Sequence record: AP019521.1
Direction: 5' to 3' (one strand)
From: Escherichia phage KIT01
Length of the DNA stretch: 64,000 nt
In this document: piece by piece, positions 1 to 64,000 of the stretch
Layout of the letters: every line of letters starts with the position of its first letter
How positions within the stretch are numbered: position 1 is the stretch's first letter
Notes under the pieces: model-generated
What the model saw: the letters and a program-made list of their open reading frames with translations, nothing else
What the model was told of the DNA's origin: nothing
Database searches by the model: none
Position numbers and translations under genes: made by a program

Positions 1-22
1 ATGGTAATAGTAACACGATTTT

Positions 23-352
23 CTAGAGTTGTACATCACTTCTGCAATATTCTAAAAATAATTTATCATTGTCTACAGTATCCCAACGACGCCAAGATGG
101 ATTCCAGACCAGAGCGTTGTCACCACAATCATTGAGCTTAAAATGGTCGTAGTACATAGCTATATGTCTAGTTTCGTCACCAGAGAACCCTAGTATAGGC
201 TCACCGTGGGTGTGATACATATGATGGTGCATTGAGAGGTCGCATTTGTAAAACATCTCACGTTTACCACGAACGAACAAGAAAGCTTGCCCATTCATAT
301 AGAATTCTTTATCTGTTTTCAAAAGATATTTGAATACTGAATCTTTGTGCAT
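23..352 (-). CDS. hypothetical His-rich small protein (start moved to internal ATG with AGGAGG RBS)
   Basis: ORF 23..367; internal Met at 352 preceded by taggaggactt; His cluster SMHHHMYHTHGE. Confidence 0.4.
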   Translation of the reverse strand: MHKDSVFKYLLKTDKEFYMNGQAFLFVRGKREMFYKCDLSMHHHMYHTHGEPILGFSGDETRHIAMYYDHFKLNDCGDNALVWNPSWRRWDTVDNDKLFLEYCRSDVQL

Positions 353-382
353 AAGTCCTCCTACCACATCCGTGTGGTTAAA

Positions 383-610
383 TTATTTTCCTAACGAAAC
401 ACGAGTAGGTTTTTTACCAAAATAGTCTTCATAAGAACCATCTAAACGTCCCGCTTTAGACCGACAATATGAATCGTACTTTTTATAATAAGTCATCTCA
501 GTATTATAACGTGGGTGTCTATCAGCCATAATAATACTTAGTGGCCAACCTTTGGCATAATCGCGAAGACCATTTATTTTACGAATGTATCGTTTTTTCA
601 ATTTTAGCAT
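383..610 (-). CDS. hypothetical small basic protein
   Basis: 75-aa ORF in compact minus-strand early gene run, overlaps stop of upstream gene. Confidence 0.3.
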   Translation of the reverse strand: MLKLKKRYIRKINGLRDYAKGWPLSIIMADRHPRYNTEMTYYKKYDSYCRSKAGRLDGSYEDYFGKKPTRVSLGK

Positions 611-828
611 GAGCTTGGGTACCAGATTTTACCATCGGCCTGAGCAACGAAGGTGCGACCAGCTTCTTCACCATAACAAGAGCTATTCAGCCAATCTTCG
701 AGACGAACTTCACCGTCATAATCGTCTAGCTCAACACCAAAATCCTGAGCAGAAGCCATATCTTTTACTTTCTTATACAGTGCGGCCAGTTCAAGTGCCG
801 CTTTTTCTAATTCATTAATATCAGACAT
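604..828 (-). CDS. small acidic protein, member 1 of tandem paralog family (C-terminal W-x-SSC)
   Basis: 74 aa, ends IWYPSSC; shares motif and junction sequence with next three ORFs. Confidence 0.5.
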   Translation of the reverse strand: MSDINELEKAALELAALYKKVKDMASAQDFGVELDDYDGEVRLEDWLNSSCYGEEAGRTFVAQADGKIWYPSSC

Positions 829-839
829 TTTTTATCACC

Positions 840-1049
840 TTAGCAAGACATAGAGGAGCTAAACCAGAAACCTTCACCTTCAGGAATACCGTAGTCATCA
901 CGGGCCCATTCATAATCATCATATTCCGGACTAGAAGCTGGAATATATTCTTCGCCACCAGCGTGGAAGTGCTGACCTGTTTCGTCAGCCACGGCCTGGC
1001 CTTTACGTACTAATTCGCGGATTTGTTTTTCAATTTCATCAATAGTCAT
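840..1049 (-). CDS. small acidic protein, paralog family member 2
   Basis: 69 aa, ends FWFSSSMSC; conserved 3-prime junction ttagca...gaggag. Confidence 0.5.
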   Translation of the reverse strand: MTIDEIEKQIRELVRKGQAVADETGQHFHAGGEEYIPASSPEYDDYEWARDDYGIPEGEGFWFSSSMSC

Positions 1050-1058
1050 TTTATTTCC

Positions 1059-1340
1059 TTAGCATTCAGAAGAAGAGGACACCCAACCACCATTTTCTAG
1101 GCTGGTAGTGTAATCATGCTGGTTTACAATAGCGTACTGAGCTTCACCGTATTCTTCCCAGTGGGCAAGGTCGGCTTTCAGGGCGCCAGGAGAATAATAG
1201 TCACCGCCCATACCGCGAGCAGGGTATATATTAAAATGAGTCTCATATTTGTTTGCAATTTCCTCGGCACGACGAATAGCTTTATGGATATCATTTACTG
1301 CATCAGCCAGTTCTTTATTTTTACGGTAATCATTCATCAT
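1059..1340 (-). CDS. small acidic protein, paralog family member 3
   Basis: 93 aa, ends GGWVSSSSEC; KYETHF and DYYSPG motifs shared with member 4. Confidence 0.5.
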   Translation of the reverse strand: MMNDYRKNKELADAVNDIHKAIRRAEEIANKYETHFNIYPARGMGGDYYSPGALKADLAHWEEYGEAQYAIVNQHDYTTSLENGGWVSSSSEC

Positions 1341-1349
1341 AGCGTTTCC

Positions 1350-1640
1350 TTAGCACAATGCCGAAGAGGAGACCCAAGCACCAACGGTAACGACACCGTT
1401 TTCAACTTCACCACCGTTGTTTTCAATTTCATCTTTAAACCACTGGGAGCATTCGTAACCGACAGGATAATATGTACGACCCGAACCATAATCACCAGTG
1501 CCGAATTCAATACCATACTTATCGGCAATAGCTTCACATTCATGTTCGATGGTATTCACTTTATTCAGAAGAGCATAGATAGCCTTTTCTGCAGATTTCT
1601 CGTCGTTGTGTTCCGGGATTTCGATTTCAATTTTATTCAT
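1350..1640 (-). CDS. small acidic protein, paralog family member 4
   Basis: 96 aa, ends GAWVSSSALC; KYGIEF and YYPVGYE motifs. Confidence 0.5.
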   Translation of the reverse strand: MNKIEIEIPEHNDEKSAEKAIYALLNKVNTIEHECEAIADKYGIEFGTGDYGSGRTYYPVGYECSQWFKDEIENNGGEVENGVVTVGAWVSSSALC

Positions 1641-1987
1641 GATTTACATTCCTTAATAAAGGTTTCAAGGTCATTACGTTTAGTTTGTTTTACATACTCA
1701 TTATAATTAGCCATCTCTAAAGCATATCTCTTTTTGCTTGGCTTGTTTATCCTATTGGTGTTGATAATATCCAAGACAAGAGGGATAAAGTATCCTATTA
1801 AAGCTGGAACCCAAATCCAGGCAGGGTTCAATTCAAATAGATTTTGTGTCGTATCATTAACGACTCCGCCAGCAATTAGTCCAACAAGCCCGGCAATCAT
1901 ACCAGTGACAAGTCCAGCGAATAAAGAAATAGCGATATCATAATCTGCTAATGCGTAACCAGGGTCGGTTTTACTAGGCTTATACAT
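1637..1987 (-). CDS. small membrane protein (two predicted TM helices)
   Basis: ORF 1637..2161 trimmed to internal ATG at 1987 preceded by aagagg; hydrophobic stretches ISLFAGLVTGMIAGLVGLIAGG and WIWVPALIGYFIPLVL. Confidence 0.4.
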   Translation of the reverse strand: MYKPSKTDPGYALADYDIAISLFAGLVTGMIAGLVGLIAGGVVNDTTQNLFELNPAWIWVPALIGYFIPLVLDIINTNRINKPSKKRYALEMANYNEYVKQTKRNDLETFIKECKS

Positions 1988-2516
1988 TACGAACCTCTTT
2001 AGCGTATTCGCGGCATTCAGCAATAAAACGATTAAGCTTCCGTTGCTGTTTTCGAATCTCTGATGTATACTCATTGGCCAAAATAATAAGCTCATCTTTA
2101 TCGTAATTTTTAATATCAGAGTAAGATGGGCGGCGGTCGACCATACCAAAATGGTCACCATTTTCTAACATCAAATAGCATACTAAATGGTAATCATCGT
2201 CGGCATTAGTAAGCTGTTTATAATCGCTTGGTTCATTTAAAGAGTATACTGAATAGCGTAGCCCAGCGAACTCCACTCGTTGAATATCCAGATTTACGTC
2301 AATAATTTCTAAAGCTTCTGCAAAAGAAAGGTCCTCAGCCAAAGCAAAGATAAAAGGTAATTTGGTAGTATGCCCACGGCTACTTGTTCGACTTAAGAAA
2401 TCATTGGAATAACCTAAGTCTTGGCGAATTCTATAAAGAACTGAATTAGTTTCATGTGAAAGACCACTATGTTTAAACCAATCAATATTTGATATCAGGT
2501 CGTCATATAAACTCAT
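1980..2516 (-). CDS. hypothetical protein
   Basis: 178-aa ORF; ggaggagagg RBS region upstream at 2521-2530; terminator-like hairpin just beyond. Confidence 0.45.
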   Translation of the reverse strand: MSLYDDLISNIDWFKHSGLSHETNSVLYRIRQDLGYSNDFLSRTSSRGHTTKLPFIFALAEDLSFAEALEIIDVNLDIQRVEFAGLRYSVYSLNEPSDYKQLTNADDDYHLVCYLMLENGDHFGMVDRRPSYSDIKNYDKDELIILANEYTSEIRKQQRKLNRFIAECREYAKEVRNV

Positions 2517-2539
2517 AATATTCTCCTCTCCTCCAAATA

Positions 2540-2557
2540 GGGAGACCGAAGTCTCCC
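2540..2557 (-). terminator. stable tetraloop hairpin (gggagac-TTCG-gtctccc on the transcribed minus strand)
   Basis: 7-bp GC-rich stem; same hairpin sequence as the gp23 terminator in opposite orientation; weak U-tract. Confidence 0.4.
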
Positions 2558-2564
2558 AGTAACA

Positions 2565-3158
2565 TTACTTAAGTGAATTAATGTAGTCGTCGATATCGGC
2601 AGAAGTCGTATCCATTCCAACTTGCGGGCCTTTAAACGTTTCTACACGCAGTAGGGTGTCTTCAATATCAATCTTAGTCAGTGCAGCGATTTCAACAACA
2701 TCATCGGCAGTAGCAATACCAAGGGCAGCCATATTACGAGTTTCACGGATATACTCGAGCTTAACGGCCAGTTCCTGACGAGAGTCATCAAGTTCCTTAA
2801 CCTTCAGTTTAATTTCATTACGCATTTCGATATAATCATCAGCTTTCTTACGAAGCTGAGTAGCTGTACGACGATAAAGGAGGCCAAGTTTAGCATGTAC
2901 CTGGACATCAGCGCCTTCGGCAATCAGTTTACGAATTTCACGTTCTTTAGAAGCAGCGAGCTGGTCCTTTTCATTAGCCAATGCACGAATACGTTTTTCT
3001 TCATTCACGGACTTAACATGAGCAGTCTGGAGTTCAGTAATTTTATCAATCAGGGTAGAAGCAGCTTTGGTGTATTGGTCTTCGATTGACAGGTTCTGAG
3101 TCATCGCGGTGCCCAGTTTAGAACGAATGAATTCAACGATTTTCTTTAAAGTGTTCAT
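2565..3158 (-). CDS. coiled-coil protein, possibly PspA/IM30-like
   Basis: 197 aa, heptad-rich Lys/Glu/Arg sequence with loose resemblance to PspA N-terminal region; early-type promoter upstream. Confidence 0.4.
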
Positions 3159-3202
3159 AGTATTTCCTTCAGTTGGTTAACGTTTTGTAATCCATGAGGA
3201 CA

Positions 3203-3232
3203 TTATACCCTGTCCTCTGAGGGTTGTAAACA
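3203..3232 (-). promoter_or_regulatory. sigma70 early-type promoter (GTTTAC -35, TATAAT -10)
   Basis: minus strand GTTTACA-N17/18-TATAAT upstream of gene 2565..3158. Confidence 0.5.
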
Positions 3233-3234
3233 TT

Positions 3235-3636
3235 TTATTTCATTTTTGCTAGGCAGATTTCATTGGCTTCCCATTGAGCTTGCTTAATAATAGCTTTGGA
3301 TACAGGAACCCTTTGGCCATAAATTTTTGACGTTGAGAGAACAATATATTTGTTTGCCTCATTATGCCATCCTACTGATTTTTCGCCATGAGTACCTTTA
3401 ACTACAGCAGACACCTCAACAGAGCAGCCATCAGAACTAATCTTGGTGTCTACAATCCATTCATTTCTCTCGGCAGCTTCAATTTCCGATCTCATTTTTT
3501 CTTCATACATGGCTGCCCAATCAGTTTTCGCCAAGTTGAAAGTAAGAGCTTTCTCTAATTCTTTGGCGGCTTTTTGTTGTTCAGGTGTTAATGAATTATA
3601 CAACTCTTGCATTTCTTTATCTTCGATATTCATCAT
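3235..3636 (-). CDS. hypothetical protein
   Basis: 133-aa ORF with GAGGAG RBS and early-type promoter upstream. Confidence 0.45.
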   Translation of the reverse strand: MMNIEDKEMQELYNSLTPEQQKAAKELEKALTFNLAKTDWAAMYEEKMRSEIEAAERNEWIVDTKISSDGCSVEVSAVVKGTHGEKSVGWHNEANKYIVLSTSKIYGQRVPVSKAIIKQAQWEANEICLAKMK

Positions 3637-3659
3637 GCTCTCCTCAAATTATAGGGCTC

Positions 3660-3690
3660 ATAATATCTTAATCATGAGCCCATGTAAACA
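3660..3690 (-). promoter_or_regulatory. sigma70 early-type promoter
   Basis: minus strand GTTTACA ... TATTAT upstream of gene 3235..3636. Confidence 0.45.
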
Positions 3691-3692
3691 TT

Positions 3693-3971
3693 TTATTTCA
3701 TATTATTGAAATAATCTTCTGCATCAAAATCGTTATCATGATAAACTTTGGTAGACGATTTGGCGTAGCCTTCAGCTGAGAACATATTAATCACAACTTT
3801 AATTGTATACCACTGTCCATCTTCATTACCCATTACTGCATAGGTTTCATACACTGGGTGTTCAGGACCGATAACTTTAATATCGTTAACAGTAGCACCA
3901 AATTCTTCAGGAACGCATTTCATAAAGAAATTAAACAATTCACCATAATTATCCATTTTACTCTCCTTCAC
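3693..3971 (-). CDS. hypothetical protein
   Basis: 92-aa ORF; aaggag RBS (plus-strand ctcctt 3963-3968); conserved promoter-leader cassette upstream. Confidence 0.45.
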   Translation of the reverse strand: MKESKMDNYGELFNFFMKCVPEEFGATVNDIKVIGPEHPVYETYAVMGNEDGQWYTIKVVINMFSAEGYAKSSTKVYHDNDFDAEDYFNNMK

Positions 3972-3991
3972 ACTGTTGTTTTGATAGGTCT

Positions 3992-4020
3992 ATAGTATCA
4001 TGTTTAAAGGAGGTGTAAAC
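3992..4020 (-). promoter_or_regulatory. sigma70 early-type promoter with conserved leader TACTATAGACCTATCAAAAC
   Basis: minus strand GTTTACA-N17-TACTAT; cassette repeated at 7280, 7848, 41716. Confidence 0.5.
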
Positions 4021-4049
4021 AACTTTGTGAAATTATTTTTAGTTTAAAC

Positions 4050-4074
4050 CCCCAAAAAGGAGACCGAAGTCTCC
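4050..4074 (-). terminator. intrinsic terminator after IPIII-like gene
   Basis: hairpin ggagac-TTCG-gtctcc followed on minus strand by UUUUUGGGGGUUU. Confidence 0.6.
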
Positions 4075-4079
4075 TTTCA

Positions 4080-4688
4080 TTATTTACGAGTCTTTTCGAA
4101 CTGTGCTGCGTCACCTGCAAGGCGGCCCGCTTGGCGAAGTTTGTTATTGATTTCTTCGCGCATAGGCTGGGTATACTTAAGGCCTTCAACCGTCAGATAG
4201 AGACGATACAGGTCTGGGGTATCCAGGTTGTTAATGTGTTGACCATTACGAAGAGCGTTGAATTCACGAACAAGGTGTTTAGTTTCAGATTCGATTTCAG
4301 AAACTAAAGAAGCCAGTTGGTTATATTTTTTAACTATAGTGCTGGTGTCAAACTTGATTTTAGATTTAGGAGCTTCTTTTACAGGTTCTGGTTTAGGCGT
4401 CGGTTTCGGTGTTGCAACTTTGGGCTGAGCCGCAGGTTTAGCAACAGGAGCTTTAGCAGGTTTAGCAGCGCCACCAGCTACTATATCTTTAAAAGCTTTG
4501 GAAGCTTTGTAATATTCTTTCTGGCTGCTAGTATCAAAACCATACATATCATAGACGTTTTTAAAGAATTCGGTGGTGGTTTTAGTCCCAGAAATTTTAT
4601 CATAAGCTGCTTGCCACATATCTTTAGTCATGCGGATGCCGGCTTCACTCAGAACGCTTTCGTTCAAAAATTCATTGTAAGTTTTCAT
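4080..4688 (-). CDS. internal protein, IPIII-like, with N-terminal capsid targeting sequence
   Basis: 202 aa (T4 IPIII about 193); N-terminus MKTYNEFLNE matches T4 CTS consensus MKTYQEFIAE; Ala/Pro/Lys-rich linker; late promoter TATAAATA upstream. Confidence 0.6.
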   Translation of the reverse strand: MKTYNEFLNESVLSEAGIRMTKDMWQAAYDKISGTKTTTEFFKNVYDMYGFDTSSQKEYYKASKAFKDIVAGGAAKPAKAPVAKPAAQPKVATPKPTPKPEPVKEAPKSKIKFDTSTIVKKYNQLASLVSEIESETKHLVREFNALRNGQHINNLDTPDLYRLYLTVEGLKYTQPMREEINNKLRQAGRLAGDAAQFEKTRK

Positions 4689-4716
4689 TGGTATTTCCTA
4701 AGTTAATTAACTTATC

Positions 4717-4724
4717 TATTTATA
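4717..4724 (-). promoter_or_regulatory. T4-type late promoter TATAAATA
   Basis: exact TATAAATA on minus strand upstream of IPIII-like gene. Confidence 0.6.
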
Positions 4725-4730
4725 CAAAAA

Positions 4731-4752
4731 GCCCAACCTTTCGGAAGGGCCG
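4731..4752 (-). terminator. terminator-like hairpin (cccaacctttcggaagggc family) with U-tract
   Basis: GC stem, followed on minus strand by CUUUUUGUA; repeated at 5353 and 50552. Confidence 0.5.
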
Positions 4753-4756
4753 TGAA

Positions 4757-5311
4757 TCAATTCTTATAGAATCGGAACGGGTTTACGTGGAAGGCTAACA
4801 TAGCCTTAGGGATTTTACGAGACAAAAGACTCTTAAGTTTCCAACCGCAGTATACTCGTAGGTAAAAGGTAATCCCACCAACCTTAAGATATGGAACCGA
4901 AGCAAAGACTCCCCAGGCGTCGTCATTCCACATCCATAGCCACCCATGATGAGCTTTATCAGGAGAACCTGATTCCACATCGGGATTACCACGATAATGG
5001 AATTCTGAGCTACAATCACGGCCGAGTTTATGGTAAGCAAAGTTATAAGCTTTATTTCGCCACAACCAGGCTACTCGTTGAAGGTATATGCCTAAAGGTA
5101 GTTTTCTTATTTTAGCCCAACGTTTAATGTGACCTTTATCACCGTCAATTGGATTATCGTATGTCATCATCCAATCAAAGCCGTACGGCAATTTACCAGT
5201 CTTTTTATTGTGGAAAGGAACTACAAAAGGTGCAAGGATAACAGCCAGAACCATAGAGATAAAATCTAGTGGGACCAACAGAACCCAACTCAAATATTTT
5301 AAAAGTTTCAT
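4757..5311 (-). CDS. hypothetical protein with N-terminal hydrophobic segment
   Basis: 184 aa; late promoter TATAAATA at 5338-5345 and same upstream cassette as the IPIII-like gene. Confidence 0.45.
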   Translation of the reverse strand: MKLLKYLSWVLLVPLDFISMVLAVILAPFVVPFHNKKTGKLPYGFDWMMTYDNPIDGDKGHIKRWAKIRKLPLGIYLQRVAWLWRNKAYNFAYHKLGRDCSSEFHYRGNPDVESGSPDKAHHGWLWMWNDDAWGVFASVPYLKVGGITFYLRVYCGWKLKSLLSRKIPKAMLAFHVNPFRFYKN

Positions 5312-5337
5312 ATTATTTCCTAAGTTAGTTTACTACA

Positions 5338-5345
5338 TATTTATA
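5338..5345 (-). promoter_or_regulatory. T4-type late promoter TATAAATA
   Basis: exact TATAAATA on minus strand upstream of gene 4757..5311. Confidence 0.6.
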
Positions 5346-5352
5346 CAAAAAA

Positions 5353-5374
5353 GGCCCAACCTTTCGGAAGGGCC
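5353..5374 (-). terminator. terminator-like hairpin at the end of the tRNA/RNA transcription unit
   Basis: ggcccaacctttcggaagggcc followed on minus strand by UUUUUUG. Confidence 0.55.
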
Positions 5375-5389
5375 TTTAACCTAGGGTAA

Positions 5390-5750
5390 CCTTGTCGGGG
5401 TTCCACCTGCTAGGCAAGTGTTTGTACGAAACGCCAGGATTCGAACCCGGTTATTAAGTAGTTGACGCTACTCAATATTTTTAAAAGGCCATATCTCGAC
5501 CATATCCGAACGTTCCGTCAAAAACGCTACTCGGCTTACGGCAAAGATATTTCCTCGAATCGATAATTAGGTGCGCCGTTTCTGCTGTGATGTAAGGGGA
5601 CGTTAACAGATCGTAAAGATTTGTTAATGCCAGTCCTTACTCAGGGAACATCAGTCCGACGACTTACCGGTAGCGACCCGGTTTCTTGTTTGTTGCGCCG
5701 GTGAATGCTGGTAATCAGTCTTCATACGACGGCTTGACTATATAATAGTC
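5390..5750 (-). ncRNA. ORF-free region downstream of the tRNAs: candidate stable small RNA(s), comparable in position to T4 species 1/2 RNAs
   Basis: about 360 nt without ORF of 60 aa or more, bounded by tRNA-Arg and a terminator hairpin; contains a tRNA T-arm-like GGTTCGAATCC motif (5434-5450) without a full cloverleaf. Confidence 0.3.
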
Positions 5751-5756
5751 TTCATT

Positions 5757-5831
5757 TGGTATCCCGCCCTGGGATCGAACCAGGACCGCAAACTTAGAAG
5801 GATCGTATGCTATCCATTACACCAGCGGGAC
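5757..5831 (-). tRNA. tRNA-Arg (anticodon UCU), CCA encoded
   Basis: manual cloverleaf: 7-bp acceptor GTCCCGC/GCGGGAT, T-arm CCTGG-TTCGATC-CCAGG, anticodon loop CTTCTAA with U33 and A37; one mismatch in anticodon stem. Confidence 0.7.
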
Positions 5832-5836
5832 GTAGT

Positions 5837-5913
5837 TGGTGACCCAGACCAGATTTGAACTGGTAACCTTTCCCTTATGAGGGGACTGCTGCTAACCATT
5901 GAGCTACAGGGCC
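5837..5913 (-). tRNA. tRNA with CAU anticodon (Ile-lysidine type or Met), CCA encoded
   Basis: manual fold: acceptor GGCCCTG/CTGGGTC (one mismatch), U8, D-arm GCTCAATGGTTAGC, anticodon loop CTCATAA, T-arm ACCAG-TTCAAAT-CTGGT. Confidence 0.6.
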
Positions 5914-5918
5914 TTAAA

Positions 5919-6185
5919 TCAAACTACAAATCCAGCAGGAGCATTATCATCTTTAGCCATGTGCTGAATTGTATGATAAGTCATTTCTTCAGGAGCAACC
6001 AGATAAGCCGCAGCGTTAACTAGTGGAATTATTTTTGGTTTAGCGAATGTGCTATCGGCAATTGCCATAAAGGGCTCGCCATCAGTCTCAACTTCGCCAA
6101 ATTGACATTCATATGAAATAGAACAACGTTTGGTAGTTGTTGTCTTGGTTTCTGGGTCGTAAAAAGCTAATTTTAATACTAACAT
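5919..6185 (-). CDS. hypothetical protein
   Basis: track ORF 5919..6191 begins at GTG; ATG at 6185 with GAGGT RBS preferred. Confidence 0.35.
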   Translation of the reverse strand: MLVLKLAFYDPETKTTTTKRCSISYECQFGEVETDGEPFMAIADSTFAKPKIIPLVNAAAYLVAPEEMTYHTIQHMAKDDNAPAGFVV

Positions 6186-6242
6186 AAACACCTCAAATAA
6201 AATTAAGTAAAGTAAGTTTGATTAATAGACTTTGTCTATTAT

Positions 6243-6268
6243 GAAAGGTTCTTTGAGGGAAGAACCTT
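6243..6268 (-). other. 10-bp perfect inverted repeat hairpin in 5-prime leader
   Basis: aaaggttctt-tgaggg-aagaaccttt; no flanking U-tract. Confidence 0.4.
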
Positions 6269-6297
6269 TGGTAATAGAGGGTATTAATGATAGAGTA

Positions 6298-6324
6298 ATA
6301 ATAACACATTACTCTTAAAGCATA
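6298..6324 (-). promoter_or_regulatory. middle-type promoter candidate (MotA-box-like) upstream of the tRNA-proximal operon
   Basis: minus strand taTGCTTTA-N12-TATTAT; shares aaagcatattact with the rnlB site. Confidence 0.35.
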
Positions 6325-6359
6325 TTACTATTTTTAGGAATAGTCTGGTCAAATTTGAT

Positions 6360-6650
6360 TCATTGTGGCCACATATTAATGTAATCAAGTTTAATAGAAG
6401 CAATCTTCAAAGGATTTTTAAAGATGTCGTATTCGATCAATCCGTTTTCAGTTGCGGTGTAGAAAGTAAAGTTAACAGAATTATAACGGCGACCATTAAC
6501 TTTTAGTTTAACGTCGCTTGAACTACGACCAATATTAACCTGTTGGACATCAAGCACAGCACCTTTGCCAAAGTTGCGAATCAGTAGCTCTGCTGCAACC
6601 TGGTCTGAATTATAGCCATTCTCTGGATTAGTAACCTTAACGTATAGCAT
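6360..6650 (-). CDS. hypothetical protein
   Basis: 96-aa ORF, start abuts stop of upstream gene. Confidence 0.4.
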   Translation of the reverse strand: MLYVKVTNPENGYNSDQVAAELLIRNFGKGAVLDVQQVNIGRSSSDVKLKVNGRRYNSVNFTFYTATENGLIEYDIFKNPLKIASIKLDYINMWPQ

Positions 6651-7058
6651 TTAACCCTCGTCTACAATAGTATGGGTATTAGCATTAACAATCTGCCACC
6701 AGTCACAGTCAAAACGATTAGAACCGTAACGAGGCTTTTTCTCATTTTCGTTAATAATATCACGTAGTTCGTCTTCAGAAAATGCTTTAGCGATTAAATC
6801 GGTATAGCCGCCACGTGGATAATAGTTATCACCTGCGAACAGAAGGAAATTTACTTTACCAGAAGGAACATATGCTTCCTTAGAGTACTTGTTTCCTGCA
6901 TGGTCTACCACTTCAATATAACGATAAGGGATATCGGTACTTTCAACCCATTGCCAAGCTGCAGCAGGGGATTCAAAAGCATCTACACCTAAACGGTTAT
7001 CTTCATCTTTAGACGGATTATTTTCATAATCCGCATATACATAATATTCAACGTTCAT
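6651..7058 (-). CDS. hypothetical protein
   Basis: 135-aa ORF in tightly packed operon. Confidence 0.45.
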   Translation of the reverse strand: MNVEYYVYADYENNPSKDEDNRLGVDAFESPAAAWQWVESTDIPYRYIEVVDHAGNKYSKEAYVPSGKVNFLLFAGDNYYPRGGYTDLIAKAFSEDELRDIINENEKKPRYGSNRFDCDWWQIVNANTHTIVDEG

Positions 7059-7243
7059 TATTCACCTTTAGAGATTTTATCCATAACGAAAGAAATTGAA
7101 CCAATTAAGAATGCCACTACTAAAGAGATTATATTCTCTGAAGTTGAAAGCATATCGAGCATGAATCCTGCAAACATACTAAAGCCAAAAGCAGTAACAG
7201 CGGCCAGTGCAGTAACATTTCTAATTAATTCACAACGTTTCAT
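7058..7243 (-). CDS. small membrane protein
   Basis: ORF 7058..7255 trimmed to ATG at 7243 behind ggagaataaa RBS; hydrophobic core VTALAAVTAFGFSMFAGF. Confidence 0.4.
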   Translation of the reverse strand: MKRCELIRNVTALAAVTAFGFSMFAGFMLDMLSTSENIISLVVAFLIGSISFVMDKISKGE

Positions 7244-7279
7244 TTTATTCTCCAATCACTCATTTGTTTTGATAGGGCT

Positions 7280-7309
7280 ATAGTACCATCACTAAAGCCC
7301 GTTGTAAAC
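7280..7309 (-). promoter_or_regulatory. sigma70 early-type promoter (cassette copy)
   Basis: GTTTACA ... TACTATAGCCCTATCAAAAC upstream of 7058..7243. Confidence 0.5.
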
Positions 7310-7311
7310 AA

Positions 7312-7584
7312 TTATTTTAAATAAATTGCATATTTTTTATAACCAGCCGTCTCGTGACGCAGTCCTTTTTCATTAGCAAAACGTTCAATATTGTTAATTT
7401 GATTCTGGTCGAGTTCTGAAGTATCAAAAACAAAAAAGTTTCGCTTATTGCCTAAAGTTACGTGATTAGTCAAATCGATGTTATAGAGATGATTTATATC
7501 ATCAATCATAGTCTTAACAGATTTGTTAATTTTTACTTCTTCATTAAGAAGAGATTCAGCGATAAATTCTTGGTATGATTTCAT
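7312..7584 (-). CDS. internal-protein-like protein with capsid targeting sequence
   Basis: 90 aa, N-terminus MKSYQEFIAE. Confidence 0.55.
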   Translation of the reverse strand: MKSYQEFIAESLLNEEVKINKSVKTMIDDINHLYNIDLTNHVTLGNKRNFFVFDTSELDQNQINNIERFANEKGLRHETAGYKKYAIYLK

Positions 7585-7585
7585 T

Positions 7586-7810
7586 TTATTCAGCGCCAGC
7601 GGCTTTCAAAAGTTTTTTAAGGTTGGCTATGCCGCCAGCAGAAAACGTGACCTTGCCACCTTTTTCATTGATAGAGCCAGTCAATTTAGCAAGCTTATCA
7701 CTAGGGACTTTTTTAAAATCAGCCAGTGTGCCATCAAAGGTTTTTGTAACAATTGGCAGTTCATCTTCATGTCTTTTAGCTTCGGTGATAAATTCTTGAT
7801 AAGTTTTCAT
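7586..7810 (-). CDS. internal-protein-like protein with capsid targeting sequence (IPI-position)
   Basis: ORF 7586..7822 trimmed to ATG at 7810 behind ggagaataaa; N-terminus MKTYQEFITE; lies next to 57B as ipI is recalled to in T4. Confidence 0.55.
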   Translation of the reverse strand: MKTYQEFITEAKRHEDELPIVTKTFDGTLADFKKVPSDKLAKLTGSINEKGGKVTFSAGGIANLKKLLKAAGAE

Positions 7811-7847
7811 TTTATTCTCCATTTCACTCTGTTGTTTTGATAGGTCT

Positions 7848-7876
7848 ATAGTATCATGCCTATAGACCTTGTAAAC
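7848..7876 (-). promoter_or_regulatory. sigma70 early-type promoter (cassette copy)
   Basis: GTTTACA ... TACTATAGACCTATCAAAAC upstream of IP-like gene 7586..7810. Confidence 0.5.
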
Positions 7877-7888
7877 ACCTTTTTTAAA

Positions 7889-8581
<693 letters not shown>

Positions 8582-8589
<8 letters not shown>

Positions 8590-9343
8590 TTTTATTTCCT
8601 AATAATTTATCAATAGTGGTGTATAGTTCAGAAAGAGTGCCGTTATTTTCAACAACAACGTCACCAGGTAAAATTGGTAGACCCGCTTCAGTGATGTGCG
8701 AGTCTTGTACTTGACCGGTTTCAGCGCGAACTACATGAATAATCGTAGCACCCATCGCTCTGAGCGAATCAATTTCGTGTGTTTGACGAACATCAGGTAC
8801 GACATAGTATTTCGCATCAGAGTATATTTTATCAAAATAGTCTAAAGCGAACAACTTAACCCAATACATCTTATCAAATTGGTTAACAATAATATCAGTC
8901 CCAAGGGTCTGCATGAGACGACGTACTGACCAATTGTTATTTTTATTTATTACTTCAAACAGTTGGTCTTTTGTTTCTTCAGACAGATACTGAACTGGGG
9001 TAAGACCATAATGATATGCGGTACGAACGTCCATTCCTGGAATAGGAAGGATATTATTCAGTTTGACAATAGCATTTTCAAAGATATCAATCACATCATA
9101 TGGTTTTAAAGGAAGGATTTCTTCACGGTCGTAACCTATACCTTCAAAACAGTTGAAATCCAGTTTAGGCATATAACTACGGTCGAATACAGGGTCATCA
9201 GAGATGTATTCATAGGCTTCAGCCAGATACTTTTTAATAGGACCTGCGAGCTGAAATTTTACCGAATCCATATTTTCGATTACATAGTTAGCAACGGTAT
9301 CCTTACCGCTACGTTTGATTCCTACAATTGATATTAGTTTCAT
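8582..9343 (-). CDS. 1: gp1 deoxynucleoside monophosphate kinase
   Basis: 253 aa; P-loop-like GIKRSGKDT; T4 gene order 57A-1-3-2-4. Confidence 0.8.
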
Positions 9344-9933
9344 TATTTTCTCATAGATGGATGCATAGACATACGAGCCACACGTTGTTCGGCATACGAA
9401 TCAATTTGTGGACGACCTGTAACTATTGTACCATCTATTTCTACAGCAAACGATTTGAAGTTGAATGTCGCTGTAGCGATAATCGCCGGGTCAGAATCCT
9501 CTTTATAAGAGTACTGGATTTCCGAGAGGTCGGATGGCCAACCACCGTAGTAATGAATGCTCATTACTATTTTCTGTTTGTTGTTATCAAGGATGTGGAG
9601 GGTGATAGCTTCCGGCTGTCCTTTAGGATGCCAGGCTTCTGAATCATGGGTTACGTAGTTGTTTAATGACAACATCCACTTATAAACGTCAAGCCACGAC
9701 TTCAATTCACGGTCTACAAGAAAGTTCACAATCAATGGGTCGAATTCTACCGTAGAACCTGGCAGCTTAGCACGATGTATGCCCTGGGTCGATCCTGGGA
9801 CGTCTGAGACCGGAATATGGATACCCGGTAGTGTTACATCTTGTACGTTCAATTTGAATGCCTGCGTCATTCCTGCGTCACTAACCTCTAAGATAAAGTT
9901 AGTAGTGTTAGTTTGGTTAAATAAACCGTTCAT
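9343..9933 (-). CDS. 3: gp3 tail completion / sheath stabiliser
   Basis: ORF 9343..10095 trimmed to ATG at 9933 behind agga RBS (196 aa; T4 gp3 176); synteny. Confidence 0.7.
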   Translation of the reverse strand: MNGLFNQTNTTNFILEVSDAGMTQAFKLNVQDVTLPGIHIPVSDVPGSTQGIHRAKLPGSTVEFDPLIVNFLVDRELKSWLDVYKWMLSLNNYVTHDSEAWHPKGQPEAITLHILDNNKQKIVMSIHYYGGWPSDLSEIQYSYKEDSDPAIIATATFNFKSFAVEIDGTIVTGRPQIDSYAEQRVARMSMHPSMRK

Positions 9934-10015
9934 AGGGTTCCTATATTGCTTAAGTCCCAGCCAGTGTATAATGGTCCTAGGTCTGTTCCATTCAATAACT
10001 GGCCGGGATAATAGA

Positions 10016-10852
10016 TTATGAATTCTTCCATACTTTCTGAGCTGAGTAACGCTTACCTTTAGACATGAACTGTTGGAGCGGCAGCATGACCACATTAGCC
10101 CAATCAGATGGTTTTATCTCTACTAAAGGTCCCTTAATATTTCCAGGGATATAAGCCTTAATCATCACGTCGGCTCCGGCGAATCCTTTTACCTTACTCC
10201 AATCGATTTTTAATTTAGTCGAGTTCGTAATGGTAGGCGTACTCGCATATTGCTTCAGCAATTCTTCCAGAAATTGTTGTCGTGCTTTAGGTGGGATATA
10301 GTGTAAGTTCAGCCCGTACATTAAATTATGCTTACCTAACCCAAGATAAATGATTAAAGGATATTTGTCCCAGTACGGTAGGGTATCCTTATGTTTGGCA
10401 TCATAGATATAAGCATAAAGCTTACCAGGAGATGGTTTAGATACCTGGTGTCCACGAATTCCTTTCTTTAATGTTTCTGTAAACCATTTAGCTGATTTAT
10501 TGTTTACAGCAGCGCCTTCGTTAGCAATCTTATCACGAATACTCTTTCTAAAACTATTCACCAAAATTAATTGTCGTTCGGCTTTGGTTAATTTATTGCC
10601 AGGTTTATTCTGAAGTTTTTCAACCTGTACAGCAGTTTTAATTCGACTCGAGTATCGAGACATTGCAGATGTAAAGCTAGAATACTTGATGCCTTTATCT
10701 TCAGCGAATTTCTTAGCCGAGACACCTTTAGCCTTGGCATTGGCATATTCAACGCCTAAAGCTATCCATTGTTGTTCTGAACGAGTAGGCTTAGAACCTT
10801 TTGTAGTTTCAGTAGCCTCGTTTATGTAAGAAAATATACTCATCCTTTCCAT
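10016..10852 (-). CDS. 2: gp2 DNA end protector
   Basis: 278 aa (T4 gp2 274); synteny. Confidence 0.75.
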
Positions 10853-11289
10853 CCTAATTTTTTCAGTGAGTTTTCGGTAATCAATCTGAAATTAATTCCC
10901 ATTTTATCTGCTGTAGCTTTAGCAGCTTTCCATTTATCTTTATTTACACTCCATGTATAATGTTCGTTGATATATCTCTTTTTAGCAGCTGTAGTCATTT
11001 TAGCAGGTGCCGCTGGAGGATGGGTTTCTTTAAAAGGTTTGACTTCGAAAAAGAATTGTTGACCATTATCGAACTTCACCCAGAAGTCCATAAAATACCG
11101 ACGTTTCTTTCCATCAGCGTTACTAAAATATGGAATCACAACCTCTTCCGAGTTCCACTGGACGACATTAGGGTGGTTGTCAAGCCAACGCATAAGCCAT
11201 GCTTCCCAAGAGGAACGATATTGGATTTTCTTCCAGTCACCTTTATATTTTTGTAAGTTTGTAGGTTTAAATTTCCCTGAGTAGGCCAT
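10840..11289 (-). CDS. 4: gp4 head completion protein
   Basis: 149 aa (T4 gp4 150); synteny; minus-strand late promoter upstream. Confidence 0.8.
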
Positions 11290-11299
11290 AGTGCCTCCT

Positions 11300-11322
11300 T
11301 ATAAATATTAATATTATTTATA
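11300..11322. promoter_or_regulatory. divergent late promoters (TATAAATA on plus 11300-11307 for gp53; on minus 11315-11322 for gp4)
   Basis: two exact TATAAATA octamers in the 45-nt divergent intergenic region. Confidence 0.65.
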
Positions 11323-11334
11323 CTCGGAGGCCCT

Positions 11335-11937
11335 ATGCTCTTCTCATTTTTCGATCCTATCGAATACGAATCAAAAACAGTCAAGCCGGATTCGGGCTCA
11401 TTAACCAATACCGATGTACTGAGCGTGCCGATGACTGATATATTTAGAAATTATAAAGAATATTTTGATAAAGTGGCTAAAAATTATACACTAAAGACTT
11501 ATTACATCAACGGGGCCCCTCGTCCAGAAGAATTGGCCAATCAACTTTATGGCAACGTCCAATTATATTGGGTTTTATTGATGTGTAATAATATATACGA
11601 CCCTTATTACGGGTGGATTACAGGTCAAGAAGTTGCATATCAAGCTGCAATCCAAAGATATTCTACCGCAGGCGGTAATCAAGTTCTTTATCATGTTAAT
11701 GAAAAGGGTGAGAAATTCTGGAATCTAGTAAATACTCCGGAAAATCCTTATACTTGGTATGATAAGGGCGATACCGAAAAACGTTATCCTCAATATGAAG
11801 GTCCTTTGGCTGCAGTAGATATTTACGAGGACGCCATTCGTAAAAATGAATATAAGCGCGAAATAAAGATTATAGACCCTAATGACATCGAGTCCTTTGT
11901 TTCGGCATTAATCCGTGAAATGGAAAAGGCACTCTAA
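11335..11937 (+). CDS. 53: gp53 baseplate wedge protein
   Basis: 200 aa (T4 196); late promoter at 11300-11307; precedes gp5. Confidence 0.8.
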   Translation: MLFSFFDPIEYESKTVKPDSGSLTNTDVLSVPMTDIFRNYKEYFDKVAKNYTLKTYYINGAPRPEELANQLYGNVQLYWVLLMCNNIYDPYYGWITGQEVAYQAAIQRYSTAGGNQVLYHVNEKGEKFWNLVNTPENPYTWYDKGDTEKRYPQYEGPLAAVDIYEDAIRKNEYKREIKIIDPNDIESFVSALIREMEKAL

Positions 11938-12572
11938 TGTTTTATTATGTATATAAAATAACCAATAATATTAACGGCAAATTTTATATCGGGGCGCATA
12001 GTACATCAAATATGGATGATGGATATATGGGCTCAGGTAAATTAATTAAACGTGCCATACTAAAATATGGCATTGAAAATTTCAAAAAAGAAATATTAAA
12101 ATTTGTTGATTCCAAACAAGAAATGTATGAACTTGAAAAGGAACTTGTTGTTCTTAATGAAAACTCATACAATTTAAAACCAGGCGGCTCCGGTGGATTT
12201 TTAAAACATGATAACTTTAAAGGTCGAAAACATAGCCAGAAAACTAAAGATATTATGAGTGCAAATAACTCAGGTAAAAATAATCCCATGTATGGAAAAA
12301 AGCGAGACCAGCATGGAGTAAATGCACCAAATTATGGCAAAAAATGTTCAGAAGAGAAAAAGAAGATTCTTTCTGATAAGCTTAAAAAGCATTTTGAAAA
12401 TGAGCAGACAATAACTAAGAACATGGGGTTTATACCAACGTCGGTTGAAACCCGTTATGTGTCTCGACATATTAAAAAGTTAGGATTTGATTTTTACCAA
12501 TTCAATCGAAATATATGTGAGCATAATATTTCCATAGTTAAAAATATTTTAAAACAGAGGAAAGCGCTATGA
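11937..12572 (+). CDS. GIY-YIG homing endonuclease (Seg-like) with NUMOD3-type repeats
   Basis: YVYKITNNINGKFYIGAHS GIY-YIG motif, Y-x-GSG, repeated NPMYGKK/APNYGKK; inserted between 53 and 5, overlaps both by 1-4 nt. Confidence 0.8.
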   Translation: MFYYVYKITNNINGKFYIGAHSTSNMDDGYMGSGKLIKRAILKYGIENFKKEILKFVDSKQEMYELEKELVVLNENSYNLKPGGSGGFLKHDNFKGRKHSQKTKDIMSANNSGKNNPMYGKKRDQHGVNAPNYGKKCSEEKKKILSDKLKKHFENEQTITKNMGFIPTSVETRYVSRHIKKLGFDFYQFNRNICEHNISIVKNILKQRKAL

Positions 12573-14311
12573 TTAACATGTCTGATAATGTCAGTTGGTT
12601 CGTCGGCGTAGTTGAAGACCGTATGGACCCACTCAAACAAGGCCGAGTACGCGTGCGAGTATGGGGTATGCATCCATATGAAAAAGTGCAAGGTCCAGTA
12701 AAAGGCCTTCGTACAGAAGATTTACCATGGATGTCCGTATTAATGCCTACATCTTCTGCCTCTGTTTCAGGTATTCAAACCGCTATGACTGGTATGGTTC
12801 CTGGTACTCAGGTTTATGGGCACTTTCTTGATAAGTGGAAATTAAACGGACTTGTCCTTGGTACATACGGTTCCGCTTCAAGACAGAAGGCTAATCCTAA
12901 TGAAGGTTTTAGCGACCCGACAGGTCAATATCCGCTTTATTTAGGTAATGATGCTGCAGCACTAAACCGAGGCGGTGAAGTTGGATATGACGCCACTTCT
13001 AACGTAATACAAGATGCAAACACCGATGTAGGTATTAATCCTGACGGGTTAGATTTAAGTCAAGTCAAGCCTGACGATAATCCTAATTTCACAATAGAAA
13101 ACATGCTTCACCGTGATGAAGGGCTTAGACTGAAGGTATATTGGGACACCGAAGGTTATCCTACTATAGGTATAGGCCACCTTATTACGCCACAACCTAT
13201 TAGAGATATGAATCGAATAAACAAAATATTATCTAATCAGGTAGGACGAGAAGTTAAAGGTAACCCAGGTGCAATATCAATGGACGAGGCTTCTAAATTA
13301 TTCCAAGAAGACCTTAAAAAAGTCCAAAACGATATAGGTCGGCATAGTGTTGTAGGTCCTGTTTACAATAAAGAAAACCGTTCAAGACAAATGGCTCTTG
13401 AAAACATGGCTTTCCAAATGGGATTAGGTGGCTTGGCTAAATTCCGTGGAATGCTTAGTGCAATGTTAATAGGCGATTATAAAAAGGCATTTGAGGAAGC
13501 TCGTAATTCAGTATGGTTTAACCAAACTAAAGGCCGTGCATCAAGGGTATCAATGATTATCCTCACAGGTAACATGGAATCATATGGTATTATGGCCCCT
13601 AAAGAAAGGTCATTTAAAGGGCGTTCGTATAGAATGATTCAAACCTTTGCCGCACCTGCAAATTCAGACCCTGCCGATCCGTGGACCCCAGAAGATACAA
13701 GGATTTTGTTTAAAGAACCTGATTCTAGTTATAAAGGTGAATACCCATATGTCCAGACCATGCAAACTGAAGGTGGACACGTCCAAGAATTTGATAACAC
13801 CCCAGGGCAAGAACGTTATCGTTTAATCCATCCTACAGGTAGTTATGAAGAAGTTGCTCCTGATGGTCGCAAAACTTCTAAGACGGTAGCCGATGGGTAT
13901 TATATGACCCAAGGCGATTCTAATACTTATGTTGGTGGTAATAATAAAGTCAACATAGGTGGCGATGAAACCTATTATAATATGGCAAACGTCCGCCGTC
14001 AAACTGACGGGTCTGAAAGCATCCATATTCGTGGTAATGAAACCAAAACAGTAGAAGGTGATGGGACCCTTATTGTTAAAGGAAACGTCACAGTTCTTGT
14101 TGAGGGTAATGCTGATATAACTGTTAAAGGCGATGCCAAAACATTAGTTGAAGGCAACCATGACTATACAGTAAATGGAAACGTTAAATGGTCTGTAAAT
14201 GGAAACGTTGATATGACTGTTGCAGGTAATTGGTCTGAAACTATGTCGACTATGAGTTCAATTGCATCCGGTCAATATACTATTGATGGTTCGAGGATTG
14301 ACATTGGCTAA
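12569..14311 (+). CDS. 5: gp5 baseplate hub / cell-puncturing spike with lysozyme domain
   Basis: 580 aa (T4 575); FVGVVED..GRVRVRV OB-fold N-terminus, T4-lysozyme-like YWDTEGYPTIGIGH, C-terminal VxGxxxxxV beta-helix repeats. Confidence 0.95.
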   Translation: MINMSDNVSWFVGVVEDRMDPLKQGRVRVRVWGMHPYEKVQGPVKGLRTEDLPWMSVLMPTSSASVSGIQTAMTGMVPGTQVYGHFLDKWKLNGLVLGTYGSASRQKANPNEGFSDPTGQYPLYLGNDAAALNRGGEVGYDATSNVIQDANTDVGINPDGLDLSQVKPDDNPNFTIENMLHRDEGLRLKVYWDTEGYPTIGIGHLITPQPIRDMNRINKILSNQVGREVKGNPGAISMDEASKLFQEDLKKVQNDIGRHSVVGPVYNKENRSRQMALENMAFQMGLGGLAKFRGMLSAMLIGDYKKAFEEARNSVWFNQTKGRASRVSMIILTGNMESYGIMAPKERSFKGRSYRMIQTFAAPANSDPADPWTPEDTRILFKEPDSSYKGEYPYVQTMQTEGGHVQEFDNTPGQERYRLIHPTGSYEEVAPDGRKTSKTVADGYYMTQGDSNTYVGGNNKVNIGGDETYYNMANVRRQTDGSESIHIRGNETKTVEGDGTLIVKGNVTVLVEGNADITVKGDAKTLVEGNHDYTVNGNVKWSVNGNVDMTVAGNWSETMSTMSSIASGQYTIDGSRIDIG

Positions 14312-14345
14312 TATTTTACCTATGAGCACAGATTTAGGAGACTCC

Positions 14346-14843
14346 ATGGAAGGGGCCTCAATCGATGTTACGTTTACTGCTCAATTAGAAACAAACGAAA
14401 CATTAGTTGAAATAAATATAACAGAATATGAGCCTACAGAAGGCATTATTGTCGATGGAGCTCATTTATATGGAACCTACGAATCGGTATTTGGATTCTC
14501 TGAAGATGCCTTGAAATATCGATTAAACGATGAATTTAAAACAGCCGGTTCATGGAAAGACCTACCGGCCGACAGTAACACTCAATTATACCTCTGGAAA
14601 GCTCCTAGTAATCTTCAGAAGACGTTTTCTTACACAGTCACATTAACCTATGACTTTCAAGAAGAGTCATCAGGAGGTGATACAGGGAACTCAGGCGGTA
14701 GTAACTCTAGAGCTGGCGCAGAAACCGATCCACCTCCGGCTCCTGTAAGAAAAACCCTTACTAAGGTTTATACCAAGGTTATTGTCGGTAATTGGAGCAA
14801 GTGGGCTTCACAATTAAGAGAATACGTATACGCGAGGTCATAA
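14346..14843 (+). CDS. gp5.1-position hypothetical protein
   Basis: ORF 14262..14843 trimmed to ATG at 14346 behind AGGAG; lies between gp5 and gp5.4. Confidence 0.5.
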   Translation: MEGASIDVTFTAQLETNETLVEINITEYEPTEGIIVDGAHLYGTYESVFGFSEDALKYRLNDEFKTAGSWKDLPADSNTQLYLWKAPSNLQKTFSYTVTLTYDFQEESSGGDTGNSGGSNSRAGAETDPPPAPVRKTLTKVYTKVIVGNWSKWASQLREYVYARS

Positions 14844-15137
14844 ATGTCAGGCTTAAGTTATAACCAATGTGTAACGGCAGGTCATGAAGCATGGCCTCCT
14901 ACAGTAATAAACGCCACCCAAGGTAAAGTATTTACGGGTGGTATTCCTGTATTAGTAGATGGTGACCCTATTACAGAACATACAGAAATTAAAAAACCAT
15001 ATGAAACCCATGGTGGGGTAACCCAACCTAGAACATCAAAGGTATATGTTACAGGCAAAAAGGCTGTCCAGATGGCAGACCCTATTTCGTGCGGAGATAC
15101 AGTCGCACAAGCCTCATCTAAAGTATTCATAAAATAG
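14844..15137 (+). CDS. 5.4: gp5.4 PAAR-repeat spike tip protein
   Basis: 97 aa, same length as T4 gp5.4; position immediately before gp6. Confidence 0.75.
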
Positions 15138-15145
15138 GAATTAAA

Positions 15146-17104
15146 ATGGCTACTCCTACGAATTACCAATTAACAAGAACCGTTAACGCTATCCCAAAAG
15201 TATTTGTGGGAGCTACGTTTGAAGAGATTAAAAAGAATATTATCGATTGGCTTTCTAGCCAGGATGAATTTAAGGATTATGATTTCGTAGGTTCGCGAAT
15301 GAATATCCTGATTGACATGTTAGCTTACAATACCCTTTATATGCAGCAGTTTGCTAATACTGCGGTATATGAATCTTTCATCGGCACTGCTAACTTGCGT
15401 TCCTCCGTCGTCCAGGCTGCACAGGATAACGGCTATTTGCCAAGTTCTAAATCAGCAGCCAAAACAAGTATCATGTTGACCTGTACTCAAGCCCTGAATG
15501 AAAAGAATATTCGTATCCCACGTGGTACTAAATTCTTGGCCTATGCCCGTGATACTTCAGCGGACCCGTATGCTTTTGTTACCACGGAAAACGTTATTGC
15601 CGTACGTGATGTCAATAACCAATATCTTCCTATTGTATCTTTAGCACAGGGCCGTATTATTCGTACCGAACTTAAGTATGACCCTAAAACCCCTATTCTT
15701 ATTCGTGACCCGGATATCGATAGACAAGAAGTTAAACTTTATGTCGATGGAGCAGAATGGACTAACTGGACTAATAAATCCATGGTTCACGCTGGTAGCA
15801 CATCTACCATTTATTATATGCGCGAAACCGTAGATGGTAATACCGAATTCTTCTTTGGTGAAGGTGTTGCTGAAAAATCAGTTGCGGGTGGTGTATTAGA
15901 AGCCAATTATATCGGTGGTTTAAAACCTGTTAAAGATGCCACTATTGTTATAGAATATCTTCGTACTGATGGCGAAGTTGCTAACGGGGCGGTGGACTTT
16001 AGTTATGCGGATTCTTTGGCATATATTACGGTTGAAAAAATTACAGAAAACTACGATGAAAACCCGGATTATGTAGGTGCTGACGGTGGTGGTGACCCAG
16101 AAGATATTGAACGTATTCGTGAACTTGCCGTAGTTAAACGTGAAGCCCAGATGCGTGCTGTAACCGGTACAGATTACGATACATTCGTTTCAGAGCGATT
16201 TGGTTCTATTGTACAAGCAGTACAAACCTTTACAGACCCAAATAAACCAGGTTATGCCTTTGTTACCATTAAACCTAAATCAGGATTATATTTAACTGCG
16301 GTTCAACGCGAAGATATCCAAAATTATCTTTCAGAATTTAACTTGGCTCCTATTACTCCTTCGGTTATTTCTCCTGACTACTTGTTCTTGAAGCATAAAA
16401 TTAAGGTTTCATATGCACTGAACAAATTACAGGAATCCGAACAATGGCTAACGGCTCAAATCCTTTCCCAAATAGACCGTTATTATATTAACGAAGTTGA
16501 AATATTCAACCACGGATTTGCCAAGTCTAAAATGTTGACTTATATTGATAATGCGGACCACAGTATCCTTGGCTCTTCGGCTACGGTAACAATGGTTCGC
16601 GAGGTATTAAACTTCTTCAAAACACCTGAAGCAGGTATTAAATACTATAATCAATACACCAACCGTTCTGTAACTTCTAGTGAATTTGAGTTCGTCCCAA
16701 CAAACGTATCGGATGTTGTTAAATCTTACAACGTGCGTATTGTTGCTACAGATAAAGACGAACGAGGCGATGGTAAAATGGTTATAGGTCCTTTCCGACC
16801 TGGCGATGTAATTGAAAACCAATACATCCAACCTTATACCGGAGATGACTTTGATAAAATGGTAGCGCCTGCAGACCAATCAGTCTACTATGTTATTGGC
16901 GAAATTGATTATTACTCAGACTTTATTTTCTGGGATATCGCCGCAATAGGCCTTACTTCCGACCGTTTTGAAGTCCAGTCTATTGAACTTTATGCAGGGC
17001 CAGACCAAGACAACATCTTTACCAAAGACGGTTCTTTAATCGTATTTGAAGATGACCTTCGTCCTCAGTACACAACTATAGAGTTGGAACCAATTACAAT
17101 ATAA
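15146..17104 (+). CDS. 6: gp6 baseplate wedge protein
   Basis: 652 aa (T4 660); synteny. Confidence 0.9.
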   Translation: MATPTNYQLTRTVNAIPKVFVGATFEEIKKNIIDWLSSQDEFKDYDFVGSRMNILIDMLAYNTLYMQQFANTAVYESFIGTANLRSSVVQAAQDNGYLPSSKSAAKTSIMLTCTQALNEKNIRIPRGTKFLAYARDTSADPYAFVTTENVIAVRDVNNQYLPIVSLAQGRIIRTELKYDPKTPILIRDPDIDRQEVKLYVDGAEWTNWTNKSMVHAGSTSTIYYMRETVDGNTEFFFGEGVAEKSVAGGVLEANYIGGLKPVKDATIVIEYLRTDGEVANGAVDFSYADSLAYITVEKITENYDENPDYVGADGGGDPEDIERIRELAVVKREAQMRAVTGTDYDTFVSERFGSIVQAVQTFTDPNKPGYAFVTIKPKSGLYLTAVQREDIQNYLSEFNLAPITPSVISPDYLFLKHKIKVSYALNKLQESEQWLTAQILSQIDRYYINEVEIFNHGFAKSKMLTYIDNADHSILGSSATVTMVREVLNFFKTPEAGIKYYNQYTNRSVTSSEFEFVPTNVSDVVKSYNVRIVATDKDERGDGKMVIGPFRPGDVIENQYIQPYTGDDFDKMVAPADQSVYYVIGEIDYYSDFIFWDIAAIGLTSDRFEVQSIELYAGPDQDNIFTKDGSLIVFEDDLRPQYTTIELEPITI

Positions 17105-17131
17105 GCCTCTTCGGAGGTTTAAGGAGATTTA

Positions 17132-20100
17132 ATGTCTGTACAAGCGCCTTATGTTACTAGTCTGAGAATTGATAAACTCTCGGCTAACCATGTGAGCATT
17201 CTTTGGGATGACGTAGGCGCCAACTTCTATTATTTCGTAGAACTGGCCCAAACGAAGGATGCGGGTGTAGAAATTCCCGACGATAGATTATTTTGGAGAA
17301 ATTTAGGTTACACCCCTAATAACGAATGGTTTGAAGAGGCATTCATTTCTCCTAATTCATTTTATAAAATGCGAGTTGCGGTGGCCGCCCAGGGGTTTGA
17401 GCAGTCTGAATGGGTTTACACTGAAGAATTTGAAACTTTCTCTACCAACGCATATACATTTGAGCATATGCGCGAATTCGCTTTGTCTAGTAAATTTATT
17501 GAAGAAAAATTCACAAAAAATAATCAGAATTATGTGAACTTTAATACTGATGCCATTATGGCTTCCTTAATGACGGAAGATTTCAACTTTACACCAGCGT
17601 ATTCGCATTTGTCATCTATATCAAATTATGTTTTAAAAGCCGACCGATTCCATGAAATCCAAGGAAGCATTCAAGCAGTTTGTAAAGACCCTAAACGTTC
17701 TATTTTAATGGAACTTGGTGGCGTACTTTACCTTTTAGAAAGATTCCAAAGCACTGCTAAGGTTTCTAATGATAAAGGACAGAACTGGCATTATATCCGT
17801 TTGTTTAATGACCGGGTAGGTAACCCTGTTTCACGTACGGTACATTACCAAACTGAAACGACTACTTATGTTCTAGGTTACGACCAAATATTTTACGGAC
17901 GTAAATCAAGTGATATTCGTTGGTCTGCTGATGATGTTAGATTTAGTTCCCAAGATGTAACTTTTGCTAAAATAGGTAGTGATATCGACCTTCCATTTGA
18001 AATCGAGATATTTGGTTCATACGCAAAGCTTCCTTTACCTATTTCTACTATCGCTGAGGCCATGTGCGCATCTGACGATTTCATTTATGTTGCAGGTAGA
18101 GACCGAGTTTATAAAGCAAAAACATCCGAGGCCCCTATAGACACTGACCCTAGTTCTCCGACTTATGGAGAGAAGATATTTGAAAGCGGATATTCGACTA
18201 TCACAGGGAACCCTAAAGCCGTTTGTTATAAATTAGATTCTATCCAAGGCCATACGTTTGCTTTAATTACAGGCGAAGTTAAAGAAGAAAAAATGGACCC
18301 TACAGTCGAATCTAATGTGGTCGATTCTGAATCCAAAGGTGTTTATTGGTTAGACACTTCAACCGATACATGGACCCGTGTATTTGGAAACACCGAAGAA
18401 GAACGTCGTCGTATAGAGCATGGATATACCAGCATGTCCACCGACGGAGAGGAATTATTTTTCAGTTCAAGCAACTTTAGATATGAAGTAGAGGTTGATT
18501 CTGAACTTCCTTTGGAATATCCTGAAATTGTCACTTCAGCCGTTAAATATGTTAAAGATGAACAATGGATTCATGATAAGCATTATTTGATGATGAGTTT
18601 TAGGTCTAACTCTAAATCTGATTTCAAAGAATTTAAACCTGGTCGTATGGCTTATTATGCCGAACCATTCTTTAGTTGGTCTCGACGTGATGGAACCCGT
18701 TCATGGATTACTACTAGCGACCACGCGATGGTTGTTTATAACGATGCTTTATACCAGAAAATTATCGACCTGAACAGTGGTTCTTCACCTGAACGTATTG
18801 TTCATGAGATTTGGAATAAAGGTTTTTGTAAAGTCACGTCTCCTAATATAGAATTTAATGGCTTTAAGAAATATTCTTCCGGAATGATGATTCACAAATC
18901 TACAGGTGAATTGGTTGGATATTTTGAATTTGACTATCGCGTGCGTGATGAAGTCCGTGTTATTTGGAAGCCTAAAGAAGTTATGTTTACGGCTGAATTG
19001 CAAAACCAAGAACATGAAATACCGTGGAAGCCCAAAGAAGAAGTTGGTGAGCAAGACCCGGACCTCCAACCTTTACTGGTTAAAATGATTCCAGATAGTT
19101 ATTTGCTTCAAGATACCAATTTTGAAAAATTCTGCGAATACTATCTCCAATTTATTAGTGATGGCTCAGGTACACACTATAATAATTTGTTGAATCTTAT
19201 TCGTAACCAATACCCACGTGAAGAAGATTCATGGGAATATTTGTGGTCGGAAATCTATAAGCGTAATATCTATTTGTCGAAAGAAAAACGCGATGAAGTT
19301 GTTCGTTTTTTCCAGGCGCGCCAAACTGATTTTTGGTCTACAAAAGGTACTGAAGCTTCATATAAATTCCTGTTTAAATTGCTTTACAACGAAGATGTCG
19401 AAATTGATATCGAGTCCAAGAACTCTATCGAATATGATATCATCGTAGAATCCGATAATATCAGTGAAGATATCGTAGGCCAAACGATTTATACTCCTAC
19501 GGGTCGTAGTAATGTTACTTATATAGAACGAAATTACAAAGATGGTAAACTGCAATGGCGTTTAACCATTCATAATCTTTTAGGTCGTTTTATAGTCGGA
19601 CAGGAAATTAAATCTGAACGTACTTCGTTCAAGGGTATGATTGTTCAGGGCGTACGCGGTAAAGAGCTTTTGAGTAACAATATCGACTATATCAACCGTA
19701 ACCGTTCTTATTATGTGATGACCATTAAGTCTAATCTCCCTACCTCTCGTTATCGCAACGATGTTTTGAGATTTGTCCATCCGGTAGGTTTCGGCTTTGT
19801 AGGTATAACTTTGCTTTCTATGTTTGTTAACGTAGGTTTAACGCTAAAACATACAGAAACTATTATTAATATCCTTAAGAACTATAAATGGGACTCAGGT
19901 TTGCCATCTGAATGGTATGATAGAGTTGCTGTAATAGGTTTTGATGGTAATATAGAACGAGACCCTAGAACAGGACTTCCGGTTTATAACGTAGGACCTA
20001 AAGCAGGAGAACCGTTTGATATTCCTGCTGATTATGATGCAGAAAATGATTTCTCTGTATTCCAAGGTCAATTACCACACGAACGTATTAAAAAGCATAG

Positions 20101-20227
20101 TCCATTGTTTGACCAAAGTGCTGTGACCTTTGCCAATTGGCGTGCACTGGTTGATAAGCGTCTTAAAGACGATATTGGAAATCCTAGAGACCCTAAAGTT
20201 CCAACTCAGGTAAAAATTAATGATTAA
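17132..20227 (+). CDS. 7: gp7 baseplate wedge initiator
   Basis: 1031 aa (T4 1032); synteny. Confidence 0.9.
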   Translation: MSVQAPYVTSLRIDKLSANHVSILWDDVGANFYYFVELAQTKDAGVEIPDDRLFWRNLGYTPNNEWFEEAFISPNSFYKMRVAVAAQGFEQSEWVYTEEFETFSTNAYTFEHMREFALSSKFIEEKFTKNNQNYVNFNTDAIMASLMTEDFNFTPAYSHLSSISNYVLKADRFHEIQGSIQAVCKDPKRSILMELGGVLYLLERFQSTAKVSNDKGQNWHYIRLFNDRVGNPVSRTVHYQTETTTYVLGYDQIFYGRKSSDIRWSADDVRFSSQDVTFAKIGSDIDLPFEIEIFGSYAKLPLPISTIAEAMCASDDFIYVAGRDRVYKAKTSEAPIDTDPSSPTYGEKIFESGYSTITGNPKAVCYKLDSIQGHTFALITGEVKEEKMDPTVESNVVDSESKGVYWLDTSTDTWTRVFGNTEEERRRIEHGYTSMSTDGEELFFSSSNFRYEVEVDSELPLEYPEIVTSAVKYVKDEQWIHDKHYLMMSFRSNSKSDFKEFKPGRMAYYAEPFFSWSRRDGTRSWITTSDHAMVVYNDALYQKIIDLNSGSSPERIVHEIWNKGFCKVTSPNIEFNGFKKYSSGMMIHKSTGELVGYFEFDYRVRDEVRVIWKPKEVMFTAELQNQEHEIPWKPKEEVGEQDPDLQPLLVKMIPDSYLLQDTNFEKFCEYYLQFISDGSGTHYNNLLNLIRNQYPREEDSWEYLWSEIYKRNIYLSKEKRDEVVRFFQARQTDFWSTKGTEASYKFLFKLLYNEDVEIDIESKNSIEYDIIVESDNISEDIVGQTIYTPTGRSNVTYIERNYKDGKLQWRLTIHNLLGRFIVGQEIKSERTSFKGMIVQGVRGKELLSNNIDYINRNRSYYVMTIKSNLPTSRYRNDVLRFVHPVGFGFVGITLLSMFVNVGLTLKHTETIINILKNYKWDSGLPSEWYDRVAVIGFDGNIERDPRTGLPVYNVGPKAGEPFDIPADYDAENDFSVFQGQLPHERIKKHSPLFDQSAVTFANWRALVDKRLKDDIGNPRDPKVPTQVKIND

Positions 20228-21224
20228 TTCTACAGTAGTTTATCGTTCTATTGTTACTTCAAAATTTAGAACGGAAAAAATGTACAACTTTTACAGAACA
20301 ATAGGTGATGGTGAAGACCAGAACACTATGTATGTATCTTTCGGAAGGGCCCGACCATGGGCCGATAACGAAAACGACCCAGGTTTTGCCCCGCCATATC
20401 CTGTAGATGATTCTGAGGGCGTAGAAGACGTCTGGACCAACATGATGGGATGCGTTAAGGTTTATAAGAGCATGTTGGATTGTGTTGTTCCTCGCAAAGA
20501 CTGGGGCGATACCTCTTATCCTAATCCGTTTACTTTCCAGATTGGTGAAATTGTAGTGGCGAACAGCCAGCCGCAAAACCGTACTGATGTCGGTGCCGGG
20601 TGGATGGTTTATCGTTGTGTAGATATCCCAGAATCAGGTACATGTTCTATTTTGTCCCTTGATAATAAAACTGAGTGTATTAAACTTGGTGGTAAATGGA
20701 CCTCAAATGTACAGTCGGTTAAAGCCCCTGCAGGACAAGGCGATACGGAAGGTATGGTTGATACAGGTGATGGATATCTCTGGGAATATTTGTATGAGAT
20801 TCCACCTGATGTAAGTATAAACCGTTGCACTAATGAGTATATTGTGGTTCCATGGCCGGAAGAAATTGCCGAAGACCCGGAACGTTGGGGATACGAGAAT
20901 AACCTTACTTGGCAGCAAGACGATTATGGATTGATTTATCGTATTAAAGGCAATACCATTCGTTTTAAAGCATTCTTAGATTCAGTTTACTTCCCTGAAT
21001 TTAGTCTGCCTGGTAACAAAGGGTTTAGACAGCTTTCGATAATTTCTAACCCGTTAGAAGCTAAAGCTCACCCGTCCGATCCGATCATTAAAGCCGAAAA
21101 AGAGTACTATGATGTTATAGACCTCTCCCGCCATTCAGGTGAAATGATTTATATGGAAAACCGTCCTCCGGTTATTCGTTCCATGGACCAAACAGAAGAA
21201 ATTAACATTATCTTCGAATTCTAA
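20220..21224 (+). CDS. 8: gp8 baseplate wedge protein
   Basis: 334 aa (T4 334); synteny; terminator hairpin after stop. Confidence 0.9.
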   Translation: MINSTVVYRSIVTSKFRTEKMYNFYRTIGDGEDQNTMYVSFGRARPWADNENDPGFAPPYPVDDSEGVEDVWTNMMGCVKVYKSMLDCVVPRKDWGDTSYPNPFTFQIGEIVVANSQPQNRTDVGAGWMVYRCVDIPESGTCSILSLDNKTECIKLGGKWTSNVQSVKAPAGQGDTEGMVDTGDGYLWEYLYEIPPDVSINRCTNEYIVVPWPEEIAEDPERWGYENNLTWQQDDYGLIYRIKGNTIRFKAFLDSVYFPEFSLPGNKGFRQLSIISNPLEAKAHPSDPIIKAEKEYYDVIDLSRHSGEMIYMENRPPVIRSMDQTEEINIIFEF

Positions 21225-21227
21225 TAA

Positions 21228-21251
21228 GGGCCGCAAGGCCCTTTCGGGTTT
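21228..21251 (+). terminator. intrinsic terminator after gp8
   Basis: gggcc-GCAA-ggccc then tttcgggttt. Confidence 0.55.
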
Positions 21252-21285
21252 AATAAATACAGTATATCAATAATGAGGCATACCT

Positions 21286-22146
21286 ATGATTAAGCAAACT
21301 GGTAAAGAACTAATTGACGTCGGTGAAATTGGTAATGCCAGCACCGGCGACATTCTTTATGATGGTGGTGTTAAACTGAACACTGACTTAAACAACATCT
21401 ATAATACTTTCGGCGACCAACGCAAAACTGCTTTAACTGGCGAATTAACCGGTCAGAAATTACACGCTACAGGTTATTATCAAAAATTTGGTGATATGGA
21501 CCAAGCAAGCTCAGTAGATTTAGGCTCCTTGGTAGATATCGATGCTTCTACCGGTTCTATCGTGTTAACCACTGTAAAAGGTGCGGTCGGTGAAGGTATT
21601 GAAATAATTAACTCTAATGGAAGTATTTCAGCTACCAACTATCTTGAAATCCGTATATTAGATACTTTCGCGAGCCATTCATCTTCGTCTTTGCGTATTG
21701 TGACACCTTATACACGAGTTCTTTTATGGTGTGTATCAGATACAAACGGCATTGCAGTATGGGATTATTCAATTGAAAGTATGTTTGGTGATAAACGAAT
21801 TCCATTAAATAAGACATATAATATATCTTCTGTCGCTCGTGATATTCCGGTGGTTTATTCCGGCCAGTATTCATTGGTCAAACTTTTAGTTACGGCAGTG
21901 AATGCCAACGAAACCATTTACAAAGCTTCAGAATACCTTGTGTTTATCGACAACCAAGCTAGAAAGATTTATTCCACCGAATACGCCGTTATTAAACGTG
22001 GACAAACTTCAGATGATGACGAAATTTATTCCCTAGATTTTAAATTCGATACATCAAACTATATTATCGCGACCGCTTCTTCTGTCAATCCTATGAGGCT
22101 TGCAATTAAGGTCGTAGAAACCCAAACTATTGGAGTTCCAGTATAA
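21286..22146 (+). CDS. 9: gp9 baseplate wedge, long tail fibre socket
   Basis: 286 aa (T4 288); synteny. Confidence 0.9.
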   Translation: MIKQTGKELIDVGEIGNASTGDILYDGGVKLNTDLNNIYNTFGDQRKTALTGELTGQKLHATGYYQKFGDMDQASSVDLGSLVDIDASTGSIVLTTVKGAVGEGIEIINSNGSISATNYLEIRILDTFASHSSSSLRIVTPYTRVLLWCVSDTNGIAVWDYSIESMFGDKRIPLNKTYNISSVARDIPVVYSGQYSLVKLLVTAVNANETIYKASEYLVFIDNQARKIYSTEYAVIKRGQTSDDDEIYSLDFKFDTSNYIIATASSVNPMRLAIKVVETQTIGVPV

Positions 22147-23957
22147 TGAAACAAGACTTAAAAGTAGGTTCCGCTGTTGATGACGGGTCCGGTGATTACC
22201 TGCGTGCAGGTGGTCTTAAAATTAATAACAACTTCAATGAGCTTTATTACCAATTAGGTGATGGCAACAACCCACATGCAGCAGGTGCTTGGAAACAGCA
22301 TTCTACTGCAGATGGTGCTTTGTTGAACGCTGTAATGGGTCATAGCTATACCCTTAATACTCAAGGTGGGCGTATTAACGTTCAGCTTCCTAAAGGCTCC
22401 CCTGAAGAATATAACTTTGTTATCCGTGTACGTGACGTGTATTCTTCATGGCAAGCTAACCCGGTAACCCTAATCCCTGCCACAGGTGATACCATTAAGG
22501 GTTCAGCTACTCAAGTAGAAATTGCTCGCAACTTCTCTGACCTTGAATTAGTTTATTGTGCCCCAGGACGTTGGGAATACGTTGAAAATAAGCAAGTAAA
22601 CCGTATTCCAAATAACGACCTCGCTACCGTAGCCACCAAGCAATTTATTGCCACCGAAGGTCAAACAGATTTTTTAGACATTTTCCCAGGGCTTTCTTAT
22701 AACGTGGCGAGTTTAAGCGTTTCACAACGTGGTAACAATTTGTTCTACGGTGTTGATGATATTTTTGACGCTGCTACCGCAGAGTTCGGTTCTCCGGGTG
22801 CTCAACCGGGCGAATTGGTAGCTTTGAATGGTAAGGACATCCGTTTAAAATATCCTTGTGAAGCAGGTGATACTGTTATTATCAAATCATATAATGACGG
22901 ACTTGCCCAATGGCGTAGTTCTTATAACCGCCGTGATATAACAATCCAAAGTTCAGAATTGACTAAAAACGTTTCTGTTCCTGGTTCTTCTTTCGTCGGA
23001 GATTTGAATACTTCGCATGTTATATCAGCCGCTGATTTGAATATTTCTGTTAACAGCCCTATCAACCCAAATGCTTGTCAAGTCATGCTTAATAGCACAT
23101 TACTTCATCAAGCTGGTACAGCTGGACTTCCTTCGTTTTATTGTGAAGGTGCCGATGGTCGTACTGCTACCGAGTGTTTTAATGCTGGCGGCCAATGGAC
23201 CCAATCTAAATCAGACTATATTTTTAATTTGACTCCTGAAGACAAGATTGAATCCATCGAATTTGGACGTAACTTTGAACATGGTGATATTCTTACAGTA
23301 ATTTGGTACAATAATGATATCGGTACCACCATGGAAATTGATGAGATTTTAGATTATACCAACAACATCTATATTTCTAAAGGTCCATCGATTGATATAA
23401 CAGGGCAGGTTCGTATTACTGATGTAGATAATCCTTTTGCACCTAACGTTGAACCTGTTGCCGCGTCCAATATTACAATAGATACAGCAGCAACGTTTTT
23501 TGATTTGGTTTATCCAATAGGAACCATCTATGAGAATACGGTGAACCCTAATAACCCTAAAACATATATGGGCTTTGGTTCATGGAAGCGTTTATCTGAT
23601 GTGTTCTTGGTAGGTTGGTCTCCTGACGCTAGTTCTTTGTTTAATGCAAATAACAACGATCTGGATTCTGCTGGTATTCCGCAGTCAACTGCCGGTGGTA
23701 CTGGTGGCGCTCATGTGGCTAATTTGAAATATGAGAATATCCCTGAACTTAACACCGATGATAAAGTCCTTATTGCTGATAACGATGGCCCTATTTTTGT
23801 AGGTGGATGTTTAGTTGACCCTGATTCACAAGGACCAGCTTATACAAAATATCGTGAAGATAAAGCCAGTATTAATAAGGCTCAAGGAACCACTCCTATC
23901 CCGGTTAATACTCTACCACCATACTTAACTGTTCATCGCTGGATGAGGATTGCATAA
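22146..23957 (+). CDS. 10: gp10 baseplate wedge / tail pin
   Basis: 603 aa (T4 602). Confidence 0.9.
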   Translation: MKQDLKVGSAVDDGSGDYLRAGGLKINNNFNELYYQLGDGNNPHAAGAWKQHSTADGALLNAVMGHSYTLNTQGGRINVQLPKGSPEEYNFVIRVRDVYSSWQANPVTLIPATGDTIKGSATQVEIARNFSDLELVYCAPGRWEYVENKQVNRIPNNDLATVATKQFIATEGQTDFLDIFPGLSYNVASLSVSQRGNNLFYGVDDIFDAATAEFGSPGAQPGELVALNGKDIRLKYPCEAGDTVIIKSYNDGLAQWRSSYNRRDITIQSSELTKNVSVPGSSFVGDLNTSHVISAADLNISVNSPINPNACQVMLNSTLLHQAGTAGLPSFYCEGADGRTATECFNAGGQWTQSKSDYIFNLTPEDKIESIEFGRNFEHGDILTVIWYNNDIGTTMEIDEILDYTNNIYISKGPSIDITGQVRITDVDNPFAPNVEPVAASNITIDTAATFFDLVYPIGTIYENTVNPNNPKTYMGFGSWKRLSDVFLVGWSPDASSLFNANNNDLDSAGIPQSTAGGTGGAHVANLKYENIPELNTDDKVLIADNDGPIFVGGCLVDPDSQGPAYTKYREDKASINKAQGTTPIPVNTLPPYLTVHRWMRIA

Positions 23958-24622
23958 TGACTTTAACTGAAATGAAAAGCGGGTTAAAATCCCGCTTAGC
24001 CGATTATTTGGAATTATCTTACACTAGTGACAAGCCTACTGCTGTCGCTGACCAACGTCCTATTGGTGGTCCTTCTGCAAACCAAACCCAGAAGGGTGTT
24101 TATTTTCCTACGGTCCAAAGTGCAATAGATGATATTGCATTTAGAACAGAGCTTCCTGTGAACTCTGTTATTATTACCACAGAAAACAGAGCACCTGGAT
24201 TTATCCAGCAATCTGATAAAATTACATTTACCGGTTCTATTTCTTCAGGCGGTGAACTTGGCGACCCGGTTATTATTAAAGTGTTCGGACTTCCTGTAGA
24301 GGTCTTAGTTGGCGATTCATCTGTATTGGTTGCATCTAAAGTAAATGATGTGTTTTTAGACGCTATTGCTAATAGCTATATTTTGGCCGAAACTGCTATT
24401 GATGCCTTAGACCAATCTACCTTGAATATTAAATACAATGACTATCAGAATCATATTTTTTCACCATATAAACAATCGGGTTGTACAATTTCCCATACTA
24501 TAGTCCAACAGCCAAGGGCTGGATACGGTAAGTGGGAATACTTAGGTAACTCTACCCAATCGTTAGCAGGTGGTACAGTTAACGGCACGATTCCTTTATA
24601 TTACTATAAGAGATTATATTAA
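23957..24622 (+). CDS. 11: gp11 baseplate wedge / tail pin
   Basis: 221 aa (T4 219). Confidence 0.9.
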   Translation: MTLTEMKSGLKSRLADYLELSYTSDKPTAVADQRPIGGPSANQTQKGVYFPTVQSAIDDIAFRTELPVNSVIITTENRAPGFIQQSDKITFTGSISSGGELGDPVIIKVFGLPVEVLVGDSSVLVASKVNDVFLDAIANSYILAETAIDALDQSTLNIKYNDYQNHIFSPYKQSGCTISHTIVQQPRAGYGKWEYLGNSTQSLAGGTVNGTIPLYYYKRLY

Positions 24623-26148
24623 TGTCAACAAACACACTAAAACACATTAGTGATAAATCGGAATTCAAATCATTCGACCCTACTGGGTCGAATTTCCCGC
24701 CTGATATTACTAATGTTCAAGAAGCATTGGCAACTATTTCATTAATCGGCGTCACAGGTAATGTTCCTTCAGCCACAGAAACGTCCCAAGGCATTATTCG
24801 TCTTGCCACTACACAAGAAGTAATGGATGGATTGGATGCTTATAGTGCAGTGACACCAGCAACTTTAAAAGCTCGTTTAGATATTCCTACTCAGGCAACA
24901 GAAACTTATGTAGGTATCACCCGTTATGCTACTAACGCTGAAGCCATAGCAGGCACAGAGCCCCAGGCAGCAATCGTAGCAACTTCTTTGAAAGCGGTAA
25001 TGGATTATACATTTGAGAACCGTTTATCAACAGAGAACGCTACAGGCGTTATCAAGATTTCAACTACACCTGCTGCATTAGCTGGTACCGATGATACCAC
25101 AGCAATGACCCCACTTAAAGTATCTCAGGCAATTGGTGCAGCGACGGCCGCGTTACCGGTTTATTCTACAGCAACGACTACAAATGAAGGTTTAGTTCGT
25201 TTAGCGACCAATGCCGAGGTTGGTAATGGAAATCTTTCTGTAGGTATCGCTATTTCTCCGGCAGGATTAGCCACATTAACTTCCACCGAAGCCAGAAGTG
25301 GTATTATTAAACTCGCTGGTTGGGATATGGTATCTAATGGTACCGACCATACCGCCGCAGTTACACCGGCTTCTTTGTTAGCTCGTACAGGTAATACTGG
25401 ACGTATTGGGTTGGTTCGTTTATCTACTACTGTAGGCCAAGGCGATGGTAATACGGCACTGGCTTATAATGCTAACGTTATTTCTACTTCAGGCGGCGAA
25501 ATATGGGGTACTTTAAACGTTAATGGCGCATTACGTCGTAATGGTGTTGATGTTGTTACCCATGACCAATTATCAGATAGCGTTCCGGTAGGTACTATTT
25601 GCATGTGGGGTGGCCATGAAGGTAATATACCTGGTAAATGGCGTGCTTGTGTAGGTGGGACTTACACTGGTGGTGCATATTTAAATGCCGTTGGTGGGCG
25701 TTGGGGATGGTGGGGTGCTATTCCAGATTTCCGTGGATTATATCCTCGCGGCGCTAATATGGTTGGTGGATATTCTGAAGGTGAAGTTAACCCACATATT
25801 GCCGGTAACCGAGGACAAGACGGTAAAGGTAAGGCCCGTTTAGGCAACGGTGTTGGTTCGTTCCCGCAATCTTCCGTTCAAGCCCAAGCATTACGTTATC
25901 ATAAACATGCTGGTGGTTTTGGTGAACATGATAACTATGGCGCTTTTGGTAACACCGCTAACTCCGGATATGTTGGTACTCGTAAAGGACTTGACTGGGA
26001 TAACCGTAGTTATTATACCAACGAAGGTTTTGAGACCACCGATCCTTGGAACCGTGATGGACATACCACATTGAATAGTGAAGGTCTTATTGCCAACGAA
26101 ACACGTCCATGGACAATGTCCGTTCTTTTTATTATTAAAGTAGAATAA
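24622..26148 (+). CDS. 12: gp12 short tail fibre
   Basis: 508 aa (T4 527); repetitive Thr/Ala-rich shaft. Confidence 0.9.
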   Translation: MSTNTLKHISDKSEFKSFDPTGSNFPPDITNVQEALATISLIGVTGNVPSATETSQGIIRLATTQEVMDGLDAYSAVTPATLKARLDIPTQATETYVGITRYATNAEAIAGTEPQAAIVATSLKAVMDYTFENRLSTENATGVIKISTTPAALAGTDDTTAMTPLKVSQAIGAATAALPVYSTATTTNEGLVRLATNAEVGNGNLSVGIAISPAGLATLTSTEARSGIIKLAGWDMVSNGTDHTAAVTPASLLARTGNTGRIGLVRLSTTVGQGDGNTALAYNANVISTSGGEIWGTLNVNGALRRNGVDVVTHDQLSDSVPVGTICMWGGHEGNIPGKWRACVGGTYTGGAYLNAVGGRWGWWGAIPDFRGLYPRGANMVGGYSEGEVNPHIAGNRGQDGKGKARLGNGVGSFPQSSVQAQALRYHKHAGGFGEHDNYGAFGNTANSGYVGTRKGLDWDNRSYYTNEGFETTDPWNRDGHTTLNSEGLIANETRPWTMSVLFIIKVE

Positions 26149-26157
26149 GGGTAAAAA

Positions 26158-27747
26158 ATGATTAACAAATTGGAACTTAGTGAGTTACCATTTGTTGACG
26201 GCGTACCTGATGCTCCTCAAAAGCGTATCCAATGGATACGCGAGGGTGATTGTATGTCTGCAGCAAAAACAAAATACGGCAATGAAGGTAATTTGAACGC
26301 TGCTGCTTTAGGAGTTCAGAAAAACGTTGAAGCTCTTGATGCGAATGATTTGAAAACCGCAGATAAAGTTAACGAACTGGTAGAAAACGTTAATAATATC
26401 AATGATGCCTTAGAAATGGCTACGGATATTTCCGTCATCCAACAAATTGAGAAAAACCGTGTTGATATCGTAGAGCTTAAGAGAGTAGAAGGCGAAACCA
26501 CTACTGGGCTAAACAATTTAACCATAAATTTAGACCACCTAAAAGAAGACGTTGGTTACCATGACCCTTTACAAGATGGCCCATATTTAACTGTACGTGA
26601 AAATATTGTTCTTCTTAAAACCGAAATAGGTCATTATGAAAACCAGGATATAAATGGCAATCCATTGCCTCCTGGTGAAACCAGCGAAGCCACCGGTATG
26701 AAACGTCGCATCATTGATAATACCACTCAATTGGTCGACCATCGTCTTCGCATTGATACCCTTGAAAGGAATTATGAAGATTCTGACGTCGGGCAACTAG
26801 GTATTAAATTAAATGAAATTCGTGCTGAACTTGGGCCTCATTCTGATACTGTAGGTAAACAACCGGCTTATACCCGAATTTCTGTATTAGAAACGGCTGC
26901 AATTAATTTTAATACATCTATTGACGAAATTAAGGCTGATATTGATTTCTCTGGTATGCCTATAAAGGACCGAGTAACTACTTTAGAAAGCAAAACTCTT
27001 ACCCTAGAAAATTCAGTCAACGTTGATTTAAGCCCTCGTGTAACATCAATTGAAACCCAAATAGGTTCTGAATCAACTCCTACTTCTATTAATGGACGTT
27101 TAAGCGGTCTTCGTACTGATGTAAATGACCTTAAAACCATAGTGGGTGTTAGTTCAAGTGATGGCTTACGTTTCCAAGTTACTGATATCAACCGCCGTTT
27201 AGGTAGTGAAGTATCTCCGGCAGCTGGGACCATTAATAAGCGTTTAAATGACGTTATTATCCAAGCAAACCAATCTACTTCATCTATCCAGGATATTCAA
27301 GTAGAAATTGGAAATAACCAATCCGGTATTAAGGGTACTTTACTTAAACTCACCAATAAGGTTGATGGGACAAACCCTAACGGTGCTACTGTAGAAGAAC
27401 GTGGTCTTATTAACGCGGTTACTTCTTTAGAAACCCAGATGTTAGGTAAGTTGAATGATGCCCCTTCCGATGGTAAGCTTTATGCTCGTCGTAATGCTAC
27501 ATGGACCGAAGTTCCTAACGTTTCTACTGAAATAGGGACCGTTAAAGCTGATTTAGTTGTTACCGATGGTAATGTGGCAGCTTTAACTTCTAGAGTTACT
27601 GCAGCAGAAGATAAAATCACTGCATTAGAAACTGAACTTGCTAAACGTCCACCGGTGGCTCCAGTTGCTGATGGACTTCCGTATGTTCTTGTTGATAATG
27701 CATGGGTGTTATTGTCAGATTTTGTGACTTTAAACCCAGCACCATAA
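26158..27747 (+). CDS. wac: fibritin (whisker) Wac
   Basis: 529 aa; long coiled-coil segments; C-terminal foldon-like GLPYVLVDNAWVLLSDFV. Confidence 0.9.
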   Translation: MINKLELSELPFVDGVPDAPQKRIQWIREGDCMSAAKTKYGNEGNLNAAALGVQKNVEALDANDLKTADKVNELVENVNNINDALEMATDISVIQQIEKNRVDIVELKRVEGETTTGLNNLTINLDHLKEDVGYHDPLQDGPYLTVRENIVLLKTEIGHYENQDINGNPLPPGETSEATGMKRRIIDNTTQLVDHRLRIDTLERNYEDSDVGQLGIKLNEIRAELGPHSDTVGKQPAYTRISVLETAAINFNTSIDEIKADIDFSGMPIKDRVTTLESKTLTLENSVNVDLSPRVTSIETQIGSESTPTSINGRLSGLRTDVNDLKTIVGVSSSDGLRFQVTDINRRLGSEVSPAAGTINKRLNDVIIQANQSTSSIQDIQVEIGNNQSGIKGTLLKLTNKVDGTNPNGATVEERGLINAVTSLETQMLGKLNDAPSDGKLYARRNATWTEVPNVSTEIGTVKADLVVTDGNVAALTSRVTAAEDKITALETELAKRPPVAPVADGLPYVLVDNAWVLLSDFVTLNPAP

Positions 27748-27752
27748 TAAAA

Positions 27753-27770
27753 GGGCTTCGGCCCTTTTTT
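27753..27770 (+). terminator. intrinsic terminator after wac
   Basis: gggc-TTCG-gccc followed by TTTTTT. Confidence 0.7.
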
Positions 27771-27772
27771 GC

Positions 27773-27780
27773 TATAAATA
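27773..27780 (+). promoter_or_regulatory. late promoter TATAAATA upstream of gp13
   Basis: exact octamer about 22 nt before ATG. Confidence 0.65.
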
Positions 27781-27801
27781 CGGTTATTAGAGGAATAAAC
27801 C

Positions 27802-28737
27802 ATGGCAAGTGAATCATATAACCCTAAGCAACTCAAGGACGCAATCCTGCGCCGCCTGGGTGCACCGATTACGAATATTGAAGTAACTACAGACCAAGTA
27901 TACGATTGCATCCAGCGCGCCCTGGAGCTCTACGGTGAGTATCATTATAACGGCTATAACAAAGGTTATCAGGCTTTTTATATAGGTCATGATGACGAAG
28001 AAAAATTCCGTAACGGCGTATTTGACCTTAAAGGCCGTAATATATTTGCGGTAACACAAATTTTAAGAACTAATGTAGGTTCTTTAACATCTATGGATGG
28101 CCAAGCGACTTATCCATGGTTTACTGATTTTGTATTAGGCCTAGCTGGTATTAATGGTGGTCTTGGAACTTCTTGTAACAGCTTTGGGCCTAATGCCTTC
28201 GGTGCCGACCTTGGGTATTTTACACAATTAATGCAATATCGTTCTATGATGCAAGACCTTTTGGTTCCATTGCCTGATTATTGGTATAACGATGCCACCG
28301 AACAATTGAAGGTAATGGGTAACTTTGTTAAAGGCGATTTTATTGTAATTGAAGTTTATACTCGCTCTTTTAATGGGGTTGATTCTATGGTAGGAAATAC
28401 CGCAGGATATGGATATGCCTCTGGTGGGTGCGACGAAAATGAATGGAGCCCTGGAGCTATTTGGGATAACCCGGCTCGTCGTATTTCAGGTATGAGGGCA
28501 GGTGAAGACCTTGGTTTGCAAGATGGTTCATATAATAACCGCTGGGTCAAAGATTATGCCACGGCATTGGTTAAAGAAGTCAATGGTAATATTTTGGCCA
28601 AACACCAAGGCATGCAACTTGCAGGTGGAACCACCGTAGATGGTATTCGATTGATTGAAGAAGCTCGTTTAGAAAAAGAACGTCTTCGCGAAGAATTAGA
28701 TTTACTCGACCCACCAACACCTATTTTAATTGGATAA
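27802..28737 (+). CDS. 13: gp13 neck protein
   Basis: 311 aa (T4 309); late promoter at 27773. Confidence 0.9.
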
Positions 28738-28739
28738 TT

Positions 28740-29513
28740 ATGGCTACTTTCGATTCGAGTTTATTTGCCAAGCTGGAAAATAACACTGGTTATGCTAACA
28801 CGAACGAAACTGAAATAATGAATCCGTTCGTCAACTTCTACAAGCACGAGAATACCCAAACATTGGCTGATGCTTTAGTTGCTGAGTCTATTCAAATGCG
28901 TGGTATTGAGCTTTATTATATACCACGTGAATACGTTAATCCAGACCAGCTATTTGGCGAAGACCTTCAGAACAAATTTACTAAAGCCTGGAAATTTGCA
29001 GGTTATTTGGATTCCTTTGAAGGTTATTCCGGTGACAATACTTATTTCAGTAAGTTCGGTATGATGGTTAATGATGAAGTAACAATCACAATTAACCCTA
29101 ACCTTTTTAAACATCAATGCAATGGCACTGAACCTGTTTCAGGTGATTTGATTTATTTCCCAATGGACAACAGCCTATTCGAAATTAACTGGGTACAACC
29201 TTACGACCCGTTCTATCAAGTAGGAGCTAACGTCCAGCGTCGCATCACCGCTACCAAGTTCATTTACAATGGTGAAGAGCTTCGTCCTGAATTACAGAGA
29301 AATGAAGGTATTAATATTCCTGAGTTTAGTGAGCTTGATTTAATGCCTGTTAAGAATATCGACGGATTGGCTGATATCTCCGACATTCAATATGAAGAGG
29401 TCAATGAGATTAATGCTGAAGCGGCTGAATTCGTACATCCATATGTTGTAATTAATGGGCGAGGAGAGGATGCTCCTCCTACAGCATTTGATGATGCTTT
29501 TTTAGATGATTAA
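28740..29513 (+). CDS. 14: gp14 neck protein
   Basis: 257 aa (T4 256). Confidence 0.9.
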
Positions 29514-29522
29514 ATAACTTCT

Positions 29523-30110
29523 ATGATAGAAGAAAAAGTAGGATTATGGCTTGGGGATTTGACAGATGAATATCTGGCGGTGGTCTCCAAGCCACCTAAA
29601 ACAGAATACACCGAAAAACATCATATTCTCCCTAGGTCTTTATTTCCAGAATACGAAAACACGCCGGAAAATATAGTTTCTATAGATGTTTTAGACCATC
29701 TAGAAGCGCATGCAATCTTAGCAAAAACAAAAGACCCTAAAATGATTTTAGCCTTTTGGATTATGTTTAGTAGTTCTGAACGTAGAAATTTAAATTTATC
29801 TGAAGAAGAATTAAAAATAAAATACGAAGAAGCCCGTATAGAAATGAAGAGGGTTAAATCAGCCTGGGGCAAAACTCGTATAGGTGAATTGAATCCATTT
29901 TTTGGTAAACACCACGGAGAGTATGCCAAAAAGAGAGCCAGTGAAACCCACAAAGGCAAAAAGCTTTCAGCAGAACATACCATATCCTTTGGACAAGCCC
30001 AAACAGGTGTACCAAAGAGAAAAGTAGAGTGTCCACATTGCCACAAGATGATAGGATACCATCTTATAAATCGTTGGCATAATGATAATTGTAAAATGAG
30101 AGGTGAGTAA
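29523..30110 (+). CDS. HNH homing endonuclease (Mob-like) with C-terminal zinc-finger-like CPHCHK
   Basis: EKHHILPRS..N..HLEAH HNH motif; inserted between gp14 and gp15; stop overlaps gp15 start. Confidence 0.7.
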   Translation: MIEEKVGLWLGDLTDEYLAVVSKPPKTEYTEKHHILPRSLFPEYENTPENIVSIDVLDHLEAHAILAKTKDPKMILAFWIMFSSSERRNLNLSEEELKIKYEEARIEMKRVKSAWGKTRIGELNPFFGKHHGEYAKKRASETHKGKKLSAEHTISFGQAQTGVPKRKVECPHCHKMIGYHLINRWHNDNCKMRGE

Positions 30111-30972
30111 TGTTCGGTCACTTTTATAATAGTTCGCTACGTCGCTATATTGTTTTGATGGGTGATTTATTTTCCCATGTTCAAGTAGCACGTCAAAGAG
30201 AAGATACAGGGCTTAAATTTATTAAGGTTCCTATTACGTATGCTTCTAAAGAAAGATTTATGGCAAATTTAGGTAAATGGACGGCAGTACAGAATATTCC
30301 AAACCCTAATATGTCTCCTAAAGAACGAGCTGAACAAAAGGCTAAAGTGGAAACAGTTCTTCCACGTATGAACCTTCAAATGGTTGATATGCTTTATAAC
30401 TCACAATACAAAACGGCTCTTCAGAACAGAACACAAATTCAATTTGAGAACGGTGACCCGAGAAAACGAGTTAGCCAATATTCTCCTACTCCAGTAAAAA
30501 TGATTTTCGAACTGGGTATTTACACTAGAACCCAAGATGATATGTTCCAAATTGTGGAACAGATTATGCCTTATTTCCAACCTCACTTTAATACAACAAT
30601 CACTGAACTCTATACAAACGAGATTAAATTTGACCGTGATATTCGTATTGTGTTCCAGTCTATTGCAATGGACGAACAATTAGAAGGTGATACCACTTCA
30701 CGTCGTCGCTTAGAATGGTCTATGATGTTTGAGGTTAACGGATGGTTATATCCTCCTGTGAAGGAAATGGAAGGCGAAATTAAAACCATTTATCTTGATT
30801 TCTTTGCTAACTCAAAGGAACTCGCTCCCGAAGGTAATTTTGAATCGGTTGATAGCGAAGTGGTTCCTAGAGGTGTAGAAGAAAAAGAATGGGATGGAAG
30901 TTCCGTTCAAACATATTCACAAGATATTCCAGTGCCTGTCGAGCCAGCGCCTCCAGCACCAAGGAGAAACCC

Positions 30973-30976
<4 letters not shown>
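30110..30976 (+). CDS. 15: gp15 tail sheath stabiliser / tail completion
   Basis: 288 aa (T4 272). Confidence 0.9.
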
Positions 30977-33286
<2,310 letters not shown>

Positions 33287-33315
33287 ACAATAAAGCATAA
33301 CCAAGAGGATTCAAA

Positions 33316-35298
33316 ATGGCTTTATTATCACCGGGCATTGAGCTCAAAGAAACGTCCGTACAGAGTACTGTCGTTCGTAACGCAACGGGTCGTGCAGCGC
33401 TGGTTGGTAAATTCCAGTGGGGCCCTGCTTTCCAGGTAACTCAGATTACTAATGAAGTTGAACTGGTCGACTTATTTGGAGGTCCTAATAACGAAGTTGC
33501 CGATTACTTCATGTCGGGTATGAACTTCCTCCAGTATGGTAACGACCTTCGTACTGTTCGTGTTGTTAACCGTGAATTCGCTAAAAACGCATCTCCGGTA
33601 GCAGGTAACGTCCAAACCACTATTACTACTGCAGGTTCTAACTATGCCGTAGGCGATAAAATTAATATCAAGCACAACCAAACTGTTGTTGAATCCGAAG
33701 GTCGTGTAACTTCAGTAGACACGGATGGTAAAATTCTATCAGTGTTTATTCCTACTGGCAAGATTATTTCTTATGCTCGTTCTCTTAACCAATATCCAGA
33801 CCTTGGGCCTGCATGGACTGCTGAAGTTACTTCAGCTTCTTCGGGTGTGTCCGGTACCATTACGGTCGGTAAAATCGTAACTGATTCCGGTATTCTATTG
33901 ACTGAAGCAGAGAACAGTGAAGAAGCTATTACCTCTCTGGAATTCCAAGCATCTCTTAAACAGTTTGGTATGCCTGGTGTAGTCGCTCTTTATCCTGGTG
34001 AAATTGGTAGTACTCTGGAAGTTGAAATTGTTTCTAAAGCGGCTTATGATGCGGGTTCTAATAAAATGTTGGATATTTATCCAAATGGCGGTACTCGTGC
34101 TTCTGTAGCTAAAGCGGTATTCAACTACGGTCCCCAGTCCGATAACCAGTATGCTATTATTGTTCGTCGTGATGGCGCAATCGTAGAATCCGTCGTACTT
34201 TCTACCAAAGAAGGCGAAAAAGACGTTTATGGTAATAACATTTATCTGGACGATTACTTTGCAAAAGGCACTTCTAATTACATCTATGCCACCTCGTTAA
34301 ACTGGCCTAAAGGCTTCAGTGGTATCATTAATCTGATGGGTGGTGTATCTGCTAACGACCAGGTTACTGCAGGTGATTTGATGCAGGGTTGGGATTTGTT
34401 TGCCGACCGTGAAGCATTACATATCAACCTTCTTATTGCAGGTGCTGTTGCCGGTGAAGGTGATGAAGTTGCTTCTACCGTCCAGAAACACGTTGTTAGT
34501 ATTGCTGATGAACGTCAGGATTGCTTGGCATTTATTTCTCCTCCTAAAGGCCTGTTGGTTAACGTTCCATTGACTCGTGCAGTAGATAATCTTATCGACT
34601 GGCGTACCGGTGCAGGTACTTTCGATACCAACAACATGAACATTAGCACCACTTATGCGGCAATTGACGGTAACTATAAATATCAGTATGACAAATATAA
34701 TGACGTAAACCGTTGGGTGCCTCTGGCCGCTGATATGGCTGGTTTGTGTGCGCGTACAGATGATGTTTCTCAGCCTTGGATGTCTCCGGCCGGTTATAAC
34801 CGTGGTCAGATTCTTAACGTTCTGAAATTGGCAATTGAACCTCGTCAAGCTCAACGTGACCGCATGTACCAAGAAGCTATTAACCCGGTTGTTGGTTTTG
34901 CTGGTGGCGATGGTTTCGTATTGTTTGGTGATAAGACTGCAACTAAAGTTCCATCTCCGATGGACCACATTAACGTTCGCCGTCTGTTCAACATGCTTAA
35001 GAAAAATATCGGTGATGCCTCTAAATATAAACTGTTTGAATTGAACGACAACTTCACTCGTTCAAGCTTCCGTATGGAAGTTTCTCAGTACTTAGATGGT
35101 ATTAAGGCACTTGGTGGGATTTATGAAGGACGTGTGGTTTGTGATACTACGGTGAACACCCCTGTGGTTATCGACCGTAACGAGTTTATTGCTAATATAT
35201 ACGTAAAACCTGCGAGATCGATAAACTACATCACGTTGAACTTCGTTGCAACGAGCACTGGTGCTGATTTTGATGAATTGATTGGACCTTTAGTATAA
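33316..35298 (+). CDS. 18: gp18 contractile tail sheath
   Basis: 660 aa (T4 659); late promoter 33279-33286. Confidence 0.95.
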   Translation: MALLSPGIELKETSVQSTVVRNATGRAALVGKFQWGPAFQVTQITNEVELVDLFGGPNNEVADYFMSGMNFLQYGNDLRTVRVVNREFAKNASPVAGNVQTTITTAGSNYAVGDKINIKHNQTVVESEGRVTSVDTDGKILSVFIPTGKIISYARSLNQYPDLGPAWTAEVTSASSGVSGTITVGKIVTDSGILLTEAENSEEAITSLEFQASLKQFGMPGVVALYPGEIGSTLEVEIVSKAAYDAGSNKMLDIYPNGGTRASVAKAVFNYGPQSDNQYAIIVRRDGAIVESVVLSTKEGEKDVYGNNIYLDDYFAKGTSNYIYATSLNWPKGFSGIINLMGGVSANDQVTAGDLMQGWDLFADREALHINLLIAGAVAGEGDEVASTVQKHVVSIADERQDCLAFISPPKGLLVNVPLTRAVDNLIDWRTGAGTFDTNNMNISTTYAAIDGNYKYQYDKYNDVNRWVPLAADMAGLCARTDDVSQPWMSPAGYNRGQILNVLKLAIEPRQAQRDRMYQEAINPVVGFAGGDGFVLFGDKTATKVPSPMDHINVRRLFNMLKKNIGDASKYKLFELNDNFTRSSFRMEVSQYLDGIKALGGIYEGRVVCDTTVNTPVVIDRNEFIANIYVKPARSINYITLNFVATSTGADFDELIGPLV

Positions 35299-35423
35299 TC
35301 TATTATCCCAGGCTGTAATATAAAGAACCTAAAACCATTATACCATGAGTTTGGTTACAGCGTACATCACGTAGAATTGCGCCTGGGATTGATTATTCTT
35401 TAGGAATATGATTTATCAACTGT

Positions 35424-35431
35424 TATAAATA
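35424..35431 (+). promoter_or_regulatory. late promoter TATAAATA upstream of gp19
   Basis: exact octamer in the 185-nt gp18-gp19 spacer. Confidence 0.6.
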
Positions 35432-35483
35432 AATTAATCAGAACGTTCCTGGTGTGTCCAGGAACTGACTTATGAGGCATCCC

Positions 35484-35975
35484 ATGGAGTTGACAGATAT
35501 CACTCGTGCATTTGAGTCAGGTGACTTTGCACGCCCTAACCTTTTCGAAGTGGAAATTCCATTTCTTGGTAAAAACTTTAGCTTTAAATGTAAAGCAGCA
35601 CCTATGCCAGCAGGCATTGTAGAAAAAGTACCGGTTGGCTACATGAACCGTAAAATTAACGTAGCTGGTGACCGTACGTTTGATGATTGGACCATTACCA
35701 TTTATAACGATGATGCACATGACACTCGTCAAGCAATTGTTGATTGGCAGAATCTCTGTCATGGTATGACCAATGAAATTACCGGTGCAGCACCTGCAGA
35801 ATATAAGAAACAAGCAGTAGTTCGCCAGTTCCATCGTGACGGCAAGACTGTGACCAAAGAAGTTACAATTTACGGCTTATGGCCTACTAACGTTGGTGAA
35901 GTCCAGATGGATTGGGACAGTAACAACGAAGTTGAAACGTTTGAAAGTACGTTCGCTATCGATTGGTGGGAATGA
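35484..35975 (+). CDS. 19: gp19 tail tube
   Basis: ORF 35472..35975 trimmed to second ATG, giving 163 aa (T4 163); DITRAFESGDFARPNLFEVEI matches recalled T4 gp19 N-terminus. Confidence 0.9.
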   Translation: MELTDITRAFESGDFARPNLFEVEIPFLGKNFSFKCKAAPMPAGIVEKVPVGYMNRKINVAGDRTFDDWTITIYNDDAHDTRQAIVDWQNLCHGMTNEITGAAPAEYKKQAVVRQFHRDGKTVTKEVTIYGLWPTNVGEVQMDWDSNNEVETFESTFAIDWWE

Positions 35976-35976
35976 G

Positions 35977-35984
35977 TATAAATA
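35977..35984 (+). promoter_or_regulatory. late promoter TATAAATA upstream of gp20
   Basis: exact octamer. Confidence 0.65.
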
Positions 35985-36032
35985 GAATTATCAAGGAGCT
36001 TCGGCTCCTTATCCCATTCATCGGAGACTCTA

Positions 36033-37607
36033 ATGGCAAACTTTAATACAATATTAAGTTTTCTTAAGCCATGGGCTAATGAAGACGAAAAAGAATATAA
36101 ACAACAAATTAATAACAATTTAGAGTCTGTCACCGCACCTAAGCTTGATGATGGCGCTCGCGAAATTGAGACACAAGAGCAAAATATCCCTTATAATGCT
36201 CTTATGCAACAGATGTTTGGTAGTAATGAGCCTGAAGTTAAAAATACCAGGGAACTTATTGATACCTACCGTAATTTAATGAATAACTACGAAGTCGACA
36301 ACGCTGTACAGGAAATTGTGTCTGACGCTATTGTCTATGAGGATGATAAAGAAGTAGTTGCATTGAATTTAGACGGGACAGAATTTAGTCAAGCAATTAA
36401 AGATAAAATCTTGGCTGAATTCAGTGAAGTTTTAAACCTTTTAAATTTCCAACGTAAAGGCACTGACCATTTCCAACGCTGGTATGTAGACTCAAGAATT
36501 TTCTTTCATAAAATTATAAACCCTAAAAAAATGAAAGATGGCGTACAAGAGCTTCGTCGCTTAGACCCACGCCAAGTCCAATATATTCGTGAAATCGTTA
36601 CACGTATGGAAGATGGTGTTAAAGTTGTAGACGGATATCGCGAGTTTTTCGTTTATGACACAGGTCATGAAAGTTATTGCGCTGATGGACGCATTTATTC
36701 AGCCGGGACTAAAGTTAAAATTCCTCGTGCTGCTGTGGTTTATGCACATTCTGGATTATTGGATTGTTGTGGTAAAAACATCATTGGCTATTTGCAACGT
36801 GCTATTAAGCCTGCAAACCAGCTTAAATTGATGGAAGACGCAATGGTCATCTACCGTATTACACGTGCTCCTGACCGTCGTGTGTTTTATATCGATACAG
36901 GTAATATGCCTTCACGTAAGGCTGCAGCACAAATGCAACATATCATGAACACGATGAAAAACCGTGTGGTGTATGATGCTTCGACAGGTAAAATTAAAAA
37001 CCAACAACACAATATGTCCATGACTGAAGACTATTGGTTGCAACGTCGTGACGGTAAAGCGGTAACAGAAGTTGATACAATGCCAGGTGCTACTGGTATG
37101 AGTGATATGGATGACGTTCTTTATTTCCGCACAGCACTTTACCGTGCACTGCGTATTCCAGAATCACGTATCCCTAGTGAATCTAATTCAGGAGTTATGT
37201 TTGATGCCGGTACAGCAATCACTCGTGATGAGTTGAAATTTGCTAAATGGATTCGTCAGTTACAAAACAAATTTGAAGAAATTTTCCTAGACCCGTTAAA
37301 AACAAACCTCATTCTTAAAAAGATTATTACAGAAGATGAGTGGGAAAAGGAAATAAATAATATTAAAGTTACGTTTAACCGTGATAGCTATTTCAGTGAA
37401 ATGAAAGATGCTGAAATCATGGAACGCAGAATCAATATGCTAACGATGGCTGAACCATTTATTGGTAAGTACATTTCACATCAAACGGCTATGAAAGATT
37501 TCCTCCAAATGACTGACGAAGAAATTAATCAAGAAGCTAAGCAAATTGAAGAAGAGTCTAAAGAGGCTCGTTTCCAAAACCCAGATGAAGAAGAAGAGGA
37601 TTTCTAA
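36033..37607 (+). CDS. 20: gp20 portal vertex protein
   Basis: 524 aa (T4 524). Confidence 0.95.
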
Positions 37608-37870
37608 TGGAAGATTTAATCGAAGCTATTAAATCAAACGACCTCGTAGCAGTTCGTAAAGCAGCAGGCCCGCTTATCGAATCTCGAGTAGCCGCTTTGA
37701 TTGAAGCCCGTAAAGCAGAAATTGCTCGCTCCGTTATGATTGAAGGCGAAGAAGCCGACGAAGATGACGAAGACGACAAAAAATCCGATAAAGCAGATAA
37801 GAAAGACAAAAAAGAATCTGACGATGCGGATGAAGGTGATGACAAAGACGAAGACGAGGACGACGAATAA
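37607..37870 (+). CDS. 67: gp67 prohead core protein
   Basis: 87 aa, strongly acidic Asp/Glu/Lys C-terminus; position. Confidence 0.8.
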
Positions 37871-38298
37871 TGTTCCTTATCCCTGATGATTACGAATTAA
37901 CTCTAGAAAGCGTAGAGGCTAAAATTCCAGAAGCACAGGGACGTTTTGCTGCTCTTTCTGAAGCGCTCGAGAAAAGCGATATAAATAATCTTGTAGAGAA
38001 CATGATTGCTGAAGGCGATATCGAATGTGCTATCGCTCTTGGTTCTTTAAATGAATCAATGGCTCTTAACGAATTTATCGTTAAACACGTTTCCTCTAAA
38101 GGTGTGCTTACTCGTACTAAAGATATTAAAACCCGTCAACGTAACGCATTCCAAACGACAGGTTTATCTAAAGCAAAACGCCGTCAGATTGCTCGCAAAG
38201 CATCTAAAACCAAACGTGCTAATCCATCTACTCAAGTGCGTGCTGAACGTAAGCGTAAGAAAGCCCGTTCTAAACGTAAAGCTTTTGGACTTAACTAA
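37870..38298 (+). CDS. 68: gp68 prohead core protein
   Basis: 142 aa (T4 141); basic C-terminus. Confidence 0.8.
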
Positions 38299-38933
38299 TG
38301 AAACCTGAATTGCTCATCGAACATTGGGGACAACCAGGTGAAATTATCGATGGGGTTCCTATGTTGGAATCTCATGATGGAAAAAATTCTGGGCTTGCTC
38401 CCGGCCTTTATATAGAAGGCATTTTCATGCAAGCAGAGGTAGTTAACCGTAATAAACGCCTTTACCCAAAACCTATTTTGGAAAAAGCCGTTGCCGATTA
38501 TATGGCTGAACAGGTTGCTACTAAACAAGCTTTAGGAGAATTAAACCACCCACCTCGTGCTAACGTCGACCCTATGCAAGCTGCTATCATTATTGAAGAT
38601 ATGTGGTGGAAAGGTAATGATGTTTATGGACGTGCACGTATCATCGAAGGTGACCATGGCCCGGGTGATAAACTAGCCGCAAATATCCGAGCTGGCTGGG
38701 TTCCTGGTGTTAGTTCTCGCGGTCTTGGTTCTTTAACTGAAACCAATAAAGGATATAAGCGTGTAAACGAAGGTTATAAATTAACCGTCGGTGTTGATGC
38801 AGTATGGGGACCATCTGCTCCTGATGCTTATGTAACTCCAAAGCAAATTACAGAATCACAAACGGTAGAAACCGATACCAGTGCCGATGACGCCTTTATG
38901 GCTCTCGCAGAGGCCATGAAAAAAGCGTTATAA
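38298..38933 (+). CDS. 21: gp21 prohead core protease
   Basis: 211 aa (T4 212); position. Confidence 0.9.
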   Translation: MKPELLIEHWGQPGEIIDGVPMLESHDGKNSGLAPGLYIEGIFMQAEVVNRNKRLYPKPILEKAVADYMAEQVATKQALGELNHPPRANVDPMQAAIIIEDMWWKGNDVYGRARIIEGDHGPGDKLAANIRAGWVPGVSSRGLGSLTETNKGYKRVNEGYKLTVGVDAVWGPSAPDAYVTPKQITESQTVETDTSADDAFMALAEAMKKAL

Positions 38934-38936
38934 ATA
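38929..38936 (+). promoter_or_regulatory. late promoter TATAAATA upstream of gp22
   Basis: exact octamer. Confidence 0.65.
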
Positions 38937-38963
38937 TTATTATCTAAACAACAGGACTACAAA

Positions 38964-39779
38964 ATGCTTAAAGAACAACTGATCGCCGAAGCACAGAATA
39001 TTGATGCTTCCGTTGCTCTTGACAGTATTTTCGAATCAGTTAATATTTCTCCGGAAGCAAAAGAAACTTTCGGCACTGTATTCGAAGCTACCGTCAAGCA
39101 ACACGCCGTGAAACTGGCTGAATCTCACATCGCTAAAATCGCTGAAAAAGCGGAAGAAGAAGTAGAGAAAAATAAAGAAGAAGCTGAAGAAAAAGCCGAT
39201 AAGAAAATCCAAGAAGCTGCCGGTCGTTTCCTTGACCACGTTGCTAAAGAATGGATGGCTGAAAACCAGCTGGCTGTTGATAAAGGTATTAAAGCCGAAC
39301 TGTTCGAATCCATGTTGATGGGTATGAAAGAACTGTTTGTTGAACACAATGTGGTTGTTCCAGAAGAAGCAGTAGATGTTGTTGCTGAAATGGAAGAAGA
39401 GCTCCAAGAGCAGAAAGATGAAACCGCTCGTCTGTTCGAAGAAGTTGGTATGCGCGATGCGTATATTAATTACGTGCAGCGTGAAGTTGCTGTTACGGAA
39501 GCAACTAAAGACCTGACTGAATCTCAAAAAGAAAAAGTTAGTTCTCTGGTAGAAGGCATGGATTATTCCGATGCATTCGGTAAAAAAATTGGCGCTATTG
39601 TTGAAATGGTTAAAGGTCAATCTGACGTTGAAAACCCAATCACCGAAGCCGCTATAAATAAAAATGTAGACGATGCTGCGGCACTGAATTACATTTCAGA
39701 AGCAGTTGAAGAAAAAGGCGCTAAGCCTACCCTGTCCTTCGCGGACCTGTCTGCAATCGCAGCATCACGAATTTCTTAA
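38964..39779 (+). CDS. 22: gp22 prohead core scaffold
   Basis: 271 aa (T4 269); acidic coiled-coil. Confidence 0.9.
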   Translation: MLKEQLIAEAQNIDASVALDSIFESVNISPEAKETFGTVFEATVKQHAVKLAESHIAKIAEKAEEEVEKNKEEAEEKADKKIQEAAGRFLDHVAKEWMAENQLAVDKGIKAELFESMLMGMKELFVEHNVVVPEEAVDVVAEMEEELQEQKDETARLFEEVGMRDAYINYVQREVAVTEATKDLTESQKEKVSSLVEGMDYSDAFGKKIGAIVEMVKGQSDVENPITEAAINKNVDDAAALNYISEAVEEKGAKPTLSFADLSAIAASRIS

Positions 39780-39800
39780 TTTAATAAGGTTATACAACAC

Positions 39801-41360
39801 ATGAAAAAGAATGCATTAGTTCAAAAATGGTCCGCTCTGCTGGAAAACGAAGCCCTTCCTGAAATCGTGGGTGCTTCTAAACAAGCTATCATCGCTAAAA
39901 TTTTCGAAAACCAGGAGCAAGACATCCTGACTGCTCCGGAATACCGTGATGAAAAAATCTCTGAAGCATTTGGTTCTTTCCTGACCGAAGCTGAAATCGG
40001 TGGTGACCACGGTTATGATGCTACCAATATCGCAGCTGGCCAGACTTCTGGTGCTGTAACTCAGATTGGGCCGGCAGTAATGGGTATGGTTCGTCGTGCT
40101 ATTCCTCATCTGATTGCTTTTGATATTTGTGGTGTTCAGCCTCTGAATAACCCTACCGGCCAGGTATTTGCCCTTCGTGCAGTTTATGGTAAAGACCCTA
40201 TCGCTGCTGGCGCTAAAGAAGCTTTCCATCCGATGTATTCTCCGGACTCTATGTTCTCTGGTCAGGGTGCTGCTGAATCTTTCGAAGCACTGGCTGCAAG
40301 CAAAGTTCTGGAAGTTGGTAAAATTTATTCTCACTTCTTCGAAGCTACCGGTGCTGCACACTTCCAGGCTGTTGAAGCCGTAACCGTTGATGCTGCTGCT
40401 ACTGATGCCGCTAAACTGGATGTTGCTGTTACCGCTTTGATTGAAGCTGGTAAGTTGGCTGAATTGGCTGAAGGTATGGCTACTTCTATCGCTGAACTTC
40501 AGGAAGGCTTTAACGGTTCTACCGATAACCCGTGGAACGAAATGGGCTTCCGCATCGACAAACAAGTTATCGAAGCTAAATCCCGTCAGCTGAAAGCAAG
40601 CTACTCTATCGAACTGGCACAGGACCTTCGTGCAGTACACGGTATGGATGCAGATGCTGAACTGTCCGGTATCCTTGCTACCGAAATTATGCTCGAAATC
40701 AACCGTGAAGTTATCGATTGGATTAACTACTCTGCACAGGTTGGTAAATCTGGCCAGACTCAGACCGTTGGTTCTAAAGCTGGTGTGTTTGACTTCCAGG
40801 ACCCGATTGATATCCGTGGTGCTCGTTGGGCCGGTGAGAGCTTTAAAGCCCTTCTGTTCCAGATTGATAAAGAAGCAGCCGAAATCGCTCGTCAGACCGG
40901 TCGTGGTGCTGGTAACTTCATCATCGCTTCCCGTAACGTAGTTAACGTACTGGCTGCAGTTGATACTTCTGTAAGTTATGCAGCTCAAGGTCTGGGTCAA
41001 GGTTTCAACGTTGACACAACCAAAGCAGTATTTGCCGGTGTTCTTGGTGGTAAATATCGCGTTTACATCGACCAGTATGCACGTTCCGATTACTTCACCA
41101 TCGGTTATAAAGGCGCTAACGAAATGGACGCAGGTATCTACTACGCTCCGTACGTTGCACTGACCCCGCTGCGTGGTTCCGATCCGAAGAACTTCCAACC
41201 GGTAATGGGCTTCAAAACTCGTTACGGTATCGGTATCAACCCGTTCGCTGACCCGTCTGCACAGGCTCCTACCAAACGTATTCAGAGCGGTATGCCTGAC
41301 ATCGTTAACAGCCTTGGTCTGAATGGTTACTTCCGTCGCGTATATGTTAAAGGTATCTAA
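39801..41360 (+). CDS. 23: gp23 major capsid protein
   Basis: 519 aa; long stretches identical to recalled T4 gp23 (e.g. SKQAIIAKIFENQE, YAPYVALTPLRGSDPKNFQPVMGFKTRYGIGINPF, FRRVYVKGI). Confidence 0.98.
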   Translation: MKKNALVQKWSALLENEALPEIVGASKQAIIAKIFENQEQDILTAPEYRDEKISEAFGSFLTEAEIGGDHGYDATNIAAGQTSGAVTQIGPAVMGMVRRAIPHLIAFDICGVQPLNNPTGQVFALRAVYGKDPIAAGAKEAFHPMYSPDSMFSGQGAAESFEALAASKVLEVGKIYSHFFEATGAAHFQAVEAVTVDAAATDAAKLDVAVTALIEAGKLAELAEGMATSIAELQEGFNGSTDNPWNEMGFRIDKQVIEAKSRQLKASYSIELAQDLRAVHGMDADAELSGILATEIMLEINREVIDWINYSAQVGKSGQTQTVGSKAGVFDFQDPIDIRGARWAGESFKALLFQIDKEAAEIARQTGRGAGNFIIASRNVVNVLAAVDTSVSYAAQGLGQGFNVDTTKAVFAGVLGGKYRVYIDQYARSDYFTIGYKGANEMDAGIYYAPYVALTPLRGSDPKNFQPVMGFKTRYGIGINPFADPSAQAPTKRIQSGMPDIVNSLGLNGYFRRVYVKGI

Positions 41361-41376
41361 GATATAACCTTATTAT

Positions 41377-41400
41377 GGGAGACTTCGGTCTCCCATTCTT
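41377..41400 (+). terminator. intrinsic terminator after gp23
   Basis: gggagac-TTCG-gtctccc followed by attcttgttt. Confidence 0.6.
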
Positions 41401-41409
41401 GTTTCTGTA

Positions 41410-41676
41410 CTATGCAATCTTAACTCGGCGGTTGATGATATCACGGAAGTCAATACGATTTTCTTGGATTTTCAGCCAGTTACCAGATTTGTCTTTGGTA
41501 TGGGTAGAGTATTCACCGTTCCACCAGAAGTCAGTTTCATAAGCCAGAGCTTCGTATTTCTTAACCAATGCATTAACTGCATTACCGTTAGGATTGGTAC
41601 CGAATTTTTCTACCAGAGCTTTGATGTCTTTGTCAAGGTTAGAAAGCGTGGTACGGATAAAGTTTAATTTGTTCAT
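41410..41676 (-). CDS. hypothetical protein between genes 23 and 24
   Basis: ORF 41410..41691 trimmed to ATG at 41676 behind GAGGAG; early-type promoter upstream. Confidence 0.45.
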   Translation of the reverse strand: MNKLNFIRTTLSNLDKDIKALVEKFGTNPNGNAVNALVKKYEALAYETDFWWNGEYSTHTKDKSGNWLKIQENRIDFRDIINRRVKIA

Positions 41677-41715
41677 TTTTAATCTCCTCATGTTTTGATA
41701 GGTCTATAGTAACAC

Positions 41716-41745
41716 GACGCTTTTTGTGTGTAAACCACTTTTATA
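41716..41745 (-). promoter_or_regulatory. sigma70 early-type promoter (cassette copy)
   Basis: GTTTACA ... TACTATAGACCTATCAAAAC upstream of 41410..41676. Confidence 0.5.
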
Positions 41746-41751
41746 AATAAA

Positions 41752-41759
41752 ATTATATT
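41752..41759 (+). promoter_or_regulatory. late promoter TATAAATA upstream of gp24
   Basis: exact octamer. Confidence 0.65.
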
Positions 41760-41778
41760 CTCAATAAGGAAAATAGCA

Positions 41779-43059
41779 ATGGCTAAAATTAACGACCTTT
41801 TAAAAGAGTCGACCATTACTTCGAGTTCTTCGATTGGTCGTCCAAATTTAGTAGCTTTAACCAGAGCTACGACCAAACTTGTTTATACCGACCTTGTAGC
41901 TCAGCAGCGTACTAACCAACCTTTGGCTGCTCTATATGGTATCAAATATCTTACAGAAAAAGACGAATTATCTTTCCAGACGGGTGCTACTTATTCCGGC
42001 GCAGTATCCGCTAAAGACCGTGCCACTATCCCAGTTTTCACTGCAGGCGCTGTTTATGCTAAAGATGATTTGTTCCAATTTGAAAACGTAGTTTATAAAG
42101 CTTTGGTAGCAAGCCCATTTGCCGGTGCTACTGGTGATGAATACGAACAACTTCAAGAAGCTATTGTTAAGTTGACTATCCGTATTATGTCCGAAGCCGC
42201 ACTGACTGAGCGTTTTGAAGGTCCTCAAGAAGTAGATATCTCTGAAGCCAGATTCATCGTTAATAAATGGAACGCCCCGGTTAAATCACGTAAGTTGAAG
42301 AGTACTGTTACCGTAGAACTGGCTCAAGACCTCGAAGCAAATGGTTTCGATGCCCCTAATTTCTTGGAAGACCTCCTGGCTACTGAAATGGCTGATGAAA
42401 TCAACAAAGATATTCTTCAGTCCCTGGTTACGGTTTCCAAGCGTTATAAAGTTGAAGGTTTGTGTGATGATGGCTTAATTGACCTGAGTTATGCTAACTC
42501 ACCGGAAGCTTCTCGCAAGCTTTATGAATTGGTGTGTGAAATGGTTTCTCATATCCAGCGCGCAACCTCTTATACGGCAACTTATGTAGTAGCGAGTACT
42601 CGTGTAGCTGCTGTTCTGGCTGGTTCCGGATGGTTGAGACATACCCCACAGAACGACAAATATCTTTCTGCAAGTGCATACGGATTCCTGGAAAATGGTT
42701 TGCCTCTGTATTGTGATACCAACACGCCGATTGATTATGTTACTGTAGGTGTTAAAGAGGAATTTGGTGGGAAGGAAGCGGTAGGTTCTCTGTTCTATGC
42801 ACCGTATACCGAAGGCCTTGATTTGGCTGACCCTGAACATGTGGGTACATTTAAAGTGGTCGTTGACCCTGAAAGCCTGCAACCATCTATTGCATTAATG
42901 GTTCGTTATGCACTGGCTGCCAACCCTTATACGGTTACTGCTGATGATAAACAAGCCCGTATTATTGATGCGACTAATATGGATTTGATGGCGGGACGTT
43001 CTGATATGTCCGTATTGCTTGGTGTGAAACTTCCTAAAGTTTTGACTGAATTAAACTAA
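41779..43059 (+). CDS. 24: gp24 head vertex protein
   Basis: 426 aa (T4 427); gp23-like fold motifs; late promoter 41752-41759. Confidence 0.95.
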   Translation: MAKINDLLKESTITSSSSIGRPNLVALTRATTKLVYTDLVAQQRTNQPLAALYGIKYLTEKDELSFQTGATYSGAVSAKDRATIPVFTAGAVYAKDDLFQFENVVYKALVASPFAGATGDEYEQLQEAIVKLTIRIMSEAALTERFEGPQEVDISEARFIVNKWNAPVKSRKLKSTVTVELAQDLEANGFDAPNFLEDLLATEMADEINKDILQSLVTVSKRYKVEGLCDDGLIDLSYANSPEASRKLYELVCEMVSHIQRATSYTATYVVASTRVAAVLAGSGWLRHTPQNDKYLSASAYGFLENGLPLYCDTNTPIDYVTVGVKEEFGGKEAVGSLFYAPYTEGLDLADPEHVGTFKVVVDPESLQPSIALMVRYALAANPYTVTADDKQARIIDATNMDLMAGRSDMSVLLGVKLPKVLTELN

Positions 43060-43060
43060 C

Positions 43061-43087
43061 AAAAAAGGGACCTTACGGTCCCTTTAT
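43061..43087. terminator. bidirectional terminator between convergent gp24 and rnlB
   Basis: aaaaaa-gggacc-TTAC-ggtccc-ttt, A-tract and T-tract on either side. Confidence 0.7.
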
Positions 43088-43090
43088 CAT

Positions 43091-44098
43091 TTATTTGGAT
43101 ACTAATTCAATCCATACGGCTCGTAAGGTATCTTTTACGCACTCAACAAGCTGCTTTTTAACTTCAACAGGATTTTCTGCGTCGGTTAATTCTAATTCTT
43201 CACGGGCAGCTTCTTCAAGGATATCCTGGACTGTCAAGCCCATTACCTTTCCAAAATCCTTCGGCGATACTTCACCAATCTTACTGATGACATTGTTAAT
43301 GCGGTTAACAGTCACATAATCAGTGAATTGCCACATCAAATCCATATCATCTTGGGATAAAACCACTGCAACTTTAATAGGCTTATCAGACTTTTTCTTC
43401 TCGCTGAATTTAGAGTTCTTACATTTAATCGCTACACGATTTCCATTAGGAAGCCAGGTAGGAACATCAGGTTTCAGTACAAAGCCTTCAGCCGTGAATA
43501 CTTTACCTTCTACCTTAGGAATAAAGTCTGTCGAGTTTGCAATAGTTAAGCCAGCGTTATCCACTGCAAAATTATAATCGGGAACAACCGAATCAAAATC
43601 ATTAGGAAGTTTAATAAGGTCTTCAAAGCTACCAGTGGCCAGACATGGAGCTACCTTAAACTTATGAATAATACAGAAGGCTTCCATCAATGTATCGGTT
43701 AGAACAGATTCAGTACCGTCTTCCTTAGTAACTCGGATATCAAACACATAAAAGTCTTTATCACCGTAGTCCACATTCTTCTGAATACCTGTCCCAGCGA
43801 ATTCGCCATAAATCTGGTACGACTGGTAATTAATCGATTCAATTAGTTGTTGAACGGATTTAATAGAATCAGCATAGTTCTTAAGTACAATTTCATAACC
43901 ATAGAAATCTTCAGCAGGGAGAATTGGGCCAGTGCGCTTGGCGCATGTGACTGCGTCACGTTCTATGATTAAACTAAAGTTGGTTCCATGAATCTTCTCA
44001 CGTGCTACCCATTCACCGCCAGTCAAACCATTAGTACGGAGTTTTTCGATAAACTTATTGTTGTAGTGGTTTTCGAGACTGCTATATTTCTTGAACAT
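43091..44098 (-). CDS. rnlB: RNA ligase 2
   Basis: 335 aa; [54 protein letters not shown] nearly identical to recalled T4 Rnl2. Confidence 0.95.
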
Positions 44099-44185
44099 AA
44101 ATCACCATAATAAATATAATTAAATAGAAGAGCTAGTAATCTTCTGTCACCAAGCCAAATGGTTTAACGGAAGGACCTAGACCCA

Positions 44186-44213
44186 TTATAACACATCTAA
44201 ATTTAAAGCATAT
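44186..44213 (-). promoter_or_regulatory. middle-type promoter candidate (MotA-box-like TGCTTTA plus extended -10 TGTTATAAT) upstream of rnlB
   Basis: minus strand aaTGCTTTA-N13-TATAAT, about 90 nt before rnlB ATG. Confidence 0.4.
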
Positions 44214-44434
44214 TACTTTGAACTAGAACGCGCTTTGCGCCGAACCTTGTTGTTCAATCTTTTACGATAAACAACCTTTTCTTTCGATTTAAACTTGGCC
44301 TTGGCTTGTTCCACATCAACCCATGCTTTGGCCATGTCCTTAGCGGTACCACCTAATTTTTTAGCAATTTCTATAAAATTCAGTCCAGATTCGTGTAAAA
44401 AATGTACTTTAACCTTATCCATAACAATTCTCAT
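44213..44434 (-). CDS. small basic protein, possible helix-turn-helix
   Basis: 73 aa; GLNFIEIAKKLGGTAKDMAKAW then Lys/Arg-rich tail; early-type promoter upstream; no clear RBS. Confidence 0.35.
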   Translation of the reverse strand: MRIVMDKVKVHFLHESGLNFIEIAKKLGGTAKDMAKAWVDVEQAKAKFKSKEKVVYRKRLNNKVRRKARSSSK

Positions 44435-44491
44435 ATTAAGTGCGTAAATCTATACTACCATGAGAATTTTAACTTGTAAACAGGAAATTTT

Positions 44492-46054
44492 ATGGCACAA
44501 ACTACCGGTGAAAAAGAAGGCGTATTTTACGGTTATTCTCTTTATGATTTGAATAAAGAAAAACTAATAACCTTTGACGAATTACTTACAGGTATTAAAG
44601 GCGACGCTGGGGAAAATGGTGATATCGGTCCTCAAGGTCCTATTGGTTTACCTGGCCCGCAAGGTATCCAAGGTGAAGTTGGGCCTAAAGGTCCTAAAGG
44701 CGATATCGGTCTTCAGGGTATAGCAGGGCCTGCTGGTCCTCAAGGTCCACAAGGTGAACGAGGAATACAGGGCTTAACAGGACCACAAGGCCAAATAGGT
44801 ATTGCAGGGCCACAAGGCGTCAAAGGTGATACCGGTCCTCAAGGTCCTGTCGGCCCACAAGGTCCAGCAGGTGTACAAGGCGTACAAGGCGTCAAAGGTG
44901 ATACAGGTCCAGCAGGCCCTGCAGGTTTAACTTGGAAAGGAACTTGGGACTCAGCTACGGAGTATTCAATAAATGAAGCCGTAGGATATGGAGGTTCTTT
45001 GTATTTTGCTACAGAAACCGTGCCTGTCGGCGAAATCCCATCTTTAGCCTCCGACTATTGGGAAGTTTTGGCTACCGAAGGTCCAGAAGGTCCTCAAGGA
45101 CCACAAGGCATTCAGGGACCTATGGGTCCTCAGGGTATTCAAGGTCCTTTGGGTCCTGTAGGCCCGCAAGGTATCCAAGGACCAAGAGGCTTACAAGGAC
45201 CTGAAGGCGAAATAGGACCTCGTGGTTTGCAGGGGTTAAAAGGTGAAACAGGTGCTCAAGGACCGCAGGGCATTCAAGGGCTTAAAGGCGAGCCAGGGGC
45301 CCAGGGACCTGATGGTATTGGTTTAACTGGGCCTCAAGGACCAATTGGCCTTACAGGTCCAGCGGGCCCTCAGGGTATAAGAGGAGCCATAGGACCTAAA
45401 GGTGATACAGGTTTAACTGGTGCCCAAGGCGAGCAAGGTGCCCCAGGTGTTAAAGGTGATACCGGTCCTCAAGGATTACAAGGGGTTAAGGGAGATAAAG
45501 GGGATAAAGGAGATACTGGTGCCCAAGGATTACAAGGGGTTAAAGGAGATAAAGGAGACAAAGGAGATACCGCGCCTCATAATAAAGTATACTATTTAGG
45601 ACAAACCCCATGGTTCCACAACTCGTATGCTAAACATCAACTTCCAGGAACCAATGATTGGCGGATTACTGTAACAGGTACAACCAACTTTGAATCCTAT
45701 TCATCAGGTAACGTTAGAATAGGATTTTTTAATAATACTTCTGCATCCAGATCATGCACGTTTACATTGATTTCTTATGATGCTAACGGCTCACAGAAAA
45801 ATACAAAATACAATACTGTGCATAATGTTATGGTTCAAAGTTCTTATTATAAATTCTGGGGTGATAATGCCGATTCATTTATTATAGGCGGCACTTCTAA
45901 TATATGTGAAGGGTTTTTTACTGATAATGCCACCAATAAAACCTATCATATAAAATTTATAGGATTGGTCAAAGCCACAGCTACGGTACCAGGCAAATAT
46001 GTTCTTGAAGTTGAAGAGATTATTTCTGGTGGCGAACCTGTAAAATATTATTAA
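44492..46054 (+). CDS. collagen-like (Gly-X-Y repeat) protein with C-terminal globular domain
   Basis: 520 aa; two collagenous segments, each about 40 G-X-Y triplets ([13 protein letters not shown]..., [13 protein letters not shown]...), separated by a non-collagenous segment; about 160-aa Gly-free C-terminal domain. Confidence 0.85.
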
Positions 46055-46064
46055 TGGAGGTTGA

Positions 46065-46928
46065 ATGGAACCGGTACAAGCTATATTAGAGCCTGGCGTA
46101 ATAGATGTAGAATATGGTAATACTTATTCAGCAACAGTAACTCTAACTCCTATAGAAAATATCCCAGATGGTTCCGTGATAAGATATGATTGGGTTGTTA
46201 ATAACAAGTTTGTTGGTACGGGTGAAGCTACTCGTACCACCCAACCATCTCAGACCGGAAATTATGTGTTATCATGTAGAGTATTCATTACCCCGCCTAA
46301 TGAAAATACTGTAATGATAACAACTAATAAATCATATGGGTATGTATATAAAAATTCTGATACAAGTCCAGTAGATGCAGAAATATTATACGATAATAAA
46401 ATATACCAAATAGGGAGCAAAGTTAGATTATTAGCTACGGCTAATAACCCCGATACTAACTATGTTAAAGGTATTATATGGAAGGATGCTGACGGGAATA
46501 TAATAGGTATAGGGCGGGAATATATCCATACAATGCAATCTGAATATGATATAGTTCGTGCTAAAGTCACAATGGATTCGCCTACTAGAGATGAATTCAG
46601 TAAGAACTTTACCATACATTTATATGCTATAAATGTTCAAGAAGGAACTTGTATAAGATACATTCATCCTTTAGACCATCGGGATGCTGGATTTATCTGG
46701 TGCGGATGGTGGGTTATGGATGAAGTTCAACGAGCAGTAAAACTTGGATTGGATTGGAAAAATCCTGAAGGAACTGAGTTAAATTATAAATGTGATTTAG
46801 AAACACTGTCATTATTGCTCAAAACATATCCTGAAGCTGAAGTTCAGGAATCAAGGCACGGGCATATAATAACCAGACCGCAAATTGAGTCCGGTGAAAT
46901 ATATGAAAAGCCATATGAAGTAAAATAA
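46065..46928 (+). CDS. Hoc-like protein (paralog): Ig-like N-terminal region plus Hoc-type capsid-binding C-terminal domain
   Basis: 287 aa; C-terminus YIHPL..FIWCGWWVMDEVQ..DWK..YPEAEVQESRHGHII matches Hoc C-terminus YVHPL..YIWCGWWVMDEIQ..DWK..YPEVDVQESRNGYIV in the same window. Confidence 0.8.
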   Translation: MEPVQAILEPGVIDVEYGNTYSATVTLTPIENIPDGSVIRYDWVVNNKFVGTGEATRTTQPSQTGNYVLSCRVFITPPNENTVMITTNKSYGYVYKNSDTSPVDAEILYDNKIYQIGSKVRLLATANNPDTNYVKGIIWKDADGNIIGIGREYIHTMQSEYDIVRAKVTMDSPTRDEFSKNFTIHLYAINVQEGTCIRYIHPLDHRDAGFIWCGWWVMDEVQRAVKLGLDWKNPEGTELNYKCDLETLSLLLKTYPEAEVQESRHGHIITRPQIESGEIYEKPYEVK

Positions 46929-46954
46929 AAAAGGGACCTTACGGTCCCTTTTAT
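46926..46954. terminator. bidirectional terminator between convergent Hoc-like gene and hoc (identical hairpin to 43061-43087)
   Basis: aaaaaa-gggacc-TTAC-ggtccc-tttt. Confidence 0.7.
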
Positions 46955-48085
46955 TTATGGATAGAAATAAATTATTCCTGCCTCCAATGAGGTTTTGTGT
47001 ACGATATATCCATTACGAGATTCTTGTACATCAACCTCTGGATAGTCGGTAATCATTTTTTGAAGTGTATATCGGTGCAAATAATACGGGCTATCCGGGT
47101 CATCGGTTTTCCAGTCTTTGCCTTCAAGAGTCATTTTCTGGATTTCATCCATAACCCACCATCCACACCAGATATAAGCTGAATTGCGAACTGGCAATGG
47201 ATGTACATAAGGTAATTCACCATCTGGAACTGGTGCGACTTTAGCCGTGACTGTCACATTACCGGTTTTGGTAACGGTCGCAGGGTTATAATCAGTCGCC
47301 GAAACCACAACAGAAACTTCAATAACCTGTGAACCTTCAGTGTTTGTATCGATTGCTAGAGTATCTGTGGTACCAGCAATACCAATGCCATCTTTCTTCC
47401 AAGAATAAGCAAAAGTGGCACCACTAGGCGCACCTGCTACGGTAGCTTTAAAAGAAGCCGGAGTTCCTTCAGGTACATTAATAGAGGCTGGCGTTAAATT
47501 AACAGAAACCCCAGACATTGTTTTCTTAACAAAAGAAACCGTTATGCCTTTAGCAGCAGTTGCTGAACCGTATTCCGGAGAGGTAACAGTAACTTCACAA
47601 TTCAAGGTATAATTTGCTTCGGCTGCTTCAGTTAGTGTAATAGTTTTAGAGGTTTGGCCTGAAATTACGGTGGTATTTCGTTTCCAAACATAATTAATTG
47701 TTGCATCAGCAGGAGCACCGGTTACATTAGCCGTAACAACTTGGGATTGGCCGACTTCTTTAGAAACGGAAGTAGGGTCCAAAGCCAAAGAGATATCCAT
47801 AGTTTTATTAGATACGGTAACTTCAAAGGTGTCTTCGGCTGTCTCAAGAGGGCCCGCATCGCCAGGGTCAGAAGTTACTACTACTTTTATAACTTTCTTA
47901 CCCGCAGGAGCAGCACCCGTATATCTCAAAACATTAGTGGTTTCTGGGTTAGCAGCTCCATCAACGGTCCATACATATGCAATGGTTCCCCCTGTTACAA
48001 CTGGGTCGGTTGCGGTAGCAGTGTAATTAGCGCTTTCGCCTATTTTCATAGACGCTGCGCCGGCTATACTTACAGTAAAGGCCAT
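46955..48085 (-). CDS. hoc: Hoc highly immunogenic outer capsid protein
   Basis: 376 aa (T4 376); Ig-like repeats; C-terminal GNVTVTAKVAP..GELPYVHPLP..IWCGWWVMDEIQKMT.EGKDWKTDDPDS matches recalled T4 Hoc. Confidence 0.95.
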   Translation of the reverse strand: MAFTVSIAGAASMKIGESANYTATATDPVVTGGTIAYVWTVDGAANPETTNVLRYTGAAPAGKKVIKVVVTSDPGDAGPLETAEDTFEVTVSNKTMDISLALDPTSVSKEVGQSQVVTANVTGAPADATINYVWKRNTTVISGQTSKTITLTEAAEANYTLNCEVTVTSPEYGSATAAKGITVSFVKKTMSGVSVNLTPASINVPEGTPASFKATVAGAPSGATFAYSWKKDGIGIAGTTDTLAIDTNTEGSQVIEVSVVVSATDYNPATVTKTGNVTVTAKVAPVPDGELPYVHPLPVRNSAYIWCGWWVMDEIQKMTLEGKDWKTDDPDSPYYLHRYTLQKMITDYPEVDVQESRNGYIVHKTSLEAGIIYFYP

Positions 48086-48094
48086 AGTTTACCC

Positions 48095-48772
48095 TTATTT
48101 TAAAGTGACAAAAGATGAATTACGCGTTTCACGTACTAATACTGAGCCATTACGATTGATGTAATAAATCAGACTGAATAATGTTTGGTGGGCTGAAGGA
48201 TGTTGGAAATCTTTAGGACGTTCTTTCCAATCAGGGGTTTCAGAAATCCATTGATAAATCCACCAAGGAACAGTACAGTAACCTGGGTTTTTACCAATAA
48301 GCAAAAGATTGGGACTAAAGTTTTCAGGGAGTTCAAATTTAGGTTTTTCTGATTCTTTAACCAAGGTTATAGCTTGATTGAATTTCTCTTCGACAAACGG
48401 GACATCCTCTTCAATAATCTCTACCTTAGGAAGTTCGGCTACCTCAACGACTTCAACAACTGCCTCAGGAGCATCGAACAACAGGGTGGCTTCTTCTTTA
48501 GCCGGTTCAGCACCATCAACAAATTCGTTAGCACCATTGAGTTCGTCGGCAGCATCAATCAAATCAGAAATAGACAAACCTTCGGTTTCCGGAAGTGGTT
48601 CGTCAGCCAAGGCTTTAAGACCTTCAGTGATATTGATAATCAAATTATCAACCGAACGGGTTTTCTTAAGTTTTAAACCGAACTGTTCACCGTATTCGAT
48701 TAACTTAGCTTTAGCTTCTTTTTTATCTTCGAGTGCACGAAGCTCTTCAATATATTGATGGTCCATAATCAT
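48095..48772 (-). CDS. inh: Inh-like protein (inhibitor of prohead protease), by position and size
   Basis: 225 aa (T4 Inh 226); immediately upstream of hoc on the same strand; minus-strand late promoter at 48801-48808. Confidence 0.55.
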   Translation of the reverse strand: MIMDHQYIEELRALEDKKEAKAKLIEYGEQFGLKLKKTRSVDNLIINITEGLKALADEPLPETEGLSISDLIDAADELNGANEFVDGAEPAKEEATLLFDAPEAVVEVVEVAELPKVEIIEEDVPFVEEKFNQAITLVKESEKPKFELPENFSPNLLLIGKNPGYCTVPWWIYQWISETPDWKERPKDFQHPSAHQTLFSLIYYINRNGSVLVRETRNSSFVTLK

Positions 48773-48786
48773 TCTCTTTTCTAGTG

Positions 48787-48808
48787 TATAAATATAACTA
48801 TATTTATA
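48787..48808. promoter_or_regulatory. divergent late promoters (plus 48787-48794 for uvsW; minus 48801-48808 for inh/hoc)
   Basis: two exact TATAAATA octamers back to back. Confidence 0.6.
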
Positions 48809-48822
48809 ACTGAGAATTACTT

Positions 48823-50319
48823 ATGCAAATTCAAGTACATTTTGATAATTTTAGTCATGTTCGTGTTGAATGCGATGAATCTACATTCTACGAACTCAGA
48901 GACTATTTTAGCTTTGAAGCTGATGGATATAAATTCAACCCTAAATTTCGTTATGGGCAATGGGATGGACGTATTCGTCTTCTAGATTATAACCGTAAAC
49001 TGCCTTATGGACTCGTCCCTCAAATTAAAAAGTTCGCTGAACAATTTGAATACTCTCTGTGGATTGACCCACGTATTCTTGAACAGGAAGATATTTCTCG
49101 TGAAGATTTTGACTCATGGGTGGCTTCTCAAGAAATTTATTCAGGGTCTACCAAGATTGAGCCGCATTGGTATCAGAATGAAGCCGTATACAACGGCCTG
49201 ACAAAACGTCGCGCAATTCTGAATTTACCTACATCCGCAGGTAAATCATTAATCCAGGCACTCCTGAGTCGATATTACGTTGAGAACTATGAAGGTAAAA
49301 TCCTCATCTTAGTTCCTACTACTGCACTTGTCGACCAGATGATTAATGACTTCATCGATTATCGTTTGTTCCCTAAAGCCGCAATGCTTGGTATTCGTTC
49401 AGGTACCGCTCGTGATTCTGATGCAATGATTTACGTTTCGACTTATCAAACTGCTATTAAGCAACCTAAAGAATGGTTTGCTCAGTTTGGTATGTTTATG
49501 AACGACGAATGCCACTTGGCTACAGGTAAATCTATTTCTACCATCATCGAAGGCCTAACCAACTGTATGTTTAAATTCGGTTTGTCTGGTTCTTTAAAAG
49601 ATGGTAAAGCTAATTTAATGCAATATATGGGTTTGTTTGGTGATGTGTTTAAGCCAGTATCCACCTCCCAGTTAATGGAAGAAGGACAGGTTACAGACCT
49701 TAAAATCAACAGTATTTTCCTTCGATACCCGGACGAATTCACCGTTAAAATGAAAGGTAAAGATTACCAATCAGAAATTAAAGTCATTACTAAGGCTACT
49801 CGTCGTAATAAATGGGTTGCTAATTTAGCTGTTAAACTCGCTAAGAAAGAAGAGAACGTATTCCTGATGTTTAAAAACATTGAACACGGTAAAACTCTTT
49901 TTGAAATGGTTAAAGAGCAACATAAAGAAGTTTATTACGTATCAGGTGAAGTTAATACCGAAACGCGTAATGCTCTGAAAGTAATGGCGGAAAATGGTAA
50001 GGGTATTATTGTTGTGGCAAGTTATGGTGTGTTCTCTACTGGTATTTCCGTTAAGAACCTTCACCACGTTGTATTTGCCCATCCAGTAAAATCTAAAATC
50101 ATTGTACTCCAGACAATTGGTCGTGTACTCCGTAAACATGCCTCTAAATCAACAGCACAGGTGTGGGATATCATCGACGACATGGGTGTTAAGCCTAAAT
50201 CAGCTACGGCTAAAAAGAAATATGTTCATTTGAACTACGCCCTCAAACACGCTTTAGAACGTATTCAACGTTATGCTGATGAGAAATTTAATTACGTAAT
50301 GAAACAGGTGGATTTATGA
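48823..50319 (+). CDS. uvsW: UvsW helicase
   Basis: 498 aa; DECH box FMNDECHLATGKS, helicase motifs LPTSAGKS and QTIGRVLR. Confidence 0.9.
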   Translation: MQIQVHFDNFSHVRVECDESTFYELRDYFSFEADGYKFNPKFRYGQWDGRIRLLDYNRKLPYGLVPQIKKFAEQFEYSLWIDPRILEQEDISREDFDSWVASQEIYSGSTKIEPHWYQNEAVYNGLTKRRAILNLPTSAGKSLIQALLSRYYVENYEGKILILVPTTALVDQMINDFIDYRLFPKAAMLGIRSGTARDSDAMIYVSTYQTAIKQPKEWFAQFGMFMNDECHLATGKSISTIIEGLTNCMFKFGLSGSLKDGKANLMQYMGLFGDVFKPVSTSQLMEEGQVTDLKINSIFLRYPDEFTVKMKGKDYQSEIKVITKATRRNKWVANLAVKLAKKEENVFLMFKNIEHGKTLFEMVKEQHKEVYYVSGEVNTETRNALKVMAENGKGIIVVASYGVFSTGISVKNLHHVVFAHPVKSKIIVLQTIGRVLRKHASKSTAQVWDIIDDMGVKPKSATAKKKYVHLNYALKHALERIQRYADEKFNYVMKQVDL

Positions 50320-50543
50320 AAACCTTTAAAGAAGTTATTCAGGAAGCATCTATTGAAAGCTTCATGGCTAAAATTGGTTCTTGTCAGACTATGGATGGTC
50401 TGAAGGAATTGGAAAAGTATTACAAAACTCGTAGTAAGGAAGCCGAACTTCGTGATTCGGACGATATTAGCGTGCGTGATGCATTGGCTGGTAAGAGAGC
50501 TGAATTGGAGTCGATGGACGACGAGGAAGAGGAAGATTTCTAA
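50316..50543 (+). CDS. uvsW.1: UvsW.1 small acidic protein
   Basis: 75 aa (T4 UvsW.1 76); overlaps uvsW stop by 4 nt. Confidence 0.7.
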   Translation: MKTFKEVIQEASIESFMAKIGSCQTMDGLKELEKYYKTRSKEAELRDSDDISVRDALAGKRAELESMDDEEEEDF

Positions 50544-50544
50544 A

Positions 50545-50573
50545 CAAAAAAGGCCCAACCTTTCGGAAGGGCC
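50545..50573 (-). terminator. terminator-like hairpin between uvsW.1 and the minus-strand small genes
   Basis: ggcccaacctttcggaagggcc preceded on plus strand by acaaaaaa (U-tract on minus strand). Confidence 0.5.
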
Positions 50574-50602
50574 AATAACCATAAATGGCTATACACACTA
50601 GA

Positions 50603-50770
50603 CTAAAGTAGTAATTGGGTTTCGTTCAGCTGTTCTTCAGTGTTTTCCGTAACTGGCAAGCTTTGAACGTAATTATAGCATGAGCCCGGATGAACCGGAC
50701 CTTTTTCTGTTTCAACAACCAATGCAGCATCGATTGGAGTTTTACAGACAACGCAAATCTTATCTGACAT
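50603..50770 (-). CDS. small Cys-containing protein (CVVC ... SC), 55 aa, absent from ORF track
   Basis: manual translation MSDKICVVCKTPIDAALVVETEKGPVHPGSCYNYVQSLPVTENTEEQLNETQLLL; AAGGAG RBS 6 nt upstream of ATG. Confidence 0.45.
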   Translation of the reverse strand: MSDKICVVCKTPIDAALVVETEKGPVHPGSCYNYVQSLPVTENTEEQLNETQLLL

Positions 50771-50893
50771 GATTGTCTCCTTAGTTTAACTTACATACCT
50801 ATTTATTACTTGCTAAAGCAGCATTAATGAATTCTTGGAGAAGTTTCATCTTATCGGCATCTACTTTAATGGGTTTGGTATTTTTAGTACGTC

Positions 50894-51325
50894 TCATTTT
50901 TCACCTGCTTCAAATTTCCTGAGCTCCAACATATTCTTTAACGAGAACCCTCTAGCTTTGACTGCATCAAGTGCTGAACTACAAAAGTCCTGTAATAAAG
51001 CCCAATACTGAATTGATGTATCGATTTTAATTACACTAGAATCCGCAGCCATAACGGTCTTTAATTCAGACTTCTCATATTGGTCCATACAAACCTCATC
51101 ACCAGGCTCTCCACGTCCCGTGTAGAAATCTAATCGCTTCTTAAGTGAGGTCTTTTTCTGGATTTCTAATCTCATTATTTCTTTCTTGCAATTCGTATAC
51201 AGCCTTAGCCATTTGCTGTGCAGCAAAACGTTGTTCTGTACTTCATATTGTAAACGAGTTCCATCAATCTTTAAATCCTCGTCTAATGCATCTTGAAACG
51301 ACTCCAACTTGTACTCAATTTCCAT
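50894..51325 (-). CDS. uvsY: UvsY recombination mediator
   Basis: 143 aa; KLQYE..NNV.L.SKWL, LDFYTGRG, FCS.ALDA.K.RGF match recalled T4 UvsY. Confidence 0.9.
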   Translation of the reverse strand: MEIEYKLESFQDALDEDLKIDGTRLQYEVQNNVLLHSKWLRLYTNCKKEIMRLEIQKKTSLKKRLDFYTGRGEPGDEVCMDQYEKSELKTVMAADSSVIKIDTSIQYWALLQDFCSSALDAVKARGFSLKNMLELRKFEAGEK

Positions 51326-51908
51326 TGTATTTCCTCATAAAAGTAATAACCATACCATCATACCACACTTCCGGATATTTGTGTTCTATTGCTATAGTTC
51401 TAAACCTTCTAGCTTTAGGCATTCCAGATTCTACCCATAATGAATACAGTTCATCCTCTTTATCCCAAGGTATATTTTTACTTCGTCTGTTTGGCCTTGG
51501 TACATCTTTAGCCCAATGGACCTGATGCTTGAATTTTTCCTTCATTGTTTTAGATTGCCGTTCTCTACCTATCTTAGTAGAAGGATTTTTCTTTCCTAAC
51601 ATAGGATGAACTTCCATTAATTGCCCGCCGACACCGCCTTTAGCTATATTAACACAATTACTAAATTTAATTTTGGCTTCGCCAACTAAGAGTTCTTCAA
51701 ACTCAGCATTCAATTCTAGGGTAGGTTGAACGGACAGAATATGTTTTACAAATCTAGTATTTGGGTTTTTCTTGGCAGATTTTATAAAAATACCAGACCC
51801 TAAATAACTATTATTTAGAGAAGTGCTGGTGTGCTTACCAAAATAGACCCAGTAATTATTATCTGTAAATATTTCTGTCATATAACAATAATGTATTTTA
51901 TCTCTCAT
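51315..51908 (-). CDS. putative GIY-YIG-type homing endonuclease (Seg-like, degenerate)
   Basis: ORF 51315..51941 trimmed to ATG at 51908; YCY..(8)..YWVYFGKHTSTS..YLGSG parallels GIY..YIGAHSTS..YMGSG of the endonuclease at 11937. Confidence 0.5.
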   Translation of the reverse strand: MRDKIHYCYMTEIFTDNNYWVYFGKHTSTSLNNSYLGSGIFIKSAKKNPNTRFVKHILSVQPTLELNAEFEELLVGEAKIKFSNCVNIAKGGVGGQLMEVHPMLGKKNPSTKIGRERQSKTMKEKFKHQVHWAKDVPRPNRRSKNIPWDKEDELYSLWVESGMPKARRFRTIAIEHKYPEVWYDGMVITFMRKYNGN

Positions 51909-51966
51909 CGCATGTTTCCTGTGTAATAACCATAGGACCATTATACACTATTCATTTGAACAGCAA

Positions 51967-52356
51967 TTAACCACTCTGTGAGAGCTGGATTCTAATTTGC
52001 TCTAATGTATCAGGGTCATCAACTATACTAAACTGAACCGTTACTATAATCGAGTTATCATCGTACACGGGTGTCACACCTACAGCTAGAGCAGAAATTC
52101 TAGGTTCGAAGTTCCGCACGGCGGAAACTATATTACGCTTAATGGTATCCGTGATTAATGGGGTGATATTCTCAAACAATTGGTTACTGATGTCACAACC
52201 AAATTCCGGCATAAAAGGGCGTGAACCTTTGCGAGTAGTAATAATGCCTAACAAACTATTTTTTACTGCACGAGCACCTGTAGCTTTAGCGACGTCTCTA
52301 TTCCAAGACGTCCTCATTTCAGGGTCTAAATCTGAATACATTTTATTGATATTCAT
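51967..52356 (-). CDS. 25: gp25 baseplate wedge (gpW-like)
   Basis: 129 aa (T4 132). Confidence 0.9.
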   Translation of the reverse strand: MNINKMYSDLDPEMRTSWNRDVAKATGARAVKNSLLGIITTRKGSRPFMPEFGCDISNQLFENITPLITDTIKRNIVSAVRNFEPRISALAVGVTPVYDDNSIIVTVQFSIVDDPDTLEQIRIQLSQSG

Positions 52357-52979
52357 TACATCACCTTAAAGAACTCTTTAAGTCCCTCAATAACGTGGAC
52401 GGTATGTTCACCACATTCACAAGAAATAGGTATGGCCAAAATAGGCTTAGGGGTAACTAGTGCATCATAAACTTCTTTTATATCTTTTTCTGTTATCACA
52501 GAATAAAGGTCATCAAGTTCCGCATCGCTTAAATCGGAAAGAAGAAGCTTTTCGCCTGCAGAAGTTAAAATATAATCGATACACCCTGCGACCATCATAG
52601 CTCTATTTTTATCTTCAAAGAGTTTAGGGTATCTGAAAACAATTTTAAAGTTGCCAAAGTCTTTAATAACATCCGGCTCTTTGCCCAATGTTGCGCGAGT
52701 TAGTGTCATAGGGACAACCTGTGAGCGACCACAACTACAACTCCACTCACGTTCTATATTCACTTCAGCTAATGAATGGGCCCACAGGTTTATCACCAGG
52801 AGCTCAGATTCTTGCTTGTTTAAATCACGAGCATCTGTACAATTCGAAATGAGTTCATTGATAAAGGACTCTATTCTGCCTTCTAATTTAGCTTGGAGCA
52901 AGTCCTTATACTCTCTGAGGGTAAATGCTCTGCATTTTATGGTTTTGTTTTTAATTTTTACGTCAAAAGTATAATTCAT
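52356..52979 (-). CDS. 26: gp26 baseplate hub subunit
   Basis: 207 aa (T4 208); divergent from gp51. Confidence 0.85.
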   Translation of the reverse strand: MNYTFDVKIKNKTIKCRAFTLREYKDLLQAKLEGRIESFINELISNCTDARDLNKQESELLVINLWAHSLAEVNIEREWSCSCGRSQVVPMTLTRATLGKEPDVIKDFGNFKIVFRYPKLFEDKNRAMMVAGCIDYILTSAGEKLLLSDLSDAELDDLYSVITEKDIKEVYDALVTPKPILAIPISCECGEHTVHVIEGLKEFFKVM

Positions 52980-52997
52980 TGTCTTCTCCTTTAAGCT

Positions 52998-53009
52998 TAT
53001 TTATAAATA
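52998..53009. promoter_or_regulatory. overlapping divergent late promoters (minus 52998-53005 for gp26; plus 53002-53009 for gp51)
   Basis: palindromic-like tatttataaata gives TATAAATA on both strands. Confidence 0.6.
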
Positions 53010-53029
53010 CATCAATAAGAGGACACCCT

Positions 53030-53782
53030 ATGGCTAATATAGTACGTTGTGAAATGCCTGATGGAATCCACCGATTTAAACCTTTTACAGTAGCTGATTA
53101 TCGTGATTTTATTTTGATTCGAAATGACATGAATAATAAATCGCCTGAAGAGCAAAAACAAATTTTAGATGAGTTACTGGAAGAATACTTCGGTGAATAT
53201 CCTATGTCATGGCGCCCGTATATGTTCATTGAACTTTACACGTCATCACTCGGCAAGACCAAAATTCCTATCCGATACACTTGTAGTAAGTGTGAAAAGG
53301 ATAGACAAGTTTTATTCAATTTGAAACAGACCAAGTTAGATAATCCCACAATTGAAGTGGCCGGCTTGAAGCTAACATTCAAATTTCCGGAAATAGAATA
53401 TCAAGACAAATCCGAATTGATTCTGAACACCCTCCAAACCGTGGAAGATGAAAACGGAAAATATAATTGGTCGGACCTTTCTGAAGAGGACCAATTAGCC
53501 GTAATAGATGCTATAGACTTATCCACTTTAGAGGATATAGTCAAACAAACTAGCCCTATTAATTTTGAACTAAAATATGGATGCTGTAATCGTAGAACAA
53601 TTACGTATACCGATATTTTAGAGGTGTTTAAGCTTATAGTCAACCCGGATGAGATATTTTTATTTTACCAAATAAACCATTTATTGGTAAAGAACAATTA
53701 TTCATTAGAAAGCATTATGCAGATGATTCCAATCGAACGCGGTATTGCTTTGTCTTTGGTTGAAAAGGACCTTAAGAAATGA
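53030..53782 (+). CDS. 51: gp51 baseplate hub assembly catalyst
   Basis: ORF 52979..53782 trimmed to ATG at 53030 behind aagagga, giving 250 aa (T4 249); late promoter 53002-53009. Confidence 0.85.
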
Positions 53783-54948
53783 GTTCAAAAACTATGCAAC
53801 GTGAAGGCTTTCCTAATATTAGTATACGCCTTTACGAAGATTATGACGCCTGGTTAGAGCATCGTTTTGTTGAACTAGGCGCGACATTTACTACTCTAAC
53901 AATGCGAGATGGACTTTACGGTAGTAATGAAGGATTGCTCCAGTTTTATGATGCAAAGAACCTTCATACTAAAATGGACGGCGAACAGATTATCCAAATT
54001 TCTGTTAAAAACGCTAACTCTGAGCGTACCCAGTCAAGAATTTATGGAAGCAAACACTTTGCTGTAGGAGTGGATTCGAAGGGCGACAATATCATAACAA
54101 TACAACTCGCCCCAATCCACTTTTTAGAGAATCTTAAATTTAGTCGTATGTTCTTCCCTAGTGTTCAAGAAACATTAACTGAAATGATTGGTGTTATTTA
54201 TCAAGACCGTCCACTTCTTGCTCCTCCTTTGAACGGGATAAACGTTTACGTTCCTAATGTTCCTTGGTGTGATTCAATGGACCGATATATGGAATTTGTA
54301 CGTGAAGTAGGTATGGCTGTTGAATCTGATAAATTTGTATTTGTCTGGGAAGATATAGATGGTATTTCTATCATGGACTACGAATTTATGGTTAATCAAG
54401 AACCAATTAATTTTGTGGTAGGTGAGCCTCGTTTAATAGGCCAATACGTCCAAGATATGGACACACCTATCGCATTTGATTTTGAATGGTTAACTAAAGC
54501 CAACCAGCATTCCAGAAAGCCATATGAAAACGCTACTGTATACGCCCACTCTTTCTTAGACAAAAACGCCACACGAATTACTTTTGGCGATGGGCAAAAC
54601 AGTATATTGGTTTCTCGCTCTGGTGGATATTCCGATTATACCTACCGAAACGGATTTGAAGAAGCTGATAGATTAGTTACTATGGCCCAGTATGATGGAT
54701 ACGCCCATTGTAAGGTATACGGTAACTTTGAACTAACTCCAGGCGATAAGATTAATTTCTATGACCCTAAAAACCAATTCCAATACGATTTTTATGTAGA
54801 CGAAGTTATTCATGAAGTGAGTAACAATACATCAATTACAAACCTTTATATGTTTACTAATGGTAAGCCTATTAAGATTGAAGAACCACCGAAGGTTAAA
54901 AATGAACTTAAAACTGATACTCCCGATCAAGAAAATAACGCTGGGTGA
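53779..54948 (+). CDS. 27: gp27 baseplate hub subunit
   Basis: 389 aa (T4 391). Confidence 0.9.
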
Positions 54949-55429
54949 CAAAGAGATTTCCATTCCTAAATTGGGTCTTAAACACCAGAAATTGGTTAAA
55001 GATGAAAAGGACCCTTACAAGGCCCTCCATATGACAATGGATTCCATTTGTAAAGGATTAACTGCAGCAGAAACAGATTTTGCTGCTTTGCACCTTTTAG
55101 AATTCAATGGAAGATTAAAAAGTAAAGTAACCAAAGACGGGTTCACATATAATTTAAACGACCTTTATATTTGCCAGCGGCTTGAATTCCAATTCCAAGG
55201 TAAAACGTTTAAATTTAAATCACATGAACCATTTCAAACATTTGGGCCTGTTGATAGTGTATTACAATCCCTTTACCTTGGTGATGATGTACCAGATTTT
55301 CTGGATATGCCTGCCTTTGTTGCTACATGGGCCGACGATATAACTTCTACTGTAGCTATCCCTGGCCCTAATGGTCCTATCAAAGGATTGCTTAAAATCA
55401 TGGATATCTTAAATGAAGAACGAATCTAA
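54902..55429 (+). CDS. 28: gp28 baseplate hub distal subunit
   Basis: ORF 54860..55429 trimmed to Met giving 175 aa (T4 177); overlaps gp27 end by 47 nt in another frame. Confidence 0.75.
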
Positions 55430-57149
55430 TCAGAATAGTTTTCGTCGCAATAAACTGATTGAAGAAATGGCCCCTCAGCGTCGTGCTGAGGCGCTAGCCC
55501 AAACTCAGAACGACGAATTAGGAAATATATCAGATGTTTTATCTGATTCCCAGGCGGCGTCTGAATTGCTCTCTGAAGTGGTTGAGACAAAGTCCAATCA
55601 GATTATTAGTTCTGTGGACCGAGTAGATAAAAGCGTCCAAGATGTTGTTGCCGGAACCGAATTAACGGCCGAAGCTATATCAGAACAAACCCAACAATCT
55701 AAAGCTCTTTCGGATGCATTAAACGAAAAGATTAATAAGCTTTCTAATATGTTGGAGGCTAAATTTTCTGGTATTTCTATTCCGCCGGAAGGGAGTTCGT
55801 TAAAGGTTATTGAAGACTCTATTCCGGAAGAACCTAAGGCTGAAACTCCTAAAGTTCCTGCTGTTATTGAAGATATTCTTCCGCCTGAAGATAATAAACC
55901 TGACGCTGAATTTATGCCTGAACCTCCTAAAAATTCAGATGAAGGTAAAGAAGGTGATAAGACTTCTCTTTCTGATAAAATTGAAGCCCTTACTAAAATA
56001 ACTGAAAAGGGATTTAAAGCTTCTATAGGCGTCGCTGATAGAATTTCAGGCATGCTTTTTAAGTATACTATTACCGCTGCTGCTGAAGCTGCTAAACTCG
56101 CCGCAGGTTTAGTCCTTTTAATATTTGGTATAGATGCCATTCGTGTATACTTCCAATATTTCATGGACCAATTTGAGTCAGGGTGGAAAGAATTTAACGA
56201 TAAGTTTAAAGAGTGGGGACCATTACTTGAAGGGCTAATGACATGGGCCAAGAATGCCGAAGCCATGTTTAGTGAAGGGAACTGGTTAGGTCTGGCTGAA
56301 GCTATTATTCGCGGTATGGTTAATCTTACTAAAAATATGGCACAACTTTTAATGCTTGGTATTTCTAAGTTGATTTCTGCTATTTTAAGCAAAATACCTG
56401 GTATGGGTGAGTTGGCCGAAAACGTAGAGGCTTCCGCCTTAATGTCGTATCAACAAAATACCGGAGCCACTTTAGATGACGAAGACCAAACTAAAGTAGC
56501 CAAATACCATGATAGACGTTCTGCTGAGGCTTTAGAAACTGCCGAGAAAATGAATAAGAAGTATAAGGATAAACCCGAGCTTATAAACCAGGCAGAGAAA
56601 TACGGTAATCTTACTAAAGAACAAGCCGACCAATTACGCGCAGGTGGAATTGACACAAGCTTCCGTGACCTCCCTGAAGAAGAACGTTTAGAGTATTTCA
56701 AGAAACGTGATAAGGCCCAAGCTGATATTATTCGTTTGACTCAAACTGCTGATAATATAATGAAGCCTGATTCTAAAGATATCGAAAATGCTAAAGCATT
56801 TAAAGCTGATATCGAGAAACAATTAGCCGACCCTATTATGGCTAAAGGCGGAGCACCGAAGGACCTTAATATCCAACAATTACTTGATAAGATGAATAAA
56901 TCTTTAGAGAAATTTAATGAAGCTGAAAAGCCTAAACCTGCTTCTGTAGCGGAATCTCCTGAAAATACCCAGGTTAAAAAGGTTGATGAGCAAATGAGAG
57001 CAAAGGAAAATGCTAAATATAGTCAGCAAGCTCCAACTCAAATAAATCAGCAAACGAATATCAAGAAAACGAGTAAGACTAGTTATAATTTACCTCCACA
57101 GTCCTCTACTCCGGCTCCTGGTATGCGTCAAGCTACTAAAGTTAATTAG
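55413..57149 (+). CDS. 29: gp29 baseplate hub / tail length determinator
   Basis: 578 aa (T4 590); coiled-coil rich. Confidence 0.9.
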   Translation: MKNESNQNSFRRNKLIEEMAPQRRAEALAQTQNDELGNISDVLSDSQAASELLSEVVETKSNQIISSVDRVDKSVQDVVAGTELTAEAISEQTQQSKALSDALNEKINKLSNMLEAKFSGISIPPEGSSLKVIEDSIPEEPKAETPKVPAVIEDILPPEDNKPDAEFMPEPPKNSDEGKEGDKTSLSDKIEALTKITEKGFKASIGVADRISGMLFKYTITAAAEAAKLAAGLVLLIFGIDAIRVYFQYFMDQFESGWKEFNDKFKEWGPLLEGLMTWAKNAEAMFSEGNWLGLAEAIIRGMVNLTKNMAQLLMLGISKLISAILSKIPGMGELAENVEASALMSYQQNTGATLDDEDQTKVAKYHDRRSAEALETAEKMNKKYKDKPELINQAEKYGNLTKEQADQLRAGGIDTSFRDLPEEERLEYFKKRDKAQADIIRLTQTADNIMKPDSKDIENAKAFKADIEKQLADPIMAKGGAPKDLNIQQLLDKMNKSLEKFNEAEKPKPASVAESPENTQVKKVDEQMRAKENAKYSQQAPTQINQQTNIKKTSKTSYNLPPQSSTPAPGMRQATKVN

Positions 57150-57157
57150 GATTAATA

Positions 57158-58246
57158 ATGAAAGTAAAAGAACTTGACTTTGATGTAGCCTCCTTGTTTA
57201 AAGGAGGTTCAAAGACCTCCGCAGGTCAATCTAAAACACAAGCAATAAAAACCACGGTAACCGCTCAGTACCCAGCTGAGCGTGCTTCAGGTAATGATAC
57301 CTCAACCGATATGGTATTAAACGACCTCTATAAAAATGGATTGCTTTTTACTGCATATAATTTTAGTTCTCGTGTATCTCCGGATTTGCGTAACGACCGT
57401 TCGAGTCAAATGACTAAAAAGTTCTCAAGTGCAGCCAGCAAATTAACAGGCAATAGTGGAACATATAGTGCTGTTAAAAACTTATTTGGTGGAAATACTA
57501 AGGGCGTTAAATTTGATACCCAAGCCTTAGCCAATATTCTTTTACCTCGTTCTAAATCTGATGTGGATTCCGTGTCACATAAATTTAACGATGTAGGCGA
57601 ATCATTGATTACTAAAGGTGGTGGTACTGCTACAGGTATTTTGAGTAACGTTGCAAGTACTGCGGTATTTGGTGCATTGGAATCTGTGACTAATGGTGTA
57701 ATGGCTGATTCAGGTGAGCAGATATACACCACCGCTCGTAGTATGTACGCAGGGCCGGATAACCGTACTAAGGTATTTACCTGGGAAATGACTCCACGAA
57801 ACGCCCAAGACCTTATCCAGATTATTAAAATATATGAAATCTTTAATTACTATTCTTATGGCGAAACAGGCAATTCAGCCTTCGCAGGTGAATTAAAAGA
57901 TAAGATTGATACTTGGTACCGTTCTACATTTAAAAAAGAAGCTATTGACAAGTTTGATGGTAAGCTATTAGGGGAAAGTATTACAAGCTTCCTTTCTAAT
58001 GTTATTGTGGTAAGTAACCCGACCATTTGGTATATCCGAAACTTTGGCGATAGCAGTTCATATGATGGTCGTGAAGATATTTTTGGTCCATGCCAAATCC
58101 AGAGTATACGATTTGATAAAACCCCTGATGGCCATTTTAACGGATTAGCTATTGCTCCTAACTTACCATCTACATTTAGTTTAGAAGTTACTTTCCGTGA
58201 AATTATTACTCTTAACCGTGGCTCACTTTATACGGAAGGATTCTAA
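57158..58246 (+). CDS. 48: gp48 baseplate tail tube cap
   Basis: 362 aa (T4 364). Confidence 0.9.
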   Translation: MKVKELDFDVASLFKGGSKTSAGQSKTQAIKTTVTAQYPAERASGNDTSTDMVLNDLYKNGLLFTAYNFSSRVSPDLRNDRSSQMTKKFSSAASKLTGNSGTYSAVKNLFGGNTKGVKFDTQALANILLPRSKSDVDSVSHKFNDVGESLITKGGGTATGILSNVASTAVFGALESVTNGVMADSGEQIYTTARSMYAGPDNRTKVFTWEMTPRNAQDLIQIIKIYEIFNYYSYGETGNSAFAGELKDKIDTWYRSTFKKEAIDKFDGKLLGESITSFLSNVIVVSNPTIWYIRNFGDSSSYDGREDIFGPCQIQSIRFDKTPDGHFNGLAIAPNLPSTFSLEVTFREIITLNRGSLYTEGF

Positions 58247-59199
58247 TGTATACTTTACAAGAATTTCAGAACCAGGCAATTAATATTGACCTACAGAGGA
58301 ATAACCTGTTTAGTGTAGTATTTGCTACGGTTCCTTCTTCTAAATCCCAGGCGCTCCTCGACCAGTTCGGTGGAGCTTTATTTAACAATATCCCATTGAA
58401 TACCGATTTGTTTGGTATTACACAAGGAGAGTTGACCCAAGGTGTTACGACATTAGTGACAGCGGGCACTCAGAAGTTGATTCGTAAGTCAGGCATAAGT
58501 AAATATCTGATTGGAGCTATGTCATCCAGGGTTGTGCAGAGCTTACTAGGAGAGTTTGAAGTAGGTACATATCTGATGGATTTTTTCAATATGGCCTATC
58601 CTACGGCAGGTCTTTTAGTCCACGCCGTTAAAATCCCGGATAATACTTTGAACTATGAAATGGATTTGAACCACAACTCGCCTAACATCAAAATTACCGG
58701 AAGAGAATATTCTCCATTGGTATTAAGCTTCCGTATGGATTCTGAAGCTGCTAACTACCGTGCTTTTAATGATTGGGTCAATAGTGTCCAAGACCCTATT
58801 ACACAATTAAGAGCATTGCCTGAGGATGTTGAAGCCGACATTCAAGTCAACCTTCATTCTCGTAATGGATTACCCCATACAGTAGTAATGCTTAATGGTT
58901 GTGTTCCTGTTGGTGTTTCGTCACCAGAATTATCTTATGACGGTGATAACCAAATTGCTTCGTTTGATGTTACATTTGCTTATAGAAGTGTACAGACGGG
59001 TGCAGTTGGCAAACAAGCTGCTTATGAATGGTTGGAAGATAAAGTCCTTAAAGGCGTGGCAGGGATAAGTGAGAGCAATTCGCTGAGTTCTTCAGTAGCT
59101 AAATTAAGCCGACTTTCAGGAGCTTCTAGTGGATTAACAGGATTAGTTAATACATTTGGTGGGCGTGCTATTAATAATGGAATATCGAGGTTGTTATAA
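58246..59199 (+). CDS. 54: gp54 baseplate tail tube initiator
   Basis: 317 aa (T4 320). Confidence 0.9.
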   Translation: MYTLQEFQNQAINIDLQRNNLFSVVFATVPSSKSQALLDQFGGALFNNIPLNTDLFGITQGELTQGVTTLVTAGTQKLIRKSGISKYLIGAMSSRVVQSLLGEFEVGTYLMDFFNMAYPTAGLLVHAVKIPDNTLNYEMDLNHNSPNIKITGREYSPLVLSFRMDSEAANYRAFNDWVNSVQDPITQLRALPEDVEADIQVNLHSRNGLPHTVVMLNGCVPVGVSSPELSYDGDNQIASFDVTFAYRSVQTGAVGKQAAYEWLEDKVLKGVAGISESNSLSSSVAKLSRLSGASSGLTGLVNTFGGRAINNGISRLL

Positions 59200-59204
59200 C
59201 AAAA

Positions 59205-59228
59205 AAGGAGAGCATATGCTCTCCTTTA
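59205..59228. terminator. bidirectional terminator between gp54 and the alt-side operon
   Basis: perfect palindrome ggagagca-ta-tgctctcc flanked by A-tract and tttagg. Confidence 0.6.
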
Positions 59229-59233
59229 GGGGT

Positions 59234-59524
59234 TTATTTACGGAACGAAATGAAACCTGCTGTGGTCATTAGTGGTTGCTTTTTAACAAAGACCGTGATA
59301 GAAATAGGAGCTTCAGATTCAAGCTGACCGGTTACTACACCATTAAAGATATTTTCAGTTTGTTCTGGATGAGAAAAATTCTCAACAGGTCGGATATCAA
59401 ACTGTTTGTCTTCACCGAAAACTCGACGTAATTCATTACCTACTGCACTGTCAAACTCTTCGGAAGCAGGGATAACGTTTTCAACCACCAGTTCTTGACC
59501 ATTAAAACGGAATGCAGATTTCAT
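59234..59524 (-). CDS. hypothetical protein downstream of alt
   Basis: 96-aa ORF; early-type promoter at about 59535-59575. Confidence 0.4.
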   Translation of the reverse strand: MKSAFRFNGQELVVENVIPASEEFDSAVGNELRRVFGEDKQFDIRPVENFSHPEQTENIFNGVVTGQLESEAPISITVFVKKQPLMTTAGFISFRK

Positions 59525-59581
59525 AATGTTCTCCTCATGTTTGTGTAAGGTAATAGTACCACATCCTTGTGGTGTTGTAAA

Positions 59582-61705
59582 CTACATTTTGAATTTATTT
59601 GATAAAGAAGAGATATCCAAAGACGCGGCAAGGATTTCCATAGCTTCGTTGCTTTCAGAAACGGATTCATTAACCAAGAATTGACTGAATCCATCCATCA
59701 GGCGAACTTCACCAGTTTCCATCAAATGGTCACCATCGTAAACAGATTCGCTGAGCTCTGAAGGAGGCGTTACGGTAGCTTCCATAAGGTATTTGTGAGA
59801 TACTCTATCATTCATGGCAAAAGCCGCTACTTTATCAACCTTCAACAATAATCCACGCGGAAGGATAATTTCTGCTTCTTCGGCATATTCTGTAAGGTCA
59901 CCAGGAGCGATAACTTTAACTGCTTCAGCACCTCGAATAACCATACCAATTTCAGCAATTCTATCCGCAGGACCTTCAGGTGCAATTGGATTACCGAACT
60001 CGTCTTCTTCCCATTCTACCTCTTCGTCATCGACTTCACCCACATCAGATGAACTACCACTAGCCAATTTAAACAACTCATCAGCAGAGGATAAAGAACC
60101 TTCACCACCAACAAAAACGGCTTGGTTGTCGAGGGCCATATAATTTTTACCAAATTCACCAAAGATGTTAGGCTTTAATGAGGCTGACACAAAGTTCTTA
60201 AAGTAAAATGTTTTGTTATCGATATTATGGCGCAGAATTTTGTATGGCAAATCCTGACCACGATACAAAATAGTACCCTTAGGAAGTTTAATACCCTTAG
60301 TAAATGCTGAGTCTAAATCCTTAATCAATTTAATAGCCGTTGTATTGTTTTCGGATTCAGGTTTACCTAAAAGGAATAAGTTCATAGGAGCATATTCAGC
60401 CGCGCAATATTCAATAATAGCATTGCTTTCGTCTTTGGTTAGGTCCTTAGGTTTAATGAGCTCGCCTGAATAAGCATATGCATCACTAATAGAATCGTTA
60501 ACCAGTTTATAAACGGCTTCCATAGCGAAAGCAATTCGAGATGCTTTCTCTGAAGGGGAACCCTTAAAACGGGTACTCAGGTTATTAACAATTTTCTTAA
60601 TAATATCCAGACTATTGGTTGTATTGATTTGCGAAAGGCCACTTAAAAGTCTATCGACTTCTGTATTAAAAAATGCCATATTATTAGAGTAAATTTCAAA
60701 CCCTTGTTTATCTCTATTAGCATAATTTAGTTTAAATTTACTATCAGTCATTAAAGCGTGTGTGAGAGCAATAGTGTATCTAAAGTTGGCAAGGTCCTCG
60801 CTCTTAGATTTAAACTGAGAAGCCTGGCGCATTTTAGTAATAGCACCTTTTTTAAAGTTCTGACTAATCTGTTCAATACCTTCGTTCTCAGGGCCTTCAG
60901 CCGTGTGAACCGGTACAGAAGCTTCAAACTCGTTATAAACCTGCAATTCTTTAGGGGACAAAGTTTCAGGCTCAGCAGTAGAATACTGCGCGGCCGCTGC
61001 CATACGACGCGAAATCTTAGTACGAGTAATAACAGCCTTATCAGTACGTTTCTCTTCAACTTGTGCAATAGATGCCGCTACGGCTTCGACCTTACTTACG
61101 GCCTGGCCAGTTTTCTTAGAAACATACACTTCGCCAACTTTAGACTCAACTTTAGTATAAAGATCGGCATTAATTTCAGGCATACCCTTGATATCTTCAA
61201 TATTAGCACCACGACGTACTAAAAGAACGTAGGTATGTTTTCCGCTGAATTGGAACATGTCGTCAACAACTTTAAACTTACCACCGGTACGAGCCATAGC
61301 CAAACGAGCTAATACGCGCTGGACGGTAGGACCTTTACCTTTCATTTTCTTAGTAGGGAAACGGAACAAAACCGCGTCCATTTTAAGTTTGTTTACTTGT
61401 TCGTATATGGTATCGAAAATGGTGTTCAGTGTACCGAGTGGATCGGTACCCAAACCACCCTTGAGTTCTGCCGGAGCGCCTTTAGCAGATAAACTCATTA
61501 AGATAACATGGACGTACTTATCACCATTTTTAACCATCTTAATAGCGTCGCCTTCAGACGCATAAGATACCATACGTGCTACTAAATTGTCATTACCAGG
61601 AGCATGTACCGCAAAAATCTGCGGTACGCCTGAGCCAGGTTTAAGATTTGTTACTGGGTAATTTTTTTTATCGCTTTTATCAAAAACTTCGTTTAAATTT
61701 TCCAT
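59582..61705 (-). CDS. alt: Alt-like ADP-ribosyltransferase, paralog 1
   Basis: 707 aa (T4 Alt 682); N-terminus and ...YTKVESKVGEVYVSKKTG... match recalled T4 Alt; ART motifs LYRGQ, FVSASL, EEAEIILPRG; C-terminal DGDHLMETGE. Confidence 0.9.
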   Translation of the reverse strand: MENLNEVFDKSDKKNYPVTNLKPGSGVPQIFAVHAPGNDNLVARMVSYASEGDAIKMVKNGDKYVHVILMSLSAKGAPAELKGGLGTDPLGTLNTIFDTIYEQVNKLKMDAVLFRFPTKKMKGKGPTVQRVLARLAMARTGGKFKVVDDMFQFSGKHTYVLLVRRGANIEDIKGMPEINADLYTKVESKVGEVYVSKKTGQAVSKVEAVAASIAQVEEKRTDKAVITRTKISRRMAAAAQYSTAEPETLSPKELQVYNEFEASVPVHTAEGPENEGIEQISQNFKKGAITKMRQASQFKSKSEDLANFRYTIALTHALMTDSKFKLNYANRDKQGFEIYSNNMAFFNTEVDRLLSGLSQINTTNSLDIIKKIVNNLSTRFKGSPSEKASRIAFAMEAVYKLVNDSISDAYAYSGELIKPKDLTKDESNAIIEYCAAEYAPMNLFLLGKPESENNTTAIKLIKDLDSAFTKGIKLPKGTILYRGQDLPYKILRHNIDNKTFYFKNFVSASLKPNIFGEFGKNYMALDNQAVFVGGEGSLSSADELFKLASGSSSDVGEVDDEEVEWEEDEFGNPIAPEGPADRIAEIGMVIRGAEAVKVIAPGDLTEYAEEAEIILPRGLLLKVDKVAAFAMNDRVSHKYLMEATVTPPSELSESVYDGDHLMETGEVRLMDGFSQFLVNESVSESNEAMEILAASLDISSLSNKFKM

Positions 61706-61708
61706 TAT

Positions 61709-63754
61709 TTACCCTTGGGTGAATTTTTCTGGGGTTTCGTCAAAATTAATACATGAAGCTAAAATAGGCATTATATCCACCTTGGTCGATTTGACGAATG
61801 AATCAAAAGACACAGGGTTGTCGGTCTCTGTTTCTACGCCTTGGTAAACAACCAATTCGCCGGTTTCCATCAATGCATCACCATCATAGATAACCGCATT
61901 TTCTGCTAGTTGGTCTGTGGTCTGGATGTCAGCTTCCAATAATTTGGTGTTGTAGTTTCCTTTATATGAGGCATCTGTAATTTTAGTAATCTTAACAGTA
62001 GTTCCACGTGGAAGAATAACCTCTTGTTCTGTTGGAGAACCTGACAATTCACCGGGCACAATTACGTTAATAGAGTCTGCACCGGAAATTTTCCAACCGA
62101 TGTTCATCATTGTATTTTCGGAACTCGTCAGCATACTTGGAAGAACAATTTCATTATCGCCTTGGAAAGATGTCCCAGCACGATAGTCCTGATGAACTGC
62201 GGCCATTGCGACGTTTGATACCCAGCCGCCAAAGATAATCGGCTTAAGGGACGTTGATACATAGTTCCTGAAATAAAACAATTTTGAGTGTTTGATTTTA
62301 TCAAAAGTGTTAACATTTAAATATTGACCACGCCAAAGTGTAATATCAGGTGGCAATTTATGGCCAATTTCAAATGCCGCATCCATATCATTAATTACTT
62401 CAATTACACGATAACTATCAATAAATTCTGCATCCTCTTCATAATAATTACCCAACAAATAATTATTAACATCGGTATAATATTGGCCGCAATAAGAAGA
62501 AATAGCCTCACGCTGCTCATACTCAAATCGATTATCGCTATAACTGGCTGTAAAATGCATAACACTTTCTGACGCTTCATTAGCAAAGTCGCTAACAGCA
62601 GCACTTATACGTTGAGCATACTCTTGTTCCCAAAGCTCTGCCGCATATTCTGCCGCATCCATATTAGGAGGAGCCTCATTCATTTTTCTTTCGATAAATG
62701 CAGCTTTGCGAAGGTTAAGAACCTCTGCACATGATTCGGCAAAAATCTGCATCTGCTTCATACTGCCGACAGGAGCACGTTTAAGTTCACGATGCATACG
62801 GTTAAAAATTGGGTCGGAGTCTTCGACTCGAATTTCTTCTTTCCAAACACCGTTTGCTCGCATAGCCATATCTGCCGCGCGCATACGCTCCATAGTATTC
62901 GTTTCAGAAGGTTGAATAAAAATTTCTAGTTCTTCATAATCATCGATAAGTTCTGCTGTTGCTGGGGCGCTAAATTTTGATGCCTCTGCATCAATCTCAT
63001 CCCAACCTTCCGGAACTTCATCTCGAGGAGAATACTGGGCTGCGGCTACAGCACGCCTAGAAATCTTGGTAGTAGTAATAACAGCCTTATCCGTACGTTT
63101 TTCTTCGACTGCAGCTATACTAGCAGATAGTGCTTCTATTTTGGTTACTGATTGGCCTGTTTTCTTGGATACATAAACCTCACCAACTTTAGACTCAACC
63201 TTAGTGTAAAGGTCTGCATCAATTTCAGGCATACCTTTTATGTCCTCAATATTAGCTTGTTTACGAACCAGTAAAACGTATGTATGTTTGCCTGTAAATT
63301 GATACAAATCATCGACAACTTTAAACTTGCCGCCAGTACGAGCCATCGCCAAACGTGCCAATACACGTTGAACAGTAGGACCTTTACCTTTCATTTTCTT
63401 GGTAGGGAACCGGAAAAGAACTGCATCCATACGAAGAGCTTTAACTTGTTCGTATACAGTATCAAAAATGGTATTCAGCGTACCAAGTGGGTCAGAACCT
63501 AACCCGCCTTTCAACTCGGCTGGGGTACCCTTAGCAGACAAACTCATCAAAATAACATGAACATATTTATCGCCCGGCTTAACCATTTTAATAGCGTCTC
63601 CTTGAGACGCATAAGATACCATACGAGCAACCAGGTTATCGTTACCTGGTGCTTGGATAGAGAAAATCTGTGGAATACCGGAACCCGGTTTAAGATTTAC
63701 TACTGGATAGTTTTTAGCGGAATCACTATCAAAAACCTCGTTTAAATTTTCCAT
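61709..63754 (-). CDS. Alt-like ADP-ribosyltransferase, paralog 2
   Basis: 681 aa; N-terminal about 230 aa near-identical to paralog 1, divergent centre; ART motifs LWRGQ, YVSTSL, EQEVILPRG. Confidence 0.9.
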   Translation of the reverse strand: MENLNEVFDSDSAKNYPVVNLKPGSGIPQIFSIQAPGNDNLVARMVSYASQGDAIKMVKPGDKYVHVILMSLSAKGTPAELKGGLGSDPLGTLNTIFDTVYEQVKALRMDAVLFRFPTKKMKGKGPTVQRVLARLAMARTGGKFKVVDDLYQFTGKHTYVLLVRKQANIEDIKGMPEIDADLYTKVESKVGEVYVSKKTGQSVTKIEALSASIAAVEEKRTDKAVITTTKISRRAVAAAQYSPRDEVPEGWDEIDAEASKFSAPATAELIDDYEELEIFIQPSETNTMERMRAADMAMRANGVWKEEIRVEDSDPIFNRMHRELKRAPVGSMKQMQIFAESCAEVLNLRKAAFIERKMNEAPPNMDAAEYAAELWEQEYAQRISAAVSDFANEASESVMHFTASYSDNRFEYEQREAISSYCGQYYTDVNNYLLGNYYEEDAEFIDSYRVIEVINDMDAAFEIGHKLPPDITLWRGQYLNVNTFDKIKHSKLFYFRNYVSTSLKPIIFGGWVSNVAMAAVHQDYRAGTSFQGDNEIVLPSMLTSSENTMMNIGWKISGADSINVIVPGELSGSPTEQEVILPRGTTVKITKITDASYKGNYNTKLLEADIQTTDQLAENAVIYDGDALMETGELVVYQGVETETDNPVSFDSFVKSTKVDIMPILASCINFDETPEKFTQG

Positions 63755-63757
63755 TAT

Positions 63758-64000
63758 TTACCCTTGGATGAATTTTTCTGGGATGTCATAGAGGTCTATG
63801 CATGAAGCCAAAAGAGACAGTACATCAAACCGTGTAGATTTAACAAATGAATCAAAAGATACGGGGCTTTCGGAAGTATCGAAATCATCTTGATATACGA
63901 CCAACTCACCGGTTTCCATTAGTACGTCACCATCATATACCACAGATTCTTGAAGCTCATCTGATGTCATAACTTCAGCTTGAATAAATTTATTGTTAGA
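63758..64000 (-). CDS. Alt-like ADP-ribosyltransferase, paralog 3 (C-terminal part only; truncated by window edge)
   Basis: C-terminus VVYDGDVLMETGELVVYQ...LASCIDLYDIPEKFIQG matches the Alt C-terminal packaging region; frame stays open to the window end. Confidence 0.8.
   Translation of the reverse strand, partial: SNNKFIQAEVMTSDELQESVVYDGDVLMETGELVVYQDDFDTSESPVSFDSFVKSTRFDVLSLLASCIDLYDIPEKFIQG

What the first reader, a model, noticed from the sequence alone, without database searches (positions are those of the whole stretch)
604..1640. Tandem array of four paralogous small acidic proteins ending in W-x-S-S-(S)-x-x-C
Four consecutive minus-strand ORFs (74, 69, 93, 96 aa) share a helical N-terminus, a Tyr/Gly-rich middle (KYGIEF/KYETHF, DYYSPG/YYPVGYE) and a strictly conserved C-terminal motif (WYPSSC, WFSSSMSC, WVSSSSEC, WVSSSALC). 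The nucleotide sequence around each stop/start junction is also conserved (ttccttagca...gaagaggaNacccaaNcacc), pointing to recent duplication. Rapidly duplicating small early proteins in T4-type hyperplastic regions are typical of host-takeover or anti-defence factors. The invariant terminal Cys after a Ser run suggests a functional tail (metal ligand, disulfide, or modification site).
Basis: seen in the sequence. Interest (0 to 1): 0.6.

Follow-up and report, generated by a model that had tools for sequence, protein, structure and literature searches.

The report
Tail-motif small proteins paired with nucleotidyltransferase
Four neighbouring small acidic phage proteins that all end in Trp-x-Ser-Ser-x-x-Cys belong to a large uncharacterised family that, across many unrelated phages, sits just upstream of a MenT-like nucleotidyltransferase gene, which points to an undescribed two-part phage system.

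Summary
Four back-to-back minus-strand genes (604-828, 840-1049, 1059-1340, 1350-1640) in a JS98-like (Dhakavirus) T4-type phage are paralogs. All four match phrog_899, a family of unknown function. The C-terminal W-x-[S/A/P]-S-S-x-x-C is kept in 131 of 147 distant representatives, against 1 of 4317 background ORFs.

The duplication is old, not recent. Paralog DNA identity equals shuffled background, and each paralog has 42-70% identical orthologs in other T4-like genera. Copy number still varies: close relatives have 4 or 5, and other phages have 1-6.

The small-protein fold has no solved relative. My best reading is that the tail engages the nucleotidyltransferase, as a Ser acceptor or as a plug. 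No function has been published, and anti-defence activity is untested.

The parts
1350..1640 (-). Member 4 (96 aa), the most typical copy. It has an N-terminal helix, a DYGSGRTYYP loop and the tail WVSSSALC.
   Evidence: ORF. phrog_899 match E 9.1e-23. AF2 model pLDDT 91.3. Orthologs are 94% identical in JS98, 65% in Mosigvirus and 37-47% in other T4-like genera.
1059..1340 (-). Member 3 (93 aa), with an ARGMGGDYYSP loop and the tail WVSSSSEC.
   Evidence: ORF. phrog_899 match E 7.3e-20. An identical protein is encoded in phages PSD2002 and IME540 and in an ENA contig, each with a DUF7277+DUF7275 gene about 1.3 kb downstream.
840..1049 (-). Member 2 (69 aa), with a reduced loop HAGGEEYIP and the tail WFSSSMSC.
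   Evidence: ORF. phrog_899 match E 1.9e-13. Orthologs are 48-55% identical in other genera.
604..828 (-). Member 1 (74 aa), the most divergent copy. It lacks the Gly-rich loop, has the short tail WYPSSC, and carries an internal second copy of the motif (WLNSSC).
   Evidence: ORF. phrog_899 match E 4.3e-10. It was not found by my own family HMM at E<=1e-3. Orthologs are 42-70% identical in other genera.
1353..1376 (-). Tail motif of member 4 (WVSSSALC), directly before the stop codon.
   Evidence: Translation check. Family-wide conservation.
1062..1085 (-). Tail motif of member 3 (WVSSSSEC).
843..866 (-). Tail motif of member 2 (WFSSSMSC).
607..624 (-). Tail motif of member 1 (WYPSSC).
676..693 (-). 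Internal extra copy of the motif in member 1 (WLNSSC).
   Evidence: Internal W-x-[SN]-S-x(0-2)-C copies occur in 13 of 147 representatives, and 47 of 147 carry two or more copies of the looser W-x-[SANPTGD]-S pattern. The stricter W-x-S-S occurs at least once in 108 of 147 representatives, against 2% of shuffled sequences.
1464..1493 (-). Gly-rich loop of member 4 (DYGSGRTYYP). This is the family's second conserved motif, consensus (A)YGMGG(T)Y(Y)P.
   Evidence: G52, G54 and Y57 are nearly invariant in the 97-sequence alignment.
383..610 (-). 75-aa ORF (phrog_7065). Its ATG overlaps the Cys codon and stop of member 1 (tcATGCTAA). It is the first of three small genes that separate the array from the off-window nucleotidyltransferase gene in Dhakaviruses.
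   Evidence: It is unrelated to the array family and to the second small family.
23..367 (-). 114-aa ORF (phrog_9796), the second intervening gene. The DUF7277+DUF7275 nucleotidyltransferase gene would end about 285 bp beyond window position 1.
   Evidence: Position inferred from LHE83 (L002 1757-2716, where window position 3 equals L002 3001) and from L093-L095.
3202..3230 (-). Best sigma-70-type promoter-like site upstream of the gene string (TTTACA-17-TATAAT, 11 of 12). This is a consensus match only.
   Evidence: the number of such sites is not above the shuffled expectation. No T4 late-promoter motif TATAAATA lies on the minus strand below 4717.

Best explanation
The four genes encode the small-protein component of a conserved two-part phage module. 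The other component is a ~300-320 aa Pol-beta-superfamily nucleotidyltransferase (Pfam DUF7277+DUF7275, phrog_2141) whose closest structural relatives are MenT/AbiEii-type enzymes. It is encoded downstream on the same strand, and in this phage it lies just left of the window.

Each small protein has four parts: a long N-terminal helix, a small sheet carrying a Gly-rich loop (YGMGG-Y-P), an acidic linker of variable length, and an invariant tail W-x-S-S-x-x-C.

I propose that the tail, and its occasional internal repeats, is the element that enters the acceptor/RNA-binding site of the nucleotidyltransferase. In this picture Trp stands in for a base, a Ser hydroxyl for the acceptor hydroxyl, and the acidic linker for the RNA backbone. 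The most likely outcome is transfer of a nucleotide monophosphate onto a tail serine. The 1-6 diverged paralogs would then be a set of differently shaped proteins that all receive the same tag.

Shown: paralogy, motif conservation, gene linkage, the nucleotidyltransferase fold, and intact catalytic residues. Inferred: physical contact, the acceptor role of Ser, and any downstream biological effect.

My own probabilities are about 0.85 for a functional module, about 0.55 for the tail engaging the enzyme, and about 0.3 for serine nucleotidylylation.
For: Family and motif:
- All four genes match phrog_899.
- 426 representatives at 50% identity were found. Of the top 147, 131 end exactly in W-x-[SAP]-S-S-x-x-C.
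- The motif matches 1 of 4317 background ORFs.
- Extra internal copies occur in the acidic linker.

Linkage:
- Unbiased neighbour clustering found one family near the arrays in 29 of 44 sources with a family hit (43 fetched loci plus the window).
- In viral loci seeded only on the small-protein motif, 28 of 28 with at least 1.2 kb of downstream sequence carry the partner on the same strand, 18-2430 bp away. The figure for control loci is 0 of 32 (Fisher p about 1e-17). Every locus lacking it is truncated.
- The partners fall into 32 clusters at 60% identity.
- In loci seeded on the partner, tail proteins are adjacent in phiPsa347, anhysbys, Mendera, Abraxas and ACP17, with a weak case in H101. 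They are also adjacent in 5 of 5 metagenome-assembled genome loci.
- Genomes encoding the identical member-3 protein carry DUF7277+DUF7275 about 1.3 kb downstream.

Partner identity:
- Invariant G5-S6, D24-x-D26 and E68, plus K124/H127/R128.
- AF2 pLDDT 92.3.

Co-variation: short-form homologs of the enzyme (~250 aa) lack tail proteins and instead sit beside a different, also tandemly duplicated, small family.

The small proteins are acidic, with a family median pI of 4.46.
Against: - There is no direct evidence of contact or modification. I had no remaining structure-prediction jobs for a complex.
- In T4-like phages three unrelated small genes lie between the array and the enzyme gene.
- The AF2 model places W89-S91 in a beta-strand of the fold rather than in a free tail. 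Only the last residues have lower confidence, with pLDDT of the last block at 74. The motif could therefore be structural or form a ligand site.
- Characterised MenT enzymes act on tRNA 3' ends, not on proteins (PMC10435456).
- The partner matches no Pfam nucleotidyltransferase or AbiEii model by sequence.
- Linked loci are not phylogenetically independent, so the Fisher p value overstates the evidence.
Confidence: 0.4

Rival explanations
1. Antitoxin-like regulators. The small acidic proteins bind and silence the downstream nucleotidyltransferase, as the 68-aa helical MenA1 silences MenT1. They would use the long helix and/or an RNA-mimicking acidic Trp-rich linker and tail as a plug. The enzyme's real substrate would be tRNA or another RNA 3' end.
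For: - Gene order is small protein first and enzyme second on one strand, often 18-100 bp apart.
- The small proteins are acidic and have a 29-residue N-terminal helix.
- The closest fold relatives of the enzyme are MenT toxins.
- MenA1 is small, is encoded upstream of menT1, and neutralises through its long helix (PMC10435456).
- Some partner-family loci sit next to RNA ligase and phosphoesterase genes or tRNA genes.
Against: - Four to five paralog lineages have each been kept for a long time, and there are up to six copies per enzyme. This is not expected of redundant antitoxins.
- The best-conserved part is the tail, not the helix.
- No structural match to any solved antitoxin was found.
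- The hosts of the module are lytic phages, and a search of 185,579 bacterial and archaeal species genomes found only 5 metagenome-assembled genome loci.
Confidence: 0.25
2. Free-standing host-takeover or anti-defence proteins. The tail would bind a host target or a metal, and the linkage to the nucleotidyltransferase would reflect shared residence in an accessory-gene region.
For: - The proteins are small and acidic, lie in the variable e.2-e.6 interval of T4-type genomes, and vary in copy number between close relatives.
- No known fold was found.
- Neither family was found in the T4 regions I scanned.
Against: - Linkage holds across Straboviridae genera, Otagovirus, Phapecoctavirus, Menderavirus, Busanvirus and jumbo-phage contigs, where the surrounding genes differ completely.
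- There is no match to PADLOC models, and no DNA-mimic or sponge fold was detected.
Confidence: 0.12
3. Adaptor subunits. The invariant tail docks each paralog onto the same enzyme, and the diverged bodies recruit different targets for nucleotidylylation.
For: A constant tail is combined with diverged bodies and several long-lived paralogs per genome. The enzyme is highly conserved, with 57 invariant columns in 40 sequences.
Against: The bodies share one fold and a conserved Gly-rich loop. Most variation is in linker length and acidity, which is a poor basis for distinct target recognition. There is no direct evidence.
Confidence: 0.1
4. Precursors of a cross-linked (RiPP-like) product. A tail Ser would be activated (for example O-nucleotidylylated) and eliminated to dehydroalanine, and the terminal Cys would add to it to form a lanthionine-type ring. 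S(-3)-x-x-C(0)-COOH is the ring pattern of lanthipeptides and of AviCys peptides.
For: Ser at -4 and -3 and Cys at 0 are invariant (131, 130 and 131 of 131). Internal copies keep Ser-Ser followed by Cys within 0-2 residues. An enzyme able to activate hydroxyl groups is always adjacent. The resemblance to lanthipeptide motifs is from my own knowledge and was not tested.
Against: No LanB/LanC/LanM/LanD-like or other RiPP enzyme matched among the nine array and flanking ORFs that I scanned with Pfam; elsewhere I relied on deposited annotations and neighbour clustering. The 'leader' is a well-folded domain. The spacing between Ser and Cys varies in the internal copies.
Confidence: 0.05

Closest known systems
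MenAT1 (MenA1-MenT1) and AbiE (AbiEi-AbiEii) nucleotidyltransferase toxin-antitoxin systems
   Different: - There is no sequence-level match to DUF1814/AbiEii.
- The enzyme is about 120 residues longer than MenT1.
- The small proteins have an alpha+beta fold with a Gly-rich loop and an invariant W-x-S-S-x-x-C tail that MenA1 and AbiEi lack.
- There are 1-6 paralogs per enzyme.
- The module is found in lytic phage genomes, not bacterial chromosomes.
- Toxicity and tRNA modification are untested.
Protein-nucleotidylylating Pol-beta enzymes with a small protein target: MntA-HepT (type VII TA), GlnD-PII, GlnE-glutamine synthetase
   Same: The concept is shared: a nucleotidyltransferase genetically or functionally paired with a protein that it tags with AMP or UMP. 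This comparison is from my own knowledge.
   Different: Those enzymes modify tyrosine, whereas the candidate acceptors here are serines. There is no homology between the small proteins. The modification here is hypothetical.
Antibiotic O-nucleotidyltransferases ANT(2'') and LnuA/LinB
   Different: They act on small molecules, have no dedicated small-protein partner, and lack the large conserved C-terminal helical domain (DUF7275).
Small acidic phage anti-defence proteins (Ocr, Arn, ArdA-type DNA mimics; Tad/Acb sponges)
   Same: They are small, acidic, lie in an early or accessory region, and vary in copy number.
   Different: No sequence or fold similarity was found. Those proteins act alone, whereas this family is strictly linked to an enzyme.

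Membership tests
phrog_899 (phage protein family, function unknown) | Significant match to the family profile HMM | tested here: met
   E values are 4.3e-10, 1.9e-13, 7.3e-20 and 9.1e-23 for the four ORFs. All match the C-terminal ~90 positions of the 221-position profile.
   All four ORFs meet this. So do 131 of 147 distant representatives.
   The loop is present in members 3 (ARGMGGDYYSP) and 4 (DYGSGRTYYP), reduced in member 2 (HAGGEEYIP) and absent in member 1.
   The position falls outside the window, which ends 603 bp downstream of member 1. The gene is present in every close relative examined: LHE83, JS98, PSD2002, IME540 and an ENA contig.
MenAT/AbiE-type nucleotidyltransferase toxin-antitoxin systems | Toxin with the Pol-beta nucleotidyltransferase fold and motif I/II residues (hG[GS]...DxD, third carboxylate) | tested here: met
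MenAT/AbiE-type nucleotidyltransferase toxin-antitoxin systems | Sequence membership in DUF1814/AbiEii, including the family-specific motif IV | tested here: not met
   No Pfam family other than DUF7275/DUF7277 was matched by any of 23 partners at E<=5, apart from scattered single chance hits. There is no PDB sequence hit at E<=10. A K124-x3-R128 element could correspond to motif III, but motif IV could not be identified.
MenAT/AbiE-type nucleotidyltransferase toxin-antitoxin systems | Enzyme is toxic through tRNA 3'-end extension and the cognate small protein neutralises it | not testable with these tools
   This needs expression and tRNA-sequencing experiments.
MenAT/AbiE-type nucleotidyltransferase toxin-antitoxin systems | Antitoxin related to MenA1 or AbiEi | tested here: not met
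Protein nucleotidylylation pairs (MntA-HepT, GlnD-PII) | Covalent NMP adduct on the partner protein | not testable with these tools
   This needs mass spectrometry.
DNA-mimic anti-restriction proteins (Ocr/ArdA/Arn) | Fold or sequence similarity to a known mimic | tested here: not met
Lanthipeptide/AviCys RiPP precursors | Dedicated dehydratase, cyclase or decarboxylase gene in the cluster | tested here: not met
   In the window, none of the nine array and flanking ORFs matched a RiPP-enzyme Pfam family. Across loci the only neighbour family that recurs is the nucleotidyltransferase, and no such enzyme appears in the deposited annotations of the ten fetched phage loci, most of whose ORFs are only 'hypothetical protein' and were not scanned with Pfam.

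The most novel reading that the evidence does not exclude
A MenT-like phage nucleotidyltransferase uses proteins rather than tRNA as acceptors. It would attach one or more nucleotides to the serine hydroxyls of a W-x-S-S-x-x-C tail that mimics an RNA 3' end. This would create a family of nucleotide-tagged small effectors. It would be a previously undescribed phage post-translational modification system, present in several hundred sequenced phages.
Probability: 0.3. Interest if true: 0.85.

Novelty: new variant of a known kind. Interest (0 to 1): 0.62.

Why it matters
The family is large: 426 clusters at 50% identity for the small proteins, more than 1900 clusters at 90% identity for the partner, and 733 phage records carrying the partner. 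It occurs in therapeutic-type E. coli, Klebsiella, Acinetobacter, Pseudomonas and Aeromonas phages, yet neither component has a described function.

The strict pairing turns two 'hypothetical protein' families into one testable system with a defined enzyme, a defined candidate recognition motif and obvious mutants.

If the enzyme tags the tails, this would add a protein substrate class to MenT-like nucleotidyltransferases. If the small proteins gate an RNA-modifying enzyme, this would be a phage-borne relative of the MenAT/AbiE abortive-infection toxins, used by the virus rather than the host. Either outcome bears on how phages manipulate tRNA and nucleotide biology.

It also corrects database labels such as 'tail completion protein' and 'prohead assembly scaffold protein'.

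Tried and rejected
Searches that found nothing for the four proteins:
- Pfam, NCBIfam and PADLOC gave only sub-threshold noise.
- PDB sequence search with profiles of the small family and of the partner found nothing meaningful.

Tools that failed or were unavailable:
- The afdb50 library was not available.
- The search for related loci with the 97-sequence alignment failed because no stretch was conserved enough. I replaced it with a degenerate YGMGGTY DNA pattern scan.
- There was no exact-sequence record for member 4.

Hypotheses rejected:
- Recent duplication.
- P0174, a 2519-aa MucBP-type surface protein, as a relative. It is a repeat-driven false positive.
- A fusion of small protein and enzyme. 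None was found, and the long ORF calls are start-codon artefacts.
- The 75-aa ORF at 383-610 as a member of the second small family. hhalign probability was 2%.

Literature: searches for phrog_899, RB69 ORF134c/136c/137c/139c, DUF7275/7277, 'C-terminal cysteine' with nucleotidyltransferase and phage, and MenT-like phage enzymes returned nothing relevant. The SegB amplification paper (PMC13096335) concerns other loci.

T4: neither family was found in bases 1-50,000 or 64,000-74,000. I did not scan the rest of T4.
Full report
**Source and observation**

The window is from a JS98-like T4-type phage (Dhakavirus). Its first 4 kb are 92-96% identical to phages LQ5, PSD9, MX01, LHE83 and IME281. In JS98 the region lies between e.2 and e.6 of the 'e' gene cluster.

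The four minus-strand ORFs exist exactly as described: 604-828 (74 aa), 840-1049 (69 aa), 1059-1340 (93 aa) and 1350-1640 (96 aa). They end in WYPSSC, WFSSSMSC, WVSSSSEC and WVSSSALC. They are packed 9-11 nt apart, each with TAA followed by a GGA/GGT ribosome-binding site. They are acidic, pI 4.2-5.0.

Pairwise identity is low at 16-41%. All four nevertheless match one profile, phrog_899, with E from 4e-10 to 9e-23. Pfam, NCBIfam, PADLOC and PDB sequence searches found nothing.

**The tail is the hallmark of a large family**

An exhaustive profile search found 426 cluster representatives at 50% identity. Of the 147 best true hits, 135 end in Cys and 131 end exactly in W-x-[S/A/P]-S-S-x-x-C. 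Trp at -7, Ser at -4 and Cys at 0 are invariant among those, and Ser at -3 is present in 130 of 131. A few carry one extra residue after the Cys.

A second motif, (A)YGMGG(T)Y(Y)P, follows the N-terminal helix. About a third of representatives (47 of 147) carry further W-x-S-S-type copies in the acidic linker. Thirteen of 147 have an internal W-x-[SN]-S-x(0-2)-C, as does member 1 here (WLNSSC, 676-693).

The tail pattern occurs in only 1 of 4317 background ORFs of similar size.

**The duplication is old**

DNA identity between the paralogs is 0.44-0.51, no better than shuffled sequence at 0.43-0.47. The 'conserved junction' is the coding sequence of G-x-W-V-S-S-S..C plus the stop and the ribosome-binding site, and is clear only for members 3 and 4.

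Each paralog has its own orthologs in other T4-like genera: 42-70% identity for member 1, 48-55% for member 2, 44-56% for member 3 and 37-65% for member 4. Paralogs within one genome share only about 26-32% over partial lengths.

Copy number still varies. JS98 and an ENA contig that encodes the identical member 3 carry a fifth member (65 aa, ending ...WVSSSYEC) between members 2 and 3. That member is absent from the window. Arrays elsewhere hold 1-6 copies, and 39 of 49 loci have two or more by a rough count.

**Structure of the small protein**

An AlphaFold model of the 96-aa member is confident (pLDDT 91.3). It shows a helix at residues 14-42, a small sheet, a short helix at 66-74, and W89-S91 in the last strand.

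**The conserved partner**

I scanned IMG/VR with a degenerate DNA pattern for YGMGGTY. I then searched the 73 loci with a family HMM and clustered the same-strand neighbours without prior expectation.

One family stood out. It was present near the arrays in 29 of the 44 sources with a family hit (43 fetched loci plus the window). It is a 280-345 aa protein with Pfam DUF7277 at the N-terminus and DUF7275 at the C-terminus, and it matches phrog_2141.

Re-analysis showed that all 14 sources lacking it (13 loci plus the window) are cut off within 1,135 bp downstream of the small genes. Among pattern-seeded loci with at least 1.2 kb downstream, 28 of 28 have it on the same strand, 18-2430 bp away. 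The figure is 0 of 32 for pattern-seeded loci that lack the small family (Fisher p about 1e-17). The loci are not fully independent, but the partners span 32 clusters at 60% identity.

Seeding from the partner instead gives the same result. It occurs in 733 phage records. Tail proteins sit beside it in the following phages:
- Pseudomonas phiPsa347 (Otagovirus)
- E. coli anhysbys (Phapecoctavirus)
- Stenotrophomonas Mendera
- Acinetobacter Abraxas
- Acidovorax ACP17
- Pseudoalteromonas H101 (weak case)

They are also adjacent in all five metagenome-assembled genome loci found in the bacterial genome collection, which are probably phage contigs.

In this phage the partner gene lies just left of the window. 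In LHE83 it ends about 285 bp before the position that corresponds to window base 1. Three genomes encoding the identical member 3 have it about 1.3 kb downstream. Neither family was found in the T4 regions I scanned. The JS98 annotators cite only RB69 and 44RR relatives for these genes.

**What the partner is**

Alignments show invariant G5-S6, D24-x-D26 and E68, which is the Pol-beta nucleotidyltransferase signature. A dense set of invariant residues fills the helical C-terminal domain: K124, H127, R128, K138, H173, D192-H193-D194, H197, E239-E240 and others.

The AlphaFold model is confident, with pLDDT 92.3. Its best PDB neighbours are nucleotidyltransferases:

There is no sequence-level match to Pfam DUF1814/AbiEii or to any PDB chain. 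I therefore call it MenT-like in fold, not a member of that family. Published MenT enzymes extend tRNA 3' ends. MenT1 is neutralised by a 68-aa helical antitoxin encoded upstream (PMC10435456).

**Mechanism**

The data support a two-part module.

Several observations fit a model in which the tail, and its internal repeats, enters the acceptor or RNA-binding site of the enzyme:
- The tail is invariant while the bodies have diverged.
- The enzyme's catalytic residues are always intact.
- The invariant pair of serines could supply acceptor hydroxyls.
- The linker is acidic and rich in Trp.
- Several paralog lineages have been kept for a long time.

I favour transfer of a nucleotide to a tail serine, at about 0.3. 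The main rival is a MenA1-like inhibitory role, at about 0.25. Adaptor, free-standing anti-defence and RiPP-like cross-link readings are less likely. None of these can be decided without experiments or complex prediction.

Several points count against over-interpretation:
- In T4-like phages three unrelated genes separate the array from the enzyme gene.
- The model places part of the tail within the fold.
- Known MenT enzymes act on RNA, not protein.

**Expression context**

No internal promoter or terminator is evident. The best sigma-70-like site is upstream at 3230-3202, and no T4 late-promoter motif lies on the minus strand below 4717. Expression timing therefore remains open.

**Novelty**

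Both families are catalogued only as unknowns (phrog_899; DUF7277/DUF7275; phrog_2141). Full-text searches found no paper on them or on their linkage.

The nearest known arrangement is the MenAT1/AbiE type, a nucleotidyltransferase plus a small upstream protein. This module differs in four ways: the small-protein fold, the tail motif, the paralog arrays, and a host range restricted to phages. I therefore rate it a new variant of a known kind, and a good experimental lead.

Noticed in passing
L079 5630-5968 and 6011-6322; L083 3220-3600 and 3597-4058; L082 4705-5001; L084 5953-6348: Short-form homologs of the nucleotidyltransferase (~250 aa) in Streptomyces, Gordonia, KVP40-like Vibrio and DSS3_VP1 phages have no tail-motif proteins. 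Instead they sit next to a different small-protein family, often as two tandem paralogs, with shared motif ...GGEG.G..Y..V..I.D....YF(K/R)..G.Y.S.DG...DG...EV.P....T. That family has no Pfam match.
   Followed up: partly
L001 6344-6553 (JS98) and L001 6563-6760: JS98 carries five family members, but the ortholog of window member 2 (L001 6344-6553, 69 aa) is not annotated in the GenBank record. JS98 orf127 (65 aa) is a fifth member missing from the window. An ENA contig with an identical member 3 also has the five-gene form (L095 5560-5757).
   Followed up: yes
phage records MT150133, MW679410, MW250787, MZ571829, NC_055783, OP558005: Family members are labelled 'tail completion protein', and the nucleotidyltransferase is labelled 'prohead assembly scaffold protein' or 'putative antibiotic resistance protein' in some records. 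These labels have no support in the analyses here and look like pipeline artefacts.
   Followed up: partly
L084 2001-3546; L079 3064-3723; L083 4110-5426; L078 9840-10490; window 5757-5913: Loci of the nucleotidyltransferase family often lie near RNA-repair or tRNA genes. Examples are phosphoesterase plus RNA ligase 2 in DSS3_VP1, RNA ligase in Annadreamy, and tRNA clusters in OneUp, Mendera and this window (tRNA-Arg and tRNA-Met). Elsewhere the neighbours are nucleotide-metabolism genes (RNR, thymidylate synthase, NAMPT). This is a weak hint of an RNA or nucleotide substrate.
   Followed up: no
window 604-612: The start codon of the downstream 75-aa ORF (383-610) overlaps the terminal Cys codon and stop of member 1 (tcATGCTAA). 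Upstream, the stop of the membrane-protein ORF (1637-1990) overlaps the start of member 4 (ATGA). The whole string looks translationally coupled.
   Followed up: partly
L092 14685-15026 (T4 mrh.1): T4 Mrh.1 ends in a Cys/Ser-rich run (...WAGDSCGSSCDSSCSSTSCD). It gave only a chance-level score against the partner HMM (E 0.49) and no reported hit against the small-family HMM, so the resemblance to the W..SS..C theme is probably coincidental.
   Followed up: no
L009 8516-9751 (Acinetobacter phage Ac42): The nucleotidyltransferase ORF here appears to carry a genuine ~100-residue N-terminal extension (411 aa) that is unrelated to the small family. Other long calls are start-codon artefacts.
   Followed up: partly
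window 1637-1990 and 1980-2516: Directly upstream of the array lie a predicted membrane protein (phrog_2330, 117 aa from the internal start) and a 178-aa protein (phrog_8788). Both are of unknown function and are conserved in Dhakaviruses.
   Followed up: no

What the first reader, a model, noticed from the sequence alone, without database searches (positions are those of the whole stretch)
2565..3158. Possible PspA/IM30-like coiled-coil protein in the early region
This 197-aa protein is almost entirely heptad-like with charged residues, and its N-terminal 100 residues loosely parallel PspA (hydrophobic IV..I start, ED, then long charged helices). A phage-encoded PspA/ESCRT-III-like protein could stabilise the host membrane during infection. 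I could not confirm this by eye.
Basis: inference. Interest (0 to 1): 0.4.

Follow-up and report, generated by a model that had tools for sequence, protein, structure and literature searches.

The report
Phage T4 e.6: divergent PspA/IM30 homologue
The 197-residue protein is the T4-type phage gene e.6, a very diverged relative of the bacterial membrane-repair protein PspA/Vipp1 that is kept by over a thousand large phages yet has no tested function.

Summary
The ORF is real: 2565..3158 on the minus strand, 197 aa. It is 100% identical to e.6 of phage JS10 and 74% identical to T4 e.6.

The PspA/IM30 reading holds, but only at profile level.
- The window protein alone hits no PspA model in Pfam or the PDB.
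- A 53-sequence family profile aligns in register from residue 1 with a PspA/Vipp1/LiaH profile. hhalign gives 91-94% probability and E 1e-6 to 3e-8; reversed and shuffled controls stay at or below 2.8%.
- The same profile's best PDB match is Vipp1 (E 1e-4).
- Two members from Ackermannviridae phages pass Pfam's own PF04012 threshold.
- The AlphaFold model shows an N-terminal amphipathic helix and a long helical hairpin. Its eight best Foldseek matches are all Vipp1.

Homology covers residues 1-150. The C-terminal 50 residues show no detectable similarity.

The gene has its own T4-early-type promoter and a 3' C(UUCG)G hairpin. Its neighbours turn over while it stays. T4 e.6 is expressed but dispensable in two genome-wide screens.

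The most likely role is an inferred one: an early, phage-supplied inner-membrane stabiliser. A one-sentence HHpred remark from 2021 already noted the PspA link.

The parts
3202..3230 (-). Sigma-70/T4-early-type promoter of e.6: TTTACA, 17 nt, TATAAT (11 of 12 consensus positions)
   Evidence: Promoter scan. It aligns with the -35/-10 signals annotated upstream of T4 msp3/e.6. A TTTACA-16/17-TAnnnT site lies 56-108 nt upstream of the start in 27 of 44 related loci.
3165..3169 (-). Shine-Dalgarno AAGGA, 6 nt upstream of the ATG
   Evidence: AAGGAAATACTATG is invariant between the window, JS10 and T4 and widely kept in related loci.
2565..3158 (-). e.6 coding sequence, 197 aa plus TAA stop (2565-2567)
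   Evidence: ORF list and sequence. 100% identical to JS10 e.6 and 73.6% to T4 e.6. phrog_1203 over full length.
3093..3152 (-). Residues 3-22: predicted N-terminal amphipathic helix, the counterpart of IM30 helix alpha0
   Evidence: AF2 helix 3-22, at low pLDDT of about 50. Hydrophobic moment of residues 2-19 is 0.46, against 0.42 for E. coli PspA and 0.57 for Vipp1. It aligns to PspA/Vipp1 residues 1-22.
2919..3086 (-). Residues 25-80: first arm of the coiled-coil hairpin (alpha1)
   Evidence: AF2 helix 25-80, pLDDT 72-97. Aligned to PspA/Vipp1 alpha1. The fraction of shuffles reaching its 3.5-residue periodicity is 0.004.
2724..2903 (-). Residues 86-145: second arm of the hairpin (alpha2/3). 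It includes the most conserved motifs, [11 protein letters not shown] and [12 protein letters not shown].
   Evidence: AF2 helix 86-145, pLDDT 80-94. Conservation from alignment A1. The A88-K89 motif aligns with the conserved A-R of IM30 alpha2. The hairpin superposes on Vipp1 6zvs_A at 3.0 A over 122 columns.
2568..2723 (-). Residues 146-197: family-specific C-terminal region with three short predicted helices (151-159, 166-174, 186-196) and conserved G147, T174-F175, Y192, S195-L196
   Evidence: Model and conservation. Taken alone it has no significant similarity to IM30 C-termini: hhalign score 9.6, against shuffles up to 9.2 and the reversed profile at 10.9.
2540..2557 (-). GGGAGAC-UUCG-GUCUCCC hairpin, 7 nt after the stop codon. 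This is a C(UUCG)G-type intercistronic stem-loop, probably a 3'-end stabiliser or RNA-processing barrier rather than a full terminator.
   Evidence: Sequence and fold. T4 has a stem-loop annotated at the same place. A UUCG-looped stem lies 2-7 nt after the stop in 27 of 44 loci, with at least eight different, mutually compensating stem sequences.

Best explanation
The ORF is the T4-type gene e.6. It is a phage-specific, strongly diverged member of the PspA/IM30 (Vipp1, LiaH) family, which belongs to the ESCRT-III superfamily.

Residues 1-150 keep the family's N-terminal amphipathic membrane-binding helix and its long alpha1-alpha2/3 hairpin. The last 50 residues are lineage-specific.

The gene is a self-contained unit. 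It has its own T4-early-type promoter and a 3' C(UUCG)G hairpin, and it is made early in infection.

Inferred mechanism: e.6 binds the cytoplasmic face of the inner membrane through helix alpha0 and self-assembles. That would keep the membrane sealed and energised in a cell whose own sigma-54-dependent Psp response can no longer be induced once T4 shuts off host transcription. Such a role would protect DNA entry, ATP supply and correct lysis timing. It could also blunt membrane-depolarising host defences. It behaves as an accessory function, not an essential one.

Shown here: gene identity, expression signals, homology over residues 1-150, predicted fold.
Inferred: membrane binding, oligomerisation, physiological role.

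My confidence is about 0.9 for the homology and about 0.4 for the membrane-protective effector role.
For: Identity:
- 100% identical to JS10 e.6 and 73.6% to T4 e.6.

Homology:
- hhalign of A3 against A4 gives 90.5-91.5% locally and 93.6% globally, E 1.4e-6 to 3.3e-8. It is in register from M1.
- Controls: reversed profiles give 0.7-2.8%; 20 column shuffles give at most 1.0%.
- The A3 HMM against the PDB: the best hit is Vipp1 8qfv, E 1.1e-4, and eight of the top nine are Vipp1/PspA.
- P0194 (39.0 bits) and P0189 (35.1 bits) exceed PF04012's gathering score of 33.9, aligned residues 6-146 to profile positions 2-143. They belong to the e.6 family at E 1e-18 and 4e-21. Reversed controls are negative.
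- HHpred 99.9% to PspA 4WHE has been reported for a T4 e.6 homologue (PMC7862958).

Fold:
- AF2 gives pLDDT 80 with helices 3-22, 25-80 and 86-145.
- The Foldseek top eight are all Vipp1, followed by the archaeal ESCRT-III protein CdvB2.
- The N-terminal helix has an amphipathic moment of 0.46, inside the IM30 range.

Expression:
- A conserved early-type promoter and Shine-Dalgarno are present.
- T4 e.6 RNA is early-class and the protein is detected.

Selection:
- 1110 phage genomes carry it, across Straboviridae and Ackermannviridae.
- e.6 is retained in 43 of 44 loci while its neighbours are kept in only 10-14 of 44.

Context:
- Canonical PspA is almost absent from phage records: 2 metagenomic hits.
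- T4 induces the host psp operon only weakly, unlike PhiX174 (PMC12795941).
- PspA's role in repairing proton leakage is established knowledge (Kobayashi 2007 and Joly 2010, cited).
Against: - The window protein alone has no PspA hit in Pfam, NCBIfam or the PDB.
- The profile built from T4-like members only gives 37.9% hhalign probability. It gives no PDB hit to IM30.
- A shallow enterobacterial PspA profile gives 0.75%.
All five are PF04012-positive, and the Vipp1 sequence matches the PDB chain.
- The C-terminal 52 residues show no similarity to IM30 alpha4/alpha5. Helix alpha5 is required for Vipp1 polymerisation (PMC8281802), so ESCRT-III-like assembly cannot be inferred by homology.
- T4 e.6 tolerated transposon insertion at 43 of 43 sites and scored 'Not Fit' in the CRISPRi-ART knock-down screen, that paper's class for genes without a measurable fitness effect. 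No phenotype supports any role.
- No membrane partner is conserved next to it.
Confidence: 0.6

Rival explanations
1. Regulatory mimic. e.6 uses its PspA-like N-terminal hairpin to bind host Psp components (PspF, PspA or PspBC). It would silence, hijack or poison the host phage-shock response rather than act on lipid itself.
For: - The demonstrably homologous part, residues 1-150, corresponds to the PspA(1-144) fragment crystallised as 4WHE. To my knowledge that fragment carries PspF binding; I recall this and did not test it.
- The C-terminal polymerisation region is not conserved.
- Every host named in the hit lists is an Enterobacterales member or Aeromonas. To my knowledge these groups have the PspF-PspABC system.
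- T4 triggers only weak psp induction (PMC12795941).
Against: - T4 shuts off host transcription anyway (established knowledge), so repressing a sigma-54 operon seems redundant.
- The amphipathic alpha0 helix is retained, which argues for membrane contact.
- No residue-level evidence for a PspF-binding surface was obtained.
- The host bias may simply reflect sampling of phage collections.
Confidence: 0.2
2. Phage-specific membrane task. e.6 is an IM30-derived scaffold used for a T4-type process at the membrane. Candidates are control of holin timing or lysis inhibition, superinfection exclusion, or sealing of the injection site. It would not be a general stress protectant.
For: - Early expression from its own promoter.
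- A conserved, lineage-specific C-terminal region that could bind a phage partner.
- Restriction to two families of large myoviruses.
Against: - No co-conserved neighbour exists.
- No fitness effect appeared in either T4 screen.
- The known T4 players for these processes (t, rI, rIII, imm, sp) do not include e.6; this is from my own knowledge.
Confidence: 0.12
3. Generic coiled coil. The protein is a charged helical hairpin of independent origin, and its resemblance to PspA reflects only composition and heptad periodicity.
For: - No direct Pfam or PDB hit for the window protein.
- Many weak hits to unrelated coiled-coil families.
- Foldseek E-values are no better than 2.4e-3.
Against: - Reversed and column-shuffled profiles keep composition, and reversal also keeps periodicity. 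They score 7.5-21.9, against 44-48 for the real alignment.
- PF04012 is the only Pfam family reaching E below 1e-5 (best 8.9e-10). It is passed above its curated threshold by two members, in register from the N-terminus.
- Reversed sequences lose the hit.
- The best PDB sequence and Foldseek hits converge on one family.
Confidence: 0.05

Closest known systems
PspA / IM30 family (Pfam PF04012: E. coli PspA, cyanobacterial and chloroplast Vipp1, B. subtilis LiaH)
   Same: - An N-terminal amphipathic helix followed by a roughly 120-residue alpha1-alpha2/3 coiled-coil hairpin.
- Profile alignment in register from residue 1 to about 150.
- The conserved A-(K/R) motif at the start of alpha2 is aligned.
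- Similar overall size: 197 aa against 222 aa.
- Vipp1 chains are the best Foldseek and PDB-sequence matches.
   Different: - About 10% identity to E. coli PspA in the hhalign alignment.
- The window protein itself fails the Pfam model.
- The loop after alpha0 carries N-x-S-x-E-D-Q-Y instead of the family's A-E-D-P.
- The C-terminal third is shorter and shows no detectable similarity to alpha4/alpha5.
- It is encoded by a virulent phage under an early phage promoter, with no pspF or pspBC-type partners.
- Its function is untested.
ESCRT-III proper (Snf7/CHMP, archaeal CdvB)
   Different: No sequence or profile signal to Snf7-type families. The structural scores lie within the range of unrelated helical bundles. 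e.6 has an alpha0 helix typical of IM30 rather than of eukaryotic ESCRT-III.
T4 e.6 / phrog_1203 ('conserved hypothetical protein')
   Same: This is the same gene: full-length phrog_1203 match, 73.6% identity to T4 e.6, and the same position between the tRNA cluster and gene e.
   Different: Nothing structural. Databases and 2025 functional-genomics tables still list it as of unknown function. Some records mislabel it 'host specificity protein'.

Membership tests
PspA/IM30 (PF04012) | The protein itself matches the family HMM above the curated threshold | tested here: not met
   There is no PF04012 hit for the window protein even at E up to 10. There is none in NCBIfam. There is none by phmmer or the A1 profile against the PDB.
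PspA/IM30 (PF04012) | Homology to the family at profile level or through intermediate sequences | tested here: met
   - hhalign of A3 against A4: 90.5-93.6%, E 1.4e-6 to 3.3e-8, with negative reversed and shuffled controls.
- The A3 HMM's best PDB hit is Vipp1, E 1.1e-4.
- Family members P0194 and P0189 pass the gathering score of 33.9, and their reversed sequences do not hit.
- The e.6 profile finds P0194 and P0189 at E 1e-18 and 4e-21.
PspA/IM30 (PF04012) | N-terminal amphipathic helix alpha0 (membrane binding) | tested here: met
   Predicted helix 3-22. Hydrophobic moment 0.46 for residues 2-19, against 0.35-0.57 in five IM30 proteins; family median 0.44. This is a prediction only, and the model's pLDDT there is about 50.
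PspA/IM30 (PF04012) | Long alpha1-alpha2/3 coiled-coil hairpin | tested here: met
   AF2 helices 25-80 and 86-145 at pLDDT 72-97. Superposition on the Vipp1 hairpin 6zvs_A gives 3.0 A over 122 columns, TM 0.69 normalised to the target. The heptad periodicity is significant.
PspA/IM30 (PF04012) | C-terminal helices alpha4/alpha5 that make the polymer interfaces | tested here: inconclusive
   Short helices are predicted at 151-159, 166-174 and 186-196. The conserved tail ending Y-x-x-S-L-K resembles IM30 E-L-A-x-L-K by eye. However, the C-terminal region alone gives hhalign score 9.6, no better than controls.
PspA/IM30 (PF04012) | Forms large rings or rods and binds or repairs membranes | not testable with these tools
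   This needs purified protein, EM, and liposome or proton-leak assays. Only single chains can be modelled here.
PspA sensu stricto (Psp regulon effector/regulator) | Encoded with, and regulated through, PspF and PspBC | tested here: not met
   The gene sits in a phage early region under its own sigma-70-type promoter. No neighbour is conserved between T4-like and Kuttervirus loci. Binding to host PspF was not tested.
ESCRT-III (Snf7, PF03357) | Sequence or fold match to Snf7/CHMP/CdvB | tested here: inconclusive
BAR-domain proteins | Three-helix crescent dimer with a match to a BAR family profile | tested here: not met
Rz-like spanins | Signal-anchor or lipobox plus a periplasmic coiled coil, encoded with a partner in the lysis cassette | tested here: not met
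   Only noise-level hits were found: phrog_1267 at E 0.3 and TIGR03495 at E 0.29. The N-terminus is amphipathic and basic, not a membrane anchor. The gene is not in a lysis cassette.

The most novel reading that the evidence does not exclude
T4-like and ViI-like phages carry their own minimal ESCRT-III-superfamily membrane-remodelling protein. They deploy it within minutes of infection to reseal and keep energised the host inner membrane. That could prevent premature holin firing or defeat membrane-depolarising abortive-infection effectors. It would be the first functional viral IM30 protein, and its lineage-specific C-terminus would give it a new mode of assembly or partner binding.
Probability: 0.35. 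Interest if true: 0.7.

Novelty: new member of a known kind. Interest (0 to 1): 0.5.

Why it matters
T4 is the best-studied virulent phage, yet e.6 is still listed as 'unknown function' in 2025 genome-wide screens. It is nonetheless among the more widely kept accessory genes of two large phage families.

PspA was named for its induction by phage. A phage-encoded relative would turn that relationship round: the virus, having silenced the host's stress response, would bring its own membrane-maintenance protein.

This gives concrete, cheap experiments on four fronts: proton-motive-force maintenance during infection, lysis timing, resistance to membrane-targeting defence systems, and how small an IM30/ESCRT-III protein can be and still work.

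The homology itself is not new. A 2021 genome announcement mentions it in one sentence (PMC7862958). The value here lies in independent confirmation with controls, in delimiting the homologous region, and in mapping the family's distribution.

Tried and rejected
- Direct searches with the single protein gave only coiled-coil noise: Pfam, NCBIfam, PADLOC, PDB phmmer.
- The A1 profile (T4-like members only) against the PDB gave no IM30 hit.
- hhalign against a shallow profile of 10 enterobacterial PspA sequences gave 0.75%. This shows how much the result depends on profile diversity.
- Two homologue searches and one genome-collection scan seeded with PspA returned only PspA sequences at least 82% identical. 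They were of no use for building a deep template.
- An exhaustive HMM search of 1.84 billion representatives with A1 found only 46 proteins, all of the e.6 type. It gave no direct bridge to bacterial PspA.
- The afdb50 library was unavailable.
- The C-terminal region alone against IM30 C-termini gave no signal. I therefore dropped the idea that the Y-x-x-S-L-K tail is the alpha5 interface motif.
- I looked for a conserved partner gene. e.5 is not related to the Kuttervirus downstream gene, and neighbours are present in only 10-14 of 44 loci.
- The literature yielded no functional study of e.6.
A1 recovered only T4-like genomes.

Full report
WHAT IS THERE

The coordinates 2565..3158 hold one uninterrupted ORF of 197 codons on the minus strand. 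The short plus-strand ORFs inside it, of 40 and 64 aa, have no support.

The window is a T4-like phage of the JS10/Dhakavirus type. The first 8 kb match phages LHE83, MN04, E33 and JS10 at 91-95% identity.

The protein is 100% identical to e.6 of phage JS10. It is 73.6% identical to T4 e.6, deposited as 'msp3' in L13089. It matches phrog_1203, a family of unknown function, over its full length at E 1.9e-83.

tblastn finds it in 1110 of 50,697 phage records, 1108 of them near full length.

- The protein is 34% charged, with one proline.
- It is 84% helical in the model.
- Its hydrophobic residues show a 3.5-residue periodicity that none of 1000 shuffles reached.

IS IT PspA/IM30-LIKE?

The single sequence says no. 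Pfam, NCBIfam, PADLOC and PDB searches give only weak coiled-coil noise.

A profile of 35 T4-like orthologues (A1) also finds no IM30 chain in the PDB. In an exhaustive search of 1.84 billion representatives it finds only 46 proteins. All are about 200 aa and of the e.6 type.

That search did bring in far more diverged members, and these provide four lines of evidence.

1. Pfam through intermediates.
- Scanning 53 family members one by one, PF04012 (PspA_IM30) is the only family that reaches E below 1e-5 (best 8.9e-10).
- P0194 (39.0 bits, E 8.9e-10) and P0189 (35.1 bits) exceed the curated gathering score of 33.9. They align residues 6-146 to profile positions 2-143.
- P0192 and P0193 are sub-threshold at E 1e-4.
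- The four reversed sequences give no PF04012 hit.
- These proteins come from Ackermannviridae such as Kuttervirus.
- The e.6 profile finds P0194 at E 1e-18 and P0189 at E 4e-21 over their whole length.
- P0194 also hits the e.6 gene of phage E33, which is 98.5% identical to the window protein, by plain tblastn at E 4e-4.

2. Profile against profile.
- The 53-sequence alignment A3 was compared with a five-sequence IM30 alignment, A4. A4 holds E. coli PspA from NC_000913 plus Vipp1, LiaH, B. subtilis PspA and M. tuberculosis PspA.
- hhalign gives 90.5-91.5% probability, E about 1e-6, for residues 1-150 against 1-159.
- In global mode it gives 93.6%, E 3.3e-8. The alignment starts at M1 of both.
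- Controls that keep composition give much less. Reversal, which also keeps helical periodicity, gives 0.7-2.8% (scores 17.7-21.9). Twenty column shuffles give at most 1.0% (scores 7.5-18.7). The real alignment scores 44-48.

All five score as PF04012 members, and the Vipp1 sequence reproduces the PDB chain. With narrower profiles the signal fades. A1 against A4 gives 37.9%. A1 against ten near-identical enterobacterial PspA sequences gives 0.75%.

3. Profile against PDB sequences.
- The A3 HMM's best hit among 177,635 distinct chains is Synechocystis Vipp1, E 1.1e-4, residues 1-146 to 1-147.
- Eight of its top nine hits are Vipp1/PspA chains.

4. Structure.
- With the A3 alignment, AlphaFold gives pLDDT 80 and pTM 0.64. 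Helices are at 3-22, 25-80, 86-145, 151-159, 166-174 and 186-196.
- For both models the eight best Foldseek hits in the PDB are all Vipp1 chains (E 2.4e-3 to 2e-2). The archaeal ESCRT-III protein CdvB2 comes next in the second model and a few ranks lower in the first.
- The hairpin superposes on Vipp1 6zvs_A at 3.0 A over 122 columns.

One earlier report agrees. A 2021 genome announcement for phage Metamorpho states that its e.6 homologue aligns to PspA 4WHE at 99.9% in HHpred (PMC7862958).

I conclude that homology to PspA/IM30 is well supported, at about 0.9.

LIMITS OF THE HOMOLOGY

Homology covers the N-terminal amphipathic helix and the hairpin. The N-terminal helix has a hydrophobic moment of 0.46, against 0.42 for PspA and 0.57 for Vipp1.

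The last 52 residues, taken alone, score no better than controls against IM30 C-termini. This holds despite a conserved tail ending Y-x-x-S-L-K that looks like the family's E-L-A-x-L-K.

Helix alpha5 is required for Vipp1 ring and filament formation (PMC8281802). ESCRT-III-like polymerisation of e.6 therefore cannot be claimed from homology.

ANATOMY OF THE LOCUS

- A near-consensus promoter, TTTACA-17-TATAAT, lies at 3230..3202 on the minus strand. It aligns with the -35/-10 annotated for T4 msp3. The AAGGAAATACTATG ribosome-binding region is invariant.
- A similar promoter is present in 27 of 44 related loci.
- Seven nucleotides after the stop lies GGGAGAC-UUCG-GUCUCCC (2540-2557). T4 has a stem-loop annotated at the same place.
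- 27 of 44 loci have a UUCG-looped stem there, with at least eight different, compensating stem sequences. This is the classic C(UUCG)G intercistronic hairpin of T4, as I recall from Tuerk et al. 1988.
- e.6 is present in 43 of 44 loci. Its neighbours are far less constant: e.5 in 10, e.7 in 13 and e.8 in 14.
- The gene downstream of the Kuttervirus copy is unrelated to e.5.

e.6 is therefore a self-contained, independently selected unit without a fixed partner.

WHAT IS KNOWN EXPERIMENTALLY ABOUT T4 e.6

- Its RNA is early-class and its protein middle-class, and it is detected in the proteome (supplement of PMC9697503).
- It is non-essential. All 43 transposon sites were tolerated in HIDEN-SEQ. 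CRISPRi-ART, a genome-wide knock-down screen, scored it 'Not Fit', its class for genes without a measurable fitness effect. Both papers list it as of unknown function.
- Canonical PspA is almost absent from phage records, with two metagenomic hits.
- All hosts named in the e.6 hit lists are Enterobacterales or Aeromonas.
- T4 induces the host psp operon only weakly, whereas PhiX174 induces it strongly (PMC12795941).

MECHANISM (INFERRED)

The best-supported reading is an early, phage-supplied inner-membrane stabiliser. Helix alpha0 would bind the membrane and the hairpin would provide the scaffold. The protein would substitute for a host Psp response that cannot be induced after host shut-off. 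I put this at about 0.4.

Rivals:
- A mimic that binds PspF, PspA or PspBC through the conserved hairpin (0.2).
- A scaffold for a T4-specific membrane process such as lysis timing or superinfection exclusion (0.12).
- An unrelated generic coiled coil (0.05).

The absence of any laboratory phenotype fits an accessory, condition-dependent role. It supports none of the options positively.

VERDICT

Its functional idea is plausible but untested.

This is a diverged, phage-specific member of a known family. The link has already been noted once in the literature. Interest is moderate (0.5). The experiments listed under next steps would decide the matter quickly.

Noticed in passing
window 604-1640, minus strand (ORFs 1350-1640, 1059-1340, 840-1049, 604-828): Four tandem small paralogues (69-96 aa) all match the C-terminal part of phrog_899, a family of unknown function. 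Each ends in a similar W/F-x-SSS-x-C tail. Relatives lie within 4 kb of e.6 in 33 of 44 related loci.
   Followed up: partly
window 2541-2556 (-), 4059-4074 (-), 41378-41393 (+): There are three exact copies of the 16-nt hairpin GGAGACTTCGGTCTCC, which has a UUCG tetraloop; 0.02 copies are expected by chance. Two of them sit just downstream of minus-strand genes: e.6 and the phrog_2280 gene. The context of the third copy was not examined.
   Followed up: partly
L085-L125, first 2-7 nt after the e.6 stop codon: The stem-loop after e.6 keeps its UUCG loop while the stem changes by compensating substitutions across phage lineages (for example GGGAGAC, AGGGGC, AGAGGGC, GGGGCC, GAGGAC). This indicates selection on the RNA structure.
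   Followed up: partly
window 5757-5913, minus strand: tRNA-Arg(tct) and tRNA-Met(cat) lie 5 nt apart. Phage JS10 has a tRNA-Asn between them, which this window lacks.
   Followed up: no
database records of e.6 orthologues (e.g. NC_055831, OK335775; UniRef names of P0002, P0032, P0038): Some e.6 orthologues are annotated 'host specificity protein'. Nothing found here supports that name. It looks like a propagated mis-annotation.
   Followed up: partly
window 4080-4688, minus strand: A 202-aa protein (phrog_2280, unknown function) has a long Ala/Pro/Lys-rich low-complexity linker (AAKPAKAPVAKPAAQPKVATPKPTPKPEPVKEAPK) between two structured ends.
   Followed up: no
window 1637-1993 and 1980-2516, minus strand: Downstream of e.6 lie an e.5-position gene (phrog_8788, only weakly related to T4 e.5's phrog_2607) and a phrog_2330 protein. 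The latter has two hydrophobic segments, and its start overlaps the end of the preceding gene. Neither gene is kept with e.6 outside the closest relatives.
   Followed up: partly
L083 (Salmonella phage GEC_vB_GOT, Kuttervirus) 4001-4609: Ackermannviridae carry an e.6-family gene whose N-terminus (F-x-x-x-E-A-N-x-x-x-x-L-D-K) is much closer to canonical PspA than the T4-type sequence. It lies between hypothetical genes upstream of DNA ligase. It is annotated only as a hypothetical protein.
   Followed up: partly

Follow-up and report, generated by a model that had tools for sequence, protein, structure and literature searches.

The consensus of T4 early promoters was reportedly set out by Liebig & Ruger 1989, Wilkens & Ruger and Miller et al. 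2003, and the ipI locus is said to be where composite promoter cassettes were first noted, as the IP-locus elements of Repoila et al. 1994. T4 early promoters (Pe), as reviewed by Hinton 2010 (PMC2988021), show "additional regions of consensus" beyond the UP, -35, TGn and -10 elements (PMC2988021), and in RB69, RB49 and 44RR a C is favoured at -3 to -1 (PMC1524935). The PeSL cassettes known from RB49/phi1, PST/T4 and nt-1/KVP40 are composite repeats, in which an AT-rich block, an early promoter, a Shine-Dalgarno sequence (SD) and a start codon precede small variable genes at hyperplastic regions and indel borders (Arbiol 2010, PMC2839356; Comeau 2014, PMC4122927). The target consensus of RegB/S1 is GGAGAAUAAAA (Durand 2006, PMC1702504), and RegB is inhibited by secondary structure (PMC1702504). 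In T4, the genes e, soc, 49 and I-TevI are under translational control by alternative transcripts, with late promoters restricting translation to late times (PMC3014915).

Here, we analysed 64,000 nucleotides of Escherichia phage KIT01 (AP019521.1; the window), which share 93-97% identity with coliphages such as AnYang and QL01 and are related to IME08. Judged by these similarities, the window is that of a T4-like phage of the JS98/IME08 group, genus Dhakavirus, subfamily Tevenvirinae. The initial annotation had described near-identical elements in four minus-strand copies, and this description was borne out. The pattern TACTATAG(A/C)CCTATCAAAAC has 4 minus-strand matches in the window against 0.01 expected; the 20-mer TACTATAGACCTATCAAAAC occurs exactly in three copies and with 1 mismatch (AGCCCT) in copy 2 (Table 1). 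Shuffled sequence yielded a mean of 0.01 matches to the 20-mer, and 0 of 100 shuffles reached 4.

Each copy is preceded by one minus-strand GTTTAC hexamer, and in all four a spacer of 17-18 bp leads to a TGn placed directly before TACTAT. Alignment of the copies also reveals an A/T-rich, UP-like block, AAAATAATTTAAAAAAGTT, upstream of the -35. A generic sigma-70 scan, run independently, called all four as TTTACA-N16/17-TACTAT with TG, in agreement with the -35-like GTTTACA and -10-like TACTAT already proposed for each copy. The spacing given with them, GTTTACA-N17, is correct for copies 2 and 4, whereas copies 1 and 3 have N16. All four copies carry the features of a T4-type early promoter, namely GTTTAC(a), 17-18 bp to TAnnnT, an extended -10 and an UP-like A/T region; they are oriented with the early genes, have an SD and an ATG nearby, and occupy positions orthologous to those in IME08 and T4. 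Their description as early promoters with attached leaders ahead of small minus-strand genes is upheld, and the promoters are of sigma-70 type.

Our main reading, to which we assign a probability of about three in four, is that the four elements are T4-type early promoters, that the conserved block after the -10 is their own downstream module, and that the cassettes lie at the borders of variable segments. Such promoter-leader cassettes are an ordinary, known kind of element, and the novelty of the flagged finding is low. That there are four copies reflects the window, not the element.

Table 1. Positions of the promoter-leader cassettes, other early promoters and predicted pairings in the window
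Feature	Position	Strand	Elements
Copy 1 cassette	3954..4045	-	UP-like block 4021-4045; -35 GTTTAC 4015-4020; spacer 3998-4014; TGa and -10 TACTAT 3992-3997; exact 20-mer 3978-3997
Copy 1 downstream part		-	block AGACCTATCAAAAC 3978-3991; predicted start A 3985; GGAGAGTAAAA 3956-3966; ATG 3954-3956
Copy 1 gene	3693-3956	-	e.8 homologue (e.8-like)
GC-rich stem-loop terminator AAAGGAGACCGAAGTCTCCTTT	4056..4077		~35 nt upstream of copy 1
Copy 2 cassette	7241..7335	-	-35 7304-7309; 18-nt spacer; -10 7280-7285; block AGCCCTATCAAAAC 7266-7279; 20-mer with 1 mismatch 7266-7285
Copy 2 downstream part		-	predicted start A 7273; GGAGAATAAAA 7243-7253; ATG 7241-7243
Copy 2 gene	7058-7243	-	trna.4 homologue
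Copy 3 cassette	7808..7900	-	-35 7871-7876; 17-nt spacer; -10 7848-7853; block 7834-7847; exact 20-mer 7834-7853
Copy 3 downstream part		-	predicted start A 7841; GGAGAATAAAA 7810-7820; ATG 7808-7810
Copy 3 genes		-	internal head protein gene MKTYQEFITEAK... 7586-7810, then second IP gene 7312-7584
Copy 4 cassette	41674..41760	-	-35 41730-41735; 18-nt spacer; -10 41706-41711; block 41692-41705; exact 20-mer 41692-41711
Copy 4 downstream part		-	predicted start A 41699; GGAGATTAAAA 41677-41687; ATG 41674-41676
Copy 4 gene	41410-41676	-	88 aa, phrog_6003, antisense between genes 23 and 24
Diverged fifth member	59522..59600	-	-35 59577-59582; -10 TACTAT 59553-59558; then taccttacacAAACATGAGGAGAacattATG of alt.-3 homologue (59234-59524)
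Early promoter without block	3156..3231	-	GTTTAC-N18-TATAAT; -10 3202-3207; GAGGAC and GTCCTC flank -10
Early promoter without block	3625..3689	-	GTTTAC-N18-TATTAT; -10 3660-3665; 11-bp hairpin 3654-3681 around -10, -17.8 kcal/mol, z -4.0
Early promoter without block	44420..44481	-	GTTTAC-N18-TAGTAT; -10 44452-44457; spacer AATTCTCAT complementary to ATGAGAATT at ribosome-binding region
Inverted repeat, copy 3	7842..7869	-	spacer AGGTCTATAG pairs with CTATAGACCT (-10 and discriminator); RNA fold -15.4 kcal/mol, z -4.6
Inverted repeat, copy 2	7275..7300	-	GGGCTtTAG pairs with CTAtAGCCC; -13.5 kcal/mol, z -2.2
Long-range pairing, copy 1	3960..4014	-	spacer CCTCCTTT with SD region AAGGAGAG; -10 kcal/mol, z -1.8, weak

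The elements share with T4 early promoters the GTTTAC -35, the 17-18 bp spacer, TGn, TAyTAT and the A/T-rich upstream block, and they precede the same early genes (e.8, trna.4, the ipI locus and alt.-3). They differ in that the -10 of this phage group is mostly TACTAT rather than TATAAT, and in that the region from -6 to +8 is far more uniform. With PeSL cassettes they share the composite build, from AT-rich block to start codon, and the setting before small variable genes at hyperplastic regions and indel borders. The ipI locus, between 57B and trna.4, is bracketed by copies 2 and 3, and both internal head protein genes there begin with the MKTYQEFI- capsid-targeting leader. In contrast to PeSL, the defining upstream stem-loop or terminator is found at copy 1 only, with none found upstream of copies 2, 3 and 4; recombination between the copies in the window is deduced from genome comparison alone; and copy 4 lies inside the late structural block.

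Similarity between the cassettes extends beyond the 45-50 bp that had been reported for them, as the A/T-rich block upstream of the -35 is also alike and copies 1-3 remain alike through the leader to GGAGAnTAAAATG. Paralogous blastn matches between cassettes cover 81-131 bp at 74-95% identity. The AAAAC version with its shared leader marks a subfamily of promoter-leader cassettes of 85-130 bp. At copies 2 and 3, the ORF finder adds four codons (MENK-) to the genes starting at 7810 and 7243, beginning at ATGGAG or TTGGAG (7810-7822 and 7243-7255). What looks like a start in each case is the Shine-Dalgarno sequence GGAG; the true start codon is the ATG 7 nt downstream of GGAG.

The initial annotation had treated the block as a conserved leader special to four sites and longer than promoter function requires, and comparison with related genomes contradicts both points. 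The whole IME08 genome was assembled and every minus-strand GTTTAC-N17/18-TAnnnT site in it was listed. There are 43 such sites, the majority with nnnCCTATCAA directly after the -10; the commonest form is AGACCTATCAACTA, and AGACCTATCAAAAC is a sub-variant present at six loci. The resulting consensus of the IME08 group reads ..caTGaTAtTAT agaCCTATcAA (also written TGnTAyTAT agaCCTATcAA). Its logo has information maxima at -3 (C, 1.02 bit), -2 (C, 1.02 bit) and -1 (T, 0.73 bit), with 0.30-0.43 bit at +1 to +4 and 0.74 bit at +5 (A). A search of IME08 for TAnnnT-nnn-CYTATCAA gave 22 matches, 21 of them on the early-gene strand. Strict middle-promoter candidates in IME08 contain part of the block in 2 of 14 cases, a scarcity that would be expected from class-specific descent or a class-specific factor as much as from "optimal initiation". 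T4 has the same consensus in weaker form (TGgTAttAT A.acctATcaaaTa), with ~0.4 bit at -3/-2 against 1.0; its denV promoter reads TACTATAGACCTATCAACTA, and several other T4 promoters read TACTATACAACTATCAACTAC.

What had been called a leader is a group-wide early-promoter consensus that spans -6 to about +8 and is best conserved ahead of the start site. It lies at a constant distance from the -10 and at varying distances from the SD and the ATG. Among the clear early promoters in the window, 3 of 8 lack the block and a fourth (59582) has a diverged version only; these three show that the block is not required for the early-promoter class. The related promoters previously listed at 3203, 3660, 44440 and 59535 all exist, and the leader is indeed missing from three of them, whereas the fourth is a diverged member with TACTATtaccttacacAAACATGAGGAGA. 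The contribution of this analysis is a phage-group-specific version of the T4 early-promoter consensus, in which the segment from -6 to +8 (a.aCCTATCAA) forms part of the early-promoter consensus across several T4-like genera. Such a consensus helps with the annotation of early transcription units and the design of strong promoters that start precisely.

Orthologous promoters were retrieved with the downstream protein as the query, so that the sample is unbiased as to promoter sequence. For the gene between g23 and g24, the sample comprised 8 genomes (seven IMG/VR loci and the window). The promoter is kept in 7 of these, with four very different spacer alleles; between the -10 and the ATG, 6 of the 8 genomes have the same sequence and one has a single G>A. 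The eighth genome, at 66% protein identity, has a different promoter from which the motif is absent. For trna.4, most of the 20 genomes compared, which represent several T4-like lineages, retain CC(T)ATCAA(C/A); among them are the Salmonella S16-type phage CGG4-1 and Enterobacter phages at ~50% protein identity. The spacer and positions -6 to -4 vary between lineages. The e.8 promoter has AGACCTATCAAAAC in Dhakavirus and ACAACTATCAACTAC in T4-type phages.

These observations are consistent with a mechanism in which the elements would act as very strong sigma-70-dependent promoters, a strength predicted from the UP-like block, GTTTAC(a), the 17-18 bp spacer, TGn and TAyTAT. The block AGACCTATCAAAAC would then supply the discriminator, the start site and the initial-transcribed part of the promoter. 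It acts most plausibly at the DNA level, since it keeps a constant position with respect to the -10 but not to the SD and ATG, and its conservation is highest ahead of the expected start. Sigma-70 promoters generally favour a purine start with an optimum 7 nt after the -10. The discriminator carries a G at -5, and the pyrimidines C-3, C-2 and T-1 around a lone purine A (CCT-A-TC), 7 nt from the -10, would favour one precise start with ATP; the start predicted in this way is an A in all four copies (Table 1). The block may also resemble the start regions of T5 N25, T7 A1 and lambda PL, and presumably does not fit the promoter consensus that favours NAD capping. By eye, TATCAAC has a half-site resemblance to IHF (WATCAANNNNTTR) and to the DnaA box.

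With this start site, the supposed 15-nt transcribed leader is conserved as claimed, yet only ~8 of its 15 nt (ATCAAAAC) would be transcribed; the remainder, AGACCT, would be untranscribed discriminator. The initial transcribed sequence is predicted to be A-rich and G-free, and transcripts would begin AUCAAAAC... and carry leaders ending in GGAG(A)AUAAAA, which would combine the Shine-Dalgarno with a RegB/S1 site. For the four copies, the predicted leaders measure 23-31 nt and are A-rich, with folding energies of 0 to -1 kcal/mol and no G before +11 to +13. Measured against the 11-nt RegB/S1 consensus GGAGRAYARAA, the SD of copies 2 and 3 (GGAGAATAAAA) is an exact match to the T4 form, and copies 1 (GGAGAGTAAAA) and 4 (GGAGATTAAAA) differ at position 6 only, all within leaders predicted to be unstructured. 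The likeness lies at the leader's 3' end, outside the flagged block, and cleavage there is predicted from sequence; regB is present in the relative IME08. Each cassette would thereby deliver a burst of transcription and efficient early translation, followed by probable inactivation through RegB.

An alternative is that early mRNAs carry the transcribed part of the block (AUCAAAAC/AUCAACUA) as a 5'-terminal RNA signal, which might enhance translation, offer S1 a standby site, determine stability or decay, or let a phage factor recognise the message. The 0.74 bit at +5 A and the occurrence of +1 to +8 in several genera speak for such a signal, as do the A/C-rich, G-poor and unstructured leaders, which resemble S1-binding sequences, and the RegB/S1-type sites in which all copies end. 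However, conservation is strongest at -3 to -1, which by prediction is untranscribed, and it is the distance to the -10 that is fixed, whereas that to the SD varies (leaders of 23-31 nt in the four copies, and visibly more in IME08). A RegB site, moreover, needs only 11 nt from GGA on (PMC1702504). A search of the whole window against Rfam 15 at the gathering threshold returned two tRNAs (5760-5913) only, and the block matched no family; a known cis-regulatory or small RNA family was dropped as a candidate on this result. A structured leader RNA is likewise unlikely at folding energies of 0 to -1 kcal/mol, and the earlier suggestion of a regulatory RNA leader finds no support in either result. 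We consider an RNA signal improbable as the main explanation, although RNA-level function may contribute to conservation, given +5 A and a leader that is conserved in its whole length within the subfamily. Less probable still is that the block from -6 to +8 is an operator through which a phage-encoded or phage-modified factor shuts early promoters off after 2-5 min. The block does overlap the start site and is found at ~25 of 43 early promoters against 2 of 14 candidate middle promoters, and reviews call the shut-off mechanism of early promoters unknown (PMC2988021, PMC3014915). Yet it has no dyad symmetry and no candidate binding protein, many early promoters lack it although the whole early class is shut off, and it is weakly conserved in T4, where shut-off was characterised. 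No result singles out the protein-binding site that had been suggested earlier.

The more serious competitor, although still unlikely in our estimate, is the view drawn from the PeSL model, that the block is kept mainly as homology for recombination and homogenised by gene conversion or crossing-over, without selection for transcription. The cassettes do behave as movable units. Related genomes have the exact block ahead of at least 10 different genes, and IME08 has an identical 46-bp promoter at two loci, 62989 and 71202. The leader of the IP gene in the window (7808-7833) is aacagagtgaaatggagaataaa; in IME08, QL01 and others the same leader sits on the unrelated MKLSNQ gene ~8 kb away, and the IP gene has aaactaaccaaacggaaatcaaa instead (compared at IME08 71160-71202 and 62950-62989). 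The sequences suggest that a patch was exchanged, with the promoter block and ATGAAA as its limits. Homology to IME08 breaks just upstream of copy 3. At copy 1, the segment 4056-4756, with a late promoter TATAAATA (~4716-4723), an IP-like gene (4080-4688, phrog_2280; capsid-targeting-type N-terminus MKTYNEFLNE) and the terminator, occurs in some Dhakavirus genomes but is missing from others (at least 3), and its joint adjoins the UP-like block. Copies 1-3 lie in the e-tRNA-ipI hyperplastic region, and the indels and the leader swap fall at cassette borders. Dispersed repeats of 81-131 bp at 74-95% identity, alternative upstream contexts that join just upstream of the -35, the published PeSL mini-circles and the finding that <50 bp of homology suffices in T4 (PMC2839356, PMC4122927) all favour recombination. 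The eLife 2022 study of T4 amplification was set aside as support for recombination at promoter repeats; it reports 2-10 bp microhomologies and has no bearing here.

Conversion should, however, homogenise the spacers, and these differ completely between copies and between alleles while the block is fixed; recombination alone is therefore insufficient to explain the conservation. Conservation is also position-specific, as in a functional motif, and persists across genera at ~50% protein identity. In 37 records, the copy-4 spacer allele of the window was found a single time per genome and at no other locus, so that intragenomic spacer swapping at copy 4 was rejected in favour of allelic variation. 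The earlier proposal of a recombination hotspot for cassette swapping thus holds as to movable cassettes, the leader swap and edge indels, all from genome comparison and in line with the PeSL/IP-locus model, and fails as a full account of the conservation. In the preferred reading of a promoter module, recombination most likely follows from the repeats and helps to spread them, rather than being the reason for conservation. Cassette copies at the borders of variable segments would allow homologous recombination to swap or delete small early genes, and they mark likely recombination joints in hyperplastic regions with host-range and anti-defence genes, including internal proteins. In QL01 and JS98-type genomes, the MKLSNQ-gene promoter has a degraded -35 (GTGTAC or GTATAC), with the -10, block and leader intact. 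Two further differences from IME08 were seen in the window. The 184-aa gene at 4757-5311 (phrog_2143) has no counterpart at this position in IME08, with homology to IME08 resuming at 5290 of the window, and the two tRNAs found by Rfam compare with three annotated at the corresponding place in IME08 (Arg, Asn and Met).

The part of this analysis worth following up is the self-complementarity of the spacers. Early promoters of the window, IME08 and T4 tend to have -35/-10 spacers that are complementary to the discriminator, leader or SD of the same promoter. Copies 2 and 3 contain inverted repeats of this kind (Table 1), and the A-to-C change in the block of copy 2 is mirrored in its spacer. At the promoters at 3689 and 3231, hairpins enclose the -10 (3654-3681 and about 3200-3222), and a further case of complementarity covers 44420-44470. 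Pairing of the SD/AUG with sequence upstream of the start is predicted for copy 1 (z -1.8) and in part for copy 4 (z -1.2), while the hairpins of copies 2 and 3 leave the SD uncovered.

Measured by the longest complementary run, a spacer pairs better with its own downstream sequence than with the downstream sequences of other promoters (permutation p ~2e-4 in both IME08 and T4, ~4e-4 in the window). Duplex energies, calculated with TGn and the -10 excluded (n=42 in IME08, n=27 in T4), average -8.8 kcal/mol for self pairs against -6.1 (IME08) and -5.3 (T4) for cross pairs, with p<=1e-4 in each. As a control, pairing of the spacer with its own upstream region showed no excess (p about 0.5). About three-quarters of the promoters have at least 5 pairs joining the spacer to the region after the -10, and in half of these cases the SD takes part. 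In T4, folding is better for the sense than for the antisense strand (p=1.3e-4); the difference is not significant in IME08. A hairpin persists among the trna.4 orthologues, built from different arms (ATGGGATA/TATCCCAT, ATAGGGTA/TACCCTAT, GAGGGTTAT/ATAACCCT and CTCCATTTG/CAAATGGAG). RNAalifold found no consensus structure among 13 trna.4-promoter orthologues, because the hairpin arms are out of register between lineages, so that the hairpin claim rests on per-sequence folds and permutation tests rather than on column covariation.

The 5' arm of such a hairpin is contained only in RNA that reads through from upstream. We tentatively suggest that the spacers of T-even-type early promoters evolved to pair with their own downstream sequence, either the discriminator and +1 or the SD/RegB site, such that read-through RNA would form a hairpin that the proximal transcript cannot, a general device for sorting proximal from read-through messages; we regard this as possible, if rather doubtful. 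Of the two novel readings, the operator for early shut-off is much the less likely. Possible uses are early-only translation, protection from RegB, or stabilisation of the 3' end of the upstream cistron. A mutational quasi-palindrome process may also be the source of the self-complementarity. As at e, soc, 49 and I-TevI, the promoter lies in or at the 5' arm of a helix, so that the long read-through RNA can fold (in some cases over the SD) and the promoter's own transcript cannot. Here, in contrast, the promoters are early, the helix is found at ~3/4 of them, and the SD is uncovered in half of those. By this analogy, a read-through hairpin at early promoters would mirror the late-only control of those four genes. 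If it is functional, translation or decay of many early genes would depend on which promoter made the RNA. In the literature examined, we found no description of spacer self-complementarity at early promoters.

Some minor features of the region were also seen. Antisense sigma-70-like matches (TTCACA/TTCACT-N18-TATAGT) lie on the + strand at 3967-3996 and 7823-7852; they result from the CTATAG palindrome in the -10 together with AGTGAA in the shared leader, and are probably incidental, although present in both copies. The copy-4 gene (Table 1), small and of early type, has an early promoter to itself and runs antisense to the late genes 23 and 24, between which it lies. At 41375-41396, the end of gene 23 and the end of this small antisense gene share a GC-rich hairpin, ATGGGAGACTTCGGTCTCCCAT.

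Follow-up and report, generated by a model that had tools for sequence, protein, structure and literature searches.

Each of the T4 internal proteins Ip1, Ip2, and Ip3 inhibits a distinct GmrSD enzyme (PMC12373910), namely GmrSD(CT596) for Ip1 (IPI/IPI*), GmrSD(ECOR21) for Ip2 (IPII), and GmrSD(ECOR17) for Ip3 (IPIII). Likewise, Bas37_0260 of the phage KarlGJung, a protein of the ipI slot bearing an N-terminal capsid targeting sequence (CTS), inhibits McrBC (bioRxiv 10.1101/2025.11.20.689424). IPI, a small protein, is packaged, processed, and injected. As for the CTS of IPIII, experiments showed that residues 4 and 7 are needed for targeting, and residues 8 and 10 for processing (PMC9026906). 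In the T4 record, both IPII and IPIII start with MKTYQEFIAE, whereas IPI starts with MKTFKEFTST and has a longer leader of 19 residues (MKTFKEFTSTTTPVSTITE|A). The CTS form that the first-pass annotation regarded as common to the three T4 proteins thus applies to IPII and IPIII but not to IPI. Virion mass spectrometry of a related Jiaodavirus detected CTS proteins other than the three treated below, and a non-tryptic peptide was found to begin directly after an L-N-E site (PMC13119998 supplement). Two Ip loci have been described, one between 57B and trna.4 (the ipI slot) and the other between denV and e, the latter encoding IPII and IPIII in T4.

We analyzed a 64-kb stretch of DNA (hereafter the window) of a JS98-like (Dhakavirus) T4-type coliphage. 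Three ORFs on the minus strand, at positions 4080-4688, 7312-7584, and 7586-7810, were confirmed to start with MKTYNEFLNE, MKSYQEFIAE, and MKTYQEFITE, respectively, as had been claimed from the sequence. These ORFs encode a protein of 202 aa and members of the Ip9 and Ip8 families. The three CTSs are nearly the same as that of IPII and IPIII, matching it at 7 to 9 of the ten residues, and all three proteins share Y4, F7, L/I8, and E10, the positions critical in IPIII (PMC9026906). We scanned all six frames of the window for the strict motif MK[ST]Y.[ED]F[ILVM].E as well as looser motifs, and no match at an ORF start beyond the three was found in the 64 kb. The loose-motif matches at 54277 and 43336 were rejected, as they lie deep within longer ORFs, the former inside a gp27-like baseplate hub gene. 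With the amino-acid frequencies of the window itself, chance alone would yield 3.7e-6 strict matches over 120 ORFs. The first ten codons of the three genes (minus strand; 4659..4688 in the 202-aa gene, 7555-7584 in Ip9, and 7781-7810 in Ip8) belong to a family of 31-nt direct repeats, designated as D3, that are 71-81% identical. The plus strand of the window carries the genes for the gp21 prohead core serine protease (38298..38933; Pfam Peptidase_S77, E 6e-103), the trans-acting enzyme expected for CTS removal, and the gp22 scaffolding core protein (38964..39779; Pfam T4_CASP, E 1e-89), of which the core is the structure recruiting CTS proteins.

The interval 4080-7822 had been taken as a single locus. 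Instead, the 202-aa gene and the Ip8/Ip9 pair are 2.6 kb apart, with a DUF7338 gene, rnaC/rnaD-like RNA genes, two tRNA genes, and trna.2/.3/.4 lying between them, and thus the interval comprises two separate sites. The Ip8 and Ip9 genes lie between 57B and trna.4, in the classical slot that ipI takes up in T4; the neighboring gene 57B corresponds to Acb1, an anti-CBASS protein. The 202-aa gene is located outside both of the described Ip loci, at a third site flanked by e.8 and the tRNA genes. This slot downstream of the tRNA cluster is retained in all five relatives of which the locus was inspected. The position of the genes is customary for the family rather than demanded by the mechanism of internal proteins.

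The names of the Ip8 and Ip9 families date from 1994. RefSeq lists both small genes as internal proteins, and the matching PHROG families carry internal head/virion protein annotation (phrog_8765, E 8e-27, for Ip8; phrog_7673 'internal head protein', E 8e-56, for Ip9). Judging from their sequences, the two genes are not new: the first-pass annotation put them forward as candidate effectors and was supported as to the type of protein, an injected one, but the proteins had already been described and annotated. The Ip8-family gene (7586..7810, minus strand) encodes 74 aa, MKTYQEFITE|AKRHE..., and shares 63 of 74 residues (85%) with RB15 Ip8; the Ip9-family gene (7312..7584, minus strand) encodes 90 aa, MKSYQEFIAE|SLLNE|EVKINK..., and shares 70 of 90 residues (78%) with RB15 Ip9. 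RB15 is a Tequatrovirus and the window phage is a Dhakavirus; the two have these genes in the same slot and with the same lengths, and the homology extends over the full length of both proteins including the CTS. The gene order differs, being 57B-Ip8-Ip9 in the window but 57B-Ip5-Ip9-Ip7-Ip8 in RB15, and Ip5 and Ip7 are missing from the window locus. The mechanical ORF of the Ip8 gene extends back to an ATG at 7822. We regard the ATG at 7810 as the true start because a GGAG Shine-Dalgarno sequence is located 6 nt upstream of it and the Ip8 homologues (RB15 Ip8 and that of AnYang) begin at MK[TA]YQ. The Ip9 gene starts 1 nt after the Ip8 stop.

After the loss of 10 residues, the mature part of Ip8 would be of 64 aa with a pI of 9.6, while that of Ip9 is near neutral (pI 6.8). 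The AF2 model of Ip9 (pLDDT 87) displays an alpha-beta-beta-alpha-beta-beta fold. Kagunavirus and Seuratvirus phages possess the mature domain of Ip9 with no CTS attached, and it also forms a domain within large Ackermannviridae proteins. Thus, the domain works alone and the tag was added onto it. In Kagunavirus, the CTS-less gene is the first in a rightward run of small genes, divergent from the helicase/primase and HTH-domain genes. The Ip8-Ip9 pair is preceded by an early-type promoter cassette (7824..7891, minus strand) with a -35 element GTTTACA and an extended -10 element TG-n-TACTAT (7848-7875). An inverted repeat surrounds the -10 element, and the cassette, which resembles a PeSL, is repeated at 7256-7323 and 3968-4035 (repeat families D1 and D2). 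GTTTAC-type promoters are likewise located upstream of T4 ipI, ipII, and ipIII.

In contrast to the T4 ip genes and the Ip8/Ip9 pair, the 202-aa gene (4080..4688, minus strand) is preceded by a late promoter. This promoter type, like the location beyond the two described Ip loci, counts against the internal-protein reading of this gene. The late-expression cassette (4692..4756, minus strand) comprises a GC hairpin with a T-run (about 4726-4751), a T4-type late promoter TATAAATA (4717-4724), and a leader with an AGGAAA Shine-Dalgarno sequence. A second copy of this cassette, 81-90% identical, precedes the DUF7338 gene at 5314-5379 (repeats D4 and D8). The promoter motif is exactly conserved 5' of the homologues in JS98, JS09, and PG7, and occurs as a one-base variant in Marfa, Kosakonia 305, and IME523; the distance from the promoter to the start is 30-40 nt in the homologues. 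Downstream of the gene, a hairpin and T-run terminator (4056..4077, minus strand) isolates it from the next early promoter. The 202-aa gene is therefore a self-contained unit of terminator, late promoter, gene, and terminator.

The 202-aa protein, MKTYNEFLNE|SVLSE|AG..., was annotated as 'hypothetical protein' in every annotated record among the matches listed and in every named protein cluster, and its PHROG match is phrog_2280, 'unknown function'. Its homologues, sharing 31-97% identity, were found in Dhaka-, Mosig-, Karam-, Kanagawa-, and Marfavirus phages and other T4-like phages. They retain M-x-x-[YF]-x-[EDQ]-[FI]-[LI]-x-E together with a second conserved site, [LI]-[ST]-E-[AS], corresponding to E15-A16 in the window protein. 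Even the homologues with 31-47% overall identity hold the CTS motif, while the mature part diverges. The Marfa homologue possesses Ile instead of Phe at position 7, which counts against the internal-protein reading. The AF2 model of the 202-aa protein consists of a helical N-domain, a disordered Pro/Ala/Lys-rich linker (approximately residues 73-106), and a three-helix C-domain, and the mature form is of ~21.5 kDa with a pI of 9.6 and 33 Lys+Arg. A DNA-associated or structural role fits this linker and the helical domains equally well as a role as an inhibitor. Altogether, the 202-aa protein is likely an additional internal protein at a third slot, previously overlooked as such.

No similarity to the characterized internal proteins was apparent beyond the CTS. 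In global alignments, the mature parts of the three proteins were 10-21% identical to those of T4 IPI, IPII, and IPIII, which corresponds to the background, and no fold match was found. The 202-aa protein, which is basic, is similar in size to the IPIII precursor (193 aa). Bas37_0260 shares the ipI slot, a CTS (MKTYQEFIAE), and the size class (77 aa) with Ip8 and Ip9, but its mature sequence, compared by eye, does not visibly resemble that of Ip8, Ip9, or the 202-aa protein, and its McrBC target is thus not transferable to them. The literature searched yielded no virion proteome, N-terminal sequencing, or genetic data that cover any of the three proteins or a close homologue.

The six Dhakavirus genomes compared possess six different repertoires of CTS genes, in which a common leader is joined to unrelated mature parts. 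The ipI slot differs among sister phages, in agreement with the hypervariability that the first-pass annotation ascribed to the IP loci. The 202-aa gene is missing from MX01 and is replaced in WG01 by a CTS paralogue of 154 aa (25% identity, E 1e-5); in T4, no gene is annotated in the e.8-rnaC interval. AnYang, another Dhakavirus, possesses IPII and IPIII homologues in the slot between denV and e, and thus the CTS genes of the window come on top of these. The variable genes of the window are flanked by repeated modules of a promoter and a stem-loop, as are those in RB49 and phi1, in which the PeSL cassettes bear early sigma-70-type promoters (PMC2839356). In contrast, the cassette beside the 202-aa and DUF7338 genes bears the late promoter, whereas only cassettes with early promoters were described in that study. 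It is plausible that the repeated cassettes served as recombination sites for the gain and loss of ip genes.

We consider, with a probability of about 0.7, that the products of the three genes are internal proteins of the T4 type, which enter the head, are trimmed by gp21, and are injected. The computational tests all agreed with the internal-protein reading proposed earlier, namely those on the critical CTS residues, the gp21 and gp22 genes, the ipI slot, the Ip8 and Ip9 families, and the variability of the slot. The analysis itself established the CTS motif, its conservation, the synteny and homology of the genes, their promoters, their presence/absence polymorphism, and the occurrence of the gp21 and gp22 genes, whereas packaging, cleavage, injection, and target are our inferences for the three proteins. 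On sequence grounds, Ip8 and Ip9 are very probably packaged and processed, and the 202-aa protein is probably so. Ip8 and Ip9 would be transcribed from the early-type promoter, like the T4 ip genes. During prohead assembly, the N-terminal CTS of ~10 residues would draw each protein into the scaffolding core. Within the head, gp21 would then cut after the Glu of the [LI]-x-E site to release the mature protein. The 202-aa protein and Ip9 may be cut a second time, five residues on. The mature protein would then exit with the DNA at infection and be active ahead of any phage gene expression.

The 202-aa protein may be packaged via its CTS but play a physical role, as a basic, histone-like protein that binds packaged DNA through its Lys/Pro/Ala-rich segment and helps condensation, charge neutralization, or ejection, or protects the entering DNA. 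The basic mature form agrees with this idea, as do the late expression alongside the head proteins and the AKP-rich disordered linker of ~35 residues, of which the composition but not the sequence is conserved across the homologues. In IME523, the C-domain is replaced and the N-domain is conserved, as expected if the latter serves as a carrier or binds DNA. Nevertheless, the protein is dispensable and patchy in distribution (see MX01, WG01, and T4 above), and IPII and IPIII homologues are already present in these phages. Moreover, a histone-like role was once ascribed to IPII and IPIII themselves, which are now known as specific GmrSD inhibitors (PMC12373910). We regard a histone-like role as unlikely.

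It is quite unlikely that Ip9, and perhaps Ip8, are mainly early-made cytoplasmic proteins for which packaging is secondary, or that their target is another defense or a host process. The early-type promoter lies immediately upstream of the pair, the CTS-less Kagunavirus and Seuratvirus homologues must work from the cytoplasm, and CTS-less IPIII was functional upon expression in the cell (PMC9391042). However, T4 ipI, ipII, and ipIII products are packaged despite their early-type promoters (PMC9026906), and the intact CTS in all T4-type copies argues for selection for packaging. This idea is largely compatible with the internal-protein reading, from which it differs only in emphasis and target. 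Finally, it is highly improbable that the 202-aa protein is a late cytoplasmic protein that is never packaged and whose N-terminus is a functionless relic of recombination with an ip leader: the CTS-coding DNA is indeed a short repeat common to the ip genes (D3) in a region rich in recombination-prone regulatory cassettes, but a relic would decay, whereas the critical CTS residues persist, with the adjacent residues varying, in homologues of several genera as distant as about 31-47% identity, and the second protease-type site is conserved too, a deletion in the EcS1 homologue bringing I-S-E|A into the exact 8-10 register.

If the three are injected internal proteins, the likeliest function of each mature protein would be to bind and block one variant of a modification-dependent (type IV) nuclease of the GmrSD/McrBC kind, or another first-line defense. 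The precedent for the anti-defense role suggested by the first-pass annotation is now stronger, given the inhibition of GmrSD (PMC12373910) and McrBC (bioRxiv 10.1101/2025.11.20.689424). By analogy, we tentatively assign a type IV restriction enzyme as the target of each of the three proteins, at slightly less than even odds; type IV enzymes are what all four of the characterized T-even internal proteins block.

ORFs were enumerated over positions 2000-10500 of the window, and the capsid targeting sequence (CTS) motif was scanned in all six frames of the 64 kb. Three ORFs with CTS-like N-termini were found where the first-pass annotation had placed them, all on the minus strand (the strand was absent from that annotation): a 202-aa ORF at 4080-4688 (MKTYNEFLNE), a 90-aa ORF at 7312-7584 (MKSYQEFIAE), and a 74-aa product (MKTYQEFITE) translated from the ATG at 7810 within the ORF 7586-7822. 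The coordinates are right because GGAG sits six bases 5' of the ATG at 7810 and the homologues begin at the same place, and a longer start at 7822 was ruled out on the same two grounds. No further ORF start with the motif was detected by the six-frame scans of the 64-kb window; loose matches at 54277 (within gp27) and 43336 were dropped, as both lie inside longer ORFs. Strict matches expected by chance, given the window's own composition, amount to 3.7e-6, and chance resemblance of the three N-termini to the CTS is excluded. In the T4 record, IPII and IPIII begin with MKTYQEFIAE..., while IPI reads MKTFKEFTST...ITE/A. The likeness to the T4 CTS proposed earlier thus applies to IPII and IPIII but not to IPI, whose leader differs.

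JS98-like coliphages (genus Dhakavirus) share 91-97% identity with the region, whose gene order is that of T4: e.6, e.8, (202-aa gene), (DUF7338 gene), tRNA-Arg, tRNA-Met, trna.2, trna.3, trna.4, (90-aa gene), (74-aa gene), 57B, 57A, 1, 3, 2. Therefore, the 90-aa and 74-aa genes occupy the position of T4 ipI. The 202-aa gene is placed 2.6 kb from the pair, in the interval where T4 runs from e.8 directly to rnaC, so that the single internal-protein locus first supposed has to be replaced by two sites. Genes for the gp21 prohead protease (Peptidase_S77, E 6e-103), the gp22 scaffold, and gp67 are present in the window, and so, therefore, is the machinery for recognising and removing the CTS. Altogether, motif, slot, conservation, and the presence of gp21 and gp22 support the interpretation of the CTS genes as internal-protein genes. 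Gene 57B (7889-8344, minus strand), directly 5' of the pair and labelled 'RNA ligase' in the RefSeq records of relatives, matches Pfam Acb1 (anti-CBASS nuclease; E 8e-59), and the ipI slot thus adjoins a known counter-defence gene. Separately, an ORF-free stretch at 5343-5686 (minus strand) is 91% identical to T4 rnaC and rnaD (the stable 'species 1 and 2' RNAs) and is conserved better than the flanking protein genes; an E-value scan of this stretch matched no Rfam family. The tRNAs at 5757-5913 (minus strand) are tRNA-Arg(TCT) and tRNA-Met(CAT) only, the tRNA-Asn lying between them in JS98 and IME08 being missing.

The 74-aa and 90-aa proteins are 85% and 78% identical to Ip8 and Ip9 of phage RB15, respectively. 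Both match PHROG families labelled internal virion/head protein and carry internal-protein names in the RefSeq records of sister phages. The two can thus be classed as internal proteins, in line with the first-pass annotation, but not as new candidates, both having been named and annotated before. Upstream of Ip8/Ip9 lies a promoter of the early type (GTTTACA, 16 nt, TG-extended TACTAT) whose -10 element is surrounded by an inverted repeat, and upstream sequences of the same kind are found at T4 ipI, ipII, and ipIII. Alternatively, Ip9 might function chiefly through protein newly synthesised early in infection. Residues ~17-90 of Ip9 were detected in other phages by tblastn and a full HMMER scan. 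In the Kagunavirus JSSK01 (segment L004, 2507-2725), the domain is a 72-aa gene without CTS (51% identity), heading a rightward run of small genes divergent from helicase/primase and HTH-domain genes, and in the Seuratvirus ECP2304 (segment L006, ~2501-2782) it is likewise without CTS, in an ORF unannotated in the record. The domain also occurs within proteins of 683 and 861 aa, one from the Ackermannviridae phage ChubbyThor (gp130, segment L005, 692-2743, 683 aa, in which the domain is C-terminal) and one from an unlabelled library representative. Only 9 representatives, all phage-like, were retrieved when mature Ip9 was searched by full HMMER. Judged from these matches, Ip9 is a portable domain that moves among unrelated coliphages with and without the CTS tag. 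A word-based search with Ip9 returned only close or truncated relatives, and a BFVD fold search with its model returned nothing informative. The 77-aa protein P0037 of the representative library combines an Ip7-like N-terminal with an Ip9-like C-terminal part, being a natural chimera of two internal-protein families.

The hypervariability ascribed to the IP loci was seen here as well: gene content in the slot between 57B and trna.4, and with it the set of CTS genes, differs among the Dhakaviruses inspected. The slot holds Ip8 and Ip9 in this window and in AnYang, a 69-aa CTS ORF with Ip8 and Ip9 in IME08 (two of them unannotated), the 69-aa CTS ORF with Ip8, Ip9, and Ip7 in WG01, Ip9 and Ip7 in MX01, and one unannotated 97-aa CTS ORF in JS98. 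Unannotated CTS-starting ORFs lie at 4667-4876 and 4364-4588 of the IME08 segment (L002) and at 5206-5499 of the JS98 segment (L015), and ORFs of this kind annotated as 'hypothetical' at 1277-1741 and 4685-4894 of the WG01 segment (L013) and at 2005-2403 and 116-475 of the AnYang segment (L008).

Two kinds of repeated cassettes, both on the minus strand, were found in the region. Three copies of an early-promoter cassette (3968-4035, 7256-7323, and 7824-7891; 68-77% identical) precede e.8, trna.4, and Ip8 with an inverted repeat across the -10 element and a conserved 5' leader (…TATAGACCTATCAAAACAAC…), and two copies of a late-promoter cassette (81-90% identical) lie at 4692-4756 and 5314-5379. 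All five copies flank variable genes. The early-promoter cassettes resemble the promoter plus stem-loop (PeSL) cassettes of RB49 and phi1, for which PeSL-mediated shuffling has been described (PMC2839356). The layout matches such shuffling, here extended to the late-promoter cassette, and shuffling is the likely cause of the plasticity. The DUF7338 gene (4757-5311, minus strand; 184 aa with a hydrophobic N-terminus) is preceded by a hairpin, TATAAATA, and a leader of its own in the cassette at 5314-5379, which is 81-90% identical to that of the 202-aa gene. This gene is absent in IME08, and in WG01 the same cassette sits 5' of a 154-aa CTS ORF. The arrangement looks like a mobile late-promoter cassette system, the late counterpart of PeSLs.

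The 202-aa gene is a self-contained late unit composed of a hairpin with a T-run, the late promoter TATAAATA (4717-4724, minus strand; 29 nt upstream of the ATG), an AGGAAA Shine-Dalgarno sequence, the gene, and a second hairpin terminator. JS98, JS09, and PG7 have the identical promoter, and Marfa, Kosakonia 305, and IME523 differ from it at a single base. In the AF2 model, residues 22-71 form a helical N-domain and residues 116-200 a C-domain of three helices, with a disordered Pro/Ala/Lys linker (73-106) between them; the Kanagawavirus IME523 keeps the N-domain and linker with a different C-domain. The 154-aa CTS protein of WG01 lies behind the same late cassette and shares this architecture (25% identity, E 1e-5). 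The mature protein is predicted to be ~21.5 kDa with a pI of 9.6, and instead of being an inhibitor it could serve as an internal protein that associates with DNA, as the basic charge, the AKP-rich linker, and the conserved N-domain would suit.

The protein falls in phrog_2280 ('unknown function'), and the family is a 'hypothetical protein' in all annotated records among the 40 listed of 138 matching phage records, as is every named cluster in the protein search, KIT01's own (100% identical) included. Members of the family occur in Dhaka-, Mosig-, Marfa-, and Kanagawa-type phages and also in Karamvirus; the gene is accessory, being absent from the Dhakavirus MX01, and the matching slot of T4 contains no annotated gene. 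A BLASTP comparison with T4 IPIII aligned the leader region only, and the protein was rejected as an IPIII homologue; a word-based search with the N-domain returned only close or truncated relatives. Homologues begin with MYTFNEFLAE, MLNFNEFITE, MLNFKEFITE, MLQYNEFLKE, MLKFKDILTE, and MLKFKEFISE, so that position 4 is always Y/F, 7 is F (I once), 8 is L/I, and 10 is E. The positions kept are those reported for IPIII, in which 4 and 7 control targeting and 8 and 10 control processing (PMC9026906). Five to seven residues further on, the homologues conserve [LI]-[ST]-E-[AS], and a deletion in EcS1 shifts this site into the 8-10 register. That the leader is a relic is strongly opposed by this pattern of conservation. 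Beside denV and e, AnYang retains homologues of IPII and IPIII along with two further CTS ORFs, so the 202-aa gene is an addition and no replacement. The CTS proteins of Dhakaviruses seem to number seven or more, spread across three slots (57B to trna.4, denV to e, and e.8 to the tRNA genes). The family at the third of these sites is the unrecognised element and is likely an injected protein.

Packaging, cleavage, injection, and target of the three CTS proteins are predictions from the observed motif, context, and conservation. Following T4 head assembly, the CTS would recruit the protein into the scaffolding core, gp21 would cut after Glu in [LI]-x-E, and the mature protein would remain in the head and then be ejected with the DNA (PMC9026906, PMC3012670). 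No virion proteome covering these proteins was found in the literature on Dhakavirus, Mosigvirus, fHe-Yen9-01, and Kosakonia phage 305. A protein of 55 aa labelled 'putative capsid protein' (WKM80554.1; MKTFKEFVKLNE/EMVAGD...) was detected in virions of a related phage, the Jiaodavirus ValerieMcCarty03 (PMC13119998, supplement file 2). Its peptide begins directly after L-N-E, direct evidence that a very small protein undergoes CTS-type processing there. As for targets, Pfam, NCBIfam, and PDB sequence searches with the three proteins gave nothing usable on function, and the literature searched names none for Ip8 or Ip9. Function is best judged by precedent. Ip1, Ip2, and Ip3 (T4 IPI, IPII, and IPIII) each block one GmrSD variant without cross-protection, and all accessory proteins of Ip loci were proposed to target GmrSD-type enzymes (PMC12373910). 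A CTS protein in the ipI slot of Bas37 blocks McrBC (10.1101/2025.11.20.689424); this protein, Bas37_0260, shares the slot with Ip8/Ip9 but on reading its sequence resembles neither these nor the 202-aa protein, and was rejected as a homologue of Ip8 or Ip9. Arabinosylated 5-hydroxycytosine DNA is predicted for Dhakaviruses (PMC13326640), and DNA of a Mosigvirus modified in this way is cut by BrxU of the GmrSD family (PMC13390438), so this phage is plausibly threatened by type IV enzymes.

We tentatively propose, with a probability of roughly one in four, that the 202-aa protein founds an unrecognised, modular class of injected proteins with genes at a third ip locus, possibly directed against a defence recognising arabinosyl-5-hydroxycytosine. 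Its members would consist of the CTS, a conserved helical 'carrier' N-domain, a flexible Pro/Ala/Lys linker, and an exchangeable C-terminal effector domain, and their genes would travel as late-promoter cassettes. IME523 differs in its C-domain, and the WG01 protein is a diverged paralogue. Dhaka-, Mosig-, Marfa-, and Kanagawa-type genera have arabinosylated 5-hydroxycytosine DNA, predicted or shown (PMC13326640, PMC13390438; Karamvirus is not listed). As the family occurs in these genera and the T4 slot is without an annotated gene, its target could be a defence recognising that modification.

Ip8 and Ip9 are already known, and the 202-aa family is newly recognised as CTS-bearing; the catalogue of CTS proteins is thereby extended and concrete anti-defence candidates are added, with the accepted picture of such systems unchanged. 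CTS genes are under-annotated, as seen in the phrog_2280 family, the unannotated ORFs of JS98 and IME08, and the 'hypothetical' ORFs of WG01 and AnYang, and the motif locates such genes beyond the two textbook loci. Internal proteins are the first phage molecules facing host immunity. All four characterised so far inhibit type IV restriction enzymes with high specificity (PMC12373910; 10.1101/2025.11.20.689424). Any CTS protein still uncharacterised can therefore serve as a ready-made probe for a defence variant that is unknown or unpaired, and it helps set the host range of therapeutic T4-like phages.
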